The notes beneath the pieces were generated by a model. The model saw nothing but the letters and a program-made list of their open reading frames with translations. It was not told where the DNA came from and searched no databases. This document shows, in pieces, positions 1 to 64,000 of a DNA stretch of 64,000 nt. Origin of the DNA: a virus (Duplodnaviria; Caudoviricetes). How positions within the stretch are numbered: position 1 is the first letter of the stretch; the number at the start of each line of letters is the position of its first letter. The stretch covers positions 2,266 to 66,265 of IMG/VR virus record IMGVR_UViG_3300024284_000001; one strand, given 5' to 3'. Both the position numbers and the translations under genes were made by a program.

Positions 1-21
1 CGGAGAGGGGGAGGGCGGACA

Positions 22-759
22 TTAGTAGAGCGACTCCAGGGTGGCGATCCTGCTGACGATGGCGTTGGACGAGCTGGCCGTGCCCCACTGAGCCGTGAGG
101 TCAACGACCTGATCGACCGATCCGTCGTACGAGCCGGAGATGACGGAGGCATCCCGAACGACGACGACGTACCCGCCGACACCGTCAGAGTCGTACGTGA
201 ACGTCGAGTAGGTGTGGGTAACGAGACCGCCGGACAGGTGGACGTCGGCCTGGAATCTCCACGGAACGGCGCTGGCGGCGGCATTGACCGTGAAGGCCGT
301 CGTATCGCAGACGATGTTGGAGTTCAGCTTCAGCTTGATTCGAAGCGTCGGGTTTGCGGTGTTCGCCAGGACGCCGAATGCGGAGAACCGCCAGACGTGG
401 GTGCCAGACGCGGCCGACGTGGGAATCGTCGTACTTCCGACGAGCGCCGTCCCGATGAGAGAAGTCTCGGTGGCGCTATTCGAGATTGACGCGCCGGAGG
501 TTACGAAGGCGATATTGCCGACGTAGCTGCCGTTGATCTTGACGCGGAACTCGGCCGTACCGATCGAGCGTACGTTGTCGATGCCTACGTTTCCGTTTCG
601 AGGGATCACGTCGTAGGGCTCTTCATCCGTTGAGCCCCAGCGGCAGACGCCTCCCTGGTTTGGCGCTAGACCTGGAAAGACGCTCATTTGCGGGGCCTCC
701 GTTAGGAGAAGAGCCCCGGCCAGGGCACAGACCGTGACCGGGGCTTTCAGGTTGAACAT
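22..759 (-). CDS. Virion structural (decoration-like) protein with N-terminal hydrophobic segment
   Basis: ATG at 759 overlaps the TAA of the upstream gene (TAATG), so the longer ORF-track start is unlikely. Beta-rich C-terminal domain is paralogous to 759..1430. Confidence 0.55.
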   Translation of the reverse strand: MFNLKAPVTVCALAGALLLTEAPQMSVFPGLAPNQGGVCRWGSTDEEPYDVIPRNGNVGIDNVRSIGTAEFRVKINGSYVGNIAFVTSGASISNSATETSLIGTALVGSTTIPTSAASGTHVWRFSAFGVLANTANPTLRIKLKLNSNIVCDTTAFTVNAAASAVPWRFQADVHLSGGLVTHTYSTFTYDSDGVGGYVVVVRDASVISGSYDGSVDQVVDLTAQWGTASSSNAIVSRIATLESLY

Positions 760-1430
760 TAGATCAGCTCGCCAATCGCGAGCGTCGAAACGATGGTGTT
801 GGCCGGATCCGAGGTGCCCCAAGTCGCCGTGACGGTGAGCGCCTGGGAGGCCGCGAGGTTGAGGGCCGTGAGGGACGCCGGAACGAGGATACCGCCCACG
901 ACACCCGTGTTGGTGCCGTAGCTGAAGATGCCGCCACCCGAGAGAACGCCAGTGGCTCCGGTCGTCGTGCAAACGAGTTCGCAGACGAGACGGAAGGGAG
1001 CGGTGGATCCGGTGACAGCGGTCGTCGCCTGGACAGCGGTCGTCGCAACGACGGTCGTACCGAGCTTCACCTTGATGGTGAGGTTCGGGGTCCCGGTGTT
1101 GCCAACGATGCCGTTGACCGTGAGGCGGAAGACCTTGCCCAGGGTGTTGAAGATGCCGGTGGTCGGCGTCAGCGAGCCGTACGAGATCGTTCCGGTAAGC
1201 AGGTTGGTCTCGGCGGTGGAGCTAGCAACCGCCGTTCCGCCGTACTGCTTGAAGAACGCGCCACCGGGGAGCGTGTCGTTGATGAGAGCGCGGGAGGACT
1301 GGGTGCCGATGCCGTAGAGGGCGTCAGCAGCCGAGGCTCCCGTGCAGGGGGTAAGGTCGAACGTGGTGTCATCGAGCGCCCAGCGGAGAAACCCGCCGGA
1401 CCACAAACCGAGGCTCTGGACTTGACTCAC
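759..1430 (-). CDS. Virion structural (capsid decoration-like) protein
   Basis: GGAG SD plus GTG; T/G/A-rich beta protein; first minus-strand gene downstream of the major capsid gene. Confidence 0.6.
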   Translation of the reverse strand: MSQVQSLGLWSGGFLRWALDDTTFDLTPCTGASAADALYGIGTQSSRALINDTLPGGAFFKQYGGTAVASSTAETNLLTGTISYGSLTPTTGIFNTLGKVFRLTVNGIVGNTGTPNLTIKVKLGTTVVATTAVQATTAVTGSTAPFRLVCELVCTTTGATGVLSGGGIFSYGTNTGVVGGILVPASLTALNLAASQALTVTATWGTSDPANTIVSTLAIGELI

Positions 1431-1484
1431 TGTTTTCTCCTATGCCGCCTTGACAGATCGGAATGGCGGCTCTAGATTAGTGTT

Positions 1485-2216
1485 ATGAAACAAAGACTGT
1501 GTTCCCGATGTGAAATCCCGCTTCCTCCGGAACGGAAACATGCGTACTGCCGAGGGTGCCTGAACGCCTGGATGAAAGAGCACCGAGCGAAGAATCCCGA
1601 GGCGGATAGGGAGCGCCAGCGTGCGTACCGTGCGGCGAATCCAGAGAAGGTTCGGGAATGGGAGCGTACGAAGTACGAGACCCACAAGGACGAGATCCGC
1701 CGTGCCTCGAAAGAAACGTACGAGCGCCTGAAGAAAGAGAACCCGGAGCTGCTGAGGCAGTGGAACCAGACGTCGTACGAGAGACGGAAGGCGAACTACA
1801 ACGCGATGAAGCGCCAGTTCGCCAAGGACCATCCAGAGGAGGCTCGGGCGATGTGGAAGAGGAGGCGCGAGCGAGACTGGCAGTCCAGGCGTACCGTCGA
1901 GCATCGGCGCAGAGCGAACGAACTCGGGGCCTCTGGCAGCCACACCACGGCGGAATGGCGCCAGAGGCTCGAGGATTTCAATCATGCCTGCGCCTACTGC
2001 GGGAAGGCCGTTACCGGGCGCCAAGCTCACAAGGACCACATCATCGCCCTCTCGAGAGGTGGAACCAACGACGCGGCCAACCTGGCCGTCGCCTGTCGAT
2101 CCTGTAACTCGCGGAAGGGGAATCGTGATCTTCATGAGTTCTTGGCCTGCATTCTCGCTGAGGGCTACTCGGTTCATCCCTTGGTTAGAGAGAGGACGGA
2201 ATTGTCAAAGAACTGA
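1485..2216 (+). CDS. Free-standing HNH endonuclease
   Basis: CAYCG...HKDHIIALSRGGTNDAANLAVACRSCNSRKG is a canonical HNH motif; N-terminal CxxC...CxxC; antisense to the structural operon. Confidence 0.92.
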   Translation: MKQRLCSRCEIPLPPERKHAYCRGCLNAWMKEHRAKNPEADRERQRAYRAANPEKVREWERTKYETHKDEIRRASKETYERLKKENPELLRQWNQTSYERRKANYNAMKRQFAKDHPEEARAMWKRRRERDWQSRRTVEHRRRANELGASGSHTTAEWRQRLEDFNHACAYCGKAVTGRQAHKDHIIALSRGGTNDAANLAVACRSCNSRKGNRDLHEFLACILAEGYSVHPLVRERTELSKN

Positions 2217-3453
2217 TCACTCCGCCCCTTCTGGGGTTTCTTTTGACAAATTGTTCACTGTTACCTATGTAGAAGAGTTCAGCACTTCCGAATCCACCGC
2301 TCGCTCCATAGACAGGAATCTTCGTATTCCCGGCCATGTTGAGGATCTGAGTCTCGAGAAGCGTTCCACGAGCCCAGTCCTTGACGTCAGTCAGGTCGAT
2401 GCGGGTCTGGTCAGCGTGGATGGACGTCATCACGGTGATGCCGCCGATCGTCCGCTGCTTCTTGCGGTTGACGAGGTAATCGATCTCGGTGCCGCCGTCC
2501 GTGCCGCTCTGGTACTCGACCTCGGCGACCATCTGCTGGAGGTTGACCCAGCTCGTGTGCTGGGAGGGGTGCATGTACCAGATCCACTTACCGGTGTCGA
2601 ACACCGTCGAGCCGAGGGCCTGTTCGACCTTCGTGAGAAGCGCCTGCGGGTGGGTCGGAGTGATGAGGGACGAGGCCGTGACCCCAGGCGTCCAGAGCTG
2701 CGGATAGGTCGCGCGGTTGAGCGTGAGCCAGGTTCCGGTCTGGGCCGTGGACTGGTGGTAGGCAAGGCCGAAGAGCGAGACCGGCGAGGCACCCGTCAGA
2801 CCGTCGATGACGATCTTGTCGGTGCTCGTGGTGCCCGCCGGCCAGCCGCCAGAGGCCGTGAGGGTGTGGTTGACGGGGTCGGGGAAGGACGTGATGACGG
2901 CGCTGCCCCGGTTCGTCGCGAGAGTCGAGTTGTAGACCTGGACGGTCTGGTTGTAGCGCGAGCCGGTCTCAAAGAACGGCGTCGCCATCGTGATCGCGTT
3001 GACGCTGGGGCCGGAGAGGATCGTTCCGGTGACGCCGTTGCCGGCGCCCTGAAGAAGGATGTCCTTGTACGTCTTGAACTCGACCATCGCATCGACGAGC
3101 GCGCGCTGGACGGTGTTCGCGACCGACTTCTCCTTGGAGTTCGTCGCGTACTCGGTCTTCTTCGTGTACTCGATGGCGATCGACTGATCGAGAGGCGAGA
3201 CCTGAGCCACCTCGTAGAAGGTGCCCGAGCCGCGTCCCTGGTCTCCACCGTCGAACGTCACCTGGCGGAACTTGCCGCCGGGCGCCATCGCGAGCGGGAT
3301 CCTCATGTTTCGGGTTGACTGATCTTCCGAGACCACCTTCTCCATCATGGAGCAGAGGTGATCCTCGGCTTCGTACATCCCAGTGACGAGCGGCATTACC
3401 CTCTCGAGTTCGACCGCTACGATGTCACTGATAGACTGGGCGGTGCCTGCCAT
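2185..3453 (-). CDS. Major capsid protein
   Basis: 422 aa directly after the scaffold-like gene and portal; composition and size typical of HK97-fold capsids. Positional plus family resemblance. Confidence 0.8.
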   Translation of the reverse strand: MAGTAQSISDIVAVELERVMPLVTGMYEAEDHLCSMMEKVVSEDQSTRNMRIPLAMAPGGKFRQVTFDGGDQGRGSGTFYEVAQVSPLDQSIAIEYTKKTEYATNSKEKSVANTVQRALVDAMVEFKTYKDILLQGAGNGVTGTILSGPSVNAITMATPFFETGSRYNQTVQVYNSTLATNRGSAVITSFPDPVNHTLTASGGWPAGTTSTDKIVIDGLTGASPVSLFGLAYHQSTAQTGTWLTLNRATYPQLWTPGVTASSLITPTHPQALLTKVEQALGSTVFDTGKWIWYMHPSQHTSWVNLQQMVAEVEYQSGTDGGTEIDYLVNRKKQRTIGGITVMTSIHADQTRIDLTDVKDWARGTLLETQILNMAGNTKIPVYGASGGFGSAELFYIGNSEQFVKRNPRRGGVISSLTIPSSL

Positions 3454-3465
3454 GTTCGTTGCTCC

Positions 3466-4983
3466 TTATCGGCTCCCGGCCGCGAGGCGCTCCTGTAGCT
3501 GAGCGAGCATTGCCTCGGGTGAGTAAGCCGGTTTGAACTTTGAGGTATCGACGGCCTTCGGCGGATTGGCTACCGACGAAGCTCCGGCGACGGCGATGTC
3601 CCGTGGGGCGGGGGCTGCGGCACGCGCCGTTTCGCGTCCCTTCTGGATGCTGCCGGCCGTAGAGAGAATCGGCTCGACAGCCTCGATGGCGCGCTTTTTC
3701 ACGTATGCCTTGGCCTGATCCACCGCGAGACTTACGAGGTAATCGTGGTTTTCCTTGGACATCTGGCCGTTCTGAATCATCCGAGTGAAGTCCTTCACCC
3801 AGACGTTCTGCTTTGCCGTGACGTCTCCGTAGACGCCCTGGAAAGCCTGATTCGCCAGACGCTCGAGAACTTCCGGCTTGTCCTTGAGCTGGGGAACGAG
3901 CGCGCTGATCTCGGTCTTGAGACTGCCGCGCACGTTGTCGAAGGCCGTGTTGAGCACCGAGTTCTGGAACCCCGTCTGAGCCTGGGTGCGCTGGGCCATC
4001 TGCTGCCGGTTGAAATACTCCCGCTCCTGCCGAAGCTGATTCAGCTCGTTCTTGACGGACGGCGGTAGATCGGTCTGCCCGTTCGGAGTCTTACCCTTGT
4101 AAAGCTCGTTCCGGATGACCGCTACGGCTGCCTGGAGAATCTGTCCCTCCTCGTTGTCGCCGAGGGCCTGGGCGTTGGTCTCGACATCGTCGAGCACCCG
4201 CCACATGCCATCAGACAGGACGTTCGCCCGTTCGGAGCGAATCACATCCTCACCGAGGATCAGGGCACGGTCAGCATCGAACTGCTGCGCGAGCACCTGG
4301 AAGGACTGGGGGTCAAGCTGAGAGAGGTTCGTAAGAAGCTGGCGTGGATTGGTCCTGAAGTCTTCGTAGAGGTTCTGGGCGGCGTTGGCGAGATCGACGG
4401 TACGAAGGGCCGACTGCTGCGTCGGGAACAGCTCGTTCAGCTCACGAGCCCTGTCGGGCGTCATATTCGCGTCCTTGTAGACGCGGGCGTCGCGAACTCT
4501 CACTCCGGTTTCGTCGAGTGCGCGGTTGCGGAACCATGCCTTACGAAGACGAGGGTTGGAGTCGAGGGCCGCCTTCTCGATGTCCGTCAGGTCCCCGTAG
4601 CCACCCTCCTCGTCCACCTCGTCTTCGGTCGTCACCGAGGTCGCGGCGGCTGGTTCGGCGGTCGGGGTTTCCTTCGGGGTCGCGAGGGCGTCGATAGCCT
4701 GGGCGATGGCGTCGGCCTTGGCGGGTTCCGCTGCGGCCGGCGGGATCACGTTGGTACCGGGTGCCGGGGTGGTGGTCGCCGTGGGCGAGGGAGCGACGCT
4801 CGCGGGCGCCGTCGAGGCGTTCGCGATCATCGAGAGGTAATTGGCCGCCTGTCCCCCTACGTCCGACGCGTTGATCGTCGATGACGCGGAACCGCTCGTG
4901 GCCGGAGACGGCACAGAGGCCGTGGTTGGCGCCGAGGGAGCCGGGGCGGGTGCGGTCGGGGTTGCTACTGCCGTGTCTGCCAC
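3466..4983 (-). CDS. Scaffolding/head assembly protein (putative)
   Basis: A/P/T-rich disordered N-terminus and helical body; lies between portal and capsid genes. Confidence 0.65.
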   Translation of the reverse strand: MADTAVATPTAPAPAPSAPTTASVPSPATSGSASSTINASDVGGQAANYLSMIANASTAPASVAPSPTATTTPAPGTNVIPPAAAEPAKADAIAQAIDALATPKETPTAEPAAATSVTTEDEVDEEGGYGDLTDIEKAALDSNPRLRKAWFRNRALDETGVRVRDARVYKDANMTPDRARELNELFPTQQSALRTVDLANAAQNLYEDFRTNPRQLLTNLSQLDPQSFQVLAQQFDADRALILGEDVIRSERANVLSDGMWRVLDDVETNAQALGDNEEGQILQAAVAVIRNELYKGKTPNGQTDLPPSVKNELNQLRQEREYFNRQQMAQRTQAQTGFQNSVLNTAFDNVRGSLKTEISALVPQLKDKPEVLERLANQAFQGVYGDVTAKQNVWVKDFTRMIQNGQMSKENHDYLVSLAVDQAKAYVKKRAIEAVEPILSTAGSIQKGRETARAAAPAPRDIAVAGASSVANPPKAVDTSKFKPAYSPEAMLAQLQERLAAGSR

Positions 4984-5051
4984 TTGGTTCTCCTATCCTG
5001 CCGATCAGGCTGTTTTACGTCGCGCCACGACGAGATCGGCGTCACAAATCA

Positions 5052-5438
5052 CTAATGGACCCTGTTGGACATGTACCAGCCCGAAAGGGCTGCGTTAAGC
5101 GTTCCGCCTGGAGTGATGGAGGCCACGCTGATTCGAACCCAGTCGTTCCGTGGAATCGACCAGGCCGAGCCACCTCCTACCGCGCCGTCCGTCGCATTCG
5201 TGATCGTGGCTTCGGTGAACCACGGCCCGGTCGCGGTGGGTCCGGTCTGGATGAGGCACGAACTCGTCGTGTCCCCTCCGTCGCCGAAGACGTGGATGCG
5301 AACGGTGTCGCACGTCGAGATGTCGTAGGCACGACTCGTCGAGACCGCTGTGAAATCGTTCCAGTTCGACGTCACGGTCTGCCCCACCTGGAAGGTGGGG
5401 CTCGGCGGGGCCGTCGAAATGAGCATGTAGATCGCCAT
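5052..5438 (-). CDS. Small beta-rich virion protein
   Basis: 128 aa, coupled to the portal stop; T/S-rich. Confidence 0.5.
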   Translation of the reverse strand: MAIYMLISTAPPSPTFQVGQTVTSNWNDFTAVSTSRAYDISTCDTVRIHVFGDGGDTTSSCLIQTGPTATGPWFTEATITNATDGAVGGGSAWSIPRNDWVRISVASITPGGTLNAALSGWYMSNRVH

Positions 5439-5441
5439 CTA

Positions 5442-7958
5442 TCACCCTCCCATCTGTGGGTTGGACTGCATTGCGTTTTGCGGGATCGGAGCGGATCCGC
5501 CCATCGCCTGCGGGCCGGGACCCGGATCCTGCGGCGGACCACCCGGCCCCGGAGCGGGCATCGGGGGCGGCATCATGGCCTGCTTGTGGGCGAGGCCGTG
5601 GAGCCTGACGTTCATCCAGGCTCCCTGGTTCGTCATCTTCAACGCCTGGGCCTCTTCCTTCTCGAGCCATTCCTGGATCGTCTGGAAGTGGACCTCGTGG
5701 TCGTCGAAGTCCTGGTCGATCGGCACGCTCGGGACGAGCGTCGGCTGCGGGGGCGGCTGGATCACCTGGCCGGTCGCCGGATCCTGCATCGGCGGTTGGG
5801 CCACAAGCTGCTGCTGGGGCTCTGACCTCACGAGTTCCTGGATCTCCCGCCGCTGCTGCTCTCGAGCCGACTCGCCGGGGATCTGAAGGCCGGTGAGCCC
5901 CAGGACCCCTTTGATCACCTGCATGTTCTCGGGGCTCGTCCCGATGCCGTTGAGGTACTGATTCGGCGACTGGAGGAGGCCCTCGTAGACCGTCCGCTTG
6001 TCGCCCATCGTCATCGGGTAGGTCTCGTCCGCCTCGGGGAAGACGAGGAACCGACCCTCGAGATCCGTCATCTTGATCGTGACGTTCTTGAATCCACCCT
6101 CGACGGGCTTGGAGTAGGTGACATCCATCCCCAGGGGCTTGCGGGACTCGATGAACGCCTCGACCGCGAGCTTCGCCATCCTCGCGTGAGCGTGTTTCAT
6201 GGACCGCCAGGGGATCCCGAGGCGCCCGAGGGCCTGATCCCTCGCCATCCGGTAGCCGGTGGCGGTCTTGATGTCCTTGTCGCTCTGCCCCTGGATCGCC
6301 GGCAGCGCCCCGGTCATGCCCTCAGAGAGCGGCCCGAGGATCTCCTCGCGAAGGGCCGTGGTCGCCTCCGAGAGCGTTGGAACGCCCGTCTCCCAGAAGT
6401 GGGCACCCGCCGTGTCGCCGGAGTTGAGAGTGATCGGCTGGATCTGGGCGGGCTTGATCTTCTGCTGGTTGATGGCGTCCTGGGAGAAGAGCTTGATATC
6501 GGCGAAGGTCGTCCTGACCCCGTGACGCGCGGCGTCGATCTCGAGATTGATGAGGTCGTTCCCCGCGTCCTGGGCGTCGAGCATGATGTCGCCGATCGAC
6601 TCGCGGACCTGGCCCTCGCCGGGGTACGCGTGGCAGACGACCCAGTCCTTGCTCATTGACCGCTGCCGGGTCTCGAGGAGGAGGTCCCCGCACGAGACCA
6701 TCAGGCAGCCGTCGCCCGAGAAGAGCTTCAGGAACCGCTCCCTCTTGTCCTTGTCCTCGATCCTCCAGAAGGAGGAGGGGCGGAGCCACGTCCGGGTGAG
6801 GGTCAGGAGGTCGGCGTTGTCATCGGCCGAGGAGATGCCGACGTATGGCCCGCTCCGGCCCTTGATCATCAGCCGGACGTTCCTCTCCCACTCTTCCTCC
6901 GGCCCGTTGCCGTAGGTGTTCTTCCCGAGCTTGTCGGCCGCATCCGGGTACATGGCCTTGACCACCGAGCGCTCGACTTCGTCCCTCCAGATGAGGTACG
7001 GGAACTCGTCGATGTCCTTGCCATTAGGCGGGACGAAGAGGTTGAGACCTCCGACGACTTCCACCAGCTCGGCGCCATTCGGGACGTCCTTCGTCCCCAT
7101 CGGCATGTCTACCGTCTGCGTCTCGCGCGGGCGGAAGGACATCGCGGACATCGGCTGCTGGCACATCGGGTTTTGGCATGTGGTTAGCGTATCCCCGTTG
7201 GGCTGGGGAGGGTTCCCCGGCGTCGTCGCCCCGCAGCCGGGACACTCGTAGCGGTCGGGTGCAACCTCGTGAGGGACGGGGAGAATGATCGGCTCGGGAT
7301 GCGTCCCGAAGCGCTGGGCATCGACAACGTGCCGGACGTAGAGCCCGTAGATGCCGTCGTTGTAGAGGAGCCACGCCTCGGTCGCCTGCACCTCTTCCAG
7401 ATGGTTCGTACGGCTGAACAGCTCCCAGATGGAGTTGGCTGCCGCTGCCGTCGCCTGGTCGTCAGAATTCTCGGCGCTCTCCGGGTAGAACCTCACTGTC
7501 GGAGGCGAACTCGAGAGGACGGCGATGAGCGATTGACCGCACCAGCGGTACTTGTTGAAGGTGTAGCCGGGATCGACCTCGTCACGCTCTTCGTCGGCTG
7601 GACGGGCGGTGCCAGCGGGACCAACTTGGATCCCCTCGAAGTCCCCGACCCGGCCGTTCCAGTAAATGTCCTGCTGCCCGGCCCAGTAGTAACGGCTCTT
7701 CCGCTTCTTCCGGATGTCGAGGCGGCGAGACCAAAGGGCCTGACGAGCGATCTTCTTCTGAAGGTCCAGAAGCTCCCGTTGGTCGTCGTCCGTCAGCGTC
7801 GGAGCACCGGGATTCGGGTCCGTAGACGTTGAGAGCGGCTTGCCGCCGAGGTTCTCGGGGACAACCTTCCCAGGCTCGTCCTTGCCGCCGCCACTCAGCA
7901 GCGACACGAGTGCCGGAAGACTGTTCCCCAGGGCCTCCATCGGCATGTTCATCGGCAT
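5442..7958 (-). CDS. Portal protein
   Basis: 838 aa with Pro/Gln-rich tail; located upstream of scaffold and capsid; P22-like long portal layout. Confidence 0.82.
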   Translation of the reverse strand: MPMNMPMEALGNSLPALVSLLSGGGKDEPGKVVPENLGGKPLSTSTDPNPGAPTLTDDDQRELLDLQKKIARQALWSRRLDIRKKRKSRYYWAGQQDIYWNGRVGDFEGIQVGPAGTARPADEERDEVDPGYTFNKYRWCGQSLIAVLSSSPPTVRFYPESAENSDDQATAAAANSIWELFSRTNHLEEVQATEAWLLYNDGIYGLYVRHVVDAQRFGTHPEPIILPVPHEVAPDRYECPGCGATTPGNPPQPNGDTLTTCQNPMCQQPMSAMSFRPRETQTVDMPMGTKDVPNGAELVEVVGGLNLFVPPNGKDIDEFPYLIWRDEVERSVVKAMYPDAADKLGKNTYGNGPEEEWERNVRLMIKGRSGPYVGISSADDNADLLTLTRTWLRPSSFWRIEDKDKRERFLKLFSGDGCLMVSCGDLLLETRQRSMSKDWVVCHAYPGEGQVRESIGDIMLDAQDAGNDLINLEIDAARHGVRTTFADIKLFSQDAINQQKIKPAQIQPITLNSGDTAGAHFWETGVPTLSEATTALREEILGPLSEGMTGALPAIQGQSDKDIKTATGYRMARDQALGRLGIPWRSMKHAHARMAKLAVEAFIESRKPLGMDVTYSKPVEGGFKNVTIKMTDLEGRFLVFPEADETYPMTMGDKRTVYEGLLQSPNQYLNGIGTSPENMQVIKGVLGLTGLQIPGESAREQQRREIQELVRSEPQQQLVAQPPMQDPATGQVIQPPPQPTLVPSVPIDQDFDDHEVHFQTIQEWLEKEEAQALKMTNQGAWMNVRLHGLAHKQAMMPPPMPAPGPGGPPQDPGPGPQAMGGSAPIPQNAMQSNPQMGG

Positions 7959-8200
7959 CAGTCGTTACCCCCGGCGTTTTTCCGCTCGAGAAGCGCTCGG
8001 GCAGCGCGACGATTCGTTCGCCAAAGGATCGGGGCGGTCAAGGGCTTCATGTTGTTCGCCGGGTTCTGGGCGACGAACCCCTTCTCGCCGAGCTGCTTCA
8101 CTGCGTCCATCACGCGGGCCTCCGTACGACGCACCTCCCAGATGACGGCTACGAAGCCGACCACGACCGTCACCAGTAGGAGGGCGAGGATGTAGGTCAT
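7958..8200 (-). CDS. Small membrane-anchored protein
   Basis: N-terminal TM (YILALLLVTVVVGFVAVIW); start overlaps upstream stop. Confidence 0.6.
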   Translation of the reverse strand: MTYILALLLVTVVVGFVAVIWEVRRTEARVMDAVKQLGEKGFVAQNPANNMKPLTAPILWRTNRRAARALLERKNAGGND

Positions 8201-8706
8201 GCCTCCTCGCTGTATTCGCGCGCCCTGTCGAGCACGTACTGGACGTAGGAGATTTTGTTTCCCTCGATCGGTCGTCCCGCGTTGTAGGCGCTAAGCGCGA
8301 GTTCGATTTTCCCGTATTTCTTGACGAACTTGGCGAGGTGCCGGCAGCCGTAGTGCAGATTCCGCTCTGGCTCCCAAAGATCGGAGAGGAATGCCCCGGC
8401 GAATCCGTACTCGCGAGCCACGGAGCCCTGGACCTGGCACAACCCCCATCCGGTGAGCTGCCCGAGGACTTCCATTCCGTCCGGACAAGGGAAGATGCCC
8501 CGCACGCCGGTGACGCTGCACGGATGCCCATCGGGACCGACGAAATACTGCCATCCGACCTCGGGCCTGAACGCCTTCGGGTTTCCGTTTGACTCCCGCA
8601 TCACGAGCCCGCCGACGATCGCTGACGGCAGGTCGGCCGCCCTCGCGGCAGTCTCGATCATGGCGCGGAGAGAAGGCAGGAACATCATTTCAGGATTACC
8701 TTCCAA
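8197..8706 (-). CDS. Endolysin, SLT-type lytic transglycosylase
   Basis: GLVMRES (catalytic Glu), GLCQV, ALSAYNAG motifs. Confidence 0.9.
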   Translation of the reverse strand: MEGNPEMMFLPSLRAMIETAARAADLPSAIVGGLVMRESNGNPKAFRPEVGWQYFVGPDGHPCSVTGVRGIFPCPDGMEVLGQLTGWGLCQVQGSVAREYGFAGAFLSDLWEPERNLHYGCRHLAKFVKKYGKIELALSAYNAGRPIEGNKISYVQYVLDRAREYSEEA

Positions 8707-9236
8707 AGACCGACGCCGCTGAGAATGGTGACGAGAGCGCAGAGCCAGCCGATGAGCGTTTTCATACCGTCAAGTTTCGCCAGGACGGTGTCAACCTTCC
8801 CGGTGACGGCATTTAGGTCACCACGAAGGCCGCTCTTCTCGTCTGGGCCGTGAAAGAGATTCTCCAACCGCCTCACCTTCTCTCCGAGTGCGTTCGTGTC
8901 ACCGAACGCCTTATCGATCCGCGCTGACTGAATGGCGACGGCCTCCCGAAACCCGTCGACCTTCTCGCCGAGCTGCTCCGCAAGCGGGACACGAAGCTCC
9001 CACCGCGTAGCCGCCGTCTCGAGATCGTGCATGCGGCGACGCCCACGGACGAACTCGTCTTCGTGCTTCTCGAGCTTTTCGGCGAGCCACTCCACGCGAG
9101 CGCCGATTGGCGTTTCATCCACCACACGCGGGCTCCTTAGTCGTGCTCGATGCCAGATGAACTCTGGCCAGGAGAACGGACGGATGGGGCGCGGGTCGTC
9201 CTCCTCGTCCGGCAGTAGAAGACCGGAGGGGTCCAT
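8685..9236 (-). CDS. Coiled-coil protein with C-terminal TM (lysis module)
   Basis: Heptad-rich body ending LIGWLCALVTILSGVGLWKVILK; adjacent to endolysin. Confidence 0.55.
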   Translation of the reverse strand: MDPSGLLLPDEEDDPRPIRPFSWPEFIWHRARLRSPRVVDETPIGARVEWLAEKLEKHEDEFVRGRRRMHDLETAATRWELRVPLAEQLGEKVDGFREAVAIQSARIDKAFGDTNALGEKVRRLENLFHGPDEKSGLRGDLNAVTGKVDTVLAKLDGMKTLIGWLCALVTILSGVGLWKVILK

Positions 9237-9245
9237 AGTTGCACC

Positions 9246-9476
9246 TCACGGTTTTCCCTCGAGAGCAGCATCGCGCTGCGCGCTCATTTTCCCGACCAGT
9301 TGCTCCAGATCCTCGATTTTCGAGTTGGCGATTGCAAGGTCCGATTTCAATGCCGTCATGTTGGAATTCACGAGAACGTGAATCTGATTAGCCTTCCGGC
9401 TATTGCTCACGCCAACGGCGGCAGCCACGGTGGCCGGCACGGCTGCGATCAAGGCGACGACGATGACATCGGTCAT
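9246..9476 (-). CDS. Membrane protein, holin-like
   Basis: N-terminal TM plus coiled coil; GAGG SD. Confidence 0.5.
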   Translation of the reverse strand: MTDVIVVALIAAVPATVAAAVGVSNSRKANQIHVLVNSNMTALKSDLAIANSKIEDLEQLVGKMSAQRDAALEGKP

Positions 9477-9478
9477 CG

Positions 9479-9862
9479 CTACCTCAAAACCGTGTTGTCA
9501 TAAACGCGTCGGATTCCGACATAAACCAGCAGCGTGACGTTGATGACGTACGCGACCTTTTTGGGGAGAATCCGTTCGATTTGCGGGAAGACGGTCTGGA
9601 GGGTCTGAAACAGACCGTCGATGGTCAGGAGCCAAAGCGTCACGCTTCGCATCTTTGGCTTCACCTCGGCCCCTGCCATCGTCGTACCTTCCGGGATTAC
9701 GGAGGCGAGTGATCCGGTACGCGGGGCGAGCGGGACGGCAACCAGCTCTCCCGGCTCCGCGATCTGATGAGCATCCGCAGCCGAGACCGGCGCCAAAACC
9801 GTGACCGGCGGGATTTGTTTCCCGCTGGCGGTGCTGGTCTCGGAGTGGATGTTGGCGCTCAT
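9479..9862 (-). CDS. Membrane protein, holin candidate
   Basis: Two C-terminal hydrophobic helices and a basic end. Confidence 0.5.
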   Translation of the reverse strand: MSANIHSETSTASGKQIPPVTVLAPVSAADAHQIAEPGELVAVPLAPRTGSLASVIPEGTTMAGAEVKPKMRSVTLWLLTIDGLFQTLQTVFPQIERILPKKVAYVINVTLLVYVGIRRVYDNTVLR

Positions 9863-9863
9863 G

Positions 9864-10025
9864 TCAGCTCTTCAGCCTGCCCACGATCCATTCGATGACG
9901 AGAATCAGGACGTAGAGAGAGAACCCCAGCCCACCGTAAGTACCAAGCGTGACGGCCCACGCGGGACCGTGAAACACGGCGAGGATGAGGACGGAAAGAA
10001 CGAAGGCCACTAACGCTTCTACCAT
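9864..10025 (-). CDS. 53-aa two-TM protein (absent from ORF track)
   Basis: Hand translation MVEALVAFVLSVLILAVFHGPAWAVTLGTYGGLGFSLYVLILVIEWIVGRLKS; fills the gap between neighbours exactly. Confidence 0.6.
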   Translation of the reverse strand: MVEALVAFVLSVLILAVFHGPAWAVTLGTYGGLGFSLYVLILVIEWIVGRLKS

Positions 10026-10031
10026 AACGTC

Positions 10032-10226
10032 CTACTTCTTCGCCGCCGCGACTTCGATCGCCTTCGCGAGGTCCAGCGCGATCGGGAACAGGGCCTCGGC
10101 AATGGCGATGTCTTTCGACAGGGTTGACTGATCGGGCGTAAAGGCAGCCTCCGTGTTTTTCACGGCATTGGCTCCTTTCGAAATCGAGTCAAGGATCTTC
10201 AGGATAAGAACAGCGTCCACGATCAT
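10032..10226 (-). CDS. Hypothetical amphipathic protein
   Basis: GGAG SD; ATGA overlap. Confidence 0.55.
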   Translation of the reverse strand: MIVDAVLILKILDSISKGANAVKNTEAAFTPDQSTLSKDIAIAEALFPIALDLAKAIEVAAAKK

Positions 10227-10408
10227 TCTCCTTCTGTGGGATCCGGTTGTTTCGGGTCTTTGATGATGATCTGGTCCAGCTCGGCCTGGAGTTTCTGATC
10301 GGTGAGGCCGTGCTCGTCGAGAAGCCGGGCCATGGCCTCGGGATTGGCGACGCCGAGCGCTAGGAGCTTGTCCACGATGGCGACGCCAGTCGAGAAGAGC
10401 CCGCTCAT
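10223..10408 (-). CDS. Hypothetical protein
   Basis: ATG 10408 (MSGLFSTG) overlaps the upstream stop. Confidence 0.55.
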   Translation of the reverse strand: MSGLFSTGVAIVDKLLALGVANPEAMARLLDEHGLTDQKLQAELDQIIIKDPKQPDPTEGE

Positions 10409-10755
10409 GGCTTCACCGCCAGCGCCTTCAGAAGGCGCTTCGCTCGAGCCTTTTGGAGCGGGTACTTGCCGCCGCGCTTCTGGGCCGTGACCTCTTCTTG
10501 AACCGCGCCCTTCGCCACCTTCAGGGCGGCGTCCCGTTCGTTGCAGTACGGCTGTGGGCCGGCAGGGAGAGGGCTCCCGACATCCGGGCACGCCTCGCTG
10601 TACCGGGCGTTGTGATAGGCGAGCGTGTTCTCGTCGGTCGCGACGGCGGTCTTCGGATCGAAGAAAAGCCTACAGCCAGAAAGAAACGCCGTTCCGCCCA
10701 GTCCGAAAAGGAGGGTTACGACAAGAGTCGTGCGGCGAGCGGAACGGCGGTCCAT
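10405..10755 (-). CDS. Lipoprotein (spanin-like candidate)
   Basis: Basic N-terminus, hydrophobic core and lipobox LSG-C; located in the lysis cluster. Confidence 0.6.
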   Translation of the reverse strand: MDRRSARRTTLVVTLLFGLGGTAFLSGCRLFFDPKTAVATDENTLAYHNARYSEACPDVGSPLPAGPQPYCNERDAALKVAKGAVQEEVTAQKRGGKYPLQKARAKRLLKALAVKP

Positions 10756-10758
10756 GCC

Positions 10759-11178
10759 TTAGCTCTTCTTCAGCTTCTTGACGCCGGCTCCCGCGTCGCC
10801 ACCGAACCCGGTTCCCTCGGGGACCGCCGCGCCAGGCTTGTCGGACTTCCCGAGTAGGAGCTTGATGATCGCGAAGGACTGGGAGAGGTGGGAATCGAGC
10901 TGGGAGAGAAGATCGTCCCGCGTTGCTACACCAGAGACCGGAGCATCCAGCTTCGCCTGGAGGTACGACTGCGCGATCGTTCCCGCCTCTTCCGGAGACC
11001 CAGCACTGGCGATGGCGTCGAGTACCTCACCGGCGAGGGCCGTGGGGTTGTAGCCGGGGTACTTGTTGAAAACCGCCAGGACAGTCGCCGGCTCGCCGGT
11101 CGCCTGAGCGTCGTGGGTATGAAGATACGTCATGTACTCGGAAACTCGAGGATCACTGATCGGGTTGATGGCACTCAT
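10759..11178 (-). CDS. Hypothetical protein
   Basis: 139-aa ORF tightly packed in the operon. Confidence 0.55.
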   Translation of the reverse strand: MSAINPISDPRVSEYMTYLHTHDAQATGEPATVLAVFNKYPGYNPTALAGEVLDAIASAGSPEEAGTIAQSYLQAKLDAPVSGVATRDDLLSQLDSHLSQSFAIIKLLLGKSDKPGAAVPEGTGFGGDAGAGVKKLKKS

Positions 11179-11228
11179 TTCATTTCACCTTTCTGTACGT
11201 CCGGGTGTCCCGGAACGTGGTTCGTTGC

Positions 11229-11468
11229 TTACCAAGCTCGTCCGTTCCACTTGTAGATGTACGAGGCCCTCTCGTGCTCTTGGGCGCAGCCGAAGCCACA
11301 CCCAACGAAGAAGGCCCCGAGAATGGTCGTGCCGATGAGAAGCCGACGCCGAAAGGTACCGCCCGTTGTAATGACCCGATACACCGCCCATCCCGACACG
11401 ATGAACGCCGTAAGCACCGTCAGGTGCCATAGAGTCCATCCGGCGGCGTCGAGAAGGACTTCGGTCAC
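11229..11468 (-). CDS. Two-TM membrane protein
   Basis: GTG 11468 overlaps the LamG gene stop; two hydrophobic helices. Confidence 0.5.
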   Translation of the reverse strand: MTEVLLDAAGWTLWHLTVLTAFIVSGWAVYRVITTGGTFRRRLLIGTTILGAFFVGCGFGCAQEHERASYIYKWNGRAW

Positions 11469-12190
11469 GACGGTCCCATCCGCCACATGGCAGTTCCGTT
11501 CTCGCCGGTTGAGCCCCTGGTCAGCGTGAGGGGGTTGTTCGCGCCCGCGAAGGCGTGAACGACATCGCCATGGCCTTCGTACAGGTGCCATGCGACCTGC
11601 AATCCGGAATTGAACGGGGCGAGACTTCCGGTCCACGGATAGGCCCTCCCGGCGTTATAGACCGCCAGAACTTCTGCCGCCGATAGAGCACGGTCGAAGA
11701 CCGCGCACATCGAGATGTAGCCGAAGTAGTTATTGGCATTCACTCCCTGCGTGAGCTTCGTGATGCCCATGCCGTTGAGCGACGTGTAGGCGCCAACGGA
11801 GTTTCCGGCGTCCACGCCGTCTATGTACGACCTGAGGGCGACGCCGTCGTCCGTGGTCGCGATGAGATGCCACCCGCTGTCGGTGGCCGGAAGGTTCGTC
11901 GTCGAGATCAGCACGCGGGTGCCGGCGAGAATGACGGTGAGCTTGTTCGCGTTGCCGCCGTCGCCGTAATACCACTGCGTGTCTGGCCCCGAGCCCGCGA
12001 ACCAAAGCGGGCTGTAGTTACTGAGGCTAGGTCCGGTGAAGAAATACCACCCAATGAGCGAGGAGTTTGCGCCCAGGGTGATCGTCGAGCCGAGGACGAG
12101 CGCGTCTGTCTGCGCCGAGATGAGGACACTCGGGGCCGGGAGATCGGCCACGGCGAGCGGAGACGTGAAGGAGGAGATAACCTTTGTCAT
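11465..12190 (-). CDS. LamG/concanavalin A-like domain virion protein
   Basis: WHLIATT...LRSYIDGV...YFGYISMCAVFDRALSAAEVLAVY is a Laminin_G_3-like signature. Confidence 0.85.
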   Translation of the reverse strand: MTKVISSFTSPLAVADLPAPSVLISAQTDALVLGSTITLGANSSLIGWYFFTGPSLSNYSPLWFAGSGPDTQWYYGDGGNANKLTVILAGTRVLISTTNLPATDSGWHLIATTDDGVALRSYIDGVDAGNSVGAYTSLNGMGITKLTQGVNANNYFGYISMCAVFDRALSAAEVLAVYNAGRAYPWTGSLAPFNSGLQVAWHLYEGHGDVVHAFAGANNPLTLTRGSTGENGTAMWRMGPS

Positions 12191-12198
12191 TTACGTCC

Positions 12199-12735
12199 TC
12201 ACGCTGCGGTCCATGATCCCTGTCCTCCGCCAGCGAACCACACGACGCCGTTCGAATAGACCTGGATGAAGTCGCCCTGGGCATTCGAGGTCAGCGTGCC
12301 GCCTGCGCTCGAGACGGAGCCATCTATGCGGATGAGATCGGTCCCCGCCGCGTCGATGACCACCGTGTGGTTGTCGGCCACGTAGAAGCTGTACGCGAGC
12401 CCAGAAGCCACGGCCGGAAGCGAGAAGGTGATCGTCCCGGACGATCCGGTATTCGTGAAGAGCTTGCCCGAGTCTCCGGCGACGACCGGATAGCTCGCGG
12501 TCTTGGCCGAGGGAACGACCTTACCGAGGATGCCGCCCGCTGCGGTGAAGATGTGCGTCGTATTGTTGAAGCTGAAGTTCGCGTTGTCCTGGGCGAGCAC
12601 TCCGCCCTGCGCGAAAATCACCGAGCCATCGGTGAATGTCGTTGACGTTCCCGGCCCAATGGTTCCGCCTCCACTGCCCCCGGCACCACCATCGAGTCGC
12701 ACGGCCACCGTGTCTAGCTGTTGGGCGTAAGCCAC
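12199..12735 (-). CDS. Tail fibre-like structural protein
   Basis: GGAGG SD plus GTG; AKTASYPVVAGDSGKLFTN...ITFSLPA segment typical of phage fibre/tip domains. Confidence 0.6.
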   Translation of the reverse strand: MAYAQQLDTVAVRLDGGAGGSGGGTIGPGTSTTFTDGSVIFAQGGVLAQDNANFSFNNTTHIFTAAGGILGKVVPSAKTASYPVVAGDSGKLFTNTGSSGTITFSLPAVASGLAYSFYVADNHTVVIDAAGTDLIRIDGSVSSAGGTLTSNAQGDFIQVYSNGVVWFAGGGQGSWTAA

Positions 12736-12929
12736 GAGTCCTCCATCGGAAGTCTCTCGACGAGCTTGAGCGCGAATTCACGCTCACCCGTCATCGCTAG
12801 CGATTCGTAGGTTTCGAAGAGTGTACGGGCGGAGTTCTCGAATGCCCGTCGTACGCCAACGCGTCTCTGCCGCTCCGGGTCGATGATTTCGTTGACGAGC
12901 GGCATCTCGATCACTTTCTCCGCGCTCAC
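12714..12929 (-). CDS. Hypothetical protein
   Basis: 71 aa downstream of terL. Confidence 0.5.
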   Translation of the reverse strand: MSAEKVIEMPLVNEIIDPERQRRVGVRRAFENSARTLFETYESLAMTGEREFALKLVERLPMEDSWLTPNS

Positions 12930-12964
12930 GACTCGAATCCGAAGATGATGTTCATCAGGCTCTC

Positions 12965-14449
12965 CTAAGCCACACGCCGAGGCCGTCCACGGAAATCGAT
13001 CGGTCGATCCTGGGCGGCATTGGCATATTTCTTCTGGGCCATCTGGTACTGAAGGGCGCGGAAGGTGGGGTCCTTGGCCGTGACGAAGTTCCTGATCTTC
13101 TCCTCCACGGGCTCGTCGATCTCGCGCGGTACCGACTTAATGCCGTAGCGGGCGGAATCGACTCCGTCGTCGCCGTCCACCTTGAGGTAGTCGTCCGGGT
13201 CATCAGGATCGATGACCATCTCGGGGAGCCTCTTGATGAGGTTGAAGCAGCGCGGATTGATCTTCCACTGTCCCTGCGTGAGGAGCTGGTGCATCAGCCG
13301 GGCACCGCCCTTGCGGTCATTGTCGGCGGGTACGGCGGCGGGAATCCCACTCTTGGCGAAGACCTCGTTCATCTCAATGGCGATCGTGCGGGGCGAGGTC
13401 TTCTTGGCGAAGGCGTCGGGGCCGAGGAAGACGGTTCGGATCTTCTCGTCACCCGTCAGCTCGACGATCCGCTGGGCGAGCTGGTAGGGCTCGAGGTTGT
13501 TGACGATGAGTTCGCGGTAGGTGTAGGTCACGCCGCTGACGTAGACGTGCCAGTGGATCGCCGCGTCGTGGGTGAAGCCCCAGTCTCCGCTGATCCAGCG
13601 ATAGGCCCAGGGCGAGAACTCGAGGGTCTTGGGGTCGTAGGTGTCCTTGTCCTCGTGGAAGTTCTCGAAGTAGGCGCCAGAGATCGCGTCCCAGGAACCC
13701 TCGAGAAGCTGAGCCTTGAGCTTCTCGTTCATCGCGTTCAGGTTTTCGAGGTAGAAGGGGTCGTTCTCGAGAAGGTGATGGTTGTCGGTAGTCTTCGCCG
13801 GGATGAACGCGTAGTTCTCGGGCTTATAGGCCCGCACCGGCATACCAGCCGGAGGCTCTTTGGTTACAAAGAGAGCTTTACACCAACTTACTCCTCTCCC
13901 TTGAGGATTTGTGGCGGCCACCATATTCGGGTCCCGCCATTCGCTCTTGATGCTCGAGCGGTTACGGGTAGTGAGGAACTCCCACATCCGGTAATGAGGG
14001 AGGGTGTCCGTCACCTCGTCGATCGCGATGACCCCGTACTCGTCCGTCTTGTAGTCGAGAAGGGCCGTCTCGTTCTCAACATGCCCGAATCGGAGGGTGG
14101 ACCCGTTGAAGAAGGTCGCCGTCTGGTGCTGGACGTTGAAGGTGAAAACCTTGTTGTCGGGGTTGCCGATCGTCGCCAAAAAGCGGTCCCGGATGATCTG
14201 CTGAAGGTCCGGATTGTTTTTACGGAGGAAGAGGGCCTTCCAGCCGGGCGTCGCTAGGCACTGGGCCACGACTTCCTGAACTAGAGTTACGGTTTTCCCT
14301 CCGCCCAAAGCGCCTCCGTAAAGCCTGTACCTGCAAGGGTTTGTGTGGAATTCGATCTGCTTCGGGAGGGGTTTGTACCAGGTCTGCCCAACCTGCACGG
14401 GCGCCTGTTTCGCTTGGCGGCTACGGGCGGACGCTCGCGGTTTCGCCAT
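12965..14449 (-). CDS. terL: Terminase large subunit
   Basis: Q motif (PLPKQIEFH), Walker A GGALGGGKT, Walker B IAIDE, ATNP coupling motif, RNase H-like SGDWG and DDGVDSARY. Confidence 0.95.
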   Translation of the reverse strand: MAKPRASARSRQAKQAPVQVGQTWYKPLPKQIEFHTNPCRYRLYGGALGGGKTVTLVQEVVAQCLATPGWKALFLRKNNPDLQQIIRDRFLATIGNPDNKVFTFNVQHQTATFFNGSTLRFGHVENETALLDYKTDEYGVIAIDEVTDTLPHYRMWEFLTTRNRSSIKSEWRDPNMVAATNPQGRGVSWCKALFVTKEPPAGMPVRAYKPENYAFIPAKTTDNHHLLENDPFYLENLNAMNEKLKAQLLEGSWDAISGAYFENFHEDKDTYDPKTLEFSPWAYRWISGDWGFTHDAAIHWHVYVSGVTYTYRELIVNNLEPYQLAQRIVELTGDEKIRTVFLGPDAFAKKTSPRTIAIEMNEVFAKSGIPAAVPADNDRKGGARLMHQLLTQGQWKINPRCFNLIKRLPEMVIDPDDPDDYLKVDGDDGVDSARYGIKSVPREIDEPVEEKIRNFVTAKDPTFRALQYQMAQKKYANAAQDRPIDFRGRPRRVA

Positions 14450-14507
14450 TCTGAGCGGCAAGGGGATCAGCTTTTCGACGAGCCCGCAAGAAAAGTCGGT
14501 GTTTTAC

Positions 14508-14536
14508 CTGACAAACGCGTTTTCGGGGACTATATT
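14508..14536 (+). promoter_or_regulatory. Sigma70-type promoter with palindromic operator-like site
   Basis: CTGACA-17-TATATT; AAACGCGTTT at 14513-14522. Confidence 0.7.
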
Positions 14537-14542
14537 CAACCT

Positions 14543-15012
14543 GATGACCAGGCAGGGCTTTCCCTTCGCGGTGGTATGGGGCCACCGTTCGGTCTCCCGC
14601 CCCGTGAACGTCCTGGAATCTCGTGTTGAGGGTGGCGGCGTCGCCGACCCCGTGCCCGCGTCAGAGGTAGGAACAACGCCTTTCGGCGCACCGCATGGAC
14701 CGGGATGGAAGCCCTACACCAGCGCCCGGAATTTTCCTGACGGAGAGGCCAGCCCCATTCTTTTCTTGAGACTGCGAGTTCCGGCTGACGCCGGGCCGAG
14801 CTTCGTTCTCCCCGGATACCAAGCTCGAGCGGAAGGACCGTTCGGCGTTGCCGCCGAGTCCGAGACGATTCACGGCAGCAGCCTAAACCGATGATGCTAC
14901 GATTTCAAGCGCGTCCGGGACGTTCACACATCGCCTCGGCGATGGTTCAGCGGCGCGGCCCCGGAGGTTTCGGCGACCTGACGGCGTCGGAGCTTCCGGG
15001 GCTTCCTTTTTT
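14543..15012 (+). ncRNA. Candidate large structured ncRNA or leader (~470 nt)
   Basis: Lies between promoter and terminator; 14-bp long-range helix 14604-14617/14914-14927; many hairpins; no convincing CDS. Strand not certain. Confidence 0.5.
14958..15012 (+). terminator. Intrinsic terminator-like stem with large loop
   Basis: gccccggagg/cttccggggc 10 bp followed by ttcctttttt. Confidence 0.65.
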
Positions 15013-15039
15013 GAAGCCGAAACCCCCCGAAAGGAGAAA

Positions 15040-15870
15040 ATGAGGCCCATGGAAGACTTCAAGGAATCCCCGATCGTAGGCGCGGACACGGCCCTGGCGA
15101 AGAAGAGCGGGGACGAGATCGACCTGGCGATCAAACGCATGGAGAAGCTCGCCGAGGGCATGTCCCGTTTCCGGACGGCCTTCGTCTCCCAGACCGTCCC
15201 CTCAGACTGGGCGGTTTTCGGCAAGCAAGCCTACCTGGAGGGCGACGGGGCGATGCGGGTGGCCCCCCTCCTCGGGCTCGACGTCTCGAATGTCCAGAAG
15301 ACGAAGGAGTACGACGAGAAGACCGAGGTGACGTCCATCACCGTGACCCTCGACGCCTACTCCCGGACCCTCGATCTTCGACTCGAGGCCGTCTCGAGGA
15401 GCGCCAAGGACGACGAGGACTACCTGAAGGGGAAGAAGCCGAAGGCGGACATCGAGGACGTGCGGTCGGCCGCCTACACCCGTGCCCTCGCCACCGCCGT
15501 TCAGAAGCTCGCGGGGCTCGGTGGCCTTACCCCCGAGGAGCTGACCTCTCGGTACGGCATGAAGCTCTCGGGCGATCAGAAGGTCGAGTTCCGGACGGGG
15601 GCTTCGGATGCGAAGAAGGCGGATCGGGAGGCGGGGGCGGCTGGAGTCACCGAGATCCAGAAGATCCTTTTCAAGATTAGTAACGGCGAGTCAGACGTGG
15701 CGGCCGACATCCTCCAGGGGCTCACCGTGAACAAGGAGAAGGGTTGGGCCGGAAAGCGCAATCCGCTTGATCTCACCGAGAAGGGCGTCGCCTTCGTCCT
15801 ACCGAAACTCAAGCAGAAGGAGAAGGAGTTCGACGAGGCGCTTGCGAAGATGGAGGGCGGTGTCGAATGA
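15040..15870 (+). CDS. Hypothetical protein, possible ssDNA-annealing/recombination protein
   Basis: AGGAG SD; first gene of an operon containing an exonuclease and RusA. Function inferred from context only. Confidence 0.4.
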   Translation: MRPMEDFKESPIVGADTALAKKSGDEIDLAIKRMEKLAEGMSRFRTAFVSQTVPSDWAVFGKQAYLEGDGAMRVAPLLGLDVSNVQKTKEYDEKTEVTSITVTLDAYSRTLDLRLEAVSRSAKDDEDYLKGKKPKADIEDVRSAAYTRALATAVQKLAGLGGLTPEELTSRYGMKLSGDQKVEFRTGASDAKKADREAGAAGVTEIQKILFKISNGESDVAADILQGLTVNKEKGWAGKRNPLDLTEKGVAFVLPKLKQKEKEFDEALAKMEGGVE

Positions 15871-16154
15871 ACGGGTTCCCTCGGGACAGCTTCGGTGACC
15901 TTCCCCGTACCGAGCGCGTCCCATCCGCCGCACACCTGATAACCGATGGCGCCGGGCCGATCCCCTGGGTCTGGAGCGGGAGCGGCGAGCAGAGCGTCCA
16001 TTGCGTGCGAAAGGGTTGCACCGGCTACTTCCTGCGCGTCATCGACGCCCAACTCTCACCGGGGTCTCCTAGCTACTACAGTGACACGCATCCCGATCCG
16101 ATCGGCCCAGGTGGCGCTGTACCGCCCTGCCCCGACCAGCAGGTGGACTTTTAA
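15867..16154 (+). CDS. Hypothetical protein
   Basis: ATGA overlap; fits the operon. Confidence 0.5.
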   Translation: MNGFPRDSFGDLPRTERVPSAAHLITDGAGPIPWVWSGSGEQSVHCVRKGCTGYFLRVIDAQLSPGSPSYYSDTHPDPIGPGGAVPPCPDQQVDF

Positions 16155-16429
16155 TGAGTCGCTCCATCTGGAAATACCCCGTCAGCATCGAGGACGAGTT
16201 CGAAGTCCAGATGCCCTGCGGTAGCCAAATCCTCTCGGTCCAGGTCCAGGGAGACCAGCCGTTCTTCTGGGCCAGCGTCGAGAAGGACAATGACCTCCGC
16301 AAGAGACGATTCGCCGTGCGTGGGACCGGGCATCCAACAGACGACGTCGCTACCTCCGCGTTCATCGGAACCTTCCAGCTCCACGCCGGCCAACTTGTTT
16401 TCCACCTCTTCGATCGAGGGCCAGTATGA
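16154..16429 (+). CDS. Conserved small phage protein
   Basis: IWKYP...ILSVQVQ...W...RRF...GTGH...GTFQL...LVFHLF pattern familiar from many phages. Confidence 0.7.
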   Translation: MSRSIWKYPVSIEDEFEVQMPCGSQILSVQVQGDQPFFWASVEKDNDLRKRRFAVRGTGHPTDDVATSAFIGTFQLHAGQLVFHLFDRGPV

Positions 16430-17400
16430 CCCCCGCCGAATCCCTAGACGCCGCCATCACCACCCACTTCGAACAACAGCGCCACATCCGCGCCCAGTAC
16501 ACGAACAGGGTTTCCCAGGCCGGGATGGCGCTCGAATGCCAGCGCAGAGCCCAATGGGCGCGCACCCACTGGCAAGACGCCACTCTCCCCGACGTCTCAT
16601 TGCAACGCAGATACACCCTCGGGAACATCTTCGAGCCGGCCATCGTCAAGATGCTGACGGACTCCGGAGTCCCAGTCATCCAACAGCAGCGAGACCTTTC
16701 GTGGCCCGAGTTCCAGCTCACCGGGCACATCGACGGCGTGGTCCTGATCGAGAACGAACAGATCGTCCTCGAGATCAAGTCCGCTTCCCGCTTCTCTTTC
16801 GAGAAGATCCGGAAGGTCGGGAACGCCACCGGCCTCCTGATGGATCCTCGGGCCTACATCCGAGGCTACGTCGTTCAGGCTGCGCTCTACGCCCTCCTGA
16901 TGGGGCTGAAGCGAGCGCTTGTGGTGTTTTGCAGCAAGGACTCCGGCGAGACACACACGATCGAGGTGAGCCTCGACGAACCGGCGGTCCTGGACGTCGC
17001 CGAGAAAGCTCTGAAGCGGTTCGAAAAGATCAACGCCGCCATCGCCGCCAAGGAAGACCTGCCGCCGGAGCCCGGTCCCTATTGCAAGGAATGCCCCTTC
17101 CTGGGGCTCTGCGCGCCGCCTCTGTCCTTCGCCTCGGCCGGCGGGATCGTGGAGGACCCGGCGGCGGAACTGGACCTCACGCGGCGTGCCGAGCTTCTCC
17201 CCGCCCATCAAGAGTTCGAGGCGATCGACGAACGGATGAAGAAGCGGTTCGACCAGGCTGGGTCCTTCATCCTCGGCAAATGGACGGTGGTCGTCCGGAC
17301 TCAGGAGAAGACTTACTACGATGTGCCGAAGGACCAGAAGGAAAGATTTGCGAAGAAACGTTTCGACCTGAGGCGGGAGTATGTGGCCCCATCTGAGTAA
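16426..17400 (+). CDS. Cas4-like PD-(D/E)XK exonuclease
   Basis: GHIDG...LEIKS, QAALY, and 1+3 Cys pattern (ECQR ... CKECPFLGLC). Confidence 0.85.
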   Translation: MTPAESLDAAITTHFEQQRHIRAQYTNRVSQAGMALECQRRAQWARTHWQDATLPDVSLQRRYTLGNIFEPAIVKMLTDSGVPVIQQQRDLSWPEFQLTGHIDGVVLIENEQIVLEIKSASRFSFEKIRKVGNATGLLMDPRAYIRGYVVQAALYALLMGLKRALVVFCSKDSGETHTIEVSLDEPAVLDVAEKALKRFEKINAAIAAKEDLPPEPGPYCKECPFLGLCAPPLSFASAGGIVEDPAAELDLTRRAELLPAHQEFEAIDERMKKRFDQAGSFILGKWTVVVRTQEKTYYDVPKDQKERFAKKRFDLRREYVAPSE

Positions 17401-17575
17401 CGACGACGTCCCCTACGCCCGCGAGTACATCGCCCAGCTCGAGGAGGCCGTCAACATCGCGAGAGAGCGGGTGGAGTCGGCGCGACTGGACCTGAGCGAA
17501 GCGACCCAGGAGCTTGACGCCGCCCGTGAACGGCTGGCTATCGCCCAGCGGTTTGAGGAGGGGGCTCCGGTATGA
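17381..17575 (+). CDS. Small coiled-coil protein
   Basis: Heptad-rich 64 aa. Confidence 0.5.
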   Translation: MWPHLSNDDVPYAREYIAQLEEAVNIARERVESARLDLSEATQELDAARERLAIAQRFEEGAPV

Positions 17576-17850
17576 ACCGCGACGAGTACGCCCTCTATCG
17601 CAAGGAACGGGACTGTCCGTGCGCGAAGCGGTTCATTCGCCTTGGCCCCGAGCCAACCGAGGAGCCGGGCACCGGCTGTTCCACCTGCCACAACACCGGG
17701 GAGATGCGGATTCTGGTAACGATGGATCAGCGCCGGACCTGCGAAGAGGGGCTCGCGCATCGCGTATTCGAAGTCGCGAAGATCCCGTGCCCGAGTTGCC
17801 ATGGGCCGGAGCTGATGAAGCTGCTCTCCCCGGAGAGGCGGTTCGCATGA
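17572..17850 (+). CDS. Zn-finger protein
   Basis: CPC, CSTCHNTG and CPSCHG motifs. Confidence 0.6.
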   Translation: MNRDEYALYRKERDCPCAKRFIRLGPEPTEEPGTGCSTCHNTGEMRILVTMDQRRTCEEGLAHRVFEVAKIPCPSCHGPELMKLLSPERRFA

Positions 17851-18347
17851 GCGCCGGAGAACTCCAGACCCTCTGGCTTCCGCAGCGCTTTCCCGGTCTA
17901 AACGAAATTACAAACGCCAATCGGACCCACTGGACGAAGGGCGCGAAGCAGAAAAAGACCCTGACATTCGCCGTCAGCTACAAGGCTCTCGAGGTCGGCC
18001 TGAAGCCAGTGACGAGCGCCGTCGATCTGACGTTCGTCTGGTACGAGCCGAACCAGAAGCGAGACCTCGACAACATCTCGGCCGGTGCCAAGTTTATTTT
18101 GGACGGGCTCGTCAAGGCCAAGATCCTCCCGACCGATGGACAGAAGTGCGTGAGGACAATCCGACACGCCCTGATCGGTGAAGACTTCCGGGATGGCCTC
18201 GTCGGCGTCCGGGTGGAGATTTACGAGCGTTCTCGCGGGTCCGATCTTCCGTGGGAAGTGATCCCGAAACCGGCGGGCGAGCGCGAGTACGTCGTCACCG
18301 TCCCCTCGAATCCGAAACGAGAGATACGCAGAAAGGTGGTTGGCTAA
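17847..18347 (+). CDS. rusA: RusA-family Holliday junction resolvase
   Basis: RDLDN...KFILDGL...TD catalytic Asp pattern; ATG 17847 overlaps the upstream stop. Confidence 0.85.
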   Translation: MSAGELQTLWLPQRFPGLNEITNANRTHWTKGAKQKKTLTFAVSYKALEVGLKPVTSAVDLTFVWYEPNQKRDLDNISAGAKFILDGLVKAKILPTDGQKCVRTIRHALIGEDFRDGLVGVRVEIYERSRGSDLPWEVIPKPAGEREYVVTVPSNPKREIRRKVVG

Positions 18348-18550
18348 TGGAATTCGTGACATTTCAACGCGCCTACGATCGGCGCCCCATCGCCCTGTTG
18401 GCCCGTGACATTCGCGGCGTGCTGGAGATCGATAAGGACGCCACGGTCATGCTCGTCGGCCCAGACGTCACCGTCGAGGGAACTGTCGCGGAGACCGTCA
18501 AGAAGCTTGAAAAAGCTTACGAGCCCATCGGGCGCATCAAGGCGGATTGA
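18347..18550 (+). CDS. Hypothetical protein
   Basis: TAATG coupling; 67 aa. Confidence 0.55.
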   Translation: MEFVTFQRAYDRRPIALLARDIRGVLEIDKDATVMLVGPDVTVEGTVAETVKKLEKAYEPIGRIKAD

Positions 18551-18991
18551 ATGAGAATCCGCCGCGAACTAGCCCGCCTCCCCGGCCTCGTCGTGGATGT
18601 AGGCTTCGAGCGCTTCGTCGCCAGCCTGAGTGACGAGAAGGGTCAATTCCTCACGACCATCCGGAAGGACAACGTGCGGAAGCGCTGCCGTCACAAGCTC
18701 CGGTTCGGTCAACCGATTTCGTTCGTCATCGCCGTGGACGACCGTACGGGGATCGCTCGACACCGCGTCGAGATCATCGGCCGGCCGGTCCACCGTTGGG
18801 AGACCGCAGCGTTCAAGGAAGCCGTGATGCCGGCCCTACGCCGGTATCGGAGAGGAGAAGCCTCAACATGGGACGAGAATACTTCTACGAGCGTCTCCGA
18901 GGAGACCCAGCACATCGCGACATCCCCCTCCGAAGGGACTGCCGGCCTCCCTCTCGATTCGAGACCCGAAGACACCCCGAGTGGTCTTTGA
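18551..18991 (+). CDS. Hypothetical protein
   Basis: Starts immediately after the upstream stop; the C-terminal part is low-confidence. Confidence 0.45.
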   Translation: MRIRRELARLPGLVVDVGFERFVASLSDEKGQFLTTIRKDNVRKRCRHKLRFGQPISFVIAVDDRTGIARHRVEIIGRPVHRWETAAFKEAVMPALRRYRRGEASTWDENTSTSVSEETQHIATSPSEGTAGLPLDSRPEDTPSGL

Positions 18992-19100
18992 TGGTGCAGT
19001 TCTTTGGTCGTTCGGGTATCGCGGTTTCCTCCTGGGGCTCCGCCTACACAAAGCGGGAAGCACGCCACCTAACCGACGAAATGAACAGGAGGGCGTCAAC

Positions 19101-19217
19101 ATGGTCGGATTCGCAGAGTTCTTCCGAGACTACGGCGGTATCCTCCTTGGATTCGCAGCCGTCTGCTTCCTCACCGTCACCGTCGTCTACCTGAGCCAGC
19201 GGGTGAGGTCGCGATGA
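19101..19217 (+). CDS. 38-aa membrane peptide
   Basis: AGGAGG SD; single TM. Confidence 0.5.
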   Translation: MVGFAEFFRDYGGILLGFAAVCFLTVTVVYLSQRVRSR

Positions 19218-19414
19218 CTCGCCCCACGCCCGATGCCGACCGCATGCCGATGTCGCCGATCCTCGGTAAGGCCGACGAGCTGATCGATCAGGTCCGAAGG
19301 TGCTTCCTGGACCTTCGTCACGACCGTTACTGCTGGCTTCACGGTAACCGCTGCCAGAAGACCGACCGTTTCCACGTCGTCTTCACCCGCATGTCGAATC
19401 AGAAGGACTGTTGA
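19214..19414 (+). CDS. Hypothetical protein
   Basis: ATGA overlap. Confidence 0.45.
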   Translation: MTRPTPDADRMPMSPILGKADELIDQVRRCFLDLRHDRYCWLHGNRCQKTDRFHVVFTRMSNQKDC

Positions 19415-19654
19415 ATGAAGGTCACGTTCATCCGTGGGAAACGCGGCTTTCTGAGCCGTCATCCCCTCGAGGCTCGACGGGTCTACGCCGATCGCCTGAG
19501 CGAGGTCTTCGACGTCGCGGTACCGGGGGAGGCGAATCCCGTACGGATCTCCCTGGGCCTCGACGAGGTACTGAGTGAGGTCGTCTTCTGGCGTGAGACC
19601 GAGAGGACGGCGGATGACTACGGCGTGCTTTTTGGGGAGGTTTGGGACGCATGA
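19415..19654 (+). CDS. Hypothetical protein
   Basis: Operon packing. Confidence 0.5.
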   Translation: MKVTFIRGKRGFLSRHPLEARRVYADRLSEVFDVAVPGEANPVRISLGLDEVLSEVVFWRETERTADDYGVLFGEVWDA

Positions 19655-19899
19655 AACTTCCGTGGGGCGAAGCTCGGCCGCACAAGGTCCCCAGGAACAA
19701 GCCGACGCCGCACGCGAAGTACCCCGTCCACGGCGGGAAAGCGACCCATGCCGCTCCCCGAAACAGCGACATCGGCGCCTCGTCAACTGTGGCGGTCCTG
19801 CCGCTGGGCTTCCGTCATCGACACGCCCCGTCGATCTCTCCTGACGACGCGCTACGTCTCTTCGACCGCCTCTCGCTGAACGAGGACGAGCCGCTTTAG
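19651..19899 (+). CDS. Hypothetical protein
   Basis: ATGA overlap; converges on the helicase gene. Confidence 0.45.
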   Translation: MKLPWGEARPHKVPRNKPTPHAKYPVHGGKATHAAPRNSDIGASSTVAVLPLGFRHRHAPSISPDDALRLFDRLSLNEDEPL

Positions 19900-20795
19900 A
19901 CCGGCACAAACACCGCCTGATGCTTCAGAAAGTTCAGCCTCACACAGCGGTCGTCAAGGCCGTACTTGCACTTCTCCACGAAGAAGTCCCGGCGCTGCTT
20001 CAGGACTTGTTTCTCGGGGTCGGAAAGCGACTCCTCCTCCGACGCCGTAAGCTCGACGTTCTCCAGGCCCAGCCATTGATCCACGTCCCCGAACATGGCG
20101 CTCGAGCCTCTCCCGCGTTCCCACCGCTTTCGTCCCGGCACCATCTTCCCGTAGTGATGGACGAGGATGAACGAGCACTTCAACTCGGCGATCAGCGCTC
20201 GGAGTGGGGCCATGACCGACTTCTTCCAGGCCGAGGAATCGTTCTCGTCGGCGAACCCCGTGAAGTAGCCGAGGGTATCAAGGACGATCAGATCGGCCCC
20301 GGAACGTCGAAAGAGGTTCGTGGTGGCTGGATTACGAAGGGAGAATTCCGACATCGCGGCTGGCTGGATGAACCACCGATTCAGCCCTAGGTTCGACGAG
20401 ATGCCCATGGACTTACAGGCGTCTTCCAGACGGTGCCGGTAACCGGGGCGCGAGCCCTCGGCCATCACGTAGAGCACCCGGCCGGTCTTCGGGATGTTGA
20501 AGCCCAGGAAGGGCTGGCCCGTGGCGAGGCAGAGAGTGAGCTGGGTTAGGACCGTTGACTTTCCGACCTTCGCCTCTGACGCCACCATCGTCACGCTCTG
20601 CCTGGCGATCAGTCCACCGATCAACCATTCGAACTCCGCCTTCTCCTTCAGGAAGTCCGTGGCGACGACCGGGGGCTCGCCTCTATCGGCCAGCGCCCCA
20701 AGGGCCTGAAGGTCGTCGTCGATCTGATTGATCTGGTCTAAGAGTTCGGCCTTGCGTTGCTCGAGGTGACGAATGGGGATGGCGGGATCCCTCAC
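19896..20795 (-). CDS. RepA/AAA_25-type RecA-superfamily helicase
   Basis: Walker A SEAKVGKS, Walker B LIVLDTL, ILVHH and RGSSA motifs. Confidence 0.88.
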   Translation of the reverse strand: MRDPAIPIRHLEQRKAELLDQINQIDDDLQALGALADRGEPPVVATDFLKEKAEFEWLIGGLIARQSVTMVASEAKVGKSTVLTQLTLCLATGQPFLGFNIPKTGRVLYVMAEGSRPGYRHRLEDACKSMGISSNLGLNRWFIQPAAMSEFSLRNPATTNLFRRSGADLIVLDTLGYFTGFADENDSSAWKKSVMAPLRALIAELKCSFILVHHYGKMVPGRKRWERGRGSSAMFGDVDQWLGLENVELTASEEESLSDPEKQVLKQRRDFFVEKCKYGLDDRCVRLNFLKHQAVFVPV

Positions 20796-21166
20796 CGCTT
20801 CGCCCTCCTCATAGCCGCCTCCTCCTTAACCATTCGCACCCTCGTATCGAACTCATCCTCGGTCACGCACGCCAAATCCATCATCCAGGCTAAGGCAGTC
20901 GGCCAATCCAGGCCGGTCGGCGTCGGTACGTGCTGTCGATACAGCTCCACGTACAACGTCGTCGGTTCGTAAGAGCGCTTCGGGAACGACCGCATGACGT
21001 CGAACATCTGAGCCCTGGCGGGGCACCCGAAGTCCCGGTCGTTCAAGATCGCCGCTCGATCCATCCACTCCGGGATCACGATCAGGCTGCCGAGAAGGGC
21101 TGTTTCCAGGCGGGAAATGGGTGGTTCGCAGGAGTCACCGGGCCATTCGCCGTCTGGGACTTTCAT
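20792..21166 (-). CDS. Stand-alone DnaB N-terminal-like domain protein
   Basis: ETALLGSLIV.PE...ILNDRDF...AQMFDVM matches the DnaB_N pattern. Confidence 0.7.
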   Translation of the reverse strand: MKVPDGEWPGDSCEPPISRLETALLGSLIVIPEWMDRAAILNDRDFGCPARAQMFDVMRSFPKRSYEPTTLYVELYRQHVPTPTGLDWPTALAWMMDLACVTEDEFDTRVRMVKEEAAMRRAKR

Positions 21167-21675
21167 GCCGTCTCCGACGTGTTCGCCGGTTCAGCTTCGA
21201 TCTCGCGGGGGAAGAACAGGTACGACATCACCCCGATGCCGAAGCCTCCGCTAGCCCCGTAGATCGGCATCGTCATCATTCCGAAGTGATCCCAGAGCCA
21301 ATGCTCGAAGCCGAGTCGCCGGGCCGCGAACAGGAACCGGATGAGCGCAACCTGATCGGCCGTCTCGACACTCAGGACGCCTTGCGGTCCCTCACTCTCC
21401 CGTAGGTTGAGCTGCCATTTCGTCCCGCGTCCGAGATCGCCACCGTCGAGGTCCACGAACGCGGAAACCCCCTCGGGTGTCGGCGGGAACTGGAAGGTGG
21501 CGGATACGAGGGGGCGCGGCCAATCGTCCAACGATTTCTCGGTCACGAACTTGTCTCGAAAGCTGAGTCCGAGTGTCTCCCCGGCGTAGACGAAGGACGC
21601 CAAGGCATCGACGTCGGCCGTCGTGATCGTCATGCCGTCCGCGACGTACTTCACCTTCATGCGTCGGCTAGCCAT
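21163..21675 (-). CDS. Hypothetical protein
   Basis: Long ORF in the operon; start uncertain (21675 or 21660). Confidence 0.55.
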   Translation of the reverse strand: MASRRMKVKYVADGMTITTADVDALASFVYAGETLGLSFRDKFVTEKSLDDWPRPLVSATFQFPPTPEGVSAFVDLDGGDLGRGTKWQLNLRESEGPQGVLSVETADQVALIRFLFAARRLGFEHWLWDHFGMMTMPIYGASGGFGIGVMSYLFFPREIEAEPANTSETA

Positions 21676-21874
21676 TGATCCTCGCCTTCTTAGCCTTCGT
21701 TTCGGCCGCTCCATTCAGAATCATCAATCCCGAGTAGCCGTACAGCATGCAGAGGCACCCGATCGTACCCACGGCCAGCCGTGTCGCCCAACCGGGGCTG
21801 ATGGCAGCGCCAATCAGGGCTGCGCCTCCGACGATCGAGAGCGTTGAGCCGAGGAAGACTAGGAGGGGCTTCAT
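21668..21874 (-). CDS. Two-TM membrane protein
   Basis: Two hydrophobic helices and a Lys-rich tail. Confidence 0.55.
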   Translation of the reverse strand: MKPLLVFLGSTLSIVGGAALIGAAISPGWATRLAVGTIGCLCMLYGYSGLMILNGAAETKAKKARING

Positions 21875-22098
21875 TTCGACCTCGTCAGCGGCTTGTAGCT
21901 ATTGAGGAACGCCGCGAACTCCTTCGGGTCAACGTGCCCCAGGAGAATCATCGGCAGCGCGCACTCGTACGGCGGAGCAGGAGGGTCGAAGATCACGTTT
22001 CCGGTCCAGTTACGACGCTCCATCTGACGACGGGGCGAGAGGAGACGGTCCAAGGCTCTATAGCGGTGACTTCGCAGAAGCCAGCGAAGAAGTCTCAC
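21871..22098 (-). CDS. Hypothetical protein
   Basis: GTGA overlap. Confidence 0.45.
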   Translation of the reverse strand: MRLLRWLLRSHRYRALDRLLSPRRQMERRNWTGNVIFDPPAPPYECALPMILLGHVDPKEFAAFLNSYKPLTRSK

Positions 22099-22337
22099 GA
22101 TCGCCACTCCGCAATGATTCGCCGGAAGCGATCCCGAAGGTAGTAGGAGAAGTCGGTACGGGACTGCTTGGCGATCATCACCCTGAGCTGGTCTTCGCAG
22201 TCGCACTCGTCAGCGATGCCGTGGTAGGGGATCACCATCGGCTCCGATCCCTTCGGAATGCAGGCCGACATCTCGGTGAGATCCTCGAGTGTGGCCGCAA
22301 CCAGATCATCCAGGAGTCGTCCGTTAACTTCCGCCAC
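22095..22337 (-). CDS. Hypothetical protein
   Basis: GAGGAG SD. Confidence 0.55.
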   Translation of the reverse strand: MAEVNGRLLDDLVAATLEDLTEMSACIPKGSEPMVIPYHGIADECDCEDQLRVMIAKQSRTDFSYYLRDRFRRIIAEWRS

Positions 22338-22671
22338 GGTTCTTCTCCTCCTCGATTCGTTTCGCGTCCCAAGGCGTTCCGTCCGGATCTACCGGCGGTC
22401 TTCCACCCGGAGACCGGGCCTTCTCCGCTTCCGTCGCCTTCGAGCCCTGACACACCAGCCGGTGAGCAATGTACGGGTCCTCGTCAAAGAGCTGCGCCGT
22501 ACCCTTGTCGCCAGAGAAGGCCCAAATCGTCTTCTTGTCGCCGAGCCCCACTTCCTCCAGGCGATACCGACCATCCCGGCGCGGCTTGGCGTCGAGGGTG
22601 ATCGGCTCGCCGTGAGGGTGGAGTCGGGCCTTGACGACCGGGGCCTGGCAATGACGGCAGACGGAAGGCAC
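22324..22671 (-). CDS. Hypothetical protein with CxxC...HxxxC Zn site
   Basis: CRHC...PITLD...HRLVC. Confidence 0.6.
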   Translation of the reverse strand: MPSVCRHCQAPVVKARLHPHGEPITLDAKPRRDGRYRLEEVGLGDKKTIWAFSGDKGTAQLFDEDPYIAHRLVCQGSKATEAEKARSPGGRPPVDPDGTPWDAKRIEEEKNRGGS

Positions 22672-22677
22672 GGACGC

Positions 22678-22986
22678 CTACTTTCTCATCTTCTGCGCCG
22701 CCGCAATGGCGACTTTGTACCCATCGCGCTGCTGGATCGCCTTCACCCGAGCCTTCTGCTTCGGCGTGAGGCTGCGGATCGTGCCCATGTACTTGCCGTG
22801 GAGCTTGAGCCAGGTGGGGACGGGCTTCTTGACCTTCGGCGGTCTCGCATCGGCGATCTTCATGACCGGCGCGAGCGGCCTCGCGTCGTTCATCTCCTCG
22901 TGTAGGCGGTTGATGTAGAGCGATAGCGCGTTGATGAAATTCGAGAGGAGGATCTTCGTGCCGACACGCTTCGGAACGGCGCTCAC
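22678..22986 (-). CDS. Basic hypothetical protein
   Basis: K/R-rich; GTGA overlap. Confidence 0.5.
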   Translation of the reverse strand: MSAVPKRVGTKILLSNFINALSLYINRLHEEMNDARPLAPVMKIADARPPKVKKPVPTWLKLHGKYMGTIRSLTPKQKARVKAIQQRDGYKVAIAAAQKMRK

Positions 22987-23180
22987 GCGACACCAGCCTC
23001 GAGGGCGTGCTTCAGCAGCCTATCGGTCTCCTTCCCGATCTGCCGATCCTCCTTCTTCGCGAGAGCCTCCACCTGACGGTAGATGTCGGCGTCCACGGAG
23101 ATCGAGATTCGAGTCGGGGCCTTCTTCTCGGGCGCTCCGGCGTCGGTAATGGCGGGGGCGGGGCTAACATTGGGACTCAT
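22983..23180 (-). CDS. Ribbon-helix-helix (Arc/CopG-like) DNA-binding protein
   Basis: TRISISVDADIYRQVEALAKKEDRQIG...LLKHAL pattern. Confidence 0.7.
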   Translation of the reverse strand: MSPNVSPAPAITDAGAPEKKAPTRISISVDADIYRQVEALAKKEDRQIGKETDRLLKHALEAGVA

Positions 23181-23341
23181 CGGTCTTCCTTTCTGGGGCT
23201 CTCGGCCCGGTTCAGCTTTTGTAGTCGTTTGAATTCTTGATGACGGTGGAGGGGGCAACAGAAGCGCTGCCATTCGCGCTTGGGGACGAAACGCTCTTCA
23301 CAGCCGGGCTTGGCGCAGGAACGAAGGTGTGGATTATCCAC
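23177..23341 (-). CDS. Small Zn-finger protein
   Basis: CAKPGC...F.P....QRFCCPLH. Confidence 0.55.
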   Translation of the reverse strand: MDNPHLRSCAKPGCEERFVPKREWQRFCCPLHRHQEFKRLQKLNRAESPRKEDR

Positions 23342-23684
23342 TCGGCCTCTCCACCCTCTTAACCGGAATCCCAGCACGCTCCGCCTTCTTGATGCAGTCC
23401 GCCGTACCGCGTCCACCGGGGAATGCGAGGACGAAGTCGGGGTGCTCCGCGATCATCGCGGCATTGCGAATCGGACCTGCCGATAGTCCTCGGTTCGGCC
23501 AGTCGGCCCTGTGGACGCTGACCGTGCAACCGAGACCCCTGGCGAAACCGGCGGCGATCTGGTCTGCGCCTGTGGCGTCCCCGACGATGACGTGATCCCA
23601 CGGGCAGATGTGGTTCGCGAGTTCCGTGTAGACCCAGGGCTCATCTTCCAGGTCGCGGCCTCCGGTTACTAGGATGCGGGTCAT
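23334..23684 (-). CDS. SLOG/YspA-like (DUF2493-type) protein
   Basis: RILVTGGR...GDATGAD...ADW...SAGPIRN..M...VLAFPGGRGTAD. Confidence 0.85.
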   Translation of the reverse strand: MTRILVTGGRDLEDEPWVYTELANHICPWDHVIVGDATGADQIAAGFARGLGCTVSVHRADWPNRGLSAGPIRNAAMIAEHPDFVLAFPGGRGTADCIKKAERAGIPVKRVERPSG

Positions 23685-24055
23685 GCGCGGCGGTTCCATT
23701 GCTCCGTGGGCACGCCGTAGGCGCCCTCCATACAGCCAGGCGTAGGACAGACCCACCATCCGTCACCGATCGGTTTTCCGCCGATGTCATCGCACGGCTC
23801 GGCTTTCGCTCCACAGAACGGACACGGGAGAGGCTTCGGCTTCCAGACATCTCTCCACGCCGCCTTAGCATAGTCGTACGTCATGCCGACGCCGTCCGAC
23901 GCGAAAAAGTCGATAGCCCGATCCCATTCCTGCTTCATCGCCTTCTCGAGAATCCGCTCGAAAATCGGCCCGACGATGGACTCCGCGTACGGTCTCGGTA
24001 TCTGGCAAAACGCCTCTACCGCCCACGCTCTCGGATTGTTCGGCTTCTCGCTCAC
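23681..24055 (-). CDS. Protein with C-terminal Lar-like Zn finger
   Basis: PLPCPFCG...C...C...WNRRA. Confidence 0.6.
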   Translation of the reverse strand: MSEKPNNPRAWAVEAFCQIPRPYAESIVGPIFERILEKAMKQEWDRAIDFFASDGVGMTYDYAKAAWRDVWKPKPLPCPFCGAKAEPCDDIGGKPIGDGWWVCPTPGCMEGAYGVPTEQWNRRA

Positions 24056-24060
24056 CGGAC

Positions 24061-24297
24061 CTAACCCTCCGCCTTCACCGGGATCGCGGTCGGTCCTCGC
24101 GCGATGTAGAGGAGGTGCATGATCGCCTCCGGCGACTCCTTTACGTGCAGGTCGTCCATGGCCTTGTATCGGAAGGCAATCGTTGACCCGCTGCCGGACG
24201 GCATGTCGGTGCCCACGCCTATGATGTCCGCGTGCCTCACGTAGACGAGGCGATCGACATGGTCCGGGTACACGCCGGTCAGCGCCAGGAACTCCAC
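24061..24297 (-). CDS. Hypothetical protein
   Basis: GGAG SD; 78 aa. Confidence 0.5.
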   Translation of the reverse strand: MEFLALTGVYPDHVDRLVYVRHADIIGVGTDMPSGSGSTIAFRYKAMDDLHVKESPEAIMHLLYIARGPTAIPVKAEG

Positions 24298-24300
24298 CGC

Positions 24301-24780
24301 CTACTCCAGCTTCCGCTCCACGACCGGCTTATCCTCGGTCTCGAAGACGGCGATGCAGGCGTAGAGCCCGAAGACGTTCTTCTCGTTCTGCTTCGCCTGC
24401 TGTTTGGCGATGGCACGGGCCTCGTCTTCGGGAACGGGCTTCGAGATGAAGCCGTTGTCGCCGTAGACGAGCCAGGTCTTCTTGGTCGAGATGTCGATGG
24501 GCATGGGAATTCCTTTCTGTTGATAGAAGTCGGGCGGCATGGCTTTCTCCTTAAGAACTTCCAGTAGTGCGATGGCCTCCATCTCGTCTCTGCCTACGGG
24601 ACCGCCGCCGTAGTACGGACCAGGCGTCTGCTTAATCCACCATGAGCCGCCGGAGTCCCGGTTGAACTGTTGGCCGATAGGGCCGCCGCCTCCGCCGTAG
24701 CCACCATGGATCGCACAGTACGGGCATCCGGAGGTAAAGCTATGGGGACAAGGGCCGTTTCCGATTCCTGCCATGGTCAT
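24301..24780 (-). CDS. Hypothetical protein
   Basis: Follows promoter 24784-24812; Gly-rich N-terminal half. Confidence 0.55.
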   Translation of the reverse strand: MTMAGIGNGPCPHSFTSGCPYCAIHGGYGGGGGPIGQQFNRDSGGSWWIKQTPGPYYGGGPVGRDEMEAIALLEVLKEKAMPPDFYQQKGIPMPIDISTKKTWLVYGDNGFISKPVPEDEARAIAKQQAKQNEKNVFGLYACIAVFETEDKPVVERKLE

Positions 24781-24783
24781 CTC

Positions 24784-24812
24784 AATCTAGGGCCTAGACA
24801 ATGCATTTTCAA
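24784..24812 (-). promoter_or_regulatory. Sigma70-type promoter, operator family member
   Basis: TTGAAA-ATGCATTGTCTAGGCCC(17)-TAGATT on the minus strand. Confidence 0.7.
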
Positions 24813-25345
24813 GGGTGGGGAGGAAGATTTTTGTGGGCGACGGCGATGTAGTTGGCCGCCGTCCTATAGTCGCGGGTGCTGGTGCTCGGCACAGCGCTCT
24901 CGTGCGTGAGTTTCGCCAACTGCTCTACGACGGACGCGAGCGAGGTAAGGGTCGCGGCTCGCTCTCCGAGTAGCTCCCTCACCACGACCCGCAGTCGCCC
25001 AAGTTCCTCCTCCTCGCTCTCGAGGATGGGATGCGGGAGGGAGACCGTCATGTTGATGGCCTGGAATTCGAAGCCCTGGGATAGACGGTCGAAGTCACGG
25101 TCCTCCCGGCAGCGTTTCAGGAAGTGCTCGAGATTATCGACCCGTGTATCGGTCGGCAGGAGGATCAGGATCTTGCCGGCGTCGTAGACGTGAACCGGGT
25201 AGGGGTGACACATGGACCCGAAGATGTGAATCGCCATCGTCCGGAACGCGTCGTTCGTGAGGAGCTGGCCGAGGCGGGTATAGGTTTCGTCCGGAATGGC
25301 GGGTGGCTTGGGCAGGGACTTGAAGAACTCTTCGATCATGGTCAT
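24809..25345 (-). CDS. Hypothetical protein
   Basis: AGGAG SD; ATGA overlap. Confidence 0.55.
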   Translation of the reverse strand: MTMIEEFFKSLPKPPAIPDETYTRLGQLLTNDAFRTMAIHIFGSMCHPYPVHVYDAGKILILLPTDTRVDNLEHFLKRCREDRDFDRLSQGFEFQAINMTVSLPHPILESEEEELGRLRVVVRELLGERAATLTSLASVVEQLAKLTHESAVPSTSTRDYRTAANYIAVAHKNLPPHP

Positions 25346-25524
25346 TTGGGCTCCTCTTTTTCTCCGAGCACCTCGAGAAGGTCGTCGAGGGCGAACTGAT
25401 ATTCGGACCTGGCGGCCACGCGGTTTTCCTTGGCCCACGCGACAACGTCGTCAACCTTGACGAATTCGCCGTCATCCTGATCCCAGCACTCGCCTTCCCA
25501 GAAGACGTAGCGGGTGAGCTTCAT
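25342..25524 (-). CDS. Hypothetical protein
   Basis: ATGA overlap. Confidence 0.55.
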   Translation of the reverse strand: MKLTRYVFWEGECWDQDDGEFVKVDDVVAWAKENRVAARSEYQFALDDLLEVLGEKEEPK

Positions 25525-25961
25525 TTTTCCTCTCTCAACCACAGCTTCCGCGTCGAGTCATAGATAACGATGTTCGGGTTGATGTCGTTGCCGGCCTCGC
25601 GCTCGCGAGCGAGCCACGCGTCTACCTCGGCCTGAGGGACGCGGTACTGTTCATACCTTTCCTTGGCGCGACGTTCCATTTCGGGCAGCTCGCGGAGGTA
25701 TTCCTCAGGAAGCGGCTCGAGCTTCTTCCCGCAGCATTCGAGTTTCCGCCAGCCACAAGCTGGGCACGGACGGGAGAAGTGGCGCGGAGAAGGATCCACA
25801 ATCTCGTGACCGTTCGTGCAGCGTAGTGATCGGTACCAATGATTCGGATCGTGAAGGTGCTCGTTCACCGGGATGTAGCCGATCATGGTGCAGCCATAGC
25901 TCTCGGTGGCTTCGGCGACGTCGCACTCCGGGCACGGTGGGGAGAGGGGGATGGTCTTCAT
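25521..25961 (-). CDS. Cys-rich hypothetical protein
   Basis: CPEC, CPAC and other Cys/His. Confidence 0.55.
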   Translation of the reverse strand: MKTIPLSPPCPECDVAEATESYGCTMIGYIPVNEHLHDPNHWYRSLRCTNGHEIVDPSPRHFSRPCPACGWRKLECCGKKLEPLPEEYLRELPEMERRAKERYEQYRVPQAEVDAWLAREREAGNDINPNIVIYDSTRKLWLREEK

Positions 25962-26344
25962 TCCATCATATCCACGGAGTCGGGTTGGCCGAGACGAACG
26001 ATCGTCTCGTCGTAATGAACCGGCAGCCGGGCGAAAGCCCGTCGCCCCTCGATAACGTCGATCGCCACCTTCAGCGCCTCGTAGTACCCGATCGCGTTCT
26101 TTGTCGTCAGCGGCATGAAGTAGCAGGTCTCGATGTCACCGGGGGTAAGTCCGTGTTTGACGAGGCGGGCGTATCGATGCACCTGTTTGTAACAGGTCTT
26201 CGCGGGATCGCCGGCCCAGAAGCTGGGGAACCCGGTGTGGTTCCAGAGAATCCCATCGGCCTCGCGATCGGAAACGTTAGGGAGGACCGCCCGAACGATA
26301 TCGCGGGCTGTCGTCTGACCAGTGGTTATGTCGGACTTTTTCAT
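25958..26344 (-). CDS. Hypothetical protein
   Basis: GGAGG SD; ATGA overlap. Confidence 0.6.
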   Translation of the reverse strand: MKKSDITTGQTTARDIVRAVLPNVSDREADGILWNHTGFPSFWAGDPAKTCYKQVHRYARLVKHGLTPGDIETCYFMPLTTKNAIGYYEALKVAIDVIEGRRAFARLPVHYDETIVRLGQPDSVDMME

Positions 26345-26577
26345 TTCACCTCCGGCGGATAAGCATCCTTGAGATCGGCCCACCAGGCGAGAGGGAGAGC
26401 CTCGCTCACGATGGGGGGCGGCCACCGAGACCACGAGAGGGGCGCATCGGGCTCGTATCTCACCATGACGGCAAATGGCTTCCCGTTCTCGTGACCGGCC
26501 ACGAGATACTCGCCCTTCTCTTTCGGAGTCTCGTCTATTGGGTGCCAGACTAGGGTGGCGTAGAAGAGGAGGGTCAC
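26341..26577 (-). CDS. DUF551-like small phage protein
   Basis: WHPIDETPKEKGEYLV...WW pattern. Confidence 0.55.
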   Translation of the reverse strand: MTLLFYATLVWHPIDETPKEKGEYLVAGHENGKPFAVMVRYEPDAPLSWSRWPPPIVSEALPLAWWADLKDAYPPEVK

Positions 26578-26981
26578 GACGGCTTCTTCCCGGCCGCACA
26601 CTCAGGCTCGGCACAAGTCTCCGGCAGCATCCCCTCCTCCTTCAGCTTCGGGATAAGGATGTTTCGGACGTCGTCTGGGCTAAATCCCGCATCCACCGAA
26701 ACGTCTCCGGTGAGTTCATCCGGCCCAGGGGGATCACACTCAACCAGTTCGTCAATCGGAATCCCGAAGACATGGCGCGAGAAGATGACGGCGTTGTATT
26801 CGCCGCCCACGTAGACGGTGACCGTGCGATCCTCAGCGTAGGAGTAGATCGTGCAGCGGTGACCCGAGCCGATTCGGTAGAGACGATCCGGAGGCTTGGC
26901 GGCAACCATGTCGCGAATTACCTGCGGGCGCTCGGCCAGCCATTCGGCTAGGGCGTCTTCGTTCATCTCGAGGATCTTCAT
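26574..26981 (-). CDS. Hypothetical protein
   Basis: GGAGG SD. Confidence 0.6.
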   Translation of the reverse strand: MKILEMNEDALAEWLAERPQVIRDMVAAKPPDRLYRIGSGHRCTIYSYAEDRTVTVYVGGEYNAVIFSRHVFGIPIDELVECDPPGPDELTGDVSVDAGFSPDDVRNILIPKLKEEGMLPETCAEPECAAGKKPS

Positions 26982-27472
26982 TCGTCATCCTCCCTATCCG
27001 TGAACTCCTCGGCGATCTGGCCGGGGATCGTCGCCCATGGCTTGTACTCGGAGGACGAGATCCATTGGCGCTCGATCTTCCACTCGGTCGTCTCGAGATC
27101 GGCAACGACCCGGAGCGACGCGAAGATTCGTGGGCCGTACATCTTGTCGAGCACGAACGTCTGATCGCCTCCGAACTCCAGCGGCAGGCCGTCCGGGTAG
27201 CAGGCGTTGTGGTAGGCGAGGGAGACGCCACCGACCCAGGAATGAATGGTCCCGACGTGGATGACGTCGTAGCCCTTCGAGCCCGAGGGGATCATCCGTT
27301 TGCACCGAATGCAGCGCCAGTCGAGACCACCGCCTTCGTCGCGTTGACAGGCGGGATGAGGCTGGGTTTCGATTGGGGTCTCGTCCCTACACCAACAGCG
27401 GGTGATCGTTTCGCCGCAGGAGCACACGACACGACCGATGTGAGGGAGATTGGGATGGACGGCGTCGGTCAT
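26978..27472 (-). CDS. Cys-rich hypothetical protein
   Basis: GAGG SD; several CxC/CxxC. Confidence 0.5.
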   Translation of the reverse strand: MTDAVHPNLPHIGRVVCSCGETITRCWCRDETPIETQPHPACQRDEGGGLDWRCIRCKRMIPSGSKGYDVIHVGTIHSWVGGVSLAYHNACYPDGLPLEFGGDQTFVLDKMYGPRIFASLRVVADLETTEWKIERQWISSSEYKPWATIPGQIAEEFTDREDDE

Positions 27473-27738
27473 CGCGGCCTCAGCGCCATCGGGACTCGAA
27501 GTTTCCGAGCGGGGACGACCTCTGGCTCCTTCGAGCGGATCGCTCGATTGGCGAGGATGAGGTTGCCGGCGTCCAGGAGAGCCGCGCGTAGATCGCGGTC
27601 GTTGGAGAAGTCGCCCGTGAGCAGGTTCGCCACCTCCCAGATTTCCACGCCGAACAGCTCCTTGCGCCTGACGTAGAGGACGGCGTCGGCGTCTGCCTTT
27701 GCTCTGGACTTTCTGACGTCGGCCTTGGTGATCTTCAC
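27469..27738 (-). CDS. Hypothetical protein
   Basis: GGAGG SD plus GTG. Confidence 0.55.
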   Translation of the reverse strand: MKITKADVRKSRAKADADAVLYVRRKELFGVEIWEVANLLTGDFSNDRDLRAALLDAGNLILANRAIRSKEPEVVPARKLRVPMALRPR

Positions 27739-28025
27739 GCTTCCTCCTCCATCCCGTAGCGGTCACGGGGCTCGGGGCGATAGTCGGTGATCCCGCAGCC
27801 GCAGCTCTTCCCGCCACACCACGGCAGCTCGTTTCGTGTACGGCCGATGGTGCGGGGATCGGCAGGCTGCCAGCGGTGCTCGGCTCGAGCCTTCTCCTGC
27901 GCCTCCCACATCTGGCTGCCGACGAACGGGCCACGTCCGGCATCGGGAATGCGAAAGGCCCACATCTTCTCGAGACGGCGGCGCTGAATGACCTCGGTTC
28001 GGTGGCGACGTTCGGCTCGGGTCAT
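27735..28025 (-). CDS. Hypothetical protein
   Basis: ATGA overlap. Confidence 0.5.
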   Translation of the reverse strand: MTRAERRHRTEVIQRRRLEKMWAFRIPDAGRGPFVGSQMWEAQEKARAEHRWQPADPRTIGRTRNELPWCGGKSCGCGITDYRPEPRDRYGMEEEA

Positions 28026-28453
28026 TTCGGCACCAACCTCTTCGTCTCCTCGGCGAGCTTCGAGAGAAGCTCTGGGAGTTTGTCGAAGGCCATAAGACGC
28101 TCACCGATCGACGCCTCGAGCCAGGGCCGAGAGCTGTCGCAGCCATCCACGATCTCGAGGCTCCACTTTTCGGCCGGCGCCTGATTGGGGCTTGGAGTCG
28201 CCCGCCTTTTCCACGCAAGATCGGGTACATAGCCACCACCCTTTCGCCCGGACCAGGTACGAGCCTCGACCGTCACCTTGGCTTCCCGGAGAAGGCATTC
28301 GACACCTCGAACCTGGTGAGCCGCCCGATCCGCCGCCTCCCAGAGAAGCGGCATCGCCGCCCGGATCTCGTCGATCGGAGCGTGGAGTTCAGGGGGAAGG
28401 GAGTCCTTAACCTCGTCGGTCATACGGTACCTCGGTTTCAATATCTCCGACAT
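28022..28453 (-). CDS. Hypothetical protein
   Basis: 143-aa ORF in the operon. Confidence 0.55.
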   Translation of the reverse strand: MSEILKPRYRMTDEVKDSLPPELHAPIDEIRAAMPLLWEAADRAAHQVRGVECLLREAKVTVEARTWSGRKGGGYVPDLAWKRRATPSPNQAPAEKWSLEIVDGCDSSRPWLEASIGERLMAFDKLPELLSKLAEETKRLVPK

Positions 28454-28648
28454 CGGAGGCTAGGAAACGGCCCCAGGACGCCCGAGGCGCCACGATCGGT
28501 TCGGAGCCTCCCGAATCGAAACGGACGGGTGAGGGGGAGTTTTCGCCCTGGCGCCCCCGCCAAATGCGTGCCCGGTGCCTTCTGGGGGCTTCGGGGGAGG
28601 CGGAAAGGAGTTCCTGGGTCGAGATCGGGTCGGGGAAGAGGGCGAACT

Positions 28649-28849
28649 TCATGGGGTGACCTCGGGAGAGGACACTGATTCCTCCTCGAGCCGGCGGAGG
28701 AGGACCGAGTGGTCGTGGAGATCCTCGGCCAGCCATTCGGCGGCATCGGCGGTGAGGTGGAGCTTGAGGCTCGCCCCACCGTGGGCCACCCGGATGTCGA
28801 GGATGACCTCGCGGGTCTTTCGGTCGAGTTCGACGAGATAGCCCTTCAT
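28649..28849 (-). CDS. Hypothetical protein
   Basis: ATGA overlap. Confidence 0.5.
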   Translation of the reverse strand: MKGYLVELDRKTREVILDIRVAHGGASLKLHLTADAAEWLAEDLHDHSVLLRRLEEESVSSPEVTP

Positions 28850-29118
28850 TCCGGCTCCCGAAGAAGGGTCCAGCCATCCCGAGAGCGGACGGCCTTCCGC
28901 ACGCGGTTACTCCAGCGCCGGAGCTGGGAGGCCGGGATCCGGCCGTAGACGACGAGGCGGAGGGGCCACTGGGCGGAACGGGGGTCGATGGCTACCCAGA
29001 CGGGGACTTTCCAGCGGTCGAGGTCACCCCAGAGGGCAGCTCCGAGCTTTGAGGCGTCGTCGCTCGTGGTTCCGTAGCGGAAGTCGAACCAGATGGCTTT
29101 CCAGGTGGGGGGCGTCAT
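28846..29118 (-). CDS. Hypothetical protein
   Basis: ATGA overlap. Confidence 0.5.
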   Translation of the reverse strand: MTPPTWKAIWFDFRYGTTSDDASKLGAALWGDLDRWKVPVWVAIDPRSAQWPLRLVVYGRIPASQLRRWSNRVRKAVRSRDGWTLLREPE

Positions 29119-29387
29119 GGGTTCCTCGCCAGCGTGATGAACCGAGCCGCAACGTGGTGCGTCGCGGCGCTACACCCACTGGTCTTGCAGAGGGCATCCG
29201 TCGATTCGCCGCAGTTGCAATCGAGGAGATCGGCGAGTTCCTTGGCCGTGGTGGCGCGGGACACCTGCCGCTCGGCCTCGAGTCCTCGTTGGAACTTCGC
29301 CGAGAACTCCTTTCGGCAGTCTTCGCAGCGGCAGCCGGCAACGTGGCCGACGTAGAGATCGGGCGGGAGAAGATCCGAGGTCTTCAT
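29115..29387 (-). CDS. Cys-rich hypothetical protein
   Basis: GGAGG SD; CRCEDC and CNC. Confidence 0.5.
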   Translation of the reverse strand: MKTSDLLPPDLYVGHVAGCRCEDCRKEFSAKFQRGLEAERQVSRATTAKELADLLDCNCGESTDALCKTSGCSAATHHVAARFITLARNP

Positions 29388-29447
29388 GCCACCCTCCGAA
29401 GGATTCCCCGGACGACTTTCGGCGCCCAGACGGTGTGGCCGGACTTT

Positions 29448-30380
29448 TCAGTAGGGCTCATTCGGTTCCTCCTCGGTCGTCTTGTCGGTTGGCTCCGGTT
29501 TTGGGATGGCCGCTTCGTGCTGGGCGTTTTTCTCGAGAAAGGCTCGATCGATGGTGCCGGTGGGCTTCGAACCGTTCGGTGAGACCGGGTTGTCGTACTG
29601 GCCCTCCTCGATCTTCGTGAGGGAATCTGGATGGAGGAGGAAGTCGATCGACGCCCTCCACCCTTTCGAGCCGTTGGCGAAGTGGGATCTGGCGAGACGT
29701 TGGACCGCCGATGTCCAGCGAAGAGGGTCCGAGCATCCAGAGATCCTCGCCAAGGCAAACCTCGCTCGCTTCGAGGTGAGAGAAGCCTTCGGTAGAGATC
29801 CGGAATGGAGGTTCCATATCTCAATCAAATCAGCGGGCGAGAAGGTATTCTCTCTCTCTCCTTCTGCTTCTGCTTCTGCTTGTGTTACTTTACGGTCACG
29901 CGTTACGTTTCCGTCATCAGTCACGCGTAATGTCTCACCCGTGACGCGTAACGCTTCTGCCTGACGGTCCCTGTAGCGCTTCTGCCTTTCGGCTGCCGTA
30001 TGGTCACGTTCCCGGTACTTGGCGAAGTTCAGGACGATGTACCCGCCATCCACCCTGACGAGCCGTCTTCCGTCGAACTCCGGAGATCGACTGGTGTTCT
30101 CGGGAGAGGCCAGGCGTTTGAGGGCCTCGATCCCTGCCTGGACGTCGTCGATTCCGGCCATCCGGATGATTCCCACGCCAGCAGCCTCGACGAAGCCGTA
30201 GTTGCCAGGGGGGACGACGAATCCAGTTAGGGCTAGGCTATCCACCTCGATCTCGGACATCGGTTCCGTGATCGTCCGTGGAACAGCCATCAGGAGGGCG
30301 GTGAGGAAGAGTTCTCGAGCCTCGCGGTCAAACCAGATCGTAGACCGGAGGATCCCGCAATCGAGCTTTACGAAAGCCAC
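29448..30380 (-). CDS. Phage replication initiator (replisome organiser, lambda O-like layout)
   Basis: N-terminal HTH-type region (LLMA...NFAKYR), central iteron-bearing linker, C-terminal DnaD-like segment (EIWN...F..G.KGWRASIDFLL...KI.EGQYDN). Confidence 0.85.
   Translation of the reverse strand: MAFVKLDCGILRSTIWFDREARELFLTALLMAVPRTITEPMSEIEVDSLALTGFVVPPGNYGFVEAAGVGIIRMAGIDDVQAGIEALKRLASPENTSRSPEFDGRRLVRVDGGYIVLNFAKYRERDHTAAERQKRYRDRQAEALRVTGETLRVTDDGNVTRDRKVTQAEAEAEGERENTFSPADLIEIWNLHSGSLPKASLTSKRARFALARISGCSDPLRWTSAVQRLARSHFANGSKGWRASIDFLLHPDSLTKIEEGQYDNPVSPNGSKPTGTIDRAFLEKNAQHEAAIPKPEPTDKTTEEEPNEPY
29895..29953. repeat. Replication origin iterons
   Basis: gtcacgcgttac (29895), gtcacgcgtaat (29920) and gtgacgcgtaac (29941) inside the initiator linker. 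Confidence 0.75.
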
Positions 30381-30386
30381 TCCGTA

Positions 30387-30415
30387 ACGGTAGTGACGCG
30401 TAACGGCGTTGTCAA
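30387..30415 (-). promoter_or_regulatory. Initiator promoter with an iteron in its spacer
   Basis: TTGACA-17-TACCGT on the minus strand; gtgacgcgtaacg at 30393-30405. Confidence 0.7.
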
Positions 30416-30478
30416 GTGGGGAGGGGACTCTTTTCTGAAAAAACGAGGTGGGGTAGACTTTCGGTTAAGGGGGACAGG

Positions 30479-30910
30479 ATGAGATGTGAACGTTGTGATC
30501 GTTCCGGTGCTTACCGAAAATTCGGTCTGTGTTCGCGCTGTCGTGTTGGGGTAAGGCCGCCATCACCGTACGGAACGAAGGCCAAGCACCCAGAGATTGC
30601 CTTCGCGAAGTTCACGATACCGGAGCCGAATTCGGGGTGCCTGCTGTGGATCGGAGCCGTCAAGAAGGGTGGGAAGGGGATGCTTCCGTACGGACGTCTG
30701 AAGACTAACGGGAGGCACGTCAAGGCCCATCGCTACGCGTGGGAGAGGGCTCGAGGGCTGATTCCGGATGGGCTGCTTGTGCTACATACGTGCGATAACC
30801 CATGTTGCGTGAATGCTTTACATCTGTATCTTGGTACGCACAAGGATAATGCCCTGGACTGTTCGAGGCGTGGCAGGAGACGCCCACGCAAGGCGCTGGT
30901 AAAGGGCTAG
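30479..30910 (+). CDS. HNH endonuclease (HNH_3 type)
   Basis: GCLLWIG...YG...AHRYAW...VLHTCDNPCCVNALHLYLGTHKDN. Confidence 0.9.
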   Translation: MRCERCDRSGAYRKFGLCSRCRVGVRPPSPYGTKAKHPEIAFAKFTIPEPNSGCLLWIGAVKKGGKGMLPYGRLKTNGRHVKAHRYAWERARGLIPDGLLVLHTCDNPCCVNALHLYLGTHKDNALDCSRRGRRRPRKALVKG

Positions 30911-31189
30911 GTGATGATGGCTGACACCCCTAGCTCAAAAGTCGCATGGGGGGTCCGGGTGGGCTCACCGCATGGCCGAGAGGTCTAGCGGTCCCCTAGT
31001 CTCCGCCCCCTCCCCCTCCCTGGTACCGGGCGCAAGTCTAGTGATTCGACCACTAAACGTTAGACTAGCCTGTGGAATAATATCGTGATAACGGCGCTCA
31101 TCGAGCCTAACCTCTTGATGGTGCGACAGTTAGACAATCACGCCGTATTTAACAGTTTATCCGTTATCGGACGTAGAACGTGCCGAGGT

Positions 31190-31843
31190 CTAGCGCTGTT
31201 CGTCATCGGTAGACGACGGCGGCTCAATCTCCGCCTGCGCCTCAACCCTCCCCCTCTTCACCGGCTGAGGTACCGCGATCACGACCTGCAACGGCCCGCC
31301 TCCCGCTCCTGTTAGCTCCGTCTTATCCCCGTACACGGCTCGTCTACGGCCCTTAAGGATCAGCTCGGCGAGCCTATCGCTGTAGACAGTCTCCTCACCC
31401 ACCTTGCTCCCACCCTGGTAGATGGGACGCTGGTGGCCTTCTACGGCCCTCTGGTATGCCGCCGCTTCCAGGCGATCGATGCCGCATTCCATGGCCTTGT
31501 GGATCTCCGTTTCGATTGCCGGGACGCGTTGACGCCAGTAATGGACCGTGTCCGAGGAGATACCGGCGAGCTTTGCCGCCTTGTCGATCACCGGAACCGT
31601 GCGGAGTGCCTCGAGAAGCGGGCCGATCCAGACGTGCGGCCTTCCGAGCTTCCCTCCTCGCGCCCGCGTATTCGCTAGGCGATCCAGTTGGGCGCTGAGT
31701 GCCTCGTCAAGTCTTTTCCGCCTAGTGAGCCACGGACTCTCCCTCTTCCCCGTAGCCTTCCGATTTTCATCAAGCGGAGCGAGTTCCGCGTGGATAACCT
31801 CTTCCGATTCAACGTCTTCGGTAGTCTGCGCGTTGGCGCTCAT
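31190..31843 (-). CDS. terS: Terminase small subunit
   Basis: HTH (AAKLAGISSDTVHYW), EAAAYQRAVEG...YSDRL..LILK.RR...YGDKTELTGAGGGPL pattern; AGGAG SD. Confidence 0.85.
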   Translation of the reverse strand: MSANAQTTEDVESEEVIHAELAPLDENRKATGKRESPWLTRRKRLDEALSAQLDRLANTRARGGKLGRPHVWIGPLLEALRTVPVIDKAAKLAGISSDTVHYWRQRVPAIETEIHKAMECGIDRLEAAAYQRAVEGHQRPIYQGGSKVGEETVYSDRLAELILKGRRRAVYGDKTELTGAGGGPLQVVIAVPQPVKRGRVEAQAEIEPPSSTDDEQR

Positions 31844-31920
31844 ACTCCTAACATACTCCCGCCGTCAAATCTCCCTCGTCAAGGGGTCCGAAGATTTCCC
31901 TCTTTTCTTCCCTCCCACCC

Positions 31921-31949
31921 TTGAAAACGCATTTCCTCCGCCCTATCTT
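31921..31949 (+). promoter_or_regulatory. Early promoter, operator family member
   Basis: TTGAAA-ACGCATTTCCTCCGCCC-TATCTT, followed by the GCCC-GAGA-GGGC hairpin. Confidence 0.75.
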
Positions 31950-31990
31950 TCCGACATCACACAGCCCGAGAGGGCGGAAAGGAGCAGCGG

Positions 31991-32341
31991 ATGACAGACA
32001 ACGCATCCCGAATCCGCCGCGAATACGTCGAAGGCTACGAATCCCACCCCGGCCGTTTCGAAGGCGAGGGACCGGAAACCGTCTATTTCTACGATCTCAC
32101 AATGGACGGAAGCGGCGACGAGCTTTCATGCATGGAGGACGGTTGCGGCGAGTACGCTTGCATGCTCGAAGTTGACGACGACGAGCGCGAAGCCTTCGAG
32201 TTTCCGTCCAACGTGACTCACTTCCTCGTCACTCAATCCGAGTACGGATTCATCAGCGGAACCCCGCTCACCACGCGCGAAGCCGACAAGGTCCGTAAAC
32301 AGTACGAAGCGCTCGACGCTCTTCACGTCAACGAAGCCTAA
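31991..32341 (+). CDS. Acidic early protein
   Basis: AGGAG SD; D/E-rich. Confidence 0.6.
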   Translation: MTDNASRIRREYVEGYESHPGRFEGEGPETVYFYDLTMDGSGDELSCMEDGCGEYACMLEVDDDEREAFEFPSNVTHFLVTQSEYGFISGTPLTTREADKVRKQYEALDALHVNEA

Positions 32342-32362
32342 ACGGCACGAAAGGAAACGGCG

Positions 32363-32560
32363 ATGAGTCAATTCGAGGTGATCGTAGGAAACATCGGCAC
32401 CGTCTACAGTGGCGACAACGAGGCGACGGCGCGCGAGGCGTGGCGAAGCTATCGCGCCGACTCCATCTCTCACTACGGCCGCGCGAGCGGCGAACCGGTT
32501 ACGCTCTTCGTCGACGGAAACATACTCGACGAGTACCTGGGCGAGACGTTCGGGGAATAG
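32363..32560 (+). CDS. Small early protein
   Basis: AGGA SD; FEVIVGNIGTVYSG pattern. Confidence 0.6.
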   Translation: MSQFEVIVGNIGTVYSGDNEATAREAWRSYRADSISHYGRASGEPVTLFVDGNILDEYLGETFGE

Positions 32561-32618
32561 GTCTCCCCTGGTAAGCGACGCACCTAACCCGTGCGTCGAA
32601 ACGAAGGGAGAAACGAAC

Positions 32619-33059
32619 ATGCGAAACCGACACTCGATCATCGATCAGATACGGCGGGATGATCCGGAGTATCAGCCGCTCCCGGAAGCCTACCGGAAAG
32701 ACGCGATGTTCCGCTTCGCCGAAAACTACATTCACGCGGACGGATGGCACGGCCCGTTCTCTCCTCGTGACCTGTTTCGCGAAGCCGGCCCGCGTGAGCG
32801 CGGATTGACGCTCTCCGAAGCCAAGACGATCCTCCGGTGGACTGACCCGCGTGACGCCGCGCTCTCGATTCTGAAGGATGCCGCCGATTCCATCGACGAC
32901 TATCGCCACGAGGATTACATGACGTGCGATGAGGCGGACTGTGCGGCATGCGAGAGCGGAGAGGGTCATCTCTGCGAGGATTGGCGCATCGACTCCCGCG
33001 ACATCGTCAAGGACCGCTTCGCCTACGTCTTCGAAATCTACGGCGCTGGCATCATCTAA
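32619..33059 (+). CDS. Hypothetical early protein
   Basis: GGGAG SD, ATG 32619. Confidence 0.55.
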   Translation: MRNRHSIIDQIRRDDPEYQPLPEAYRKDAMFRFAENYIHADGWHGPFSPRDLFREAGPRERGLTLSEAKTILRWTDPRDAALSILKDAADSIDDYRHEDYMTCDEADCAACESGEGHLCEDWRIDSRDIVKDRFAYVFEIYGAGII

Positions 33060-33142
33060 CCGCTAGTCTTTCGCCCATGCGGCCCGCAAGGGCCGTGAAC
33101 GGCGATTCTCGAAGAATCGTATCAACGAAAGGAGAGCGGCAC

Positions 33143-33379
33143 ATGCGAGAGTCAATCGAAAAACAAGGCGAGTACGGCACGCTCCGCCTGTATGCCGTGG
33201 CCTATCGCGACGAGTGCGACGCCGACAACGCGGGAGAGGTTTCCCTCTGGGCGTACAGCTCGGAACACGCCACGGAGCGATTCTACGACTCGGCGGACGC
33301 CGAGGGCTGGCGCGTGCTCAAGGTCGCGCGTCGTCGCGCGGACGGTCTACGGCATCGCATGAACTGGCACGCAGCCTAA
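33143..33379 (+). CDS. Hypothetical early protein
   Basis: AGGAG SD. Confidence 0.55.
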   Translation: MRESIEKQGEYGTLRLYAVAYRDECDADNAGEVSLWAYSSEHATERFYDSADAEGWRVLKVARRRADGLRHRMNWHAA

Positions 33380-33385
33380 TACTTC

Positions 33386-33414
33386 TTGACACCGAACCGT
33401 CACGAACCTAGATT
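33386..33414 (+). promoter_or_regulatory. Sigma70-type promoter
   Basis: TTGACA-17-TAGATT. Confidence 0.7.
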
Positions 33415-33455
33415 ACCAATACACACAAGGCCGATAGGCCAGAAAGGCTCACCCG

Positions 33456-33815
33456 ATGAGCGCAACACTCCAGCTCGAAAGCGTTGCGGCGCTAAACAAG
33501 ATCCCGCGCCATTCCGTCGAAGAGGCGGCATCGAGCACGGGACAGGTAAGCGGCGAACCGCTCCTTTACGCGATGGATGGCATGCTCCGCTATGCCAGGG
33601 CGTACCGCAAGGCGTACGACTCGAAGCTGTCCGATGATGGATTCCTCGGCCCGCATTGGCTCGACGCGGTCAAGGGACTGCGCGGCCTGCTCAACGGTCA
33701 AGGCGCCGTCGCGATGGAACGCAATATTTCGACCGACTCGAAGAGCAATGGGGCGATCGAAGAGATTTTTTGGCTCGCGATGAACGCGGCCGGATTCGAG
33801 GAGGACGACCTGTGA
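33456..33815 (+). CDS. Hypothetical early protein
   Basis: Follows promoter 33386. Confidence 0.55.
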   Translation: MSATLQLESVAALNKIPRHSVEEAASSTGQVSGEPLLYAMDGMLRYARAYRKAYDSKLSDDGFLGPHWLDAVKGLRGLLNGQGAVAMERNISTDSKSNGAIEEIFWLAMNAAGFEEDDL

Positions 33816-34030
33816 GCGACAACGAACGCCTCTATCGCGTCTTCACGCGTACCTGGTGGCGCCTCAATCCGAAATGGTCGGGCGGACTAGAGCCCTGCCC
33901 CGGTCGAAAGAGCTACCGTGGCCACCCCGACCGGCTCACGTACAGCGAGGCGCAACGCTACTGCGCGGAATGGCTCAAGACGCACCCGCCCGGCAAGCTC
34001 TCCCGCAAGGCCGAATTCGAGGAAAGGTGA
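33812..34030 (+). CDS. Small early protein
   Basis: GTGA overlap; YRVFTRTWW...N.....GLEPC.G pattern. Confidence 0.55.
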   Translation: MSDNERLYRVFTRTWWRLNPKWSGGLEPCPGRKSYRGHPDRLTYSEAQRYCAEWLKTHPPGKLSRKAEFEER

Positions 34031-34034
34031 CGCC

Positions 34035-34232
34035 ATGAGCACGCCGAAACAAATCCAGACACGCCGAACCCCGCTTTCGCGCCTAGAGCGCGAGGCCCAC
34101 GAACAGCTCAAGCGTGATCTCGCTAACCTAGACCTAGTCTACGGCAGAAAAGCCGCCGATCGTGCGCTTGCGAAGTGGAACGAGGAGGTGAAGCTGATCA
34201 ATCGCGAGATCCGACGAAGCGAAAGGAGGTGA
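34035..34232 (+). CDS. Hypothetical protein
   Basis: AAGGT SD. Confidence 0.5.
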   Translation: MSTPKQIQTRRTPLSRLEREAHEQLKRDLANLDLVYGRKAADRALAKWNEEVKLINREIRRSERR

Positions 34233-34315
34233 CCCCTAGCGCCTAGCCTGAAGAGGACGCCGAGCACGTCTCGGCATCCGATTGAGGAAAGGCGATCACG
34301 CCAGAAAGGACAGCC

Positions 34316-34582
34316 ATGAGATTCTCAAATCCGAGTTGCCCGAAGTGCCGCAAGCCAGCCACGGGCGTAGTCGAGCGCGTTACGCGCCTGACCGGCATCG
34401 CCAAGCAAGACGACGGCTCTTTCGAATGGGATACCGAAGCGTTCGATGAGGTCTGCTGGGAGGACGACTATCCCGTTCCGTTCGTTCGCGGGAAGAAGAC
34501 CTTCGACCAGACGCTTTTCTGCCGTCGTGACTCGCACAGCTATTACGAATGGGGCTCCAACATTCTTCCCGACACCCCTTGA
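34316..34582 (+). CDS. Zn-finger hypothetical protein
   Basis: CPKC...C...H. Confidence 0.5.
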   Translation: MRFSNPSCPKCRKPATGVVERVTRLTGIAKQDDGSFEWDTEAFDEVCWEDDYPVPFVRGKKTFDQTLFCRRDSHSYYEWGSNILPDTP

Positions 34583-34607
34583 AAATGCGTTCCCACGGCC
34601 CTACATT
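34579..34607 (+). promoter_or_regulatory. Early promoter, operator family member
   Basis: TTGAAA-ATGCGTTCCCACGGCCC-TACATT, followed by the GCCC-GGAA-GGGC hairpin. Confidence 0.75.
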
Positions 34608-34648
34608 CTCCACACGCAACGGCCCGGAAGGGCGGAAAGGCTAAGGCG

Positions 34649-35047
34649 ATGATCGCCAGAAACGTCAAACTCGAAACACTCGAAGGCGCGGCGCGAAAGG
34701 TCGGCGTCAAGCTCGACGTCGAGCCCAAAGGGCGCGGCTTCCGGGTCAAGGTCTACCCTTCGGACTCCAGCGCCGAGCGAGAGCACTACAGGGCGAAGCG
34801 GTACGCGTGCCGTACCCAGGCCGGCGAGCCGCGAATGAAGCGGGTCTACGCCGTATGCTGGCACGGATTCCGGGACTTCTTCCGCGCCGTCTACGCGAAG
34901 GAGCCGAAGGCCATCTTCCGTACCGCGATGGCGACCTACAACGGACGGGACGACTTTCGCCGGAACTTCGAGGCGACGGGTGACCGCAACATCGGATCAA
35001 TGATGATCCCGCTGTCGGCGCGCGACGGCTGCGCATGCGAGGAGTAG
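34649..35047 (+). CDS. Hypothetical early protein
   Basis: CWHG.RDF...FRT...TYNG pattern; follows promoter. Confidence 0.6.
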   Translation: MIARNVKLETLEGAARKVGVKLDVEPKGRGFRVKVYPSDSSAEREHYRAKRYACRTQAGEPRMKRVYAVCWHGFRDFFRAVYAKEPKAIFRTAMATYNGRDDFRRNFEATGDRNIGSMMIPLSARDGCACEE

Positions 35048-35052
35048 TCATC

Positions 35053-35262
35053 GTGCGTAAGAAAACCCCACCGACCGACGTCACGGTAGCCAACGAGGGC
35101 TCCCTCCTCCTCTTCACCCCCAAGACCGACTCCGGCCGTACGTGGCTGGAACAGAACGTGGAGAGCGAGGCCACGTGGTATGCCGGTTCCCTCGTCGTGG
35201 AGCCGCGCTACGCTCGCGAGCTTGCCGCCGGCATGATCGCGGATGGGCTGAGGGTGAGGTAG
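35053..35262 (+). CDS. Small early protein
   Basis: NEGSLLLF.P...WL..NV...VVEPRYA.EL..GM..DGL pattern seen in phage early regions. Confidence 0.6.
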   Translation: MRKKTPPTDVTVANEGSLLLFTPKTDSGRTWLEQNVESEATWYAGSLVVEPRYARELAAGMIADGLRVR

Positions 35263-35349
35263 CCCGATGCGCCAGGATGACATCGGACCCGCTCGCGCGT
35301 GGCTTCGGCTGGCGGCTGCGCGGAACGAGCGGCTCGCTAAGGTAGCCCC

Positions 35350-35841
35350 ATGACCCCCATCGACCGAGTCCAAAAGCTCATCGCCCTGACGTCCTCACCC
35401 CACGAGGAAGAGGCGCGTACGGCAGCGATCCAAGCATGTCGGCTGATCCGGGAGTATGGGCTCATCATCGCCGAGAAGGTTGGTGAACGGCCGGGGTACG
35501 TCATCGGTAAAGGACGCGTTAGCCGTATGCGGGATACGTACGGAAACGACTTCTCCGACATGCTCCGGGACCTGGTCCAGGAACAGGTCGGAAGGCACGC
35601 GCCACCCACCCCCAAGCTCTACCCCGTCTGGACCTATTCCGATTTCCCGGCCGTCTGTTTTCCGGACATCGCGGGTGAGCAGCTCGGCTGTTCGAACTTC
35701 ATTCAGCCGAAGACTTGGCGCCTCGTCTATCACGAGGGCTCGCCCAGCGGACCCGGTACGATGAACCTCTGTCAACGCTGCGGCGAGAAGGTCAAGCCGC
35801 TTGGAACGAAAGAAAGGGACGAACATGCGAAAGCTGTATAG
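35350..35841 (+). CDS. DUF2786-like N-terminal domain protein
   Basis: IDRVQKLIALTSSPHEEEARTAAIQACRLIREYGL. Confidence 0.7.
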   Translation: MTPIDRVQKLIALTSSPHEEEARTAAIQACRLIREYGLIIAEKVGERPGYVIGKGRVSRMRDTYGNDFSDMLRDLVQEQVGRHAPPTPKLYPVWTYSDFPAVCFPDIAGEQLGCSNFIQPKTWRLVYHEGSPSGPGTMNLCQRCGEKVKPLGTKERDEHAKAV

Positions 35842-36268
35842 GGATCGGCTGCTCAAACTCGCCGCGCACCTGGAGAATGGACGTCCCGGCGGACATCGTT
35901 ATTTCGACTTCTCGATCATTCACCAGAACCACGGTAGCCCGAGGCACTGTGGCACCTCTGGCTGTGCCATCGGTGAGATGCCGGTCGTCTGGCCGAGACT
36001 GTTCGTGTTCAGCGGACCGGGCGAATACGACGAGGTACGCTCAAAGAAAAACCCCATCATTGATGGCTTTGGCCGGGAAAGCTATCGCACCGCCGTCAAC
36101 TTCTTCGGCCTGACTTACGAAGAGGCCGAGCATCTCTTCTCGCCGAACAGGCAAGACGTGCGTCAATACGGCGGACGACTCCTCACGGGGGGCGCCAAGC
36201 CCGAGTCCGTGGCCCGTAACATCCGGGCCTTCGTCGCGAAGAAAGAAAGGGAGGCCGCGAATGCCTAG
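35825..36268 (+). CDS. Hypothetical protein
   Basis: RLLKLAAHLE...FDF...CGTSGCAIG...FFGL pattern. Confidence 0.6.
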   Translation: MRKLYRDRLLKLAAHLENGRPGGHRYFDFSIIHQNHGSPRHCGTSGCAIGEMPVVWPRLFVFSGPGEYDEVRSKKNPIIDGFGRESYRTAVNFFGLTYEEAEHLFSPNRQDVRQYGGRLLTGGAKPESVARNIRAFVAKKEREAANA

Positions 36269-36629
36269 GGGCATGGCCCATACCCGCCACCTAACAAGTC
36301 CTCGCCTCCTCCCCATCTGGCAGCTCCTACTCACCCGCTATTCGGAGAAGCGACCGGGACCGACGAGCGCCGAGATCAGCTCGCTTACCGGAACGATGGC
36401 ACCGGGTACCGACCTGAGTGAACTTCGCCGGATCGTGGCTCCGTTGGGATGGACGATCCTTCCGGCGCGATTCGTCAAGCGGGTGGGCCGAAACAAGGTC
36501 TACGTGTACGATCTCCAGAGAACCAATTCCCACCTCACCGTCGAGGCTAACGCCCCGGCGCCCGCCAATACAGCCGGCCTAGGGGAAACCCAGGCCGGCC
36601 CCGCCCCTACCTCGGAGGACAGGCCATGA
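36261..36629 (+). CDS. Possible winged-HTH protein
   Basis: GGAGG SD; PTSAEISSLTG...LSELRR. Confidence 0.45.
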   Translation: MPRGMAHTRHLTSPRLLPIWQLLLTRYSEKRPGPTSAEISSLTGTMAPGTDLSELRRIVAPLGWTILPARFVKRVGRNKVYVYDLQRTNSHLTVEANAPAPANTAGLGETQAGPAPTSEDRP

Positions 36630-37129
36630 GCCTCACGACATGGCGGAAGGAGTTCTATCCCACCTTCGCTCAAGACGCGACAAGCGAGAACGCCATCGAG
36701 CATTCGATCCGAAAGTGGGTAGGGCTGCGCTCAGAGAACCTTCAGAAGCACAACGTCACGACGAACGGCTCGTCCCTACATGACGGGGCCAATTCGCTTT
36801 GGATCGACGCCTCTACCTGTGCGCTATGCGTCGTCTACTACGATCATTCCGAGCGAACCGTCTCGGCGTGCTCTCGGTGTCCCCTCTTTCGGGTAAGAGG
36901 TAACGTCGCATGCGACAAGGCCCGGCCGGAAGAGAAACCCAATCGGGAGCCCTATTTTCTATTCACGGCCTTGCGCGACCCCGAGCCGATGATCGACTGG
37001 CTCAAAGCGGCGGCCGAGCTGGAGACGAAGACGACGGTAGACCCGGATTGGGACGCTCGTCCTGACCATGAAGCCCGCATCCCCACCGAAGACCAGGACG
37101 AGGCACGGAGGTACGAACGCCGTGGATAG
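36626..37129 (+). CDS. Cys-rich hypothetical protein
   Basis: CALC...CSRCPL...C. Confidence 0.55.
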   Translation: MSLTTWRKEFYPTFAQDATSENAIEHSIRKWVGLRSENLQKHNVTTNGSSLHDGANSLWIDASTCALCVVYYDHSERTVSACSRCPLFRVRGNVACDKARPEEKPNREPYFLFTALRDPEPMIDWLKAAAELETKTTVDPDWDARPDHEARIPTEDQDEARRYERRG

Positions 37130-37343
37130 ACACCGCAAGCCCGAAGTCTTCCGAAAGCGTCACCGTGACGCCATCAAGAAGCGTATCGATTGGCTGGGCG
37201 CCCGCATCCTACGCGAGGAGCGTAACGGCGAGGCGTCGAGCTTCGACCGGCAGGAACGCTTGGCCCTGATCCTGGCTCTCGATCATATCGACGTGCTCGA
37301 GAAGAGGGTGGAGGCGTGGCGTGCGCTGGGGAGGGCGTCGTGA
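37122..37343 (+). CDS. Hypothetical protein
   Basis: GGAGG SD plus GTG. Confidence 0.5.
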   Translation: MDRHRKPEVFRKRHRDAIKKRIDWLGARILREERNGEASSFDRQERLALILALDHIDVLEKRVEAWRALGRAS

Positions 37344-37471
37344 CCCAAGCCCCGATCCCCTGGCCGAATATCGTAGTCATCGCGATCACCATCATCACGT
37401 TCGGCTGCGTCTTCGGCGCGATCTTCCGGCGCTGCTGCTGCGAGTGTCACTTTTCGAAGGAGCCCAAATGA
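37340..37471 (+). CDS. 43-aa membrane peptide
   Basis: GTGA overlap; TM NIVVIAITIITFGCVFGAIF. Confidence 0.45.
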   Translation: MTQAPIPWPNIVVIAITIITFGCVFGAIFRRCCCECHFSKEPK

Positions 37472-37851
37472 GCGCCCACGAGGAACGAATACGGCGAGGG
37501 CTGGACGTCCACAGGGATTGCGAGATGGACGATTGCCAGCTCGACAGCGGCCATTTCACACGCGCCGACCTCACACTCCTCCTCGCCGACCTGGACGCGG
37601 CGCGGGAGCGCGAGGAGCAATGGCGACGCGACGGCACGCTTCCGGCCGCTGACGATGAGGAGTCCTGCGTCACATGCGGCTGTCGAATCGTGAACGCCCA
37701 CGAAGTCGAGTACGGGACTGGAGTGTTCGGCCCGGACGGTCACGGCGAGCAGCGTGAGAGTGCTACCGTCTACGCCTGCGTCAACGGACACGAGCACGAT
37801 GAGGTTGGTGAGCCACGCGCGGCATTCGCAAACGAGGAGGCCACCGAATGA
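37468..37851 (+). CDS. Hypothetical protein
   Basis: AGGAG SD; ATGA overlap. Confidence 0.55.
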   Translation: MSAHEERIRRGLDVHRDCEMDDCQLDSGHFTRADLTLLLADLDAAREREEQWRRDGTLPAADDEESCVTCGCRIVNAHEVEYGTGVFGPDGHGEQRESATVYACVNGHEHDEVGEPRAAFANEEATE

Positions 37852-38060
37852 TGACGTGCGGGGAATGTGGGCGCGAGCGTCGGTCGGTAGCTCCCGGTCG
37901 GAGCGAATGGTTCTACTCGCTCCCGCTTGCGACGAACGGCAGGCGAACGCGTCACGTCTGCCACGAATGTTTCGAGAGGATCGTCGGTAGACCACCGATG
38001 ACGTTGGTCGCGTTGAACGAAGCGCGAGGAAGGGCGGTCGCCAATGGGAAAGCGAAATGA
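37848..38060 (+). CDS. Small Zn-finger protein
   Basis: CGEC...CHEC. Confidence 0.5.
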   Translation: MMTCGECGRERRSVAPGRSEWFYSLPLATNGRRTRHVCHECFERIVGRPPMTLVALNEARGRAVANGKAK

Positions 38061-38289
38061 GGAGCGCGACGTGGCCCTGCGGCTTCTCGAATTCACGATC
38101 AAGCAGGCGGACCTCATCGCGGACATCGTAGGTGACATCAACATGACAGAGCCGGGGCAGTACACAGAGCTACCGCACCACACCGCCAAGACGTGCGTGG
38201 CGCTCCACGCCGAGGCCGTGAAGAGAGGAATCATTCGGCAGCGTGTTCCCCTCGCCAAGCAGGAGGCCCGCGATGGTTCGGGTGATTGA
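38044..38289 (+). CDS. Hypothetical protein
   Basis: Operon packing. Confidence 0.45.
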   Translation: MGKRNEERDVALRLLEFTIKQADLIADIVGDINMTEPGQYTELPHHTAKTCVALHAEAVKRGIIRQRVPLAKQEARDGSGD

Positions 38290-38452
38290 CGCTGCCGTTC
38301 GCATGGTCTGCGCTGGCCTAATGACTCTTGTCCTGTGCGGCGGCGACCACGAGATTCGGCCGCTCGTATTCGGCCTAATGCTTATCTGGAATGAGCTTGT
38401 TTGGCAGGGAGCGCGACGTGATCGCGAAAAGCAGGAGGCCCGCGATGAGTAG
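38273..38452 (+). CDS. Small membrane protein
   Basis: AGGAGG SD; hydrophobic segments. Confidence 0.45.
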   Translation: MVRVIDAAVRMVCAGLMTLVLCGGDHEIRPLVFGLMLIWNELVWQGARRDREKQEARDE

Positions 38453-38645
38453 CAGGAAGCGAATCACTATCGTCCTCACACCCCGCGAACGCGCACTCGT
38501 TATGGCGGCGCTCGATAGCCAGATTTCGCAGGATTACGCCGCCGAACGGACGACAACCACACTGGAGCGTGTCTATTGCAGGGTGAGGGATTCACGTGTC
38601 GCGCGGTGGGGACGGAACCGTCTCATGCGCGGAGGTGCGAGGTGA
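38445..38645 (+). CDS. Hypothetical protein
   Basis: AGGAGG SD. Confidence 0.5.
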   Translation: MSSRKRITIVLTPRERALVMAALDSQISQDYAAERTTTTLERVYCRVRDSRVARWGRNRLMRGGAR

Positions 38646-38836
38646 GCCCGTGCGGCGTGTGCGGTTGCCGCCTTCTCGACAAGGGACGCGGCTTCGATGG
38701 CCGGCGCTTCTACCGCTGCCGGAAGTGCGACAACCGTTGGAGCGAGGGACTCCAGGGCCGCGAGCGGAAGTATTCCGAACAGCGCATCGTGCCTCAGTTC
38801 AAGGACACGGGCGCGGCCAAGCGAGGTGCGCGGTGA
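38642..38836 (+). CDS. Zn-ribbon protein
   Basis: CGVC...YRCRKCDNRW. Confidence 0.55.
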   Translation: MSPCGVCGCRLLDKGRGFDGRRFYRCRKCDNRWSEGLQGRERKYSEQRIVPQFKDTGAAKRGAR

Positions 38837-39180
38837 TGACCGAGAAGCGGCTGTCCTATCTGGCTGCGCTCTTTGATCCGGCGCGCGACGTTAATCCGGA
38901 CGTTGGCCCGAACGCCATCATCCGCGAGCTACTCGCCGAGGTGCGCGAGCTGCGGCGGGAGCTGGAACGAACGACATGGCAGCGCGACGGCCATCGCAAG
39001 GTGATTGACACGGCGGTCGAGTACGGACTGCTGCCGCACGGCGTCCACCTGATCGCGGGCGAGCCGCCCAACGAAGCCGACATGACGATGGTCAAGGAAT
39101 ACCTGGAGTTGAAGCGTCTCGCCGCTGCCAAGTGTCTGCCGCAGCAGACACCCGAGATCGCGGGGGAGAAGGAATCATGA
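38836..39180 (+). CDS. Hypothetical coiled-coil protein
   Basis: TGATG coupling. Confidence 0.5.
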   Translation: MTEKRLSYLAALFDPARDVNPDVGPNAIIRELLAEVRELRRELERTTWQRDGHRKVIDTAVEYGLLPHGVHLIAGEPPNEADMTMVKEYLELKRLAAAKCLPQQTPEIAGEKES

Positions 39181-39368
39181 GCGAAGAGAAGGGGCCGTGT
39201 GAACGTTGCCACAGGCGCGGCGACCCGGCTATCGGCGAGCCGTCGTTGTGGGACTACTGCGTACATTGCTCTCGTGACCTGTGCCCCGAGTGCATGAGGG
39301 GCGCGTGCCGCGAGAGTCCGACCGGCACTCACGTTTCCTACGACGAGGACTCCGACCATGCCGAGTGA
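39177..39368 (+). CDS. Cys-rich small protein
   Basis: CERC...CVHC...CPEC...C. Confidence 0.55.
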   Translation: MSEEKGPCERCHRRGDPAIGEPSLWDYCVHCSRDLCPECMRGACRESPTGTHVSYDEDSDHAE

Positions 39369-39609
39369 GAAGCTGACGAGGTACGACGTTGATGAGATGG
39401 TGAACGGTATGTCGGCGTCGCCCGATGGTGACTACGTCCGCGTCGCCGATCTGGAAGCGTGGCTTGACAAGTGTGAAGCCGAATGGGCTGCCGAACGCTC
39501 GCGCTACGGCGGCGTGCCGGCGGTCTCGATGGGCATCACTGGCGCAGAGGTGACCCTCGATTCGCTCCGCGCCCTGCTCGCGCCCGATGAGGGGAAGGGG
39601 GAATCTTGA
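39358..39609 (+). CDS. Hypothetical protein
   Basis: M...PDGDYVR.AD pattern common in phage early genes. Confidence 0.55.
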   Translation: MPSEKLTRYDVDEMVNGMSASPDGDYVRVADLEAWLDKCEAEWAAERSRYGGVPAVSMGITGAEVTLDSLRALLAPDEGKGES

Positions 39610-39896
39610 GCGAGAAGACTATCAACAGCCTCAACGCGATGGACGAAAACGAGCCGGACGAGCCGGACGCCTTCGATGTGATGGATCAGCATGTGGCCCT
39701 TCTAGACCAAAGGCTGGAGATCACCGAGAAGGAATGCGCCGACCTACGCGCTGATCTCGCCGCCACCGCCGCCGACGCGAAGACGGTCAGCGCGGCGCTG
39801 GAGCGGATCGGTCATCTCGTGGCAATCGCGGATGACGGGGCCAAGTTTCAGGTGACGACGGCCCTTGCCATCGCCCGCGCGAGGGGATGGGTGTGA
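39606..39896 (+). CDS. Hypothetical coiled-coil protein
   Basis: TTGA overlap. Confidence 0.45.
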   Translation: MSEKTINSLNAMDENEPDEPDAFDVMDQHVALLDQRLEITEKECADLRADLAATAADAKTVSAALERIGHLVAIADDGAKFQVTTALAIARARGWV

Positions 39897-40507
39897 GCGA
39901 GAAGAGCATCGACGGCACGGAGCGTCTGTGTATCGCGCTGTACGGCGTCGAGGAGGACATCTCCAAGATCATCGGCGGCTCAAATGCCCCGATGCTTCAC
40001 GATGCCGCGAACAAAATCGCCGCGCTCGAAGCGGAGCTGGCCGCCGGGAAGGAAATCTCGCAACGGTGGGAGACGCTTGCCGACTCCTACGAGGGCGACC
40101 TAAATGATATCGCCGACGCGTGTGGGATCGTGCTTGCGGAGACTAGCGCCAGGTACGAGACCTTGCCGCACGACGTGTCGAGTCGACTCGCCGCCGAGAA
40201 GGCCGCGCGTGAGGCGCTTGCCGACAAGATCGAAGAGGAAATCTGCGCGAGCTGTAACTACTACCGTTCGCTCAACGCGCCGTGCAAGTGCGGGCAGCTT
40301 TCGCGCAAGGGGACGAACGAGTTCCTACGGCTGGAGGCCGACCGCCTCCGCGCGCGGTGCGAGGAGCTGGAGCGGGCGTCGAGGGACGTGCTCTCGTCGC
40401 CGTGCCGTCACTGTGGCGGGTACGGATACCACGGCCCCTACTGCTTCCTGGAACCGCTACGTGCCGCCCTCGCCGAGCCCGACGCGGGCGCGAAGGAGAC
40501 GAAGTGA
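39893..40507 (+). CDS. Coiled-coil/Cys-containing hypothetical protein
   Basis: GTGA overlap; 204 aa. Confidence 0.55.
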   Translation: MSEKSIDGTERLCIALYGVEEDISKIIGGSNAPMLHDAANKIAALEAELAAGKEISQRWETLADSYEGDLNDIADACGIVLAETSARYETLPHDVSSRLAAEKAAREALADKIEEEICASCNYYRSLNAPCKCGQLSRKGTNEFLRLEADRLRARCEELERASRDVLSSPCRHCGGYGYHGPYCFLEPLRAALAEPDAGAKETK

Positions 40508-40800
40508 AGTACCAAAGGATCCCCGTGATCGTCGATGCCGTGCGCTTTGTTCCGTCGTCGCGTCCGTGGCCTGCGGCGATAACCGAACCGTCGTGCATCT
40601 GCGCCGAGCTAGCGCAGGACGGCGATCGCTGCCAGAAGCACAAGCGCGGAGAGTGGACGTACGGATACGTACGTACCCACGAGGGGCGGAAGCTCATCGA
40701 GGCCGGCGATTGGCTCATCACTGAGCTAGGGGCGGTGCGCGTTTGCAAGCCGGAGATGTTCGAGGCCACGTACGCTCCCGTGAAGGAGGATGGGCCGTGA
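40504..40800 (+). CDS. Conserved small phage protein
   Basis: KY...PV.VDAVRF...T.EG...GDW.I...G....CKP.MFEATY pattern. Confidence 0.7.
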   Translation: MKYQRIPVIVDAVRFVPSSRPWPAAITEPSCICAELAQDGDRCQKHKRGEWTYGYVRTHEGRKLIEAGDWLITELGAVRVCKPEMFEATYAPVKEDGP

Positions 40801-41237
40801 GTTTCGAACGGTACTTCCCATCTGTCGGTGAACGCGTTGTCGTCCAAGTCGGACGGAAGCGGAACACGCTCGGCGTCGGTACGGTTGAAGCCATCGACAA
40901 CGACGACAGCGTGTACTCATCGTGGAGCCGCGTACGCGTGAGGATGAGCGCTCGCAGCGTCTACTCGTTCATCACCGAGGACGACGGGCTGAGTTACCAC
41001 TCGCGCGCCAAGACGGTGCAGGGAAACATCACGCTCCGCCCAGCGCCGCCTGTACCTTCCCCCGCCCCCGACTACCGCGCCATCGCGGAGAGGCTGGCGG
41101 CGTATTGCGAGCATGTGTCGCACTGCAAGACGTGGTTCTTTTACAACATCGGAAGCCCGGAGAAGATGGACAAGCGCTGTACCTGTGGACTGGTGGAAGC
41201 CCTCGAAGCCTTGCGTGTAGCGGGGTCAACAACGTGA
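40797..41237 (+). CDS. Hypothetical protein
   Basis: GGAGG SD; GTGA overlap. Confidence 0.5.
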   Translation: MSFERYFPSVGERVVVQVGRKRNTLGVGTVEAIDNDDSVYSSWSRVRVRMSARSVYSFITEDDGLSYHSRAKTVQGNITLRPAPPVPSPAPDYRAIAERLAAYCEHVSHCKTWFFYNIGSPEKMDKRCTCGLVEALEALRVAGSTT

Positions 41238-41410
41238 GCATCCGGTACGCCATCGTCCACGTCCCGAGCGGGTATGAGGTTCGCGACGAGGAGGGGAATC
41301 CCCTGACGGTGGTGCGTGACCCCGTCGAAGCGTTCCGCATCGCCGAGACGTTCGAGATCATCGCCCGGCTTGGGGAAGCCCACGAGGCCGGGATCGGGAG
41401 GGGAAAATGA
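41234..41410 (+). CDS. Hypothetical protein
   Basis: GTGA overlap. Confidence 0.45.
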   Translation: MSIRYAIVHVPSGYEVRDEEGNPLTVVRDPVEAFRIAETFEIIARLGEAHEAGIGRGK

Positions 41411-41616
41411 AGCTCAAACCAGTCATCTCGTGGGCATGGGCAATTCGAGGGTGGGACTCTAGGCGCAACTACGTCGCCGGCCAGTACGAACTCTGCTATT
41501 GGCTGGGGAGTCGTGAAGAGCTACTCGCGGAAGGGAAGCCGTCGCCAGAGGCCAAGCTCGTGCGCGTCCGTCTTGCAACGTATCGTCCACGCAGGAAACG
41601 GAAGGTCACCCCATGA
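41407..41616 (+). CDS. Hypothetical protein
   Basis: ATGA overlap. Confidence 0.45.
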   Translation: MKLKPVISWAWAIRGWDSRRNYVAGQYELCYWLGSREELLAEGKPSPEAKLVRVRLATYRPRRKRKVTP

Positions 41617-41653
41617 CCGCGAAGCGCGAGCAACGAGTCACGAGGAAAACGCG

Positions 41654-41866
41654 ATGGGAATGATTCTTGACCTAAAGAATGGGGAGATCCACGCCGAAGC
41701 GAGGAGCGAGAGCTTCGTCATCTTTACGGACTTCGGCGAGGATCGGATAGAGCTTCTTTGGGTGCAGATGGCCGCCGTCAAGGAGGCCGTCCGAGCCCTA
41801 GAGCGGTACGGAAAGAAACACGGCAAGCCGCTCGCTCGCGAGGAACGCAAACGGAGGACGCGATGA
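41654..41866 (+). CDS. Hypothetical protein
   Basis: GAGG SD. Confidence 0.45.
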   Translation: MGMILDLKNGEIHAEARSESFVIFTDFGEDRIELLWVQMAAVKEAVRALERYGKKHGKPLAREERKRRTR

Positions 41867-42246
41867 CGAAACCGAAAGACGAACGCTACACGATCGCCGT
41901 TGACTTCGATGGCGTCATCCACTCGTACACGTCACCCTGGGTCAACGCGCATACGATTCCCGATCCGCCCGTGGAGGGCGCTATCGCGTGGCTCCGCGAG
42001 ATGGCGCAAGACTTCCAAGTGATCATCTTCACGACGCGCGGCAAGACCCCAGAGGGACGCGTGGCGGTACAGGAGTGGCTAGAGAACAACGGCTGGATCG
42101 ATGGGGCGTACGTTACGGTGACCGCCGAGAAGCCGCCTGCCCTCGTTTACCTTGACGATCGGGCTGTCCGCTTCGAAGGCCCCGGCACGTTCCCATCGAA
42201 AGAGCAGATCCACGCGGCGAGGCCGTGGAATAAGGGGACGCGATGA
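41863..42246 (+). CDS. HAD-superfamily phosphatase
   Basis: Motif I IAVDFDGVI, motif II IFTTR, motif III/IV EKPPA..YLDDRA. Confidence 0.85.
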   Translation: MTKPKDERYTIAVDFDGVIHSYTSPWVNAHTIPDPPVEGAIAWLREMAQDFQVIIFTTRGKTPEGRVAVQEWLENNGWIDGAYVTVTAEKPPALVYLDDRAVRFEGPGTFPSKEQIHAARPWNKGTR

Positions 42247-42313
42247 ACAGCGACGCGCCGGCTCGCTTCGCTTCCGCCCGCGCCGGGGCCGAGCGGAGGT
42301 CGAAAGGGGCAGT

Positions 42314-42547
42314 ATGATCTCCACCGTGGGCTTCCTAGCTTGGACCGGCCTTCTCCTCTACCGTTCCGGTCTACGTCTCGAGCCCCGTCGTGAGCCCACG
42401 CGTCCTCGTCATGCCGCTGCCCTACTTGGCTTCTGCGTGGAGTGCGAACGGCTGTTCCTGCTGACTCGCGAAGGGCGCTGTCCATCGTGCGATGGGGCAT
42501 CTTGGATACCGGCGACCAAGGTGCCGCCGTGGACGTTGGAGAATTGA
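42314..42547 (+). CDS. Membrane protein with Zn ribbon
   Basis: N-terminal TM; CVEC...CPSC. Confidence 0.5.
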   Translation: MISTVGFLAWTGLLLYRSGLRLEPRREPTRPRHAAALLGFCVECERLFLLTREGRCPSCDGASWIPATKVPPWTLEN

Positions 42548-42553
42548 GATAAC

Positions 42554-42676
42554 GGGCCGCGCTCCGGGTGAACGCCGTAGCTCTTCTCCTTTTGTGAGCG
42601 ACGGCGACAAAGGAGCTGCTCTTTCAATGAAACGGGTCGCAAGGCCCCACCCTCCCGACGCAGAGCGGGACGGCCC
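42554..42676 (+). ncRNA. Candidate structured RNA with possible pseudoknot
   Basis: Nested helices identified by eye (see findings); strand uncertain. Confidence 0.35.
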
Positions 42677-42681
42677 TATTA

Positions 42682-43041
42682 TTAGCCTCCAAACAGCTCC
42701 TCGACCGACACCGGCTCCTCCTCCCTCTCGCGCCTCTCCGCGTTGATGACCGACGTGATCGCCAGCCCGAGCGCCAGGTTAGGTAGGTACCGGCCACGCC
42801 GAAGCTCGTAAACACACTCGACGGAGGCCCCCACCCTCCGCGCCAACTTCGCCAAGGTCATCCCGCTGAAAGCCCGAGCCGCCTCCAGCTCCACGGCAAG
42901 ACGTGTGGCGTGGCACCCCCTGGGCGGGTTCTTGGCACGCGTCAGGCCCTCTGGATCCTTCTTCTCCGGTGGCTGGTACGGTCGTCTGGGTGGGGCTGGT
43001 TGGGGTTCGGGCTCGAGCTGGGTCCGCATGAATGGCTTCAT
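42682..43041 (-). CDS. XRE-family HTH regulator
   Basis: MTLAKLARRVGAS...VYEL.RGRYLPNL.L...I; divergent from the Ro60 operon; start uncertain. Confidence 0.8.
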   Translation of the reverse strand: MKPFMRTQLEPEPQPAPPRRPYQPPEKKDPEGLTRAKNPPRGCHATRLAVELEAARAFSGMTLAKLARRVGASVECVYELRRGRYLPNLALGLAITSVINAERREREEEPVSVEELFGG

Positions 43042-43088
43042 GCCCCGAGAGTCTACGCGAATCTACGCAACGCATCTCGGTGTTTTTC

Positions 43089-43117
43089 TTGACAAACGCA
43101 TTTCCACGCCCTACGTT
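43089..43117 (+). promoter_or_regulatory. Promoter of the Ro60-Y RNA operon, operator family member
   Basis: TTGACA-AACGCATTTCCACGCCC-TACGTT; AAAGGAGG SD at about 43130. Confidence 0.8.
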
Positions 43118-43141
43118 GAGGTCCGCTACAAAGGAGGCGAC

Positions 43142-44746
43142 GTGAGCTACCTGAAGAACGCGACGGCCACCGCTCGGGTGCCTCAGTCCGAACCGCTGGA
43201 CGAGACCCAGGTCGTGAACTCGGCCGGAGGCTACGTCTACCAGCTCGACTGCTGGAAGGCTCTGGACCGCTTCCTGATCCTCGGAACGGAGGGCGGGACA
43301 TACTACGCCTCCGAGCGAAAGCTCACCGGAGAGAGCCTCAAGAACGTCGAGGCGTGCCTTCGGAAGGACGCGGCCCGGACGATCGAACAGATCGCCTCGC
43401 TCTCCGAGGCTGGCCGTGCGCCCAAGAACGACCCGGCGCTCTATGCCCTGGCGATGGCCGCCTCCTCAAAGGACTCCGAGGTCCGTCGCCTGGCGCTCGC
43501 GGCCCTCCCTCGTGTGGCCCGGATCGGTACCCACCTCTTCACCTTCGTCGAGTTCCTGAAGGGAAAGAGGGGATGGTCTCGAGGGCTGCGTCGGGGGATC
43601 GCCGGCTACTATGCGGCGAAGAGCGACAAGCAGCTCGTCTACGACCTCGTGAAGTACCAGTCTCGAGGCGGATGGTCTCACCGGGACGTCCTGCGCCTCG
43701 CCCACCCCACGGCCAAGGGCGTCAGGAACGACGCCTTCCGCTGGGTGGTCAAGGGCACGGAGGGCAAGGAGCTTCCGGACGAGGGGACAGTGACCGAACC
43801 TCTCGACCGCCTCTGGGCCTTCGAGAAGGCGAAGATCGAGAAGGACCCCAAGGAGATCGCCCGGCTCGTCCGGACCTACGACCTCCCTCGGGAGTGCGTG
43901 CCGACCGAGGCGCTGAACGATGTCGGTGTGTGGACGGCTCTTCTCGAGCGGATGCCGATGACGGCGATGATCCGGAACCTCGGGAAGATGACCGAGATCG
44001 GGCTCGTCGGACCCCTGTCCGAGGGTACGAAGCACGTCGTCTCGACGCTCTCGAATCGAGAGGCGCTTCGGAAGAGCCGCGTCCACCCGATCCAGATCCT
44101 CGGCGCTCTCCTGACCTACGGGCAGGGGCACGGCGTCAAGGGGAAGCTCTCGTGGACTCCGGTCAAGCAGGTGACGGATGCCCTGGACGACGCCTTCTAC
44201 GCGGCCTTCGACAACGTCGAGCCGACCGGGAAGCGGTACTACTTGGGCCTCGACGTCTCGGGCTCGATGGGGTGGGGGACGATCGCCGGGATGCCGGGGC
44301 TGACCCCCGCCATGGGCGCTGCGGCGATGGCCCTTCTGATCGCCAGGACCGAGAAGCAGTATGCGATCTTCGGGTTCGCCGGGGAGATGAGGGAGATCCC
44401 GATCTCTCCGAAGGACTCACTGTCGGCGGCCATGGATCGGACGCGTGGACTGACCTTCGGTTCGACCGACTGCGCGCTGCCGATGCTTCACGCGACGCTA
44501 CAGAAGATCCCGGCCGACGTCTTCGTCGTCATCACGGACAACGAGACCTGGGCCGGAAAGGTCCATCCCTCCGTGGCGCTCAACCACTTCCGGAAGGCCA
44601 CGGGAATCCCGGCGAAGGAGATCGTGATTGGGATGACGGCCACGCAATTCACGGTGGCAGATCAGAACGATCCCCTCTGCATCGACGTCGTAGGCTTTGA
44701 CTCAAACGTTCCCACGGTCATCGCGGACTTCGCTAAGAACTGGTAG
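43142..44746 (+). CDS. rsr: Ro60 / Rsr (TROVE plus vWA) RNA-binding protein
   Basis: NSAGGYVY...LDRFLILGTEGGTYY, GRAPKND, VARIGTHLF, KY.SR.GWSHRD.LRLAHP, MIRNLGKM, vWA MIDAS LDVSGSM, GSTDCALPM, TDNETW, GFD. GTG 43142 follows a strong SD. Confidence 0.97.
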   Translation: MSYLKNATATARVPQSEPLDETQVVNSAGGYVYQLDCWKALDRFLILGTEGGTYYASERKLTGESLKNVEACLRKDAARTIEQIASLSEAGRAPKNDPALYALAMAASSKDSEVRRLALAALPRVARIGTHLFTFVEFLKGKRGWSRGLRRGIAGYYAAKSDKQLVYDLVKYQSRGGWSHRDVLRLAHPTAKGVRNDAFRWVVKGTEGKELPDEGTVTEPLDRLWAFEKAKIEKDPKEIARLVRTYDLPRECVPTEALNDVGVWTALLERMPMTAMIRNLGKMTEIGLVGPLSEGTKHVVSTLSNREALRKSRVHPIQILGALLTYGQGHGVKGKLSWTPVKQVTDALDDAFYAAFDNVEPTGKRYYLGLDVSGSMGWGTIAGMPGLTPAMGAAAMALLIARTEKQYAIFGFAGEMREIPISPKDSLSAAMDRTRGLTFGSTDCALPMLHATLQKIPADVFVVITDNETWAGKVHPSVALNHFRKATGIPAKEIVIGMTATQFTVADQNDPLCIDVVGFDSNVPTVIADFAKNW

Positions 44747-44754
44747 GCTGACAC

Positions 44755-44824
44755 TGGCGGGTCGAAGCAGCAGGGTTATCAAACTTGTAATTTGAACCCA
44801 CCCTGCCGCACACCTTATCCGCCG
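44755..44824 (+). ncRNA. Y-like RNA 1 (short) with Thr(UGU)-like anticodon stem-loop
   Basis: ggcgg/ccgcc terminal stem, GGGTCG...GGGTTATC...CTTATCC motifs; tcaaa-CTTGTAA-tttga. Confidence 0.8.
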
Positions 44825-44835
44825 TTCTTTGAAAA
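44824..44835 (+). promoter_or_regulatory. boxA-like antitermination sequence
   Basis: GTTCTTTGAAAA in the spacer between Y1 and Y2 resembles rrn boxA. Confidence 0.45.
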
Positions 44836-44842
44836 TCAAAAC

Positions 44843-44974
44843 GTCTCGGGTCGTAGGGTAGGGTTATCTTTGGAACCAGTAGCGTCGGTGCGATTCCGGC
44901 CCCTCGCCGCAAGGCTTAGGTAGTTTAGTAGCAGAACACTGGTCTTAATTCCTGCTCGATTCCTCATCCGAGAC
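44843..44974 (+). ncRNA. yrlA: YrlA-type Y RNA 2 (circularly permuted tRNA mimic)
   Basis: gtctcgg/ccgagac stem; T arm gtcgg-TGCGATT-ccggc; acceptor stem capped by GCAA; D arm gttt-agtagca-gaac; accag/ctggt. Confidence 0.85.
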
Positions 44975-44991
44975 ATTCGAATCAAGAAAGC

Positions 44992-45126
44992 ATCTCGGGT
45001 CGCCCGAATTGGGTTATCGCCTGTTAAGCGAGAGGTCGCTGGTTCGAGTCCTGCCTTACGGCGAAAGCCGTTTGTAGCTCAGTTGGTTAGAGCGCTTAAT
45101 ACCCAGTTCAATAAATCATCCGAGAT
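44992..45126 (+). ncRNA. yrlA: YrlA-type Y RNA 3 (circularly permuted tRNA mimic, Asn-like)
   Basis: atctcgg/ccgagat stem; CTGTTAA loop; T arm with GGTTCGAGTCC; acceptor capped by GAAA; D arm gctc-agttggtta-gagc. Confidence 0.88.
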
Positions 45127-45137
45127 CATTAGGTAGT

Positions 45138-52100: not shown

Positions 52101-55100
52101 AAGTTGGCGCCCGGCTCGTCGATGACCTTGCCCCCATGCCACCAGGCGCGGACCCGCGCCCCGAGATTCCCGGCGAAGCCCCGCTCTAGCTGCTCTCCCG
52201 CGTGCATGGCCCCGACCGAGCCAGGCGCCGGGCGGGCCTCACCTACTCCGGCGTATTCGGGTTCTCCGTCTCGAGCTGAGTCGGGTCCTCCGCCTTCTTT
52301 CTCGGCGCGTTTCGGAGCAGGATGTTCGCCGGGTTCCGCGCCAGCTTCCTCGGTCCCCCCGCGAGGTTCCTTCCCTCGTCGTTCTTCGGGTAGTCCTTCG
52401 TCGGTCGGGCGTTGCGGTCGTTCTGCGGGAGGCTGTTCCTCGCGAGTAGGTTCTTCCTCCCCTTGTAGCTCCGTAGCGCCTGCTGCGCGTGGCTCACCGC
52501 CCCCTCGTTCACTTTGATCCCGAATTGGCTGGGCTTTAGCATGGGCCTCCTTTTCCTGACGGCGTGAAATCTCACGCGCCGCCGCCTCGAGCATCGTATC
52601 GACGTCCGGCGGTCTCTTCTTCGAGAGGAAGCCGCTCTCCTTCGGACGACCGAGAGCATCCACGACCTCGGCCGCTTCCCTCGTGAGTTCCGAGATCACG
52701 TCGGCGCCGTTACGCCCAGACGCCTCGGCATCGGTGTACGCGGCACGTAGGTAGGCAGCAGCATCTGAGACGTCGGTCTTGTCCGAGGCCGCCTCGTCCA
52801 GGGCCTCACCCAGCGGAACGCGGTGACGTTCGCCCAGGTCAGCCTTTCTCGAGAGTTCGGTGAGGGTGGGCTCGATCGCCTTGCGAGCGTTCTCGAAGGC
52901 TAGACGGCGCGGCTCGCGTAGGGACTGTGTCCCTTGTTCTTGCGGAGCGTTCCCCTCGCCCTCATGCTCTTGAACATTTCGACCTCGGCCAATCTCTTCT
53001 TCGCCGCCTCGAGCGACAGGCCGGGCTTCGACAGGTTCTTGCCCGACTCCGAGGTCACCTTGAATCCGCCTTTGGTCCTGACGATCATTCGGCGCCTCCG
53101 CTACTCCGGGTACTTCTTCGGCCGGAGCGATTCGTTCAGGGGCGGGGCCACGTTCCCTCTCGGTCCCGGCGGGCGTTCCTCGTGGCGGAGCTTCGGCGGG
53201 TGGTGCGCCGGAGGGAAGTACCCGCGTCGCTTCGGGTTCGGGTCCAGCTCGAATCTCACCTTGCTCCCCTTCGGGAGCGACTTCACGAATGCCGCGAAGT
53301 TCTCCACGGGCTCGCTCTCCGGCGGCTTCTCTGGCGGCCTTGTGCTCGTGGAGGGCGCGCTCGGCGGCGGCGATGGCATTTTTGGACCCATTGACGTTCT
53401 CTCCTACGCCGAAGCTGAAGTCGGCCCCGGTGAAAATCTTGGTCGTCCCGTCCGGATAGTCAACGGCAATTCGGCTCTTTTTCAGAATGCCCCTTGCCGT
53501 TTCGAGTCCCGTTCGGAGGCTCTCGGCGTCCTTCCCTCGGTAGAGGAACTCATCTCCCTTGTCGTGGTAGACCTCGAGCCCCGCCTGCTGGGCCGCCCTA
53601 GCCTTCGCCGCCAGCATGGCGTCTCCAGCGGCGTATCCATGGGTGTCATTTAGGGCTTTGAGACCGTCCGAGTCCGACATCGCGTAGGCCCCCGCCTCAC
53701 CCTGAGCCTCGGCGATGTCGAAGGCGTTCCGGTTCTGAATCCCAGCCGTCTTGGAGGTTTCGCTCTCAAGGACACGGCGAACGGCTGGGTGCCCCTCCGG
53801 AAGGTTGACCTCCTTGGCGATGGCCGCCCGACGTTCGGCGATGCGCCGGTCCTCACCATCCGGAATCTCCTCCGGGGGCTCCACCATGCCCCGCCGTTCG
53901 TAGATGGGCTCGGTGCCCGGCTGCCGGATCTCGTAGCGCCCCCTGGCCGGCCCTCCTCGGAGGGCTTCCTCGGGCACTGGGACGAGCGGTGGCGGCTCCG
54001 GAGGCGCCTCAGCGCCGGGAATAGGCGGCACGGGCGCAGGCTGAGGGGCGGGCTCGTCCGGCGGAGCGTTGATCTGGCGGTTCAGTTCGGCCACCACCGA
54101 CTCCACCGCCTGCCGCTTGGTCATGGTCTCCGGGTCGTAGAAGACCATCCCCTTGCCGGTGTCGGCCATCGCGAGGTTCGACGCCTCGGGAGGGGGCGTC
54201 TCGCCGGGAGGGACGAAGATGGGCGTCGATGCTTGCTTGGTTTCAGGCGTAACTGCCGTAGGTTCAGTAGGTTGAGGCGTCGACTCGGAAACGGGTTCGG
54301 CCTTGGGCTCGCTCGCTCGAGCCGCCCCTTCTTTGGCCCCCGCCGCATGGGCCGCCGCCATGGCCGTCATCACCGTGGAGACGGCAGCCCCACCCACGAG
54401 CTTCTCGGCCTCCTCGTAGTTGCCGGCGGCAATGGCCTCGGCCGCAGCCGGGATCTCGTTCTTGGCGAGGTCGTACCCCATCTTCCCGGCGAAGTATGCC
54501 GAGAGCGCTCTCCCCGCCACGCCCGGAAGCCCCGCCGCTCCGGCGATGATCCCGACATTGGCGGGGGTGATCTGAGAGGCCAGGGCCTCCGTGGCCCCCG
54601 TCGCCACTCGAGCCGCTCCCGTGGCGATCTTCCCGGCCTGCGGGATGACGGCCTGGGCCACGGGGTCCGGGATGTTTCGAAGGAGGGCTTGGGCCTGGGG
54701 ACTCTGGATCGCTTGATCGTAGGCCCCCTCGGCGGCCTTGAGTCCAGGCTCGAGCCCGGTCTCCGCCCCCCGGCCGGCGATGTCGCCGATCAGCGGCGCG
54801 GCTTGGAGAGCGGCCCTCCCGCCAGGGATGATGGGCGCTACGGCCTTGGCGATGGGGGATTCGGCTACGTCTCGAGCGATGACCGGAGCGTTTCTCGAGA
54901 TCGAATCGGCGGCTCCGGCAAAGAGCGGACGGCTCGCGGCGTTCCCGAGTTCCTCGAGACTTCTGGGTTGCTCCTTCTCGCGGTTCTGCTGACGGAGAAG
55001 CTCGCCGAGGCGGGCCTTCGCCTTCTCGGCTACCGAGCCGGGGCCGTACGAGGGAGGGCTCGGGCGGAAGCCAGCCTGCTCCGAGGCGGTTATCACTCGC

Positions 55101-55588
55101 CCGCTCTTGCTATCGAGCGTCGCCCCACCGGGCTGCGGGATGAATCGATTCGGGTGGTCGTCCGCCTTGAATTCGGAGGGCCAGTGCCCCGTCTCGTCGG
55201 GACCCTGAACGCCGGCCCTGAACGCCGCCCGGTAGTCGTAGTGGTGCTCGGGTGCGTCGGGGTTCGGATTCAACCCCGTCTTCTGGGCGTTGGCCTTGTA
55301 CCAAGACTGGAATCCGGCCTCGTCCTGGCTCGGCGCCCCCACCGCCGGCTTGGCGATCTGGGGGTCCGGCTCCTCATCTGGCCGAGCGGCGAGCGGCGTG
55401 ATGGGCTTTGGACCGAGGAGCTTGTCGTCGCGGTTCTCGTTCGGTGTAGGGGGCGGGACGGCTTGGAAGGACTTGGCCGGGGCCGGAGTCTTGTGCTGAC
55501 GGATGACCTCGGCGAACTTCTCTTTCGGGAAGTCGTCAGGGAACTCGTACTCGTTCCCGGTCTCCTCGTCAACGACGGTCTGCGGCAT
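49103..55588 (-). CDS. Giant internal virion/DNA-ejection (polyvalent-type) protein with GGDEF-like domain
   Basis: 2161 aa, last gene of the virion module; disordered P/E-rich segments, GGDEF-like domain at about 53400-53765, large helical C-terminal half. Confidence 0.8.
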   Translation of the reverse strand: MPQTVVDEETGNEYEFPDDFPKEKFAEVIRQHKTPAPAKSFQAVPPPTPNENRDDKLLGPKPITPLAARPDEEPDPQIAKPAVGAPSQDEAGFQSWYKANAQKTGLNPNPDAPEHHYDYRAAFRAGVQGPDETGHWPSEFKADDHPNRFIPQPGGATLDSKSGRVITASEQAGFRPSPPSYGPGSVAEKAKARLGELLRQQNREKEQPRSLEELGNAASRPLFAGAADSISRNAPVIARDVAESPIAKAVAPIIPGGRAALQAAPLIGDIAGRGAETGLEPGLKAAEGAYDQAIQSPQAQALLRNIPDPVAQAVIPQAGKIATGAARVATGATEALASQITPANVGIIAGAAGLPGVAGRALSAYFAGKMGYDLAKNEIPAAAEAIAAGNYEEAEKLVGGAAVSTVMTAMAAAHAAGAKEGAARASEPKAEPVSESTPQPTEPTAVTPETKQASTPIFVPPGETPPPEASNLAMADTGKGMVFYDPETMTKRQAVESVVAELNRQINAPPDEPAPQPAPVPPIPGAEAPPEPPPLVPVPEEALRGGPARGRYEIRQPGTEPIYERRGMVEPPEEIPDGEDRRIAERRAAIAKEVNLPEGHPAVRRVLESETSKTAGIQNRNAFDIAEAQGEAGAYAMSDSDGLKALNDTHGYAAGDAMLAAKARAAQQAGLEVYHDKGDEFLYRGKDAESLRTGLETARGILKKSRIAVDYPDGTTKIFTGADFSFGVGENVNGSKNAIAAAERALHEHKAAREAAGERARGELRGIREVAPEGEQGEIRAGPEPEATRVLPSGAPPAEAPPRGTPAGTERERGPAPERIAPAEEVPGVAEAPNDRQDQRRIQGDLGVGQEPVEARPVARGGEEEIGRGRNVQEHEGEGNAPQEQGTQSLREPRRLAFENARKAIEPTLTELSRKADLGERHRVPLGEALDEAASDKTDVSDAAAYLRAAYTDAEASGRNGADVISELTREAAEVVDALGRPKESGFLSKKRPPDVDTMLEAAAREISRRQEKEAHAKAQPIRDQSERGGGEPRAAGATELQGEEEPTREEQPPAERPQRPTDEGLPEERRGKEPRGGTEEAGAEPGEHPAPKRAEKEGGGPDSARDGEPEYAGVGEARPAPGSVGAMHAGEQLERGFAGNLGARVRAWWHGGKVIDEPGANFSKIDALKTKVSGYRLNALAKLSEEAARLGRFTAGAHGRAGVLTNMFRAAIQNDLRSLAEKDGHSNLNYEQDKFVRYLIDHNQRSLVDRWDEMAKDVRGMSDDELTKKIEGDAFETPLQALNTKAPFLIEHEISRGKRKGTKVKSPADLTGDLEALADDPGGARDFLAETFEKARDAAKNGLDPDFEGKKGTDYETTPEVGRMLKTYDDTLGQTFRRAHSLNEGDFRKVDHYFPLQAYEDLTAKKGFDPEFVGGPGVRSSPYKIGPNPRNFFATGLAESYDPSMKRFRSALAQALRKNGGAGFVKSLIDSGAGELWEPKTPGDTPPTSLTMDGEEVRAKSFPIGTDHLIDKNGQLKKIKGGARIVLPEQLAKEIAPILEPREFKEAVWRNVAQKLTTLALGGPTDATIHVANLFSTLVTMTPFISESAAGKTAELAGGHWAKGIITLAKLAAQDPTGADLPRLRELAENGSIPNSYGSHFVLTSDAKAAGAERGLFAVPGDRTASGKRIISPIDIRQFGSLIYDPKYGGDIRARLLIDKAGEQLAKTYGHEWTPEARFNWNRQLGNYVFDLEGDIERGAKGSGLAPFATAGMQGLRNGLRGMFGFQHLPLGEAGEGFKGQAFNRYRAALVWQTAVSGVVLWSLANKLYRDKWPWEEGAKLFQIKIRDDDRRPIKDDDSLGRKALKTAVHAIYGTSVTRPAYFNFGMPMNMQMRGLRASGLKATAEGLMAGRSAKSTGERAVVDSINAMAAPFLGPPIRFASVALMGREPYLERLSLGTQISPKFREADEKRPKTLLEAPLQNLVTAAANTNPIMRRLKETKEQDLPITRTAADAILPQLFKGPYPTTGRWADRHLSDAEEILRGYAADHPFGLAKPDEETRKRLDTVRDLQNQLAEGADRKEIVKQVAQLEKEGKIKPNDRAKILLGTLDSTTREMKESHAPIDVKMEAYEAGTRDEKKKWYPLLLKSYESSLKNQTPDGRALLIEKWKKINAEKRAMR
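52243..52542 (-). CDS. Nested +1-frame gene C (99 aa) inside the giant protein gene
   Basis: AAAAGGAGG-ccc-ATG; MLKPSQFGIKVNEGAVSHAQQ... Confidence 0.55.
   Translation of the reverse strand: MLKPSQFGIKVNEGAVSHAQQALRSYKGRKNLLARNSLPQNDRNARPTKDYPKNDEGRNLAGGPRKLARNPANILLRNAPRKKAEDPTQLETENPNTPE
52900..53088 (-). CDS. Nested +1-frame gene B (62 aa), small basic phage protein
   Basis: GGAGG-7nt-ATG, 12 nt after the stop of nested gene A; MIVRTKGGFKVTSESGKNLSKPGLSLEAAKKRLAEVEMFK. Confidence 0.7.
   Translation of the reverse strand: MIVRTKGGFKVTSESGKNLSKPGLSLEAAKKRLAEVEMFKSMRARGTLRKNKGHSPYASRAV
53101..53391 (-). CDS. Nested +1-frame gene A (96 aa)
   Basis: AGGAG-9nt-ATG; Pro-rich with a central FAAFVKSLPKGSKVRFELDP segment. 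Confidence 0.5.
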   Translation of the reverse strand: MGPKMPSPPPSAPSTSTRPPEKPPESEPVENFAAFVKSLPKGSKVRFELDPNPKRRGYFPPAHHPPKLRHEERPPGPRGNVAPPLNESLRPKKYPE

Positions 55589-55591
55589 CGG

Positions 55592-57112
55592 CTAATTCTC
55601 TACGATCTTCCCGTCCTTCGTTACCGTGAACTTCTTCCCGCCGCCGCCGTGAGATGGCGCTGCCTTCAACGGAGACTGATCCTTGGGCTTCCCGGCGCCG
55701 GCCTTCGCCTTCTCGTAGGCATCGAGCCCAGCCTGCACTAGCTCGTCCCCTTCGACACCCTGCTTGGCGGCTTCAGCCATGGCGATAGCCTGAGCTTTCA
55801 TCGCCCGCTGGTGGGCTTCCTTGTCGTCGGGAGATTCCTTCGGAGGAGGCGTGACGCCCTCGACCTTCTTCGCTCCGGCACCACCACGCGTGCCACGGTA
55901 GAAGGCGGGCGCTCCCGTCTCCGGGTCAACACCCACCGCTAGACCGCCCATGAACTCGGAGGGCTGGGTCTTCGGAACGGTACGAAGCTGGCGCGTCGGG
56001 ACGTCAGGCAGAGATTGTCCCGGCGCAGTCGGTCCCTGCTGCTGCGTGAGGTACCGCGCGTCCATGACCGGCTGGGCCATGGGGCCAAGCGGACTCTTCT
56101 CGACGTCGAAGACGTTGCCGGTGGTGTCGGTCTGGATGTGAGGGGTGTAGGAACCGCCGCCACCACCGGCCGCAGCCGCTTTCTCTCGAGCCCGTAGCCT
56201 AGGATCGTAGACGCCCCGCTGGGGATGCTGACCGCCGGCCTTGTCCAGCATGATGATCTCGCCGTTCTCGTTCACCCCGTGCATGGCCGACATCTCGGGG
56301 AAGCTCTGGGCCGACCTCGGGTCCTGCGGATGACGAGCGTTCCACTGGCTGACCTTGTCCTGATACTCCTGCTGATCGAGAGTTCGGGCCAGCGCGTAGT
56401 TCTGAGAGTAGTCGTTGACCTGCTTGTTGGTCCCGACGAAGGCATCCCAGAGATTCGGATGCTCGATCTTCTGGCGGAGCTTGTCGCGAGCCGCACTCGT
56501 ACGAGCCGTCGCCATTGTCGGGTAGGGGTCCTGATCGTTGTCCGTGGCTCCGCCACCGGGAGACTCGCGAGTAGGCGCAACGGACATCGAGCCCGCCGCT
56601 CTCGAGAAGGCCGTGGCTTCGGTCGCGGTCCCCGGAGTCTCCGACGCCTTCCCGAAGTAATCGACCTTGTTGGGGTTGGTCGCCTTACGCGTCGCCTCGT
56701 TCGGTTGATCGGAGGCGCCACGGTCGGTACGACTACCGTGAACATCGTTCGGGATACCGCCGGTCGTACCGTGGGTCTGATCCTGCGTGGACTGGGTCGC
56801 GGATCCAGCGACGTCGGGTGACGACTGGTAGGGGATCGTGCCCTTGATGTCGGTGTTCACGGGCCGAGAGACGGTCGGGGACTTGGATTTCTGTTCGGCC
56901 TGGGCCTGACCCAAAACGAGAGCCGCGCCGTTACCCGCTCGCTGCTTGTAGCCTCCGGTGCCGTGACGGTGGAGACCGCTTGAGCGCGCGGAACTTGTAA
57001 CCATACGCTCGCTGAGATTGCTCGCCCGAACGCCGTTCATGTTGCGCATGGCAATACCCGACGTCAAGTAGCGGTCGCTCATCGCGGGGATGTCGTCATC
57101 ATTGATGGGCAT
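55592..57112 (-). CDS. DNA ejection/pilot protein (putative)
   Basis: 506 aa, low-complexity A/G/T/Q; upstream of the giant protein. Confidence 0.6.
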   Translation of the reverse strand: MPINDDDIPAMSDRYLTSGIAMRNMNGVRASNLSERMVTSSARSSGLHRHGTGGYKQRAGNGAALVLGQAQAEQKSKSPTVSRPVNTDIKGTIPYQSSPDVAGSATQSTQDQTHGTTGGIPNDVHGSRTDRGASDQPNEATRKATNPNKVDYFGKASETPGTATEATAFSRAAGSMSVAPTRESPGGGATDNDQDPYPTMATARTSAARDKLRQKIEHPNLWDAFVGTNKQVNDYSQNYALARTLDQQEYQDKVSQWNARHPQDPRSAQSFPEMSAMHGVNENGEIIMLDKAGGQHPQRGVYDPRLRAREKAAAAGGGGGSYTPHIQTDTTGNVFDVEKSPLGPMAQPVMDARYLTQQQGPTAPGQSLPDVPTRQLRTVPKTQPSEFMGGLAVGVDPETGAPAFYRGTRGGAGAKKVEGVTPPPKESPDDKEAHQRAMKAQAIAMAEAAKQGVEGDELVQAGLDAYEKAKAGAGKPKDQSPLKAAPSHGGGGKKFTVTKDGKIVEN

Positions 57113-58644
57113 TAGCCACCTCCGACATTGATGCCACCCTGGCCCGTGGTCTTACCGAGCATCGTGTAGTGCTCGCGGCCGAGAGACGCGATGTTACCGA
57201 GTGCGTTGAGGTAGCCGGCCGTACGCGCCGCCGCCTGCTGGTTGAGCGCGGACAGGGCGTTGATGCCCGCTTCTTTACGCCGCTGGATCTCGTTGCCGTA
57301 GCGCTCCATGCCACCGAGACCGGCCTCTTTACGTCGGGCCAGCTCGTTCGCGTAATTGCCGAGCATCCCGAGACCCTGGGACTCGCGCTGCTGACGGAGG
57401 GCGCCGACATCCTGAAGACCTGCGGCCCCCGCTTCCTTCCGCCGCTCGGCCTCCTGAATCGCCGCGATCTTGGACTGGCGGGCCTGTTCGCCAAGAGCAC
57501 CGCCCTGGGACTGGCCGAGAGAGGCGAGGGCCGCGTACGCCCCGGAGCGATTGCCGCTGGCCGAGGCCCGCTGCATGGCCGCGTCTTGGGCCGCGCCGAA
57601 GCCCGCTCGGGTCGCGAGCTGGGCCTGAGTGCCGATCGCGTTCTCTTCTTCCGGCGTCCAGCCGTGGGCGATCATCCCCTTGTACACGCCTTCGATGTCG
57701 CCTTCGTTGGCGTAGGGGCCGGACTGGAAGCCCTTCGCCTTCCCGTAGAAGTCCGTGTCCTCGGCGCCGGGTGTACCGAGGCCCTCATAACCGTGCTCGG
57801 TCGCGAGGTTCTGGCCCGTGATGTCGCCACCCATGAGGTTTTGACTGGCGCCGTAGATGCCGCCGGTCGGAGCCTCGGGACGCCATGCGGGAGACGTGCT
57901 CCACGCGTCGTTGAAGTTGGAGCCTTGAGGTGTCACCGGGGACTGACGGCCCTCGTCGTTCTCGTTGCGATGTAGCGGGTCCGCCTGGTAGTAGTACATC
58001 CCCGTGGGGTCCCGCCGCCAGGGGGTGTTTTGGTTGCCGGCTCCGTAGGGATCACCGCCTCCGTAGCTTCCGCCGCCGCCACCACCACCGTTTCCGCCCG
58101 TGCCGCCGCCGCCTCCGCCGCCGGTACCTCCACCCCCACCGTCACCACCGTTATCCTGGTCGGCGGTATCGTTGCCGTAGGCCGTGAGGTTCTGGCTTTC
58201 GAACATCCGGTTGTCGCCGTTCGCGGCATCCTGACCACCGTATTGCGTGCCGGTAAGCGGGGTGTGAATGCCGCCGCCCCCACCACCATCTGGATACTGG
58301 TAATGGTATCGGCCAGGAAGAGGTCCACGTCCACCACCGATTGCGCCGGGGCCGCCGGGGATGATCGGGTAGCCATTGGGATCTACCGGACCACCTCCTC
58401 CGTTCCCGCCACCTCCTCCACCTCCTCCACCACGACGCGGATCGTTGCCGGGGAGGAAGGACCCACCGTAACCAGCGCCACCCCACGTAAGGTTCTGTTC
58501 GGCTTGGGACTGGTTAATGGCGTCCATGTACCGATTCATCAGGTCTTCGAGCGGCCTGTTCTGGGAATCCTCCCCGAGGTAATTGTTCTTGTCCGTCGTC
58601 TGGAGGCGCTCACGCCCCATGTCGAGGCCGCCTGATACGCTCAT
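57112..58644 (-). CDS. Gly-rich DNA ejection/pilot protein (putative)
   Basis: Poly-Gly tracts followed by A/G/Q-rich amphipathic helices. Confidence 0.65.
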   Translation of the reverse strand: MSVSGGLDMGRERLQTTDKNNYLGEDSQNRPLEDLMNRYMDAINQSQAEQNLTWGGAGYGGSFLPGNDPRRGGGGGGGGGNGGGGPVDPNGYPIIPGGPGAIGGGRGPLPGRYHYQYPDGGGGGGIHTPLTGTQYGGQDAANGDNRMFESQNLTAYGNDTADQDNGGDGGGGGTGGGGGGGTGGNGGGGGGGSYGGGDPYGAGNQNTPWRRDPTGMYYYQADPLHRNENDEGRQSPVTPQGSNFNDAWSTSPAWRPEAPTGGIYGASQNLMGGDITGQNLATEHGYEGLGTPGAEDTDFYGKAKGFQSGPYANEGDIEGVYKGMIAHGWTPEEENAIGTQAQLATRAGFGAAQDAAMQRASASGNRSGAYAALASLGQSQGGALGEQARQSKIAAIQEAERRKEAGAAGLQDVGALRQQRESQGLGMLGNYANELARRKEAGLGGMERYGNEIQRRKEAGINALSALNQQAAARTAGYLNALGNIASLGREHYTMLGKTTGQGGINVGGG

Positions 58645-59108
58645 GCTTCGCTCCTCTTGATGTCGGCGTAGCGCTGCCTGACCTTGAACCGGAGGTGCGC
58701 CCGATTGTTGTCGTCCGTCATCCCGGTCATGGTTAGGAGACGACGGGCGAACCCCTTGATGTAGTCACAGACCCCGATGTACACAATCGGGAATCCACGC
58801 ATGTAGGCGTCCACGCCCCCGAAGTCGATCAGGGATTCGACGAGCGCCCATCGATCCTGCGGCGTGCCGTACGAACGGTCGATCACCATGAAGGCTTCGA
58901 CCGCCGCCTGACCCGTGACCGCTCCGATGATCTCGCCCGCCTCGTTCTCCGCGACGAACGTCACGAAGTTCTCGGGCTTGTCGGGATCAGCGAAGTGAAA
59001 CTCCGGGTCCATCGCCCGATACTCTTCCGCCAGCTCGAGAAGCCTCGGCCTATCCGTCTTCCGGTAAGGACGGATTCGAGTCGGGAAGCGCTCGGGCTCA
59101 GCGGCCAT
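58641..59108 (-). CDS. GNAT-fold protein of the virion module
   Basis: IRPYRKTD...FVAENEAGEIIGAV pattern; position between nozzle and ejection genes as in many podoviruses. Confidence 0.65.
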   Translation of the reverse strand: MAAEPERFPTRIRPYRKTDRPRLLELAEEYRAMDPEFHFADPDKPENFVTFVAENEAGEIIGAVTGQAAVEAFMVIDRSYGTPQDRWALVESLIDFGGVDAYMRGFPIVYIGVCDYIKGFARRLLTMTGMTDDNNRAHLRFKVRQRYADIKRSEA

Positions 59109-59833
59109 TAGGACTGGCCCTGGCGGTCGTACCCCATGCCGGGGTTAGGCGGAGGGGGCGCCCGACGCTCGAGATCAGGGCGGTTGGACTGACCGCGCCC
59201 CATCCCGCTCGGGGTCATGCCGGCGTAGCCTCCGGCTCGATTCCCGCCCATCGGCTGGTTGCCAGCGTAGCCACCCATGCGGCCTCCCCACTGGCGCTTG
59301 CGGTAGGGGTTGAAGCCCTGGTCACCCATGCGGGGTGCGCCACCCGGCGCCATTGGGCCGTCCTTCTCCGTCACGACGTCCGCTCGGTTGTACATGTTCC
59401 CGCCGGTCATCGCCCCACTGTCGGCCCCGATGTTGCCACCGGCCGCCGGAGAATCACCGATCGAGGCGCCGCCACCGGGCGGCGGCATCACGGGCATCGC
59501 TCGGTAACCGCCGCCTCCGCCCGTACCGAAGCCCATGAACTGCCCGGCGCCGGGCTCGGGGATCGGCCCACCGCCTCCACCGCCCGGATCGAAGCCGGGG
59601 TTCATCCCCATGCCGTTGTAGCCGAAGCGCGAGGGGTCGAAGCCATTGCCAGGCTGACCACCCGTCATGACGCCACCGCCCGTCCCGTAGGAGCCAGCGG
59701 CGCCACCGCCGGGACCTCCGCCGTTTCCACCCATCCAGCCACCAGATCCGACCGGCGGGTTGATCGGCATCTTTGGGTTCGGTATCGGCGGGGCACCGGG
59801 GTTGAGATCAGTTCCGTCTCCACTCATTCCCAT
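59108..59833 (-). CDS. Gly/Met/Pro-rich disordered virion protein
   Basis: GGAGG SD; extreme G/M/P bias. Confidence 0.55.
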   Translation of the reverse strand: MGMSGDGTDLNPGAPPIPNPKMPINPPVGSGGWMGGNGGGPGGGAAGSYGTGGGVMTGGQPGNGFDPSRFGYNGMGMNPGFDPGGGGGGPIPEPGAGQFMGFGTGGGGGYRAMPVMPPPGGGASIGDSPAAGGNIGADSGAMTGGNMYNRADVVTEKDGPMAPGGAPRMGDQGFNPYRKRQWGGRMGGYAGNQPMGGNRAGGYAGMTPSGMGRGQSNRPDLERRAPPPPNPGMGYDRQGQS

Positions 59834-59844
59834 GTTGTCCTCCC

Positions 59845-60123
59845 TTAATAGCCGCCGTACCCGTTGGGGTTCTGGGGCTGGTACATCTGCTGAAGTCGTC
59901 TCTGGTTGGGATCGGTTGGCTGTTGGTCATTGGGCTGCTGGCCGGGGATGATCGGGGCGTAGGGCCTGCTCATCTGGCTGATCCAGTCGGGCTGCTGCTG
60001 ACGCATGGCTGCCGCCCCCGGTCCATTCGGATCGCTATTTTCGCGCCCCTTGTTCAGTTGGTTCGCGGCGTACATGTCCTCAAAGCCACCCTTTGACGAA
60101 CCGCCGCCTCCGCCTACGCTCAT
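59845..60123 (-). CDS. Small Gly/Gln-rich virion protein
   Basis: MSVGGGGGSSKGG start typical of ejection-module genes; GAGG SD. Confidence 0.55.
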   Translation of the reverse strand: MSVGGGGGSSKGGFEDMYAANQLNKGRENSDPNGPGAAAMRQQQPDWISQMSRPYAPIIPGQQPNDQQPTDPNQRRLQQMYQPQNPNGYGGY

Positions 60124-60133
60124 CGCATCCTCC

Positions 60134-60511
60134 CTAGACCGGGTACCACCGGGTATCGTTGGTATTGTAGTAGAAGAGCTGCGTCCATCCGGGGTTCGGA
60201 GCCCGTGACGCGGCGATGTTTCCGCCGTCCGTGGCCTGAGTGAACCACGAGCCCTCGGCCAGAAACGCCAGGGGGCTCATCGAGGGATCGGCCGTGATCC
60301 GGGTGATCGTCGCCGTTCCCCTGACGCGAGTGACCGCCGCCGTGATGACGACGGTCGGCTGAGAGTCGATGAGCGGGAGCTGGCCCCCGGTGCCCGGAGT
60401 CCCCTGCGCCATGGCCGAGTTCACGCCATCCTGAAGAAGCTTGAGCGTCTGAACGAGCCGAGGATCGTCCAGTTGCGCGAGACGCTGGGAGATGTCGAGA
60501 AACTTACCCAC
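60134..60511 (-). CDS. Tail accessory protein (putative)
   Basis: Abuts the nozzle gene stop; beta-rich C-terminus. Confidence 0.55.
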   Translation of the reverse strand: MGKFLDISQRLAQLDDPRLVQTLKLLQDGVNSAMAQGTPGTGGQLPLIDSQPTVVITAAVTRVRGTATITRITADPSMSPLAFLAEGSWFTQATDGGNIAASRAPNPGWTQLFYYNTNDTRWYPV

Positions 60512-63154
60512 CTAGGCCATCCCCCTGAATGTTGAGTGCGGGGCCGGCTGGGTGTACGGCACGCAGCGCTTCAGCTTGAAGTAGGCGGTGGTCGAGCCCG
60601 TGACTCCGAACCGGAAGCCAAGCCTCGTCGCGATGGCGTTGAGCTGCCACTCGAGATCGTGGAGCGCGGGGTCGGCGAGCGTCTGGTTCCGGAGCGCGAC
60701 GTTTGAATCGTTCGGGTAGGTAATGCTCGAGGCGAGCGTTCCAGAGCCCCTGGCGTTGGCCGAAAGGAAGCCGTAGGCCGAGCGTCCAGACTGCCGCCCG
60801 AGAGGCGCCGTCTCGTAGAAGGAAGTGATGGCCGTATTCCCGCCGCCCGACGCCTGATCGGAGGTCGTCGTCCCGTCGTAGTTCTGGACGCGGCCGGTCC
60901 CGTCGTTCAGGCCGACGAGGACTTGGGGCACCCCGATGTCGTAGTACGGCGTGGACGTCGGGTCCCGGACGGTCCCAACCGACGTCGAAACGTTCCAGAT
61001 GGTCCAGGCCCGGCCGTTACCGCCGGAGTCCAGCGGATTGCCGAATCCGTTCGTGTAGTCCATCACCAGGAGCTTGTCGAGGGCGGTGATGACAACTGAG
61101 TAGTTCCCGTTCGCCGGGCTGAAGACGCGATCCAGGGTCAGGGTCGTGGTCGTGGCATCGACGATCGTGTAGGTCACTAGGGGCTCGGCCGGAAGCGTGA
61201 GGATCGCGCCCTGCCAGTTGACGCTGAAGCCGGTTCCGGTGACGGCAGTCGAGCCATTCGTGAACGCAGCGGTCGTCGTGGTGGAGTGTGGCACTCCGAC
61301 GAGAACTCGCCGGTTCGTGATGTCCACCGTCGCCCAGGCGTATTCGCCAGCCACAGCCCACGCAACAGCATCCCACGTCGGCTGGATCTCCTGACTGATC
61401 TTCTCGGGCTGACCGCCGGAGAATAGGTAAAGCCCGGTCTGGGAGACGATCACCAGCCAGTCCTCGCCTCGGGCAACGCCATAACGAGAGGGCGTTCCGA
61501 TGTTGCCGGAGACGAGTTCAAGATTCCAGTCGGCGGGTTCGTTGTAGCCCGTGTCGCGCGTCACCCAGAACGAGCGTTCTTTGAAAATATAGAGGTTGTC
61601 GCGGAACTCGAAGCAGCAGCGGATGGCCTGCCCGTCTTCGCTGCCAAGGGAGACGACGCCCTGGAGGGGGTCAATCGATTCGGGGAGCCCAGCCCGCGAG
61701 ATCAGGACATCGGTTGGGTTCGTGACGTCACCAAGTCTCTGGGCGTAGAGGGCGTCAATCTGAACGTATTCACCGCCGGTCGTCGCGTTATTGAGATCCA
61801 GCGTTAGGCTTGTCGGCGTCGTCGTGTTCGTCCAGGTGAACCCGATTAGGCACCAGCGCGTCGAGAAGCCGGCCGCAGCCACGGAGAAGGTCTTCGTGCT
61901 ACCGAAAGCCGTGATCCGAAGCGTTCCCGCCGCCATGCCGGCGGATCGCCGCACGCGGGCCAGAATCGTCACGTTGTTGCCGAAGATCGTCGGGTCGATC
62001 AACCCTAGGCTGACGATTGCACCCCGTGCCCCAACGGCGGTGGGGGCGATCTGGTAGACCTGGCCTGCTGCGCCCGCTGCCGTGACGACCGACCCATCGG
62101 CGGCAGGCGCACCCCAACCGCCCGGAGTCGTCCCGACCAATCCGCCGTCGAAGCTCAGGTTCCGCACCGTGAAGCCGGGATTGATGTAGAGCGTGGTGTC
62201 GGTCAGGGCGCCCCATCCCACGAGACGGTCTCTGTAACGGCAGAAGCCAGCGACAGGCGGCATCTCGATTTGATTCACGAGTGGCAGGAGCGGAATGCCG
62301 GAGACTAGATGTATGTCGGTGAAGTCGAAGGTCGCGGTAGTCGTTGTGTTGTCGTTGATGAACGTCGAGGTGACGGAATCGTTGAGCGCGAAATAGGGAC
62401 CTGCCAGGGAATCGCCGCCGACCGGAGTGAAGAAAATGATCCGACGAATCGTACCGGGTGGTCCGAGGGGGATGTTATTGCAAACGATCTTCTGATTGAG
62501 GACGACGACGATGTTCGCGACGAAGATCCCGAGCGGTGCATCGGTTCGATAGCCGTGCCGCGTTTCGAATACGACCGTCGCGTAGTGCGACCCGTTGTCA
62601 ACAGTCCCCGCTGCGCCGGCCGCTAGCGTTGGCCCGATGCCCGGCCCCTGCGGCGCGAATTGTTCGAACTGGCCGCCGATTAGATCGTACTTTCGGGGCT
62701 GAGACATCCCGAAGCGACCATCCGAGAGAGCGATGGCTTCGAACTGCCCGAAGGTCGCCGAGTGACCGCAGAGTCGCTTCCGACCATTGGTCACGGTAGA
62801 GGCCAGGGCAACAGTCGCGATGGCGTAGGCGTAGCCGAGTTCAGCATCAACCGACGTACCGTTCGCGTAGAGCTTGGCTCCGAGAGTTCCGCCGTCGTCG
62901 GCCAGGACCAGACTCGTTTCGGTCTTGGCGAAGTCATCCCGGATCGCCGCCTTGATGTAGGACGGATTCCCGAGCGTATTCGTCGTCAGGTAATTCCTGA
63001 AGCCGCCTCGAGATCGAACCATGCCGGGGGAGAACTCGACGTCCTGGCAATTCGGCGACACCCCAGGCGGGAGATCGTTCCGATCCGCCTGGGTCACGAG
63101 GCCGCCGAAAGTATCGACGGCCAGCGCGTCGTCAAATCCGTCCGTGACGGGCAT
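60512..63154 (-). CDS. Tail nozzle / tubular protein B (P22 gp10-like) with inserted domains
   Basis: 880 aa beta-rich; DLPPGVSPNCQDV N-terminus and propeller-type repeats (YIFKERSFW, IGTPSRYGV, KISQEIQPTW). Confidence 0.75.
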   Translation of the reverse strand: MPVTDGFDDALAVDTFGGLVTQADRNDLPPGVSPNCQDVEFSPGMVRSRGGFRNYLTTNTLGNPSYIKAAIRDDFAKTETSLVLADDGGTLGAKLYANGTSVDAELGYAYAIATVALASTVTNGRKRLCGHSATFGQFEAIALSDGRFGMSQPRKYDLIGGQFEQFAPQGPGIGPTLAAGAAGTVDNGSHYATVVFETRHGYRTDAPLGIFVANIVVVLNQKIVCNNIPLGPPGTIRRIIFFTPVGGDSLAGPYFALNDSVTSTFINDNTTTTATFDFTDIHLVSGIPLLPLVNQIEMPPVAGFCRYRDRLVGWGALTDTTLYINPGFTVRNLSFDGGLVGTTPGGWGAPAADGSVVTAAGAAGQVYQIAPTAVGARGAIVSLGLIDPTIFGNNVTILARVRRSAGMAAGTLRITAFGSTKTFSVAAAGFSTRWCLIGFTWTNTTTPTSLTLDLNNATTGGEYVQIDALYAQRLGDVTNPTDVLISRAGLPESIDPLQGVVSLGSEDGQAIRCCFEFRDNLYIFKERSFWVTRDTGYNEPADWNLELVSGNIGTPSRYGVARGEDWLVIVSQTGLYLFSGGQPEKISQEIQPTWDAVAWAVAGEYAWATVDITNRRVLVGVPHSTTTTAAFTNGSTAVTGTGFSVNWQGAILTLPAEPLVTYTIVDATTTTLTLDRVFSPANGNYSVVITALDKLLVMDYTNGFGNPLDSGGNGRAWTIWNVSTSVGTVRDPTSTPYYDIGVPQVLVGLNDGTGRVQNYDGTTTSDQASGGGNTAITSFYETAPLGRQSGRSAYGFLSANARGSGTLASSITYPNDSNVALRNQTLADPALHDLEWQLNAIATRLGFRFGVTGSTTAYFKLKRCVPYTQPAPHSTFRGMA

Positions 63155-63469
63155 CTACAGCTTCTTCATCCAAATCCGGACGCGAACCGTGTCGCCCGTG
63201 ATGCCGCCGGCATAGGCCCCGGCCGCGTGCTCGGTACCCGCTGAATCGTTCAGCCTGATCTTCGCGTCCGTGAACGTGTAGACCCAGGCGTAGCCGGCGA
63301 GAGACGCGACGTCGATCCAGTCGGCCGTGCCCGTGGCCTGGACCTGGGTGTAGTCCGGCGTCTCGCCACCCGTCGCGTAGCTGCCGCTCAGAACCATTGT
63401 CCCGTAGAAGATGAAATGGTTCTGGGTGGAGTCCGTCTTCGTGTTGTCGATGGTGATTGCGTTAGCCAT
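63155..63469 (-). CDS. Small structural (decoration-like) protein
   Basis: GGAGG SD; LSGSYATGGE motif. Confidence 0.6.
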   Translation of the reverse strand: MANAITIDNTKTDSTQNHFIFYGTMVLSGSYATGGETPDYTQVQATGTADWIDVASLAGYAWVYTFTDAKIRLNDSAGTEHAAGAYAGGITGDTVRVRIWMKKL

Positions 63470-63478
63470 GTTGGCCTC

Positions 63479-64000
63479 CTAATAGGGGATGCCGAACCGA
63501 CGCCGGTAAGCGCGGGCCGGACGTTCTTGCTTGACGTGAGTGTCGAGGTTGATGACGGTCGAGAGCTTGCGGTTCCCTTCCGCCTTCAGTGTTTCGGAAA
63601 GGCCGGCGTCGAAGCTGATGGCGTATCCAGCGGCGGTCAGGTAGCCGAGTGGCCCGTTGATGTCGTCGATCGGAACCGCGTCCCCGTAGTCGAGAAGTGC
63701 CGTGACGTCGGCGTAGTAGTCGATCCGGATGGTGACGGCCTGCGTCGAACCCACGAAGTAGAGGGCGGCGTTTCGCCACTCCCACCAGATGAGGTTCGTG
63801 GACTGGGGCTCGTTCTGGGGAAGGGCGTCCCGGACCTTGACCATTTGGACGAAGTCCAGGTACGTGCCGCTCGTGAGCCGCTCCCAGAGGCGAATGGGCT
63901 CGAGGAAGTCCGTAGGGAGCGCGGGACTGGACGAGGAGGTAAGAGCCGTCTGCCCGACCGTGAGGTTGACGTCCGCCCGCATTCGAAGGCGGGAGACGCC
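63479..64000 (-). CDS. Head-tail adaptor / tail tubular protein A (5' truncated by window end)
   Basis: Frame is open to the window edge; LPTDFLEPIRLWER...W.WR...LYF...IDY pattern; precedes the nozzle. Confidence 0.65.
   Translation of the reverse strand, partial: GVSRLRMRADVNLTVGQTALTSSSSPALPTDFLEPIRLWERLTSGTYLDFVQMVKVRDALPQNEPQSTNLIWWEWRNAALYFVGSTQAVTIRIDYYADVTALLDYGDAVPIDDINGPLGYLTAAGYAISFDAGLSETLKAEGNRKLSTVINLDTHVKQERPARAYRRRFGIPY

What the first reader, a model, noticed from the sequence alone, without database searches (positions are those of the whole stretch)
14508..15012. ~470-nt structured RNA candidate with its own promoter and terminator, next to terL
Seen: CTGACA-17-TATATT promoter; no credible CDS for about 500 nt; a 14-bp helix (gtgaacgtcctgga 14604-17 / tccgggacgttcac 14914-27) encloses about 300 nt of hairpins (cgcc-tttc-ggcg, ccggc-tgac-gccgg, gagctt/aagctc, gggtggcg/cgccgaccc). 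Outside it lie cggtgg/ccaccg, catcgc/gcgatg and a terminator. G-U pairs favour the plus strand, though some loops read GAAA on the minus strand. Known: phages carry large ncRNAs (GOLLD, ROOL) and RNA antiterminators (HK022 put). I could not match this sequence to any family I know. Inference: novel large ncRNA or attenuating leader, also antisense to the region upstream of terL.
Basis: partly seen in the sequence, partly recalled or inferred. Interest (0 to 1): 0.72.

Follow-up and report, generated by a model that had tools for sequence, protein, structure and literature searches.

The report
Orphan phage leader RNA with terminator
A gene-free stretch of about 0.6 kb in an uncultured phage has a strong early promoter at one end and the window's strongest terminator at the other, so it probably makes a ~470-nt non-coding leader RNA that gates the recombination genes; no relative exists, so the predicted fold cannot yet be verified.

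Summary
Window 14399-15039 has no credible gene and lies between terL (minus strand) and a Rad52-like annealing protein gene (plus strand) in a complete 66-kb metagenomic phage.

Signals for a plus-strand transcript:
- The promoter at 14508-14536 is one of only three near-consensus sigma-70-like sites in the window.
- It shares a 27-nt motif with the promoter of the phage's Ro60 gene.
- The hairpin at 14957-15003 followed by T6 is the strongest terminator-like site in the window. It ends 28 nt before the next start codon.

Limits of the evidence:
- Folding energy is only moderately unusual: z is -2.8 to -3.4 against shuffles, and the region ranks 14th of 526 windows.
- No Rfam family matches.
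- No homologue of the region was found in any collection. The nearest relatives (45-48% protein identity) carry small protein genes at this position. Covariation therefore cannot be tested.
- A 116-codon frame that opens at the predicted transcript start has no homologues and does not look coding.

Best reading (about 0.5): a non-coding 5' leader ended by a terminator that gates the recombination operon. That is a known kind of phage arrangement, here unusually long and without relatives. A new stand-alone RNA class is not excluded.

The parts
14399..15039 (.). Gene-free gap between divergent terL and the annealing-protein operon
   Evidence: No GC3 periodicity. Codon scores are below all real genes. 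No gene was called here on identical contigs L006/L007.
12965..14398 (-). terL (large terminase). The likely start is GTG 14398; the in-frame extension to 14449/14461 does not look coding.
   Evidence: Pfam Terminase_6N and PHROG 979/2. The gene caller's 477-aa product is P0001. The extension scores -0.17.
14496..14536 (+). Early promoter: T-rich upstream element, -35 CTGACA (14508-13), 17-nt spacer holding ACGCGTTTTC, -10 TATATT (14531-36)
   Evidence: The 27-nt motif is identical at all 24 specified bases to 43077-43103, with 0 expected. A third member sits at about 31919. It is one of 3 sites with at least 10/12 matches in the window.
14543..15012 (+). Predicted ~470-nt non-coding transcript. 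The start is inferred 7-8 nt after the -10; the end is in the U-tract.
   Evidence: Inference from the promoter and terminator. MFE -221.8 kcal/mol, z -2.81. 113 pairs have probability 0.8 or more. No Rfam match at E up to 10.
14568..14588 (+).
   Evidence: Mean pair probability 0.96
14604..14617 (+). 5' arm of the 14-bp long-range helix
   Evidence: I8; mean pair probability 0.98
14618..14913 (+). Enclosed multi-hairpin domain of about 296 nt. The local hairpins are well defined; the junction pairings are poorly defined (probability 0.1-0.6).
   Evidence: The core has z -3.35 on the plus strand and -2.04 on the minus strand.
14914..14927 (+). 3' arm of the 14-bp long-range helix
14929..14944 (+). 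6-bp hairpin with a CUCG loop
   Evidence: -10.5 kcal/mol, z -4.3; probability 0.99
14957..15012 (+). Intrinsic-terminator-like element: hairpin 14957-15003 with G.U pairs, then CUUCC and U6 (15007-15012)
   Evidence: -41.3 kcal/mol, z -4.0. It is the most stable hairpin before any T5+ run in the window, -39.9 against -28.7 for the next best. Also.
15040..15870 (+). First gene downstream: Rad52/Sak-like single-strand annealing protein (276 aa) with a strong SD at 15031-15036. It heads an operon with DUF7352 and a Cas4-like PD-(D/E)XK exonuclease.
   Evidence: AF2 pLDDT 83.6. Foldseek matches RAD52, Sak and Mgm101 with probability 0.9-1.0 and E 3e-3. Pfam and PHROG hits on the neighbours.
14544..14894 (+). 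Rival feature: a 116-codon open frame that starts at the predicted transcript start (would be leaderless)
   Evidence: No real homologue among 1.84 billion representatives. Codon score is -0.05 to -0.02. Atlas recognition is 1797, below 2300. AF2 pLDDT 36.9.

Best explanation
The gap is the long non-coding 5' leader of the phage's early recombination operon. Host-type RNA polymerase starts at the promoter 14508-14536 and transcribes about 470 nt that fold into a 5' hairpin, a domain closed by a 14-bp helix, and a small hairpin. It then meets a very stable hairpin plus U-tract at 14957-15012, 28 nt before the annealing-protein gene. Most transcripts would stop there and yield a discrete structured RNA. 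Only read-through, whether leaky or driven by an unidentified factor or by the leader itself, expresses the annealing protein, DUF7352 and the exonuclease. This is the logic by which phage lambda places its red genes behind tL1. Shown here: the promoter and terminator signals, the lack of coding signal, and the lack of any other promoter-like site before the operon. Inferred: that transcription happens, that the terminator works and is conditional, and that the internal fold matters.
For: PROMOTER.
- It is the only sigma-70-like site in the 1.5 kb around the gap.
- It is one of three near-consensus sites in 128 kb of both strands. All three are intergenic and face a plus-strand gene.
- It shares a 27-nt motif with the Ro60 promoter, with 0 expected by chance.
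- It shares the spacer motif with a third promoter at about 31919.
- The other two class members sit 23-45 nt before their first gene. Only this one is followed by about 500 nt.

TERMINATOR.
- It is the strongest hairpin before a T-run in the window, with z -4.0.
- It contains G.U pairs that would be A-C mismatches on the other strand.
- It has no T-run on the minus strand.
- There is no promoter-like site between it and ATG 15040.

NON-CODING..

FOLD.
- z is -2.8 for the whole region and -3.35 for the core. The closing helix has probability 0.98.
- The plus-strand ensemble is better defined than the minus-strand one.

PRECEDENT. In Pseudomonas phages 42 terminators lie inside 5'UTRs, giving a short RNA and a read-through mRNA from the same start (doi 10.1101/2023.10.13.562163).
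Against: - There is no transcript evidence.
- No homologue of the region exists, so there is no covariation or conservation test.
- Folding energy is not exceptional for this genome. The region ranks 14th of 526 GC-adjusted windows, and some coding windows score better.
- The core folds equally well on either strand.
- The U-tract is separated from the long stem by CUUCC, so terminator efficiency is uncertain.
- No convincing antiterminator alternative helix was found.
- No Q-type antiterminator gene was found.
- Relatives hold small protein genes at this position, so the region could be a decayed remnant of such genes.
Confidence: 0.5

Rival explanations
1. It is a stand-alone, trans-acting large structured RNA, the first member of a new class. 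The promoter and terminator define an RNA gene whose product acts elsewhere, for example with the phage's Ro60/Y-RNA machinery or against a host defence. Expression of the downstream operon through the terminator would be secondary.
For: - The unit is discrete, with its own promoter and terminator.
- The promoter is shared with the Ro60/Y-RNA operon.
- The phage carries a second terminated non-coding region of about 480 nt at 45207-45690, whose window has the lowest GC-adjusted MFE among those scanned.
- Local helices are well defined.
Against: - There are no homologues and no Rfam hit.
- There is no similarity to the second non-coding region.
- The downstream operon has no promoter of its own, so the RNA cannot be independent of it.
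- The thermodynamic signal is moderate.
Confidence: 0.15
2. The fold is incidental. The region is a spacer or a decayed remnant of the small early genes that relatives carry here. The promoter, and perhaps the terminator, are real, but the 300-nt interior has no RNA-level function.
For: - Three relatives (L008, L009, L016/17) have a promoter-to-start distance of similar length, about 460-550 nt. In them it encodes a conserved peptide of about 60 aa and a transmembrane peptide.
- The other relatives are packed with small genes upstream.
- The GC-adjusted MFE rank is unexceptional, and inverted repeats of this size occur 11 times in 64 kb.
Against: - No remnant similarity to those peptides appears in any frame.
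- z is -3.35 for the core, with 0 of 100 shuffles folding as well.
- Phage genomes rarely keep 0.5 kb of inert DNA (general knowledge).
- The strongest terminator in the window is unlikely to be an accident.
Confidence: 0.18
3. It is a leaderless protein gene. The 116-codon frame from ATG 14544, 7-8 nt after the -10 box, to TGA 14894 would encode a small orphan early protein.
For: - The ATG sits exactly where the transcript should start.
- By my estimate from base composition, a 147-codon stop-free frame in the gap has roughly an 8% chance across six frames.
- Relatives encode small proteins here.
Against: - The only hit among 1.84 billion representatives is a chance match to a repeat protein.
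- Codon score is -0.05 to -0.02, against a minimum of 0.05-0.15 for accepted genes.
- GC by codon position is 0.69/0.58/0.67, against 0.63/0.41/0.87 for the neighbouring annealing-protein gene.
- Atlas recognition is 1797, below 2300.
- AF2 gives pLDDT 36.9.
- Gene callers did not call it.
- The other two promoters of this class serve genes with a Shine-Dalgarno sequence.
Confidence: 0.07
4. The function lies on the minus strand. The gap would hold the late promoter and a long structured 5' leader of the terL operon. The plus-strand RNA would matter mainly as its antisense partner, by transcriptional interference or RNA duplex formation between early and late expression.
For: - terL heads a minus-strand structural operon whose promoter must lie in or beyond the gap.
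- The core folds equally well on the minus strand.
- One loop reads as a GAAA tetraloop on the minus strand.
- No sigma-70-like minus-strand promoter is seen, which is usual for factor-dependent late promoters.
Against: - No minus-strand promoter motif is shared with the regions before other minus-strand operons.
- The minus-strand ensemble is poorly defined, with 64 against 113 high-probability pairs, and has a weaker z.
- The terminator and the 14-bp helix carry G.U pairs that become mismatches on the minus strand.
Confidence: 0.08
5. It is a DNA-level element. The 14-bp inverted repeats would bound a small mobile element (MITE) or an invertible segment of 324 bp.
For: The inverted repeats are 14 bp long, match at 13 of 14 positions, and flank 296 bp.
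Against: - No other copy exists in the phage.
- No copy with these ends and spacing exists in IMG/VR or in 185,579 species genomes.
- There is no target-site duplication at the flanks.
- No promoter-like site lies inside the segment.
- Three independent assemblies show the same orientation.
Confidence: 0.02

Closest known systems
Phage lambda PL - nutL - tL1 arrangement ahead of the red (exo, bet, gam) recombination genes (established knowledge)
   Same: An early host-type promoter is followed by a terminator that must be read through before the recombination genes are expressed. Here those genes are an annealing protein and an exonuclease.
   Different: Lambda has the N gene and a short boxA/boxB nut site in the leader. 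Here the leader is about 470 nt, has no credible ORF, and no nut-like element or N or Q homologue was identified.
Lambda PR' - 6S RNA - tR' (Q antitermination) (established knowledge)
   Same: A constitutive promoter makes a short terminated non-coding RNA directly upstream of an operon that is expressed only by read-through.
   Different: The 6S RNA is 194 nt and the system needs Q and a qut site. The two Q-type Pfam families whose controls worked do not match this genome. Here the gated operon is early recombination, not late genes.
HK022 put RNAs (cis-acting antiterminator RNA) (established knowledge)
   Same: A structured leader RNA sits just downstream of an early promoter and upstream of terminators, with no protein antiterminator needed. 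This would explain the lack of a Q or N homologue.
   Different: Put consists of two stem-loops of about 70 nt. No similarity could be tested here, and the function is purely conjectural.
5'UTR-derived short RNAs made by premature termination in Pseudomonas phages (phiKZ, PAK_P3, LUZ19 and others; doi 10.1101/2023.10.13.562163)
   Same: A promoter, a terminator inside the 5'UTR, and then the gene. A short abundant RNA and a long mRNA share one 5' end.
   Different: Those RNAs are under 250 nt and were seen experimentally. This one is about 470 nt and only predicted.
GOLLD and ROOL, large structured RNAs often carried by phages (Rfam)
   Same: Size class of 0.5 kb or more, phage-borne, with a multi-hairpin architecture.
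   Different: There is no match to any of the 4227 Rfam 15 models, even at E up to 10. Those families were defined by covariation across many genomes, whereas this sequence is an orphan.

Membership tests
   There is no hit in 14300-15200 on either strand at E up to 10. At gathering thresholds the whole window gives only a tRNA and one sRNA hit near 45 kb.
Conserved structured ncRNA (generic criterion) | Homologues with compensatory base changes in the proposed helices | not testable with these tools
   No homologue was found in the GenBank phage collection, IMG/VR, 185,579 species genomes, the loci of 21 relatives or earlier scan notes. Independent assemblies are 100% identical.
5'UTR premature-termination leader / attenuator | A promoter, then an intrinsic terminator upstream of the first start codon, with no second promoter in between | tested here: met
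   The promoter is at 14508-36. The terminator at 14957-15012 is the strongest in the window. Then 28 nt lead to ATG 15040 with no promoter-like site. These are sequence predictions only.
5'UTR premature-termination leader / attenuator | Short and read-through transcripts observed with a common 5' end | not testable with these tools
Riboswitch-type or leader-peptide attenuator | A mutually exclusive antiterminator helix that competes with the terminator's 5' arm | tested here: inconclusive
   Only chance-level alternatives were found: an 8-bp match of 14640-47 with 14970-77, and weak pairing to 14591-14600 in the truncated transcript.
Lambda-type Q antitermination unit | A Q-family antiterminator gene in the phage | tested here: not met
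   PF06530 and PF03589 give no match at E up to 0.1 in the complete genome, and their controls worked. The PF06323 control failed, so that search is uninformative.
phi29-type packaging RNA (pRNA) | A match to the pRNA model, in a phage that packages without a small terminase | tested here: not met
   There is no Rfam hit. A terS gene is present at 31190-31843 (PHROG 4044, E 5.8e-26).
MITE / invertible segment | Further copies or both orientations, and a target-site duplication | tested here: not met
   No other copy was found. There is no duplication at the flanks. Three assemblies show the same orientation.
Protein-coding gene (116-aa frame) | Homologues, codon usage or a confident fold | tested here: not met

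The most novel reading that the evidence does not exclude
The ~470-nt unit is the first member of a new class of large, stand-alone structured phage RNAs. It would be co-regulated, through a shared promoter/operator motif, with the phage's Ro60, Y-RNA and tRNA module. This would make the phage one that carries at least two large terminated non-coding RNAs (14543-15012 and about 45207-45690) besides its Y RNAs.
Probability: 0.1. Interest if true: 0.7.

Novelty: new member of a known kind. Interest (0 to 1): 0.38.

Why it matters
If the prediction holds, this is an unusually long (about 470 nt) terminated leader that controls a Rad52-type recombination module. It sits in a phage lineage with no cultured relative; its best terL match among 50,697 phage records is under 33% identical.

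It would add to the evidence that premature termination in 5'UTRs is a general phage control device. The phage also encodes Ro60, Y-like RNAs and a second terminated non-coding region of about 480 nt, so it is a good place to look for RNA-centred phage biology.

As it stands, the RNA is an orphan with no transcript data. Its value is as a well-delimited candidate for in vitro transcription and structure probing, not as a demonstrated new RNA class.

Tried and rejected
HOMOLOGUE SEARCHES FOR THE REGION (ALL EMPTY).
- blastn against 50,697 phage records.
- The helix-arms pattern and the promoter motif against IMG/VR.
- The helix-arms pattern against 185,579 species genomes.
- nhmmer and blastn against the 21 loci of relatives.
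- The whole record behind L010. The records behind L008, L009, L017 and L002 are not held, so they were not searched.
- Earlier scan notes, by sequence and by relatives.
- The genome search 'relatives' is not available for a virus record.

SEARCHES THROUGH NEIGHBOURING PROTEINS.
- terL relatives are at most 43% identical and have terS directly upstream.
- Annealing-protein relatives are at most 48% identical (excluding one partial 197-aa hit at 50% over 64% of the query) and have small genes upstream.
- The genome-contig scan with the annealing-protein family found nothing.
- MAFFT alignments of the gaps (A1, A3) showed only promoter-like and short GC-rich coincidences.

OTHER HYPOTHESES TESTED.
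- A decayed terS in the gap: rejected, because there is no tblastn signal and terS is at 31190-31843.
- Similarity to the second non-coding region at 45207-45690: none.
- A late-promoter motif shared with other intergenic regions: none.

NOT DONE OR NOT POSSIBLE.
- A covariance model of the 324-nt core was not built. It would exceed the calibration limit, and there is no homologous sequence to search.

Full report
CONTEXT. The window is bases 2266-66265 of a 66,265-bp IMG/VR virus record with direct terminal repeats, rated complete. The same phage was assembled twice more as 66,279-bp contigs. These are 100% identical to the window over 12049-18870. The finding lies in a gap between two divergent genes.

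On the left is terL on the minus strand (12965-14398/14461; Pfam Terminase_6N, PHROG 979). The gene caller's start is GTG 14398, and the 21-codon extension beyond it does not look coding.

On the right is a 276-aa gene on the plus strand (15040-15870) with a strong Shine-Dalgarno sequence. It has no Pfam or PHROG match. With a 10-sequence alignment AlphaFold2 gives pLDDT 83.6, and the model resembles the RAD52, Sak and Mgm101 annealing proteins (Foldseek probability 0.9-1.0, E 3e-3). A 95-aa gene, DUF7352 and a Cas4-like PD-(D/E)XK exonuclease follow it. This is therefore a recombination operon.

The small terminase is not next to terL. It lies at 31190-31843 on the minus strand (PHROG 4044, E 5.8e-26).

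The phage has no cultured relative. The best terL match among 50,697 phage records is under 33% identical.

Promoter:
- CTGACA-17-TATATT at 14508-14536 is the only sigma-70-like site in 14000-15500, where 0.1 is expected.
- A scan of the whole window with the same rule finds just three sites with at least 10 of 12 matches on both strands. All three are intergenic, on the plus strand, with 17-nt spacers, and each faces a plus-strand gene.

Coding signal:
- The gap shows no third-position GC periodicity, while the flanking genes show the expected pattern.
- Every frame scores below every real-gene segment in a codon-usage log-odds test.

Helices and hairpins:
- The 14-bp helix is reported by the repeat finder as 13 of 14 complementary, with the 14th position a G.U on the plus strand. 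Its mean pair probability in the ensemble is 0.98.
The hairpin gggtggcg/cgccgaccc is not.

Terminator:
- T-runs of five or more are rare in this 62% GC genome, with 24 on both strands. This one follows by far the most stable hairpin, -39.9 kcal/mol against -28.7 for the next.

HOW UNUSUAL IS THE FOLD? Moderately.
- Against dinucleotide shuffles the plus strand of 14530-15015 has z -2.81 (1 of 100 shuffles as good) and the minus strand z -1.28.
- The core 14604-14927 has z -3.35 (0 of 100) on the plus strand and z -2.04 on the minus strand. The absolute energies are the same, -141 and -143 kcal/mol.
- I folded 263 windows of 486 nt on both strands across the window and regressed MFE on GC content. 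The candidate ranks 14th of 526. Several coding windows score better, and the candidate was placed at its best register.
- Inverted repeats of this size class occur 11 times in 64 kb.
- The plus-strand ensemble is better defined than the minus-strand one: 113 against 64 pairs at probability 0.8 or more, and -218.8 against -205.1 kcal/mol. The plus-strand structure loses 23 kcal/mol when mirrored onto the minus strand.
It does not hold for the minimum energy of the core.

NEW EVIDENCE FOR THE PROMOTER.
- A 27-nt stretch covering the T-rich upstream element, the -35 box and the first half of the spacer (14496-14522) recurs at 43077-43103. All 24 specified bases are identical, no shuffle gave two matches, and the window has no other match with up to 3 mismatches.
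- That second copy sits 23 nt before the start of a 534-aa Ro60 protein (TROVE and Ro60 vWA domains).
- A third promoter at about 31919 (TTGAAA-17-TATCTT) carries the same spacer core and lies about 45 nt before the plus-strand gene at 31991.
- The phage therefore has a class of three rightward promoters. Two serve their gene directly. Only the one in this finding is followed by about 500 nt and a terminator.

IS THERE A PROTEIN? One frame deserved a test. ATG 14544 lies 7-8 nt after the -10 box, where transcription should start, and opens 116 codons ending at TGA 14894.
- An exhaustive HMMER search of 1.84 billion cluster representatives gave one hit at E 1.7e-4. It is a 1188-aa repeat protein matched through its repeat unit, which I read as chance.
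- Its codon score is -0.05 to -0.02. The lowest real-gene chunk scores 0.15, and the lowest small gene I accepted scores 0.05.
- The language-model recognition value is below the level that 91% of real families reach.
- A single-sequence AlphaFold2 model has pLDDT 36.9.
- No other plus-strand start in the gap has a ribosome-binding site. The one such start on the minus strand (GTG 14585, 54 codons) scores -0.17.
- I put the coding rival at about 7%.

RELATIVES.
- terL relatives are at most 43% identical and carry a 118-161-aa gene, presumably terS, directly upstream instead of a gap. The products of those genes find nothing in the gap.
- Relatives of the annealing protein are at most 48% identical, excluding one partial 197-aa hit at 50% over 64% of the query.
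- In three of them (L008, L009, L016/17) the gene is preceded by a promoter-like site and a stretch of 460-580 nt of similar length. That stretch encodes a conserved peptide of about 60 aa and a transmembrane peptide. No trace of either is detectable in the window.
- All other relatives have densely packed small genes upstream.
- No sequence similar to the gap was found anywhere.
- Covariation, the decisive computational test, is therefore impossible at present. Rfam 15 gives nothing, even at E up to 10.

WHAT IT MOST LIKELY IS. The signals add up to a plus-strand, non-coding transcription unit of about 470 nt.
- Only 28 nt and no promoter-like site separate the U-tract from the annealing-protein start codon.
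- The recombination operon can therefore only be transcribed through the terminator. That makes the unit a long leader with a gating terminator.
- This is the layout by which lambda holds its red genes behind tL1 and its late genes behind tR'. Transcript mapping in Pseudomonas phages found the same layout 42 times.
- I found no convincing antiterminator helix and no Q-type antiterminator gene. How read-through happens is therefore open. It could be leakiness, an unknown factor, or put-like action of the leader itself.
- Whether the terminated RNA also acts in trans is equally open. The shared promoter with the Ro60/Y-RNA operon and the second terminated non-coding region near 45.2-45.7 kb keep that reading alive.

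VERDICT. This is a well-delimited but orphan candidate: a new example of a known kind of phage regulatory arrangement, unusually long. There is no evidence yet that its fold is conserved or functional.

Noticed in passing
window 31190-31843 (minus): The small terminase (PHROG 4044, E 5.8e-26) is encoded 17 kb from terL, at the head of a different leftward gene block. Relatives keep a terS-like gene directly upstream of terL.
   Followed up: partly
window 14496-14536, about 31919-31947, 43077-43119: There is a three-member plus-strand promoter class with 17-nt spacers holding ACGCrTTTyC. The copies at 14496 and 43077 are identical at all 24 specified bases of a 27-nt motif, which may include an imperfect dyad (GTGTTT ... 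AAACGC) over the -35 box. A weakly HTH-like 119-aa gene (42682-43041, minus; HTH_31 E 0.002, below the Pfam cut-off) diverges from the 43077 copy.
   Followed up: partly
window 45199-45690: The other non-coding region of about 480 nt lies in the window with the lowest GC-adjusted folding energy among those scanned (z -3.0). It ends in the second-strongest hairpin-plus-T-run, just before tRNA-Gln at 45698. It shows no sequence similarity to 14543-15012.
   Followed up: partly
window 45138-45205: Rfam reports a hit just above the gathering score to a nematode sRNA family (ceN72-3_ceN74-2; 40.2 bits against 38). It is probably a structural look-alike and not a true member.
   Followed up: no
window 15040-15870: The 276-aa protein has no Pfam or PHROG family, but its model resembles the Rad52, Sak and Mgm101 annealing proteins. 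Its homologues (10 clusters) are always followed, directly or after one or two small genes, by a PD-(D/E)XK exonuclease. This looks like an unannotated annealing-protein family.
   Followed up: partly
L008:3654-3982, L009:3580-3985, L016:2180-2481: Relatives carry two conserved small genes before the annealing-protein gene: a peptide of about 60 aa beginning MT..E.R.FQK, and a transmembrane peptide. Gene callers missed them in L016/L017 and called an opposite-strand ORF in L009.
   Followed up: partly
L002:4001-6604 (P0005) and P0006: Two terL relatives are about 867 aa long and carry a LAGLIDADG domain (PF14528). This suggests an intein or a homing-endonuclease insertion in the terminase.
   Followed up: no
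window 15016-15027 versus 14963-14974: A stretch just after the U-tract and next to the Shine-Dalgarno sequence is 11 of 12 complementary to the 5' arm of the terminator hairpin. In read-through transcripts this could change access to the ribosome-binding site, but it is about chance level for a region this size.
   Followed up: no

Follow-up and report, generated by a model that had tools for sequence, protein, structure and literature searches.

The window analysed here is a stretch of 64,000 nucleotides from a tailed phage (Duplodnaviria; Caudoviricetes), positions 2,266 to 66,265 of the IMG/VR record IMGVR_UViG_3300024284_000001, a 66-kb virus record with terminal repeats. Its structural gene block contains a giant ORF of 2161 aa (P0001; 49103-55588, minus strand), and the neighbouring ORF 60512-63154 matches the virion structural family phrog_3287. 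The giant ORF is laid out as an N-terminal region, a GGDEF-like domain, a first linker, a helical middle domain, a second linker and a C-terminal module. Three further ORFs lie on the same strand in the +1 frame of this gene: nested ORF 1 (53391-53101, 96 aa), nested ORF 2 (53088-52900, 62 aa, P0003) and nested ORF 3 (52542-52243, 99 aa, or 138 aa when read from an upstream ATG at 52659). The gap between the first two is 12 nt. The first-pass annotation of this locus had described three SD-equipped genes nested in the +1 frame of a virion protein gene, and this observation was confirmed.

The GGDEF-like domain (53333-53722, minus strand, aa 623-752) scored 17.2 bits against Pfam GGDEF (PF00990; E = 0.0044), below the cut-off of 23.8 bits, while the homologous domain in the relative L016 scored 36.8 bits (relatives and their loci are given L numbers here, and proteins P numbers). 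The motif in the window reads KGDEF, and these scores do not settle whether the domain belongs to the diguanylate cyclase family. The corresponding domains of the relatives L136-L140 are 53-55% identical, and the last helix of the domain overlaps the first ~20 codons of nested ORF 1. The middle domain (52545-52899, minus strand) has giant-frame codon bias and no start codon of its own for its first ~68 codons, the first in-frame canonical start being a GTG at about 52697. The C-terminal module (49103-52207, minus strand, 1034 aa) is conserved at the C-terminus of giant proteins of 1500-5700 aa, with 295 hits at E<=0.001 of which 95 were at E<=1e-30, and alignments with P0027 and P0028 begin at aa 1152-1158. 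When the giant protein and its C-module were searched as single queries against cultured phages and IMG/VR, no match was found.

The first-pass annotation gave each nested ORF a strong SD at normal spacing. AGGAG (53405-53401) lies 9 nt before the ATG at 53391 and GGAGG (53099-53095) 6 nt before that at 53088, but AAGGAGG (52552-52546) lies only 3 nt before 52542, so that the third spacing is short rather than normal. An SD-like motif precedes 10 of the 28 +1-frame ATGs in this purine-rich gene, and SD alone is consequently weak evidence. The same annotation held that the stretch between the nested genes lacks an SD-led nested start; it does contain an SD-like ATG at 52659, but the codon bias there belongs to the giant frame. 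ORF length is also weak evidence, since the +1 frame stayed stop-free in codon-order shuffles with P = 0.03, 0.17 and 0.05 for the three ORFs, respectively. Codon bias, in contrast, goes beyond chance. The GC3 of the giant frame falls from about 0.8 to about 0.46 over the nested ORFs, whereas that of the +1 frame rises to 0.83-0.89, against 0.64-0.71 for the other seven +1 ORFs of 60 aa or more. The codon-usage log-odds switch to the +1 frame over about 53370-52950 and 52560-52320 and return to the giant frame in between. The giant frame has recognisable domains on both sides of the nested genes. Three separate assemblies of soil metagenome runs, at depths of 7.7-37.5, give this stretch without any difference or indel, and no promoter-like site was found inside the gene.

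The 62-aa ORF is a real gene. The first-pass annotation had likened its product to a widespread small basic phage protein, and the motif given there is correct. Stand-alone homologues in phages, which had been named in advance as a test, were found: 21 hits with E from 4e-10 to 1e-3 and 53-78% identity in a library of 5.8 billion proteins, and a 43-aa ORF in Aeromonas phage 1233. The family, which has no Pfam match and only stray sub-threshold PHROG hits, consists of proteins of 43-65 aa with the consensus MIxKTxxGYxVxSxxGKNLSKPxLS..A.KRL..VE.FK, and P0003, which starts MIV, keeps all the invariant residues of the 40-residue core (M1, V11, S13, G16, K17, N18, L19, S20, A29, R32, L33, E37 and F39). 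The AF2 model predicts a beta-hairpin (residues 2-12, strands 2-5 and 8-12) followed by a helix (26-44), with pLDDT above 90 over the first 40 residues. Small phage proteins in BFVD superpose on it at rmsd 1.0-1.6 Å, whereas searches of solved structures, including Foldseek against PDB, gave no match and the ESM Atlas gave only unnamed small clusters.

This family has 307 loci in IMG/VR. In 52 of 81 loci examined, at GC 0.32-0.67, the gene is embedded in the same +1 register of an ORF of 935-3573 aa, with ATG kept in 51 of the 52 and a stop after 43-65 codons. The 80 loci are the best-scoring of the 307, so 52 of 81 is not an unbiased frequency. The arrangement recurs in dozens of unrelated uncultivated phages and was seen again in MAG contigs, but no cultured phage with the nested layout was found in 50,697 phage records. 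That the giants are real is supported by L012, where Kinase-PolyVal and InPase lie upstream of the nested gene and LPD38 downstream, all in one frame. More than 20 flank clusters occur in shuffled combinations around the small gene, which is not tied to any one domain, and homology often ends within a few residues of it.

Selection in each frame, also put forward beforehand as a way to decide the matter, was examined by comparing copies. Mean identity is 0.75 in the small frame and 0.41 in the giant frame, against 0.42 in a third-frame control. Among close pairs, 832 differences are silent in the small frame and change the giant while 109 are the reverse, the random expectation being 0.17 to 0.21, and for L006 versus L007 all 16 of 16 differences are silent in the small frame. 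The linker reading of the giant frame carries no sequence conservation of its own but is kept open. T before AA/AG/GA codons was found in 0 of 717 cases in nested AT-rich copies and in 39 of 200 in stand-alone ones, and when synonymous codons were redrawn the probability of an open giant frame had a median of 0.0005 per AT-rich locus. In this high-GC window alone, the giant frame would stay open over the 62-aa gene by chance with P = 0.15. F, Y, W, C, M and H are nearly absent from the linker reading. Both frames are therefore kept by selection, which is the reverse of the outcome (no homologues or conservation in the +1 frame and purifying selection on the main frame only) that the first-pass annotation had said would refute it.

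The 96-aa ORF is probably real, with moderate support. Its GC3 is 0.85 against 0.55 for the giant frame, and homologous +1-frame ORFs sit at the same position, at the end of the same GGDEF-like domain, in six other phages (L016 and L136-L140), with the conserved core PV.(S/N)F..(F/L).K..PK..... The substitution pattern flips from the giant frame to +1 where the domain ends. The AF2 model of the product was of low confidence and uninformative (pTM 0.20), predicting it mostly disordered, and its N-terminal third is probably just the off-frame reading of the end of the domain. The 99-aa ORF encodes an N/R/K-rich, low-complexity product; it has a GC3 of 0.83 and codon log-odds of +0.5 to +0.66 bits per codon in the +1 frame, negative in the giant frame. 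Apart from an SD motif and an open frame it rests on codon bias alone, and the evidence leaves its status undecided. Searches of ORF 1 and ORF 3 against phage records, the library of 5.8 billion proteins, IMG/VR and Pfam/PHROGs returned nothing, as did a metagenome scan with the ORF 1 alignment; since gene callers do not call nested ORFs, protein libraries are expected to be blind here. Related high-GC giants carry further +1-frame gene families in their linkers, including a DUF559 endonuclease gene in L099. ORF 3 was considered as a member of one of these, family 3 (..AYRRGG..F-D-x-I-F-P-P), found upstream of the C-module in relatives, but this was rejected since the profile search gave E = 2.3 and the upstream domain is not homologous either.

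The explanation we favour, with high confidence, is that this stretch of DNA is read in two frames. What the analysis shows is which frame is constrained, in that the small gene also occurs stand-alone and is under selection while the giant's reading of the same bases is a passenger which only has to stay hydrophilic and free of stops and yields an E/Q/G/P/V-rich linker, and that the small gene sits at junctions between shuffled modules of such giants. The remainder is inference. Ribosomes starting at 55588 would make one 2161-aa multi-domain protein of the polyvalent kind; that it is a virion or injected protein is suggested only by its place in the structural gene block, and packaging and delivery were not assayed. 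Inside two inter-domain linkers ribosomes would start again at SD-led ATGs and make small independent proteins, certainly the 62-aa protein, probably the 96-aa one and possibly the 99-aa one. There is no direct evidence of translation of any nested ORF: no RNA run containing the stretch was found, and proteomic data were not part of the analysis. The constant +1 register may be explained by all stop codons beginning with T, since in this register the first codon position of the giant is the wobble position of the small gene, and stops and bulky TNN codons can be removed by changes that are silent in the small gene.

The interpretation offered in the first-pass annotation, that real genes are overprinted on, or were absorbed by read-through into, the linker of an ejection protein, is supported, fully for the 62-aa ORF and moderately for the 96-aa ORF, while it is left open for the 99-aa ORF. 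Its expectation that annotation pipelines would miss such genes is borne out, as the nested copies appear only in six-frame searches of DNA. As for overprinting versus absorption, the small gene is the constrained frame, but which came first was not resolved; the tree of the small protein, which needs 9 changes against 18 in shuffles, has too few columns to tell whether nesting arose once or several times. The function of the 62-aa protein is not known. One may tentatively guess at a small head-internal or co-packaged accessory protein, since it would be made from the same late message as the giant and the same mini-domain forms the N-terminus of prohead core proteins of T1-like phages. The 96-aa product travels with the GGDEF-like domain and may be its partner or regulator.

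Other explanations were considered and are all unlikely. The 2161-aa ORF could be a row of separate genes (an N-terminal/GGDEF gene, small genes, a middle gene, a small gene and a C-module gene) whose off-frame happens to be open in GC-rich DNA. The chance openness in this window is in favour of this, as are an ATG at 52207, a few residues before the start of C-module homology, and the stand-alone C-module (971-1011 aa) in the AT-rich relatives L091-L094 and L098. However, the upstream part has no stop in its own frame, so ribosomes must read on, the middle domain lacks a start, most relatives carry the C-module fused in giants, and in AT-rich phages the open giant frame cannot be chance. P0026, the best hit with an apparently stand-alone C-module, was rejected as such because its contig is cut and the frame is open to its end. 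About equally unlikely, the nested ORFs could be fossils, swallowed when neighbouring genes fused and no longer translated, which keep their old codon bias for a while. The purely compositional evidence for ORF 3, the lack of expression data and the commonness of SD motifs by chance would allow this, but fossils would decay, whereas nested copies of the 62-aa gene diverge almost only by changes silent in the small frame and keep their start and stop across GC 0.32-0.67, and the same flip of selection is seen for nested ORF 1.

Chance ORFs in the shadow frame of a GC-rich, purine-rich gene are very unlikely, although there are ten +1 ORFs of 60 aa or more in this gene and the shuffles and SD counts are permissive. 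The homologues already refute this for ORF 2, and those of ORF 1 and the GC3 of the three ORFs also speak against it. Moreover, a linker in the relative L004, read by eye, keeps high GC3 codons in its own frame, and the P/E/A-rich stretches upstream in the window keep giant-frame GC3 at 0.62-0.80. Frameshift errors are conceivable in a metagenome assembly but highly improbable given the three identical assemblies, the ATG starts and stops of the +1 segments and the recurrence of the layout in dozens of independent contigs. Programmed +1 frameshifting, giving a truncated giant ending on the small domain, would be in line with the constant register and with both frames being open across the junction, but is equally improbable since Met1 is invariant (Ile2 nearly so), stand-alone copies have their own SD, and a +1-frame stop lies 0-32 codons upstream of the ATG in almost all nested loci (42 in L032, the GTG case), leaving little or no room for a shift site.

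The closest known architecture is that of the lambda Rz/Rz1 spanin genes, in which one gene lies entirely inside another in the +1 frame, with its own start and over a linker that tolerates mutation (PMC5295617), and embedded and separate layouts both exist in different phages. Rz and Rz1 are two subunits of one machine, while here the embedded gene is widely spread, strongly conserved and found with more than 20 unrelated flanking domains, the host gene is a multi-domain giant, and several different genes can be embedded in one giant. The polyvalent proteins of phages and conjugative elements (Iyer, Burroughs, Anand, de Souza, Aravind 2017, PMC5512222) are likewise giants with shuffled enzymatic domains, including GGDEF. 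The giant of the window agrees in being a phage-encoded protein with several unrelated domains, but no signature PolyVal or LPD domain was found in it at E<=1; such domains appear only in relatives, in L012 and, as a faint ART-PolyVal hit, in P0027, which shares the C-module. A term search of that paper found no mention of genes inside the linkers, and literature searches by motif and by concept found no description of the arrangement.

In phiX174, genes E within D and B and K within A are completely embedded in a second frame with independent initiation. There the embedded gene is regarded as the newer, de novo frame, the usual direction of overprinting, whereas here the embedded gene is the conserved frame and also occurs stand-alone. 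In polymorphic toxin/immunity cassettes (see also a remark in PMC5512222) a small gene follows each variable domain module, as nested ORF 1 always follows the GGDEF-like domain whatever comes next, but there is no evidence of toxicity or immunity here, and the genes overlap the next linker instead of lying between genes. Inteins and intron-borne homing endonuclease genes also sit as self-contained genes inside an essential gene without breaking it, and the DUF559 gene of L099 is reminiscent of these; splicing signals were neither seen nor looked for, and the insert is simply read through in another frame and becomes a linker.

Overlapping genes in tailed phages are thought to be rare and mostly short, and the 62-aa gene is a strong case of a conserved one, supported by evolution in both frames and invisible to gene callers because it lies inside a longer ORF. 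The arrangement suggests a possible route by which giant multi-domain phage proteins are assembled, neighbouring genes being read through in the one register where stops can be removed silently. One may speculate, at somewhat less than even likelihood, that dual coding is a general building principle of giant polyvalent phage proteins, whose inter-domain linkers would routinely be the off-frame reading of small, independently translated genes. At least five families were seen here (the MIxKT family, the GGDEF-associated peptide and families 2, 3 and 4), plus the DUF559 endonuclease. In this view the embedded genes would mark the junctions at which modules are exchanged, and would act either as conserved recombination sites or as cognate helper or antidote genes that travel with each module.

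A switch of codon-position bias inside long ORFs offers a simple rule for finding more hidden genes, and anyone who recodes, truncates or swaps domains in such giants would unknowingly alter the small ones. The 43-aa core protein is among the most conserved parts of these phages and is a new target for study. TAG recoding was also considered as an explanation of the three TAG stops and was rejected, since the long ORFs of the window end in TGA 8, TAA 7 and TAG 6 times.

The three ORFs described in the first-pass annotation are present as claimed. The sequence belongs to a complete 66-kb virus record with terminal repeats, found in soil metagenomes, and on its minus strand an ORF of 2161 codons runs from 55588 to 49103 within a block of structural genes. 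In the +1 frame of this giant ORF lie the ORFs 53391-53101 (96 aa), 53088-52900 (62 aa) and 52542-52243 (99 aa). The giant frame itself carries a GGDEF-like domain at aa 623-752, which is weak in Pfam but clear in a relative at locus L016 of IMG/VR, a helical middle domain, and a 1034-aa C-terminal module that is conserved at the C-terminus of giant proteins of 1500-5700 aa.

Neither length nor Shine-Dalgarno (SD) motifs are sufficient to distinguish these ORFs from chance, since the gene holds ten +1 ORFs of 60 aa or more, shuffling gives P = 0.03-0.17 for each ORF to stay open, and SD-like motifs precede 10 of the 28 +1-frame ATGs. Codon bias is decisive. The GC3 of the giant frame is about 0.8 elsewhere but about 0.46 over 53370-52950 and 52600-52260, while that of the +1 frame reaches 0.83-0.89 over these ORFs, and a codon-usage log-odds score trained on the long genes of the window changes sign in the same places and returns to the giant frame in between. 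A linker in a relative, read by eye, keeps the bias of its own frame, as do the proline-rich stretches upstream in the window itself. Assembly error is excluded, as three separately assembled runs are identical over 52100-53500 without indels. An anomaly of codon position was also seen at 16290-17396 (+), where a 368-aa ORF has the GC pattern of an off-frame (0.78/0.64/0.45), and the overlapping ORF 16426-17400 (+, 324 aa), or another frame, is more likely to be the gene.

It may be asked whether the giant is really one protein. The part upstream of the nested genes has no stop, the middle domain has no start codon for about 68 codons, and fused giants are the rule among relatives. In the AT-rich phages of loci L091-L094 and L098 the C-terminal module is, in contrast, a stand-alone protein of 971-1011 aa, whereas in GC-rich phages it ends giants of up to about 5700 aa. 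Fusion is hence an evolutionary variable, but in this sequence ribosomes must read through.

The search for stand-alone homologues, which had been proposed at the outset as a test of the nested peptides, was positive for the 62-aa product. It has 21 stand-alone homologues of 43-61 aa, with E down to 4e-10 and 53-78% identity, and one relative is an unannotated 43-aa ORF in Aeromonas phage 1233. The same 43-aa mini-domain forms the in-frame N-terminus of the prohead core protein (weak DUF2213 match) that precedes the decoration and major capsid genes in Klebsiella phage DP01 (L002:3001-3135) and about 90 T1-like phage records. The AlphaFold model predicts a beta-hairpin and one helix with high confidence, and although any function assigned to the small protein is a guess and no solved structure was found to resemble it, many uncharacterised small phage proteins do.

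IMG/VR holds 307 loci of this family, of which the best 80 were examined together with the window. In 52 of these 81, which do not constitute an unbiased sample, the small gene lies inside a stop-to-stop span of 935-3573 codons, and the register is always the same, the small gene being +1 of the giant. The phages range from 32 to 67% GC, ATG is kept in 51 of 52, and the small ORF is 43-65 codons long. The arrangement was seen again in an independent set from MAG contigs. One of the loci, L012, has Kinase-PolyVal and InPase domains upstream of the nested gene and LPD38 downstream, in one frame, so these giants are polyvalent proteins in the sense of PMC5512222. High-GC copies have GGAGG-type SD motifs at 5-8 nt, whereas the AT-rich copies whose upstream sequences were checked have A-rich leaders instead. 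Among loci L006-L085, nested copies of the small gene end in TAG (26) or TAA (17) and never in TGA, while stand-alone copies end mostly in TGA (19 of 25); this difference is unexplained, and lineage or a constraint from the giant frame are both possible.

Selection on the +1 frame, the absence of which had been named beforehand as grounds for rejecting the nested genes, was evident for the 62-aa family. Mean pairwise identity over the overlap is 0.75 in the small frame and 0.41 in the giant frame, compared to 0.42 in the unused third frame. Among 70 close pairs, 832 differences are silent in the small frame and change the giant and 109 are the reverse, where random changes would give a ratio of 0.17 to 0.21, and the copies at L006 and L007 differ at 16 bases that are all silent in the small frame. 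The giant frame is nevertheless protected. In AT-rich nested copies T never precedes an AA, AG or GA codon (0 of 717), whereas in stand-alone copies it does so 39 times in 200. When synonymous codons are redrawn from each giant's own usage, its frame stays open with a median probability of 0.0005, the figure for the window being 0.15. T at that position is depleted in general, so that F, Y, W, C, M and H are almost absent from the linker reading, which is rich in E, Q, G, V and P. While these patterns are observed in the sequences, for which no expression data exist, the step from them to an explanation of the fixed register is our inference: stop codons begin with T, and only in this register does the first codon position of the giant fall on the wobble position of the small gene.

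The giant-frame flanks of the small gene fall into more than 20 unrelated clusters on each side, in shuffled combinations. In many pairs homology ends within a few residues of the small gene, and the overlap is the most widely shared stretch of these giants.

The 96-aa ORF is probably real and tied to the GGDEF-like domain. L016 has the same order as the window, that is GGDEF-like domain, a +1 ORF and then the small gene 4 nt later, and the two upstream peptides align with pairwise E = 9e-5. Five closer relatives of the domain (L136-L140, 53-55% identity) lack the small gene, but all carry at the end of the domain a +1 ORF of about 50-60 codons counted from the conserved ATG (52-113 from the first ATG). 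In five of the seven phages the start codon sits at the homologous position, and the core PV.SF..(L/F)LKLDPK....KVLP is shared. The product is predicted to be mostly disordered. In the last 29 codons of the domain, 92 differences are silent in the giant frame and 45 in +1, while in the next 19 codons the counts are 42 and 77. Just after the homologue of this ORF in L137, L138 and L140, the giant frame continues into a domain with the motifs FQYK...GV.NLL and YVVNGHHR, which looks ParB/sulfiredoxin-like by eye. The window has other modules there, which is another sign of module shuffling at this junction. A further +1-frame segment with switched codon bias lies at 5841-6000 in the giant of L136, its peptide beginning MLDQQTIAEFQERARKLDP...., and may be yet another nested gene.

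Only codon bias, an SD with short spacing and an open frame speak for the 99-aa ORF. No relative was found by any of the search routes used, and it does not belong to the nested family that sits before the C-terminal module in related giants. Its status as a gene is possible but tentative, at slightly less than even. The interpretation offered in the first-pass annotation, that real genes are nested in the linker of the large protein, is accordingly supported for the 62-aa ORF, to a lesser degree for the 96-aa ORF and left open for this third one.

The closest precedent to this arrangement is Rz1 inside Rz, also +1 and also over a linker (PMC5295617). A term search of the paper describing polyvalent proteins (PMC5512222) turned up no mention of embedded genes, literature searches by motif and by concept found nothing, and no cultured phage with this layout was found in the searches made. 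Embedding in the +1 frame over a linker is thus already known, whereas the form described here appears to be new.

A scan of 20-odd high-GC giants for the same switch of codon bias revealed one to four such segments in almost every one. The +1 peptides cluster into families (25 BLASTP links against 8 for the giant-frame reading), and many have good SD motifs. A second family of +1-frame nested ORFs of 82-128 aa (motif ..HW.E..P......L...G.L..) was seen inside the giant ORFs at L096:2622-2975, L099:3417-3803, L102:3018-3266, L104:2889-3146, L106:4200-4580 and L107:3918-4250, most with GGAGG-type SD motifs. It lies just upstream of the giant-frame motif GDFRLTPEQ..GGAKTK.RNNL.AIR, a position read from four of the six (L096, L104, L107 and, more divergent, L099). 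A third family (..AYRRGG..F-D-x-I-F-P-P), at L088:3908-4120, L089:8691-8981, L097:1654-1866, L100:9456-9716, L101:8373-8651 and L090:9810-10010, lies 0.15-1.4 kb upstream of where the match to the C-terminal module begins. The 99-aa ORF of the window holds a similar position but does not match the profile of this family. One of the +1 products is a 217-aa DUF559 (Vsr-like) endonuclease, with Pfam E = 2.8e-12, encoded at L099:6837-7490 within a giant ORF of 3956 codons whose frame stays open across it, and it looks like a mobile endonuclease gene tolerated by read-through.

What the first reader, a model, noticed from the sequence alone, without database searches (positions are those of the whole stretch)
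53400..53765. GGDEF-like nucleotidyl cyclase domain (KGDEF) inside the injected giant virion protein
Seen: TAGIQNRNAFD...MSDSDGLKALNDTHGYAAGDAML...YHDKGDEF...DFSFGVG aligns with the GGDEF consensus (LTGL.NR, D.D.FK.iND..GH..GD..L, R.GGDEF, S.G). The metal and substrate Asp/Asn/Glu residues are kept, the first Gly is replaced by Lys, and there is no RxxD I-site. Known: GGDEF domains make c-di-GMP (Hypr variants make cGAMP), and GGDEF domains occur in phage polyvalent proteins. Inference: a co-injected enzyme could make or bind cyclic dinucleotides at entry, manipulating host c-di-GMP physiology or jamming CBASS-type signalling.
Basis: partly seen in the sequence, partly recalled or inferred. 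Interest (0 to 1): 0.75.

Follow-up and report, generated by a model that had tools for sequence, protein, structure and literature searches.

The report
K-GDEF cyclase domain in giant phage protein
A 2161-residue protein encoded at the end of the virion-gene block of an uncultured 66-kb phage really does contain an intact-looking c-di-GMP-synthase-type (GGDEF) domain of an uncharacterised "KGDEF" subfamily, shared with Acidobacteriota and their phages; GGDEF cargo on such proteins was predicted in 2017 and, in the papers I searched, has not been tested.

Summary
Window 53400-53765 (minus strand) encodes residues 609-729 of a 2161-aa ORF (49103-55588). Residues about 609-767 form a GGDEF-fold domain: AF2 pLDDT 92, best PDB match Z 17.4, and all 50 listed PDB matches are GGDEF domains.

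The Pfam score is just under the cut-off (23.4 vs 23.8 bits). The homologue profile hits solved diguanylate cyclases at E 1.5e-9.

The motif YH[DE]KGDEF marks a clade and is not a one-off: K occurs in 141 of 184 relatives. The residues that bind metal, guanine and phosphate in diguanylate cyclases are at least 95% conserved. There is no RxxD I-site.

This domain is the only segment shared between otherwise unrelated giant proteins. About 30% of those carry an adjacent 2H/Acb1-like phosphoesterase, which is absent here.

The genomic hits closest to the query lie almost all in Acidobacteriota MAGs, mostly as standalone 170-280-aa genes. No GenBank phage or PLSDB plasmid matches.

The likeliest reading is a feedback-insensitive, GTP-using cyclase carried by a polyvalent virion-module protein. 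Enzyme activity, product and packaging are all untested.

GGDEF in polyvalent proteins was catalogued by Iyer et al. 2017. This scan has met the theme in more than 20 other genomes, and two first-reader notes record the KGDEF signature on other DNA.

The K-GDEF subfamily is a new variant of a known kind, of moderate interest.

The parts
49103..55588 (-). Giant ORF of 2161 aa (P0001), the last gene of a co-directional virion-gene block. It has long Ala/Pro/Glu/Gly-rich linkers (residues about 160-600 and 770-1190) around the cyclase domain.
   Evidence: A 3-nt gap separates it from the upstream 506-aa gene, and no promoter-like site lies inside.
53288..53764 (-). GGDEF-fold (K-GDEF) domain, residues 609-767.
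53546..53569 (-). Signature hairpin YHDKGDEF (residues 674-681). H675 replaces the usual Arg and K677 replaces the first Gly. G678, D679, E680 and F681 are kept.
   Evidence: Among 156 full-length homologous domains: G 155, D 156, E 156, F 152, K 124, H 148. Across all 184 relatives K occurs in 141.
53645..53677 (-). SDSDGLKALND (residues 638-648). D639 and D641 align with the metal-binding DxD strand, K644 with the conserved Lys, and N647 with the guanine-contacting Asn of diguanylate cyclases.
   Evidence: Residue-level alignments to 4yme, 3ign and 4wxo. Conservation: D639 155/156, D641 150, K644 149, N647 156.
53621..53638 (-). GYAAGD (residues 651-656), where Y replaces the usual His. D656 aligns with the second guanine-specificity residue (Asp in cyclases, Ser in Hypr enzymes).
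   Evidence: In the family this position is D in 95 and N in 57 of 156.
53330..53365 (-). Last helix AERALHEHKAAR (residues 742-753). It has the same spacing as the canonical A-D-x-A-L-Y-x-A-K motif. K750 is invariant (156/156) and R753 is 154/156; they are the probable phosphate-binding pair.
   Evidence: The equivalence rests on motif spacing and was not checked on coordinates.
53288..53308 (-). Family-specific tail RGELRGI (residues 761-767) directly after the domain. Its function is unknown.
   Evidence: R761 149/156 and G762 152/156.
53375..53395 (-). Seven-residue insertion VNGSKNA (residues 732-738), nearly unique to this protein (gapped in 153-155 of the 156 aligned domains).
49106..51571 (-). 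C-terminal module of about 820 aa, mostly helical in a low-confidence model. It is shared only with the extreme C-termini of four other giant proteins: P0187 (which carries ART-PolyVal and was not among the retrieved KGDEF relatives), P0130, P0087 and P0143.
60512..63154 (-). 880-aa protein matching a virion structural protein family (phrog_3287), upstream in the same gene block. Its homologues lie about 5-8 kb upstream of the giant KGDEF gene in five other viral contigs.
63479..64000 (-). SU10-type adaptor protein (partial at the window end), marking a short-tailed-phage tail module.
   Evidence: 26.8 bits against a cut-off of 27.

Best explanation
P0001 is a phage polyvalent protein. It has a conserved C-terminal chassis, long flexible linkers and one swappable effector module. 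It is encoded as the last gene of the virion-gene block of a 66-kb short-tailed phage with direct terminal repeats, whose host is probably an acidobacterium (Terriglobales).

The effector module is a catalytically competent GGDEF-family nucleotidyl cyclase of a K-GDEF subfamily. Two copies of the domain, each holding Mg-GTP, would pair antiparallel and make c-di-GMP. No I-site is present, so output would not be feedback-limited. If the protein is packaged and ejected with the DNA, as proposed for polyvalent proteins, the enzyme would raise this host second messenger from the first minutes of infection.

Shown here: fold, homology, residue conservation, modularity, gene position and host association. 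Inferred: catalysis, product, dimerisation, packaging and the physiological target.
For: - Fold and homology.
- Catalytic residues: every position that in characterised cyclases binds metal (D639, D679), guanine (N647, D656) or phosphate (K750, R753), or acts in catalysis (K644, E680), is present. All but D656 are at least 95% conserved in 156 homologues; D656 is D or N.
- First-Gly tolerance: diguanylate cyclases with A/SGDEF motifs are active (PMC3974145; PMC13725321 class II).
- Selection on the domain: it is the only significant similarity between P0001 and its nearest relative P0004 (62% over 177 aa, E 7e-56, nothing else). Its position along the giant proteins varies from residue 30 to about 1900.
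- Polyvalent context: relatives carry ART-PolyVal, 2H, SNF2, RelA_SpoT and RadC domains. The C-terminal module is shared with an ART-PolyVal protein.
- Virion-block position: there is a 3-nt gap to the upstream gene and no internal promoter. An SU10-type adaptor match (26.8 bits, just under the cut-off of 27) and a phrog_3287 virion protein lie upstream. The same 880-aa homologue precedes the giant KGDEF gene in five IMG/VR contigs.
- Prior prediction: the concept is stated in PMC5512222.
Against: - No biochemical or proteomic data exist for any member; no cultured phage or plasmid carries the domain.
- The protein itself scores just under the Pfam cut-off.
- Lys at the first Gly, His for the Arg before the motif, Tyr for His in GH..GD and a shortened first helix are all untested changes near the active site.
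- An archaeal MAG protein with a GGDKGDEF-type motif showed no cyclase phenotype in heterologous assays (PMC13725321). It is probably not a close relative.
- About 35% of the family has Asn at the base-specificity Asp.
- The phage encodes no c-di-GMP receptor or phosphodiesterase.
- Packaging is inferred from gene order only. The C-terminal module could not be modelled (pLDDT 41).
Confidence: 0.5

Rival explanations
1. The fold is the same and the enzyme is active, but the product is not c-di-GMP. It could be another cyclic or linear di- or oligonucleotide. In this reading the product is a counter-defence tool, for example spoofing or out-competing host immune nucleotide signals. In many relatives it would act together with the adjacent 2H/Acb1-like phosphoesterase that degrades such signals.
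For: - Clade-wide changes lie next to the active site: K for G, H for R, Y for H and a shortened helix.
- The specificity position splits into D and N.
- A 2H/Acb1-like domain lies within 100 residues of KGDEF in 28 giant proteins; one protein has RelA_SpoT-2H-KGDEF in a row.
- Palm-domain cyclases can make 2',3'-c-di-AMP decoys, and base choice is set by Ser/Asn at a homologous position (PMC12657218).
Against: - This protein keeps both guanine-recognition residues (N647, D656), not the Ser of Hypr or adenine-using enzymes.
- It has no 2H domain, and the phage has none elsewhere.
- The domain matches no PADLOC model.
Confidence: 0.2
2. It is an active cyclase but is not delivered in the virion. 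The giant protein would be made late and act inside the already infected cell, for example in superinfection exclusion or envelope or exopolysaccharide remodelling. Alternatively it is an external tail component.
For: - Packaging is not shown.
- The gene is the last of the late block, where tail fibres also sit in many short-tailed phages.
- No PHROG or Pfam virion-protein family matches P0001 outside the cyclase domain.
Against: - The architecture (effector domain, disordered linkers, helical C-terminal module with a hydrophobic segment) and the shared chassis with an ART-PolyVal protein fit cargo-carrying internal proteins rather than fibres.
- The two preceding genes of about 500 aa plus a giant gene resemble the three-gene ejection-protein set of T7-like phages. 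This is established knowledge of gp14/15/16 (PMC8605104 abstract), not tested here.
Confidence: 0.15
3. It is a non-catalytic GGDEF domain that only binds a nucleotide (a sponge or sensor) or serves as a structural or oligomerisation module.
For: - Many degenerate GGDEF domains are receptors.
- The first Gly of the signature is lost and the Pfam score is sub-threshold.
Against: - Receptor-type GGDEF domains usually bind through the RxxD I-site, which is absent.
- The catalytic Asp/Glu, metal, base and phosphate ligands are 95-100% conserved across 156 homologues that are 40-60% identical. Purifying selection on catalysis would give this pattern.
Confidence: 0.12
4. It is a chance resemblance or low-complexity artefact, with no real domain.
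For: The Pfam whole-protein score on P0001 is only 17.2 bits.
Against: Profile, fold and structure-search evidence all agree. There are 326 representative clusters at E up to 1e-10.
Confidence: 0.01

Closest known systems
GGDEF-bearing polyvalent proteins of phages and prophages (Iyer, Burroughs, Anand, de Souza, Aravind 2017, PMC5512222)
   Same: Both are giant multidomain proteins in a phage late or structural gene context, with a GGDEF nucleotidyltransferase module. Relatives carry other polyvalent-protein domains: ART-PolyVal, 2H phosphoesterase, RelA_SpoT, SNF2 and RadC. The proposed role is also the same: a cyclic-nucleotide signal made by the invader early in infection.
   Different: - That paper calls GGDEF 'not very widespread' in polyvalent proteins. 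Here the K-GDEF type alone has 326 representative clusters at E up to 1e-10, most of the listed ones in proteins of 1000 aa or more.
- The signature is YH[DE]KGDEF, not GGDEF.
- The genomic hits closest to the query lie in Acidobacteriota MAGs.
- P0001 carries no other recognisable polyvalent-protein domain, and its C-terminal module matches no Pfam LPD family.
Canonical diguanylate cyclases (PleD, WspR, DgcZ, SadC, Marinobacter 3ign)
   Same: The fold is the same (Z 15-17, rmsd about 2-3 A over 135-150 residues). The wide-turn N-R motif, the DxD strand, K, N, D, the G-D-E-F hairpin and the A-[DE]-x-x-L-x-x-x-K last helix are all present.
   Different: - Lys replaces the first Gly, His replaces the Arg before the motif, and Tyr replaces His in GH..GD.
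- The first helix is about 8-11 residues shorter.
- There is no RxxD I-site and no sensor or receiver domain.
- A conserved RGELRGI tail is added.
- Sequence identity is only 18-28%.
Class II GGDEF enzymes with altered signatures (AGDEF VCA0965, SGDEF enzymes, Hypr GGDEF cGAMP synthases)
   Same: They are precedents that the first Gly can be replaced without loss of activity, and that one residue in the GH..GD segment sets base specificity.
   Different: Lys at the first position has not been assayed. The specificity residue here is Asp (Asn in a third of the family), not the Ser of Hypr enzymes.
Standalone phage GGDEF proteins (Bordetella phage CN1, Bacillus phages G and SP-15; BFVD hits)
   Same: They are phage-encoded GGDEF-fold proteins (TM 0.66-0.72 normalised to the query).
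   Different: They are small free proteins with 19-33% identity to this domain. They are not part of a giant virion-module protein and do not belong to the K-GDEF clade by sequence search (no tblastn hit in 50,697 phage records).
T7 gp14/gp15/gp16-type ejection proteins of short-tailed phages
   Same: The gene sits at the end of the tail and internal-protein block. A run of two mid-sized genes and one very large gene is present. Helical content is predicted, though at low confidence.
   Different: No sequence or fold similarity could be shown. The structure prediction failed and there is no lytic transglycosylase domain.

Membership tests
GGDEF domain family (Pfam PF00990; RRM-like palm fold) | Sequence match to the family model at or above the curated cut-off | tested here: inconclusive
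   P0001's domain scores 22.7-23.4 bits against a cut-off of 23.8. 22 of 23 homologues match at E<0.01, the best at 1e-13. Homologues P0006, P0019, P0009 and P0143 exceed the cut-off. The family profile against PDB diguanylate cyclases gives E 1.5e-9.
GGDEF domain family (Pfam PF00990; RRM-like palm fold) | GGDEF fold (five-stranded sheet with the signature beta-hairpin, flanked by helices) | tested here: met
   AF2 pLDDT 92. All 50 listed Foldseek matches are GGDEF domains at probability 1.00. VIA-align gives Z 17.4, rmsd 2.4 A over 143 residues.
Catalytically active diguanylate cyclase (EC 2.7.7.65) | GG[D/E]EF (or A/SGDEF) signature | tested here: not met
   The motif is K-G-D-E-F (residues 677-681). 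The second Gly and D-E-F are kept. Lys at position 1 has no assayed precedent in the papers searched.
Catalytically active diguanylate cyclase (EC 2.7.7.65) | Metal-binding acidic residues (PleD D327 and E370 equivalents) and catalytic Glu and Lys | tested here: met
   D639, D679, E680 and K644 are present and 149-156 of 156 conserved.
Catalytically active diguanylate cyclase (EC 2.7.7.65) | Guanine-recognition Asn and Asp (PleD N335 and D344 equivalents) | tested here: met
   N647 is 156/156. D656 is present in this protein; across the family it is D in 95 and N in 57.
Catalytically active diguanylate cyclase (EC 2.7.7.65) | Phosphate-binding Lys/Arg in the last helix | tested here: inconclusive
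   K750 (156/156) has canonical spacing in A-E-x-x-L-x-x-x-K. R753 (154/156) sits at +3 rather than +4. The equivalence rests on motif spacing and was not checked on coordinates.
Catalytically active diguanylate cyclase (EC 2.7.7.65) | Conversion of 2 GTP to c-di-GMP by a homodimer | not testable with these tools
   This needs an enzyme assay. No multimer prediction tool was available.
Product-inhibited diguanylate cyclases (I-site) | RxxD motif five residues upstream of the signature | tested here: not met
   The four aligned positions are Q-A-G-L, and E-A-G-L in the family consensus.
Hypr GGDEF (cGAMP synthases) | Ser replacing the specificity Asp in the GH..GD segment | tested here: not met
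   The residue is Asp656. Ser occurs in 1 of the 200 family sequences in the tally.
Polyvalent proteins (Iyer et al. 2017) | Large multidomain protein of a phage or conjugative element combining effector domains from the polyvalent repertoire | tested here: inconclusive
   P0001 has one recognised repertoire domain (GGDEF) plus uncharacterised modules. Its C-terminal module is shared with an ART-PolyVal protein. Its GGDEF domain is shared with proteins bearing ART-PolyVal, 2H, SNF2, RelA_SpoT, RadC and LPD38. The LPD38 lead for P0001 itself was not confirmed (hhalign probability 0.5%).
Polyvalent proteins (Iyer et al. 2017) | Linkage to phage late or packaging genes | tested here: met
   It is the last gene of the same-strand block with the SU10-type adaptor match and the phrog_3287 virion protein. 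The synteny is conserved in five IMG/VR contigs, and terL lies next to the giant gene in L087, L097 and L099.
Polyvalent proteins (Iyer et al. 2017) | Packaging in the virion and transfer into the host with the DNA | not testable with these tools
   This needs virion proteomics and a transfer assay.

The most novel reading that the evidence does not exclude
The K-GDEF clade may make a nucleotide signal other than canonical c-di-GMP. The D-type and N-type members might differ in base use. Acidobacteria would use this signal themselves through small sensor-less K-GDEF enzymes, some encoded next to a receiver/sigma-like regulator. Their phages would inject the same synthase, often fused to an Acb1-like 2H phosphodiesterase. 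That pairing would let the phage erase host immune nucleotides while supplying a counterfeit 'all is well' or regulatory signal, for instance to defeat decoy-nucleotide guard systems of the Panoptes type.
Probability: 0.1. Interest if true: 0.8.

Novelty: new variant of a known kind. Interest (0 to 1): 0.42.

Why it matters
If the domain is active and delivered, it would be a virus carrying a host second-messenger synthase into the cell with its DNA. Iyer et al. predicted this in 2017, and I found no experimental test in the searched literature.

The K-GDEF subfamily offers a clean experimental handle. The domain is small (about 160 aa), models with high confidence and is strongly conserved. 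It has a defined active-site variant (Lys for Gly, His for Arg) and a natural D/N split at the base-specificity position.

It also links soil Acidobacteriota, whose phages and signalling are little studied, to their viruses through a shared enzyme module. The frequent fusion to an Acb1-like phosphodiesterase suggests a combined make-and-break nucleotide warfare cassette.

Tried and rejected
- tblastn of the whole protein and of the domain against 50,697 GenBank phage records and 72,556 plasmids gave no match.
- Pfam and PHROGs on the whole protein found nothing outside the cyclase region, apart from a meaningless HipA_2 hit at E 0.37.
- The two upstream ~500-aa proteins and other neighbours had no Pfam, PHROG or PADLOC family.
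- I looked for a 2H phosphoesterase in P0001 with a profile built from relatives. There is none (score -0.7), and none elsewhere in the phage. EAL and PilZ are also absent.
- The ESM Atlas suggested LPD38/LPD39 for the C-terminal 972 aa. Pfam did not find it in P0001 or in the four proteins sharing the module, and hhalign against the LPD38 regions of P0029, P0060 and P0062 gave probability 0.5%. The lead is rejected as unsupported.
- A homologue search with the C-terminal 822 aa among proteins of 452-1439 aa found nothing.
- AF2 of the C-terminal module with 5 sequences failed (pLDDT 41) and was not used.
- The neighbour gene of P0004's locus is not homologous to ours, so the two phages share architecture rather than genes.
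- The N-terminal motif (residues 80-165) has no PDB match.
- The Hypr/cGAMP reading is rejected for this protein because the specificity residue is Asp.
- The sponge or receptor reading is disfavoured because there is no I-site and the catalytic residues are invariant.
- A search of papers for 'KGDEF' found only an unrelated archaeal GGDKGDEF protein that was inactive in vivo.
Full report
**Where it is.** The window is bases 2266-66265 of a 66,265-bp IMG/VR virus record with direct terminal repeats and 100% estimated completeness. The finding lies on the minus strand inside ORF 49103-55588, which is 2161 aa (P0001). Window 53400-53765 encodes residues 609-729.

**Is it a GGDEF domain?** Yes.
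- Pfam GGDEF is the only meaningful hit on the whole protein (17.2 bits). On the excised domain it reaches 22.7-23.4 bits, E 6e-5 to 1e-4, just under the 23.8-bit cut-off.
- phmmer against PDB sequences returns 30 hits at E up to 10. All but two ribosomal proteins (E 0.31 and 1.2) are GGDEF-domain or diguanylate-cyclase entries or are so identified in other calls. The best is 4yme at E 8.9e-6.
- A profile of 23 homologues gives 45 PDB hits. All but three carry GGDEF or diguanylate-cyclase names or are so identified in other calls, and the best is E 1.5e-9. 22 of those 23 homologues match PF00990, the best at 1e-13.
- AF2 with that alignment gives pLDDT 92 and pTM 0.86.
- All 50 listed Foldseek matches against the PDB are GGDEF domains at probability 1.00. 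VIA-align gives Z 17.4, rmsd 2.4 A over 143 residues to 3ign, and Z 14-17 for the rest of the list.

**Active-site anatomy.** Residue-level alignments to 4yme, 3ign, SadC and TpbB give the following equivalences with the canonical motifs:
- D639-x-D641 aligns with the metal-binding DxD strand.
- K644 and N647-D648 align with FK..ND.
- G651-Y652..G655-D656 aligns with GH..GD.
- H675 takes the place of the Arg before the signature.
- K677 takes the place of the first Gly, followed by G678-D679-E680-F681.
- A742-E743..L746..K750 has exactly the spacing of A-D-x-A-L-Y-x-A-K.

I aligned 156 full-length homologous domains that are 40-64% identical to the query. Conservation counts out of 156:

| Residue | Count |
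|---|---|
| D639 | 155 |
| D641 | 150 |
| K644 | 149 |
| N647 | 156 |
| D648 | 150 |
| G655 | 156 |
| G678 | 155 |
| D679 | 156 |
| E680 | 156 |
| F681 | 152 |
| K750 | 156 |
| R753 | 154 |

The position equivalent to the guanine-specificity Asp (Ser in Hypr enzymes) is Asp in 95 and Asn in 57. This split appears in giant and small proteins alike, and this protein has Asp.

The four positions where an RxxD I-site would lie read Q-A-G-L, and E-A-G-L in the family. The first helix is about 8-11 residues shorter than in canonical domains (gaps). A family-specific tail, RGELRGI, follows the last helix. P0001 alone has a 7-residue insertion, VNGSKNA.

**K is a clade signature.** K-GDEF occurs in 141 of 184 retrieved relatives, mostly as YHDKGDEF or YHEKGDEF. 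The rest have S, G, Q, H, N or A at that position, and 7 showed no recognisable x-G-[DE]-x-F signature. A FastTree, midpoint-rooted and so only indicative, places K at the base of a clade holding both the giant-protein copies and small standalone copies. A few derived branches have changed to Q, H, S or G. P0001 pairs with P0004. The all-protein search found 88 representative clusters at E up to 1e-30, 326 at up to 1e-10 and 1776 at up to 1e-3.

**What carries it.** Sixty proteins of 1270-3740 aa share the domain.
- Their precomputed Pfam domains include 2H phosphoesterases (PF13563, PF02834), ART-PolyVal, ddrB-ParB, SNF2 and helicase modules, RelA_SpoT, RadC and LPD38. This is the polyvalent-protein repertoire of Iyer et al. 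2017.
- The domain sits anywhere from residue 30 to about 1900 in these proteins.
- Between P0001 and its closest relative P0004 it is the only significant similarity (62% over 177 aa, E 7e-56). It therefore behaves as a mobile module under strong purifying selection.
- A profile built from the relatives' 2H domains finds that domain in 34 of 115 giant proteins. In 28 of the 35 proteins with a 2H hit it lies within 100 residues of the K-GDEF domain, on either side. Pfam also gives weak Acb1 matches there, and P0006 has RelA_SpoT-2H-KGDEF in a row.
- P0001 has no 2H domain, and the phage has no 2H, EAL or PilZ gene.

**The rest of P0001.** Residues 160-600 and 770-1190 are Ala/Pro/Glu/Gly-rich linkers.
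- The C-terminal ~820 aa are shared only with the extreme C-termini of four other giant proteins. These are P0187 (36% identity; it carries ART-PolyVal and DUF7178 and was not among the retrieved KGDEF relatives) and, more weakly, P0130, P0087 and P0143. This looks like a common chassis with exchangeable effectors.
- An Atlas lead to LPD38 was not confirmed. AF2 of this part failed.

**Virion context.** P0001 is the last gene of a same-strand block.
- The block runs: SU10-type adaptor match (26.8 bits, cut-off 27), a 104-aa gene, an 880-aa protein matching phrog_3287 'virion structural protein', five further genes, then genes of 510 aa and 506 aa, then P0001.
- There are 0-3-nt gaps and no promoter-like site inside.
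- In five IMG/VR contigs a homologue of the 880-aa protein lies 5-8 kb upstream of the giant K-GDEF gene on the same strand. In L087, L097 and L099 the large terminase follows the giant gene. P0004's locus has the same layout.
- This places the gene in the virion module. Packaging and ejection are inferred from the polyvalent-protein concept (PMC5512222) and by analogy with T7 gp14-16. They are not shown.

**Who else has it.** No GenBank phage and no PLSDB plasmid has it.
- In one genome per GTDB species, 97 stretches encode a relative. The 45 loci ranked highest in that table plus one further (L003-L046 and L048) are all from Acidobacteriota MAGs (Terriglobales, Acidobacteriaceae, Ca. Angelobacter, Ca. 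Sulfotelmatobacter).
- Most of these are standalone ORFs of 170-280 aa.
- About 15 loci share a four-gene cassette: an unknown Cys-rich protein, K-GDEF, a 355-aa protein with a weak receiver-domain (REC) match and a C-terminal part that I read by eye as sigma-like, and a ~130-aa protein.
- Another set sits between leuCD and LysR-leuA-leuB beside a PIN gene, which is ordinary chromosomal context.
- P0143 also has a sigma-70 region 4 match just after its K-GDEF domain.
- The subfamily is therefore shared between acidobacterial chromosomes and the giant proteins of their presumed phages. The host of this phage is probably an acidobacterium. The direction of transfer is not resolved.

**Mechanism.** The most economical reading is an active cyclase. 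All ligands for two metals, the guanine base and the triphosphate are kept under strong selection.
- The first Gly is known to tolerate Ala and Ser (PMC3974145; class II in PMC13725321).
- The Asn and Asp that recognise guanine are present. The Panoptes paper (PMC12657218) restates the Ser-for-adenine, Asn-for-guanine rule for this fold.
- The domain would need to dimerise. Several copies in an ejected complex could provide that, which is an inference.
- Without an I-site it would not be product-inhibited.
- The downstream effect is unknown. Candidates are manipulation of host c-di-GMP physiology, mimicry of the host's own K-GDEF output, or interference with immune nucleotide signalling.

I put 0.5 on the composite statement. 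Broken down: fold and homology about 0.97, catalysis about 0.65, c-di-GMP as product about 0.5, and virion delivery about 0.55.

**Comparison with what is known.** Iyer et al. 2017 explicitly list GGDEF among polyvalent-protein domains and propose that invasive elements use cyclic nucleotide signals. I found no experimental test in the library.

This scan has noted GGDEF domains in giant phage proteins in at least 22 other genomes. Two first-reader notes recorded the KGDEF signature on other DNA. I used these only as context.

New here:
- the definition and size of the K-GDEF clade;
- its invariant residue set and the D/N split;
- the frequent 2H adjacency;
- the Acidobacteriota association, with standalone chromosomal copies.

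Hence my rating is a new variant of a known kind, of moderate interest.

Noticed in passing
L007-L021 (for example L012:7135-10095): About 15 Acidobacteriota loci share a same-strand four-gene cassette. It comprises a ~245-aa Cys-rich unknown protein, a standalone K-GDEF protein (~210 aa), a ~355-aa protein with a weak receiver-domain (REC) match and a C-terminal part that looks sigma-like by eye, and a ~130-aa zinc-ribbon-like protein. None matches PADLOC.
   Followed up: partly
L033-L037, L041, L044 (for example L033:7850-8415): A second group of standalone K-GDEF genes (173-252 aa stop-to-stop) sits in conserved chromosomal context between leuCD and LysR-leuA-leuB, beside a PIN-domain gene. 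A small 100-120-aa ORF lies just upstream.
   Followed up: partly
P0006, P0019 and P0004 (L002:10001-20059): A 2H/Acb1-like phosphoesterase lies within 100 residues of the K-GDEF domain in 28 giant proteins. P0006 has RelA_SpoT-2H-KGDEF in a row, a possible nucleotide-signal 'make and break' cassette.
   Followed up: partly
window 53621-53623 (codon of D656) and family alignment: The base-specificity position is Asp in about 63% and Asn in about 35% of the family, in giant and small proteins alike. This may indicate two substrate or product classes.
   Followed up: partly
window 53288-53308: A conserved RGELRGI tail directly follows the domain (R761 and G762 at least 95% conserved) and has no counterpart in canonical GGDEF domains. 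It could be a linker, a processing site or a dimer contact.
   Followed up: no
window 53101-53391 (minus strand, other frame): The alternative-frame ORF reported by another finding starts inside the coding sequence of the domain's last helix. Its only cross-locus similarity that I found (L002:11679-11819) coincides exactly with the segment conserved in the main frame. That similarity therefore cannot by itself show a second gene.
   Followed up: partly
window 55169-55327 (residues 88-140): An N-terminal motif (FQSWYKANAQKTGLNPNPD..HHYDYRAAFRAG..GHWPSEF) is shared with giant protein P0135 (43% over 53 aa). It has no PDB or Pfam match.
   Followed up: partly
window 49106-51571: The C-terminal ~820-aa module occurs only at the extreme C-terminus of a few giant proteins with different effector cargo (ART-PolyVal in P0187). 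It is a candidate packaging or ejection chassis. It contains a hydrophobic segment (ALVWQTAVSGVVLWSLANKLY).
   Followed up: partly
window 42905-44746: A 613-aa protein matches phrog_850 'RNA-binding protein' (E 3e-75), the family that other notes on this genome call Ro60. A Cas4-domain exonuclease lies at 16426-17400 and the large terminase at 12965-14461.
   Followed up: no
BFVD hit A0A516M277_1: The closest viral structure-database match (30% identity, TM 0.78 normalised to the query) is the first fragment of a long unnamed viral protein. It could be a relative in a deposited virus genome, but it could not be identified with the tools at hand.
   Followed up: no
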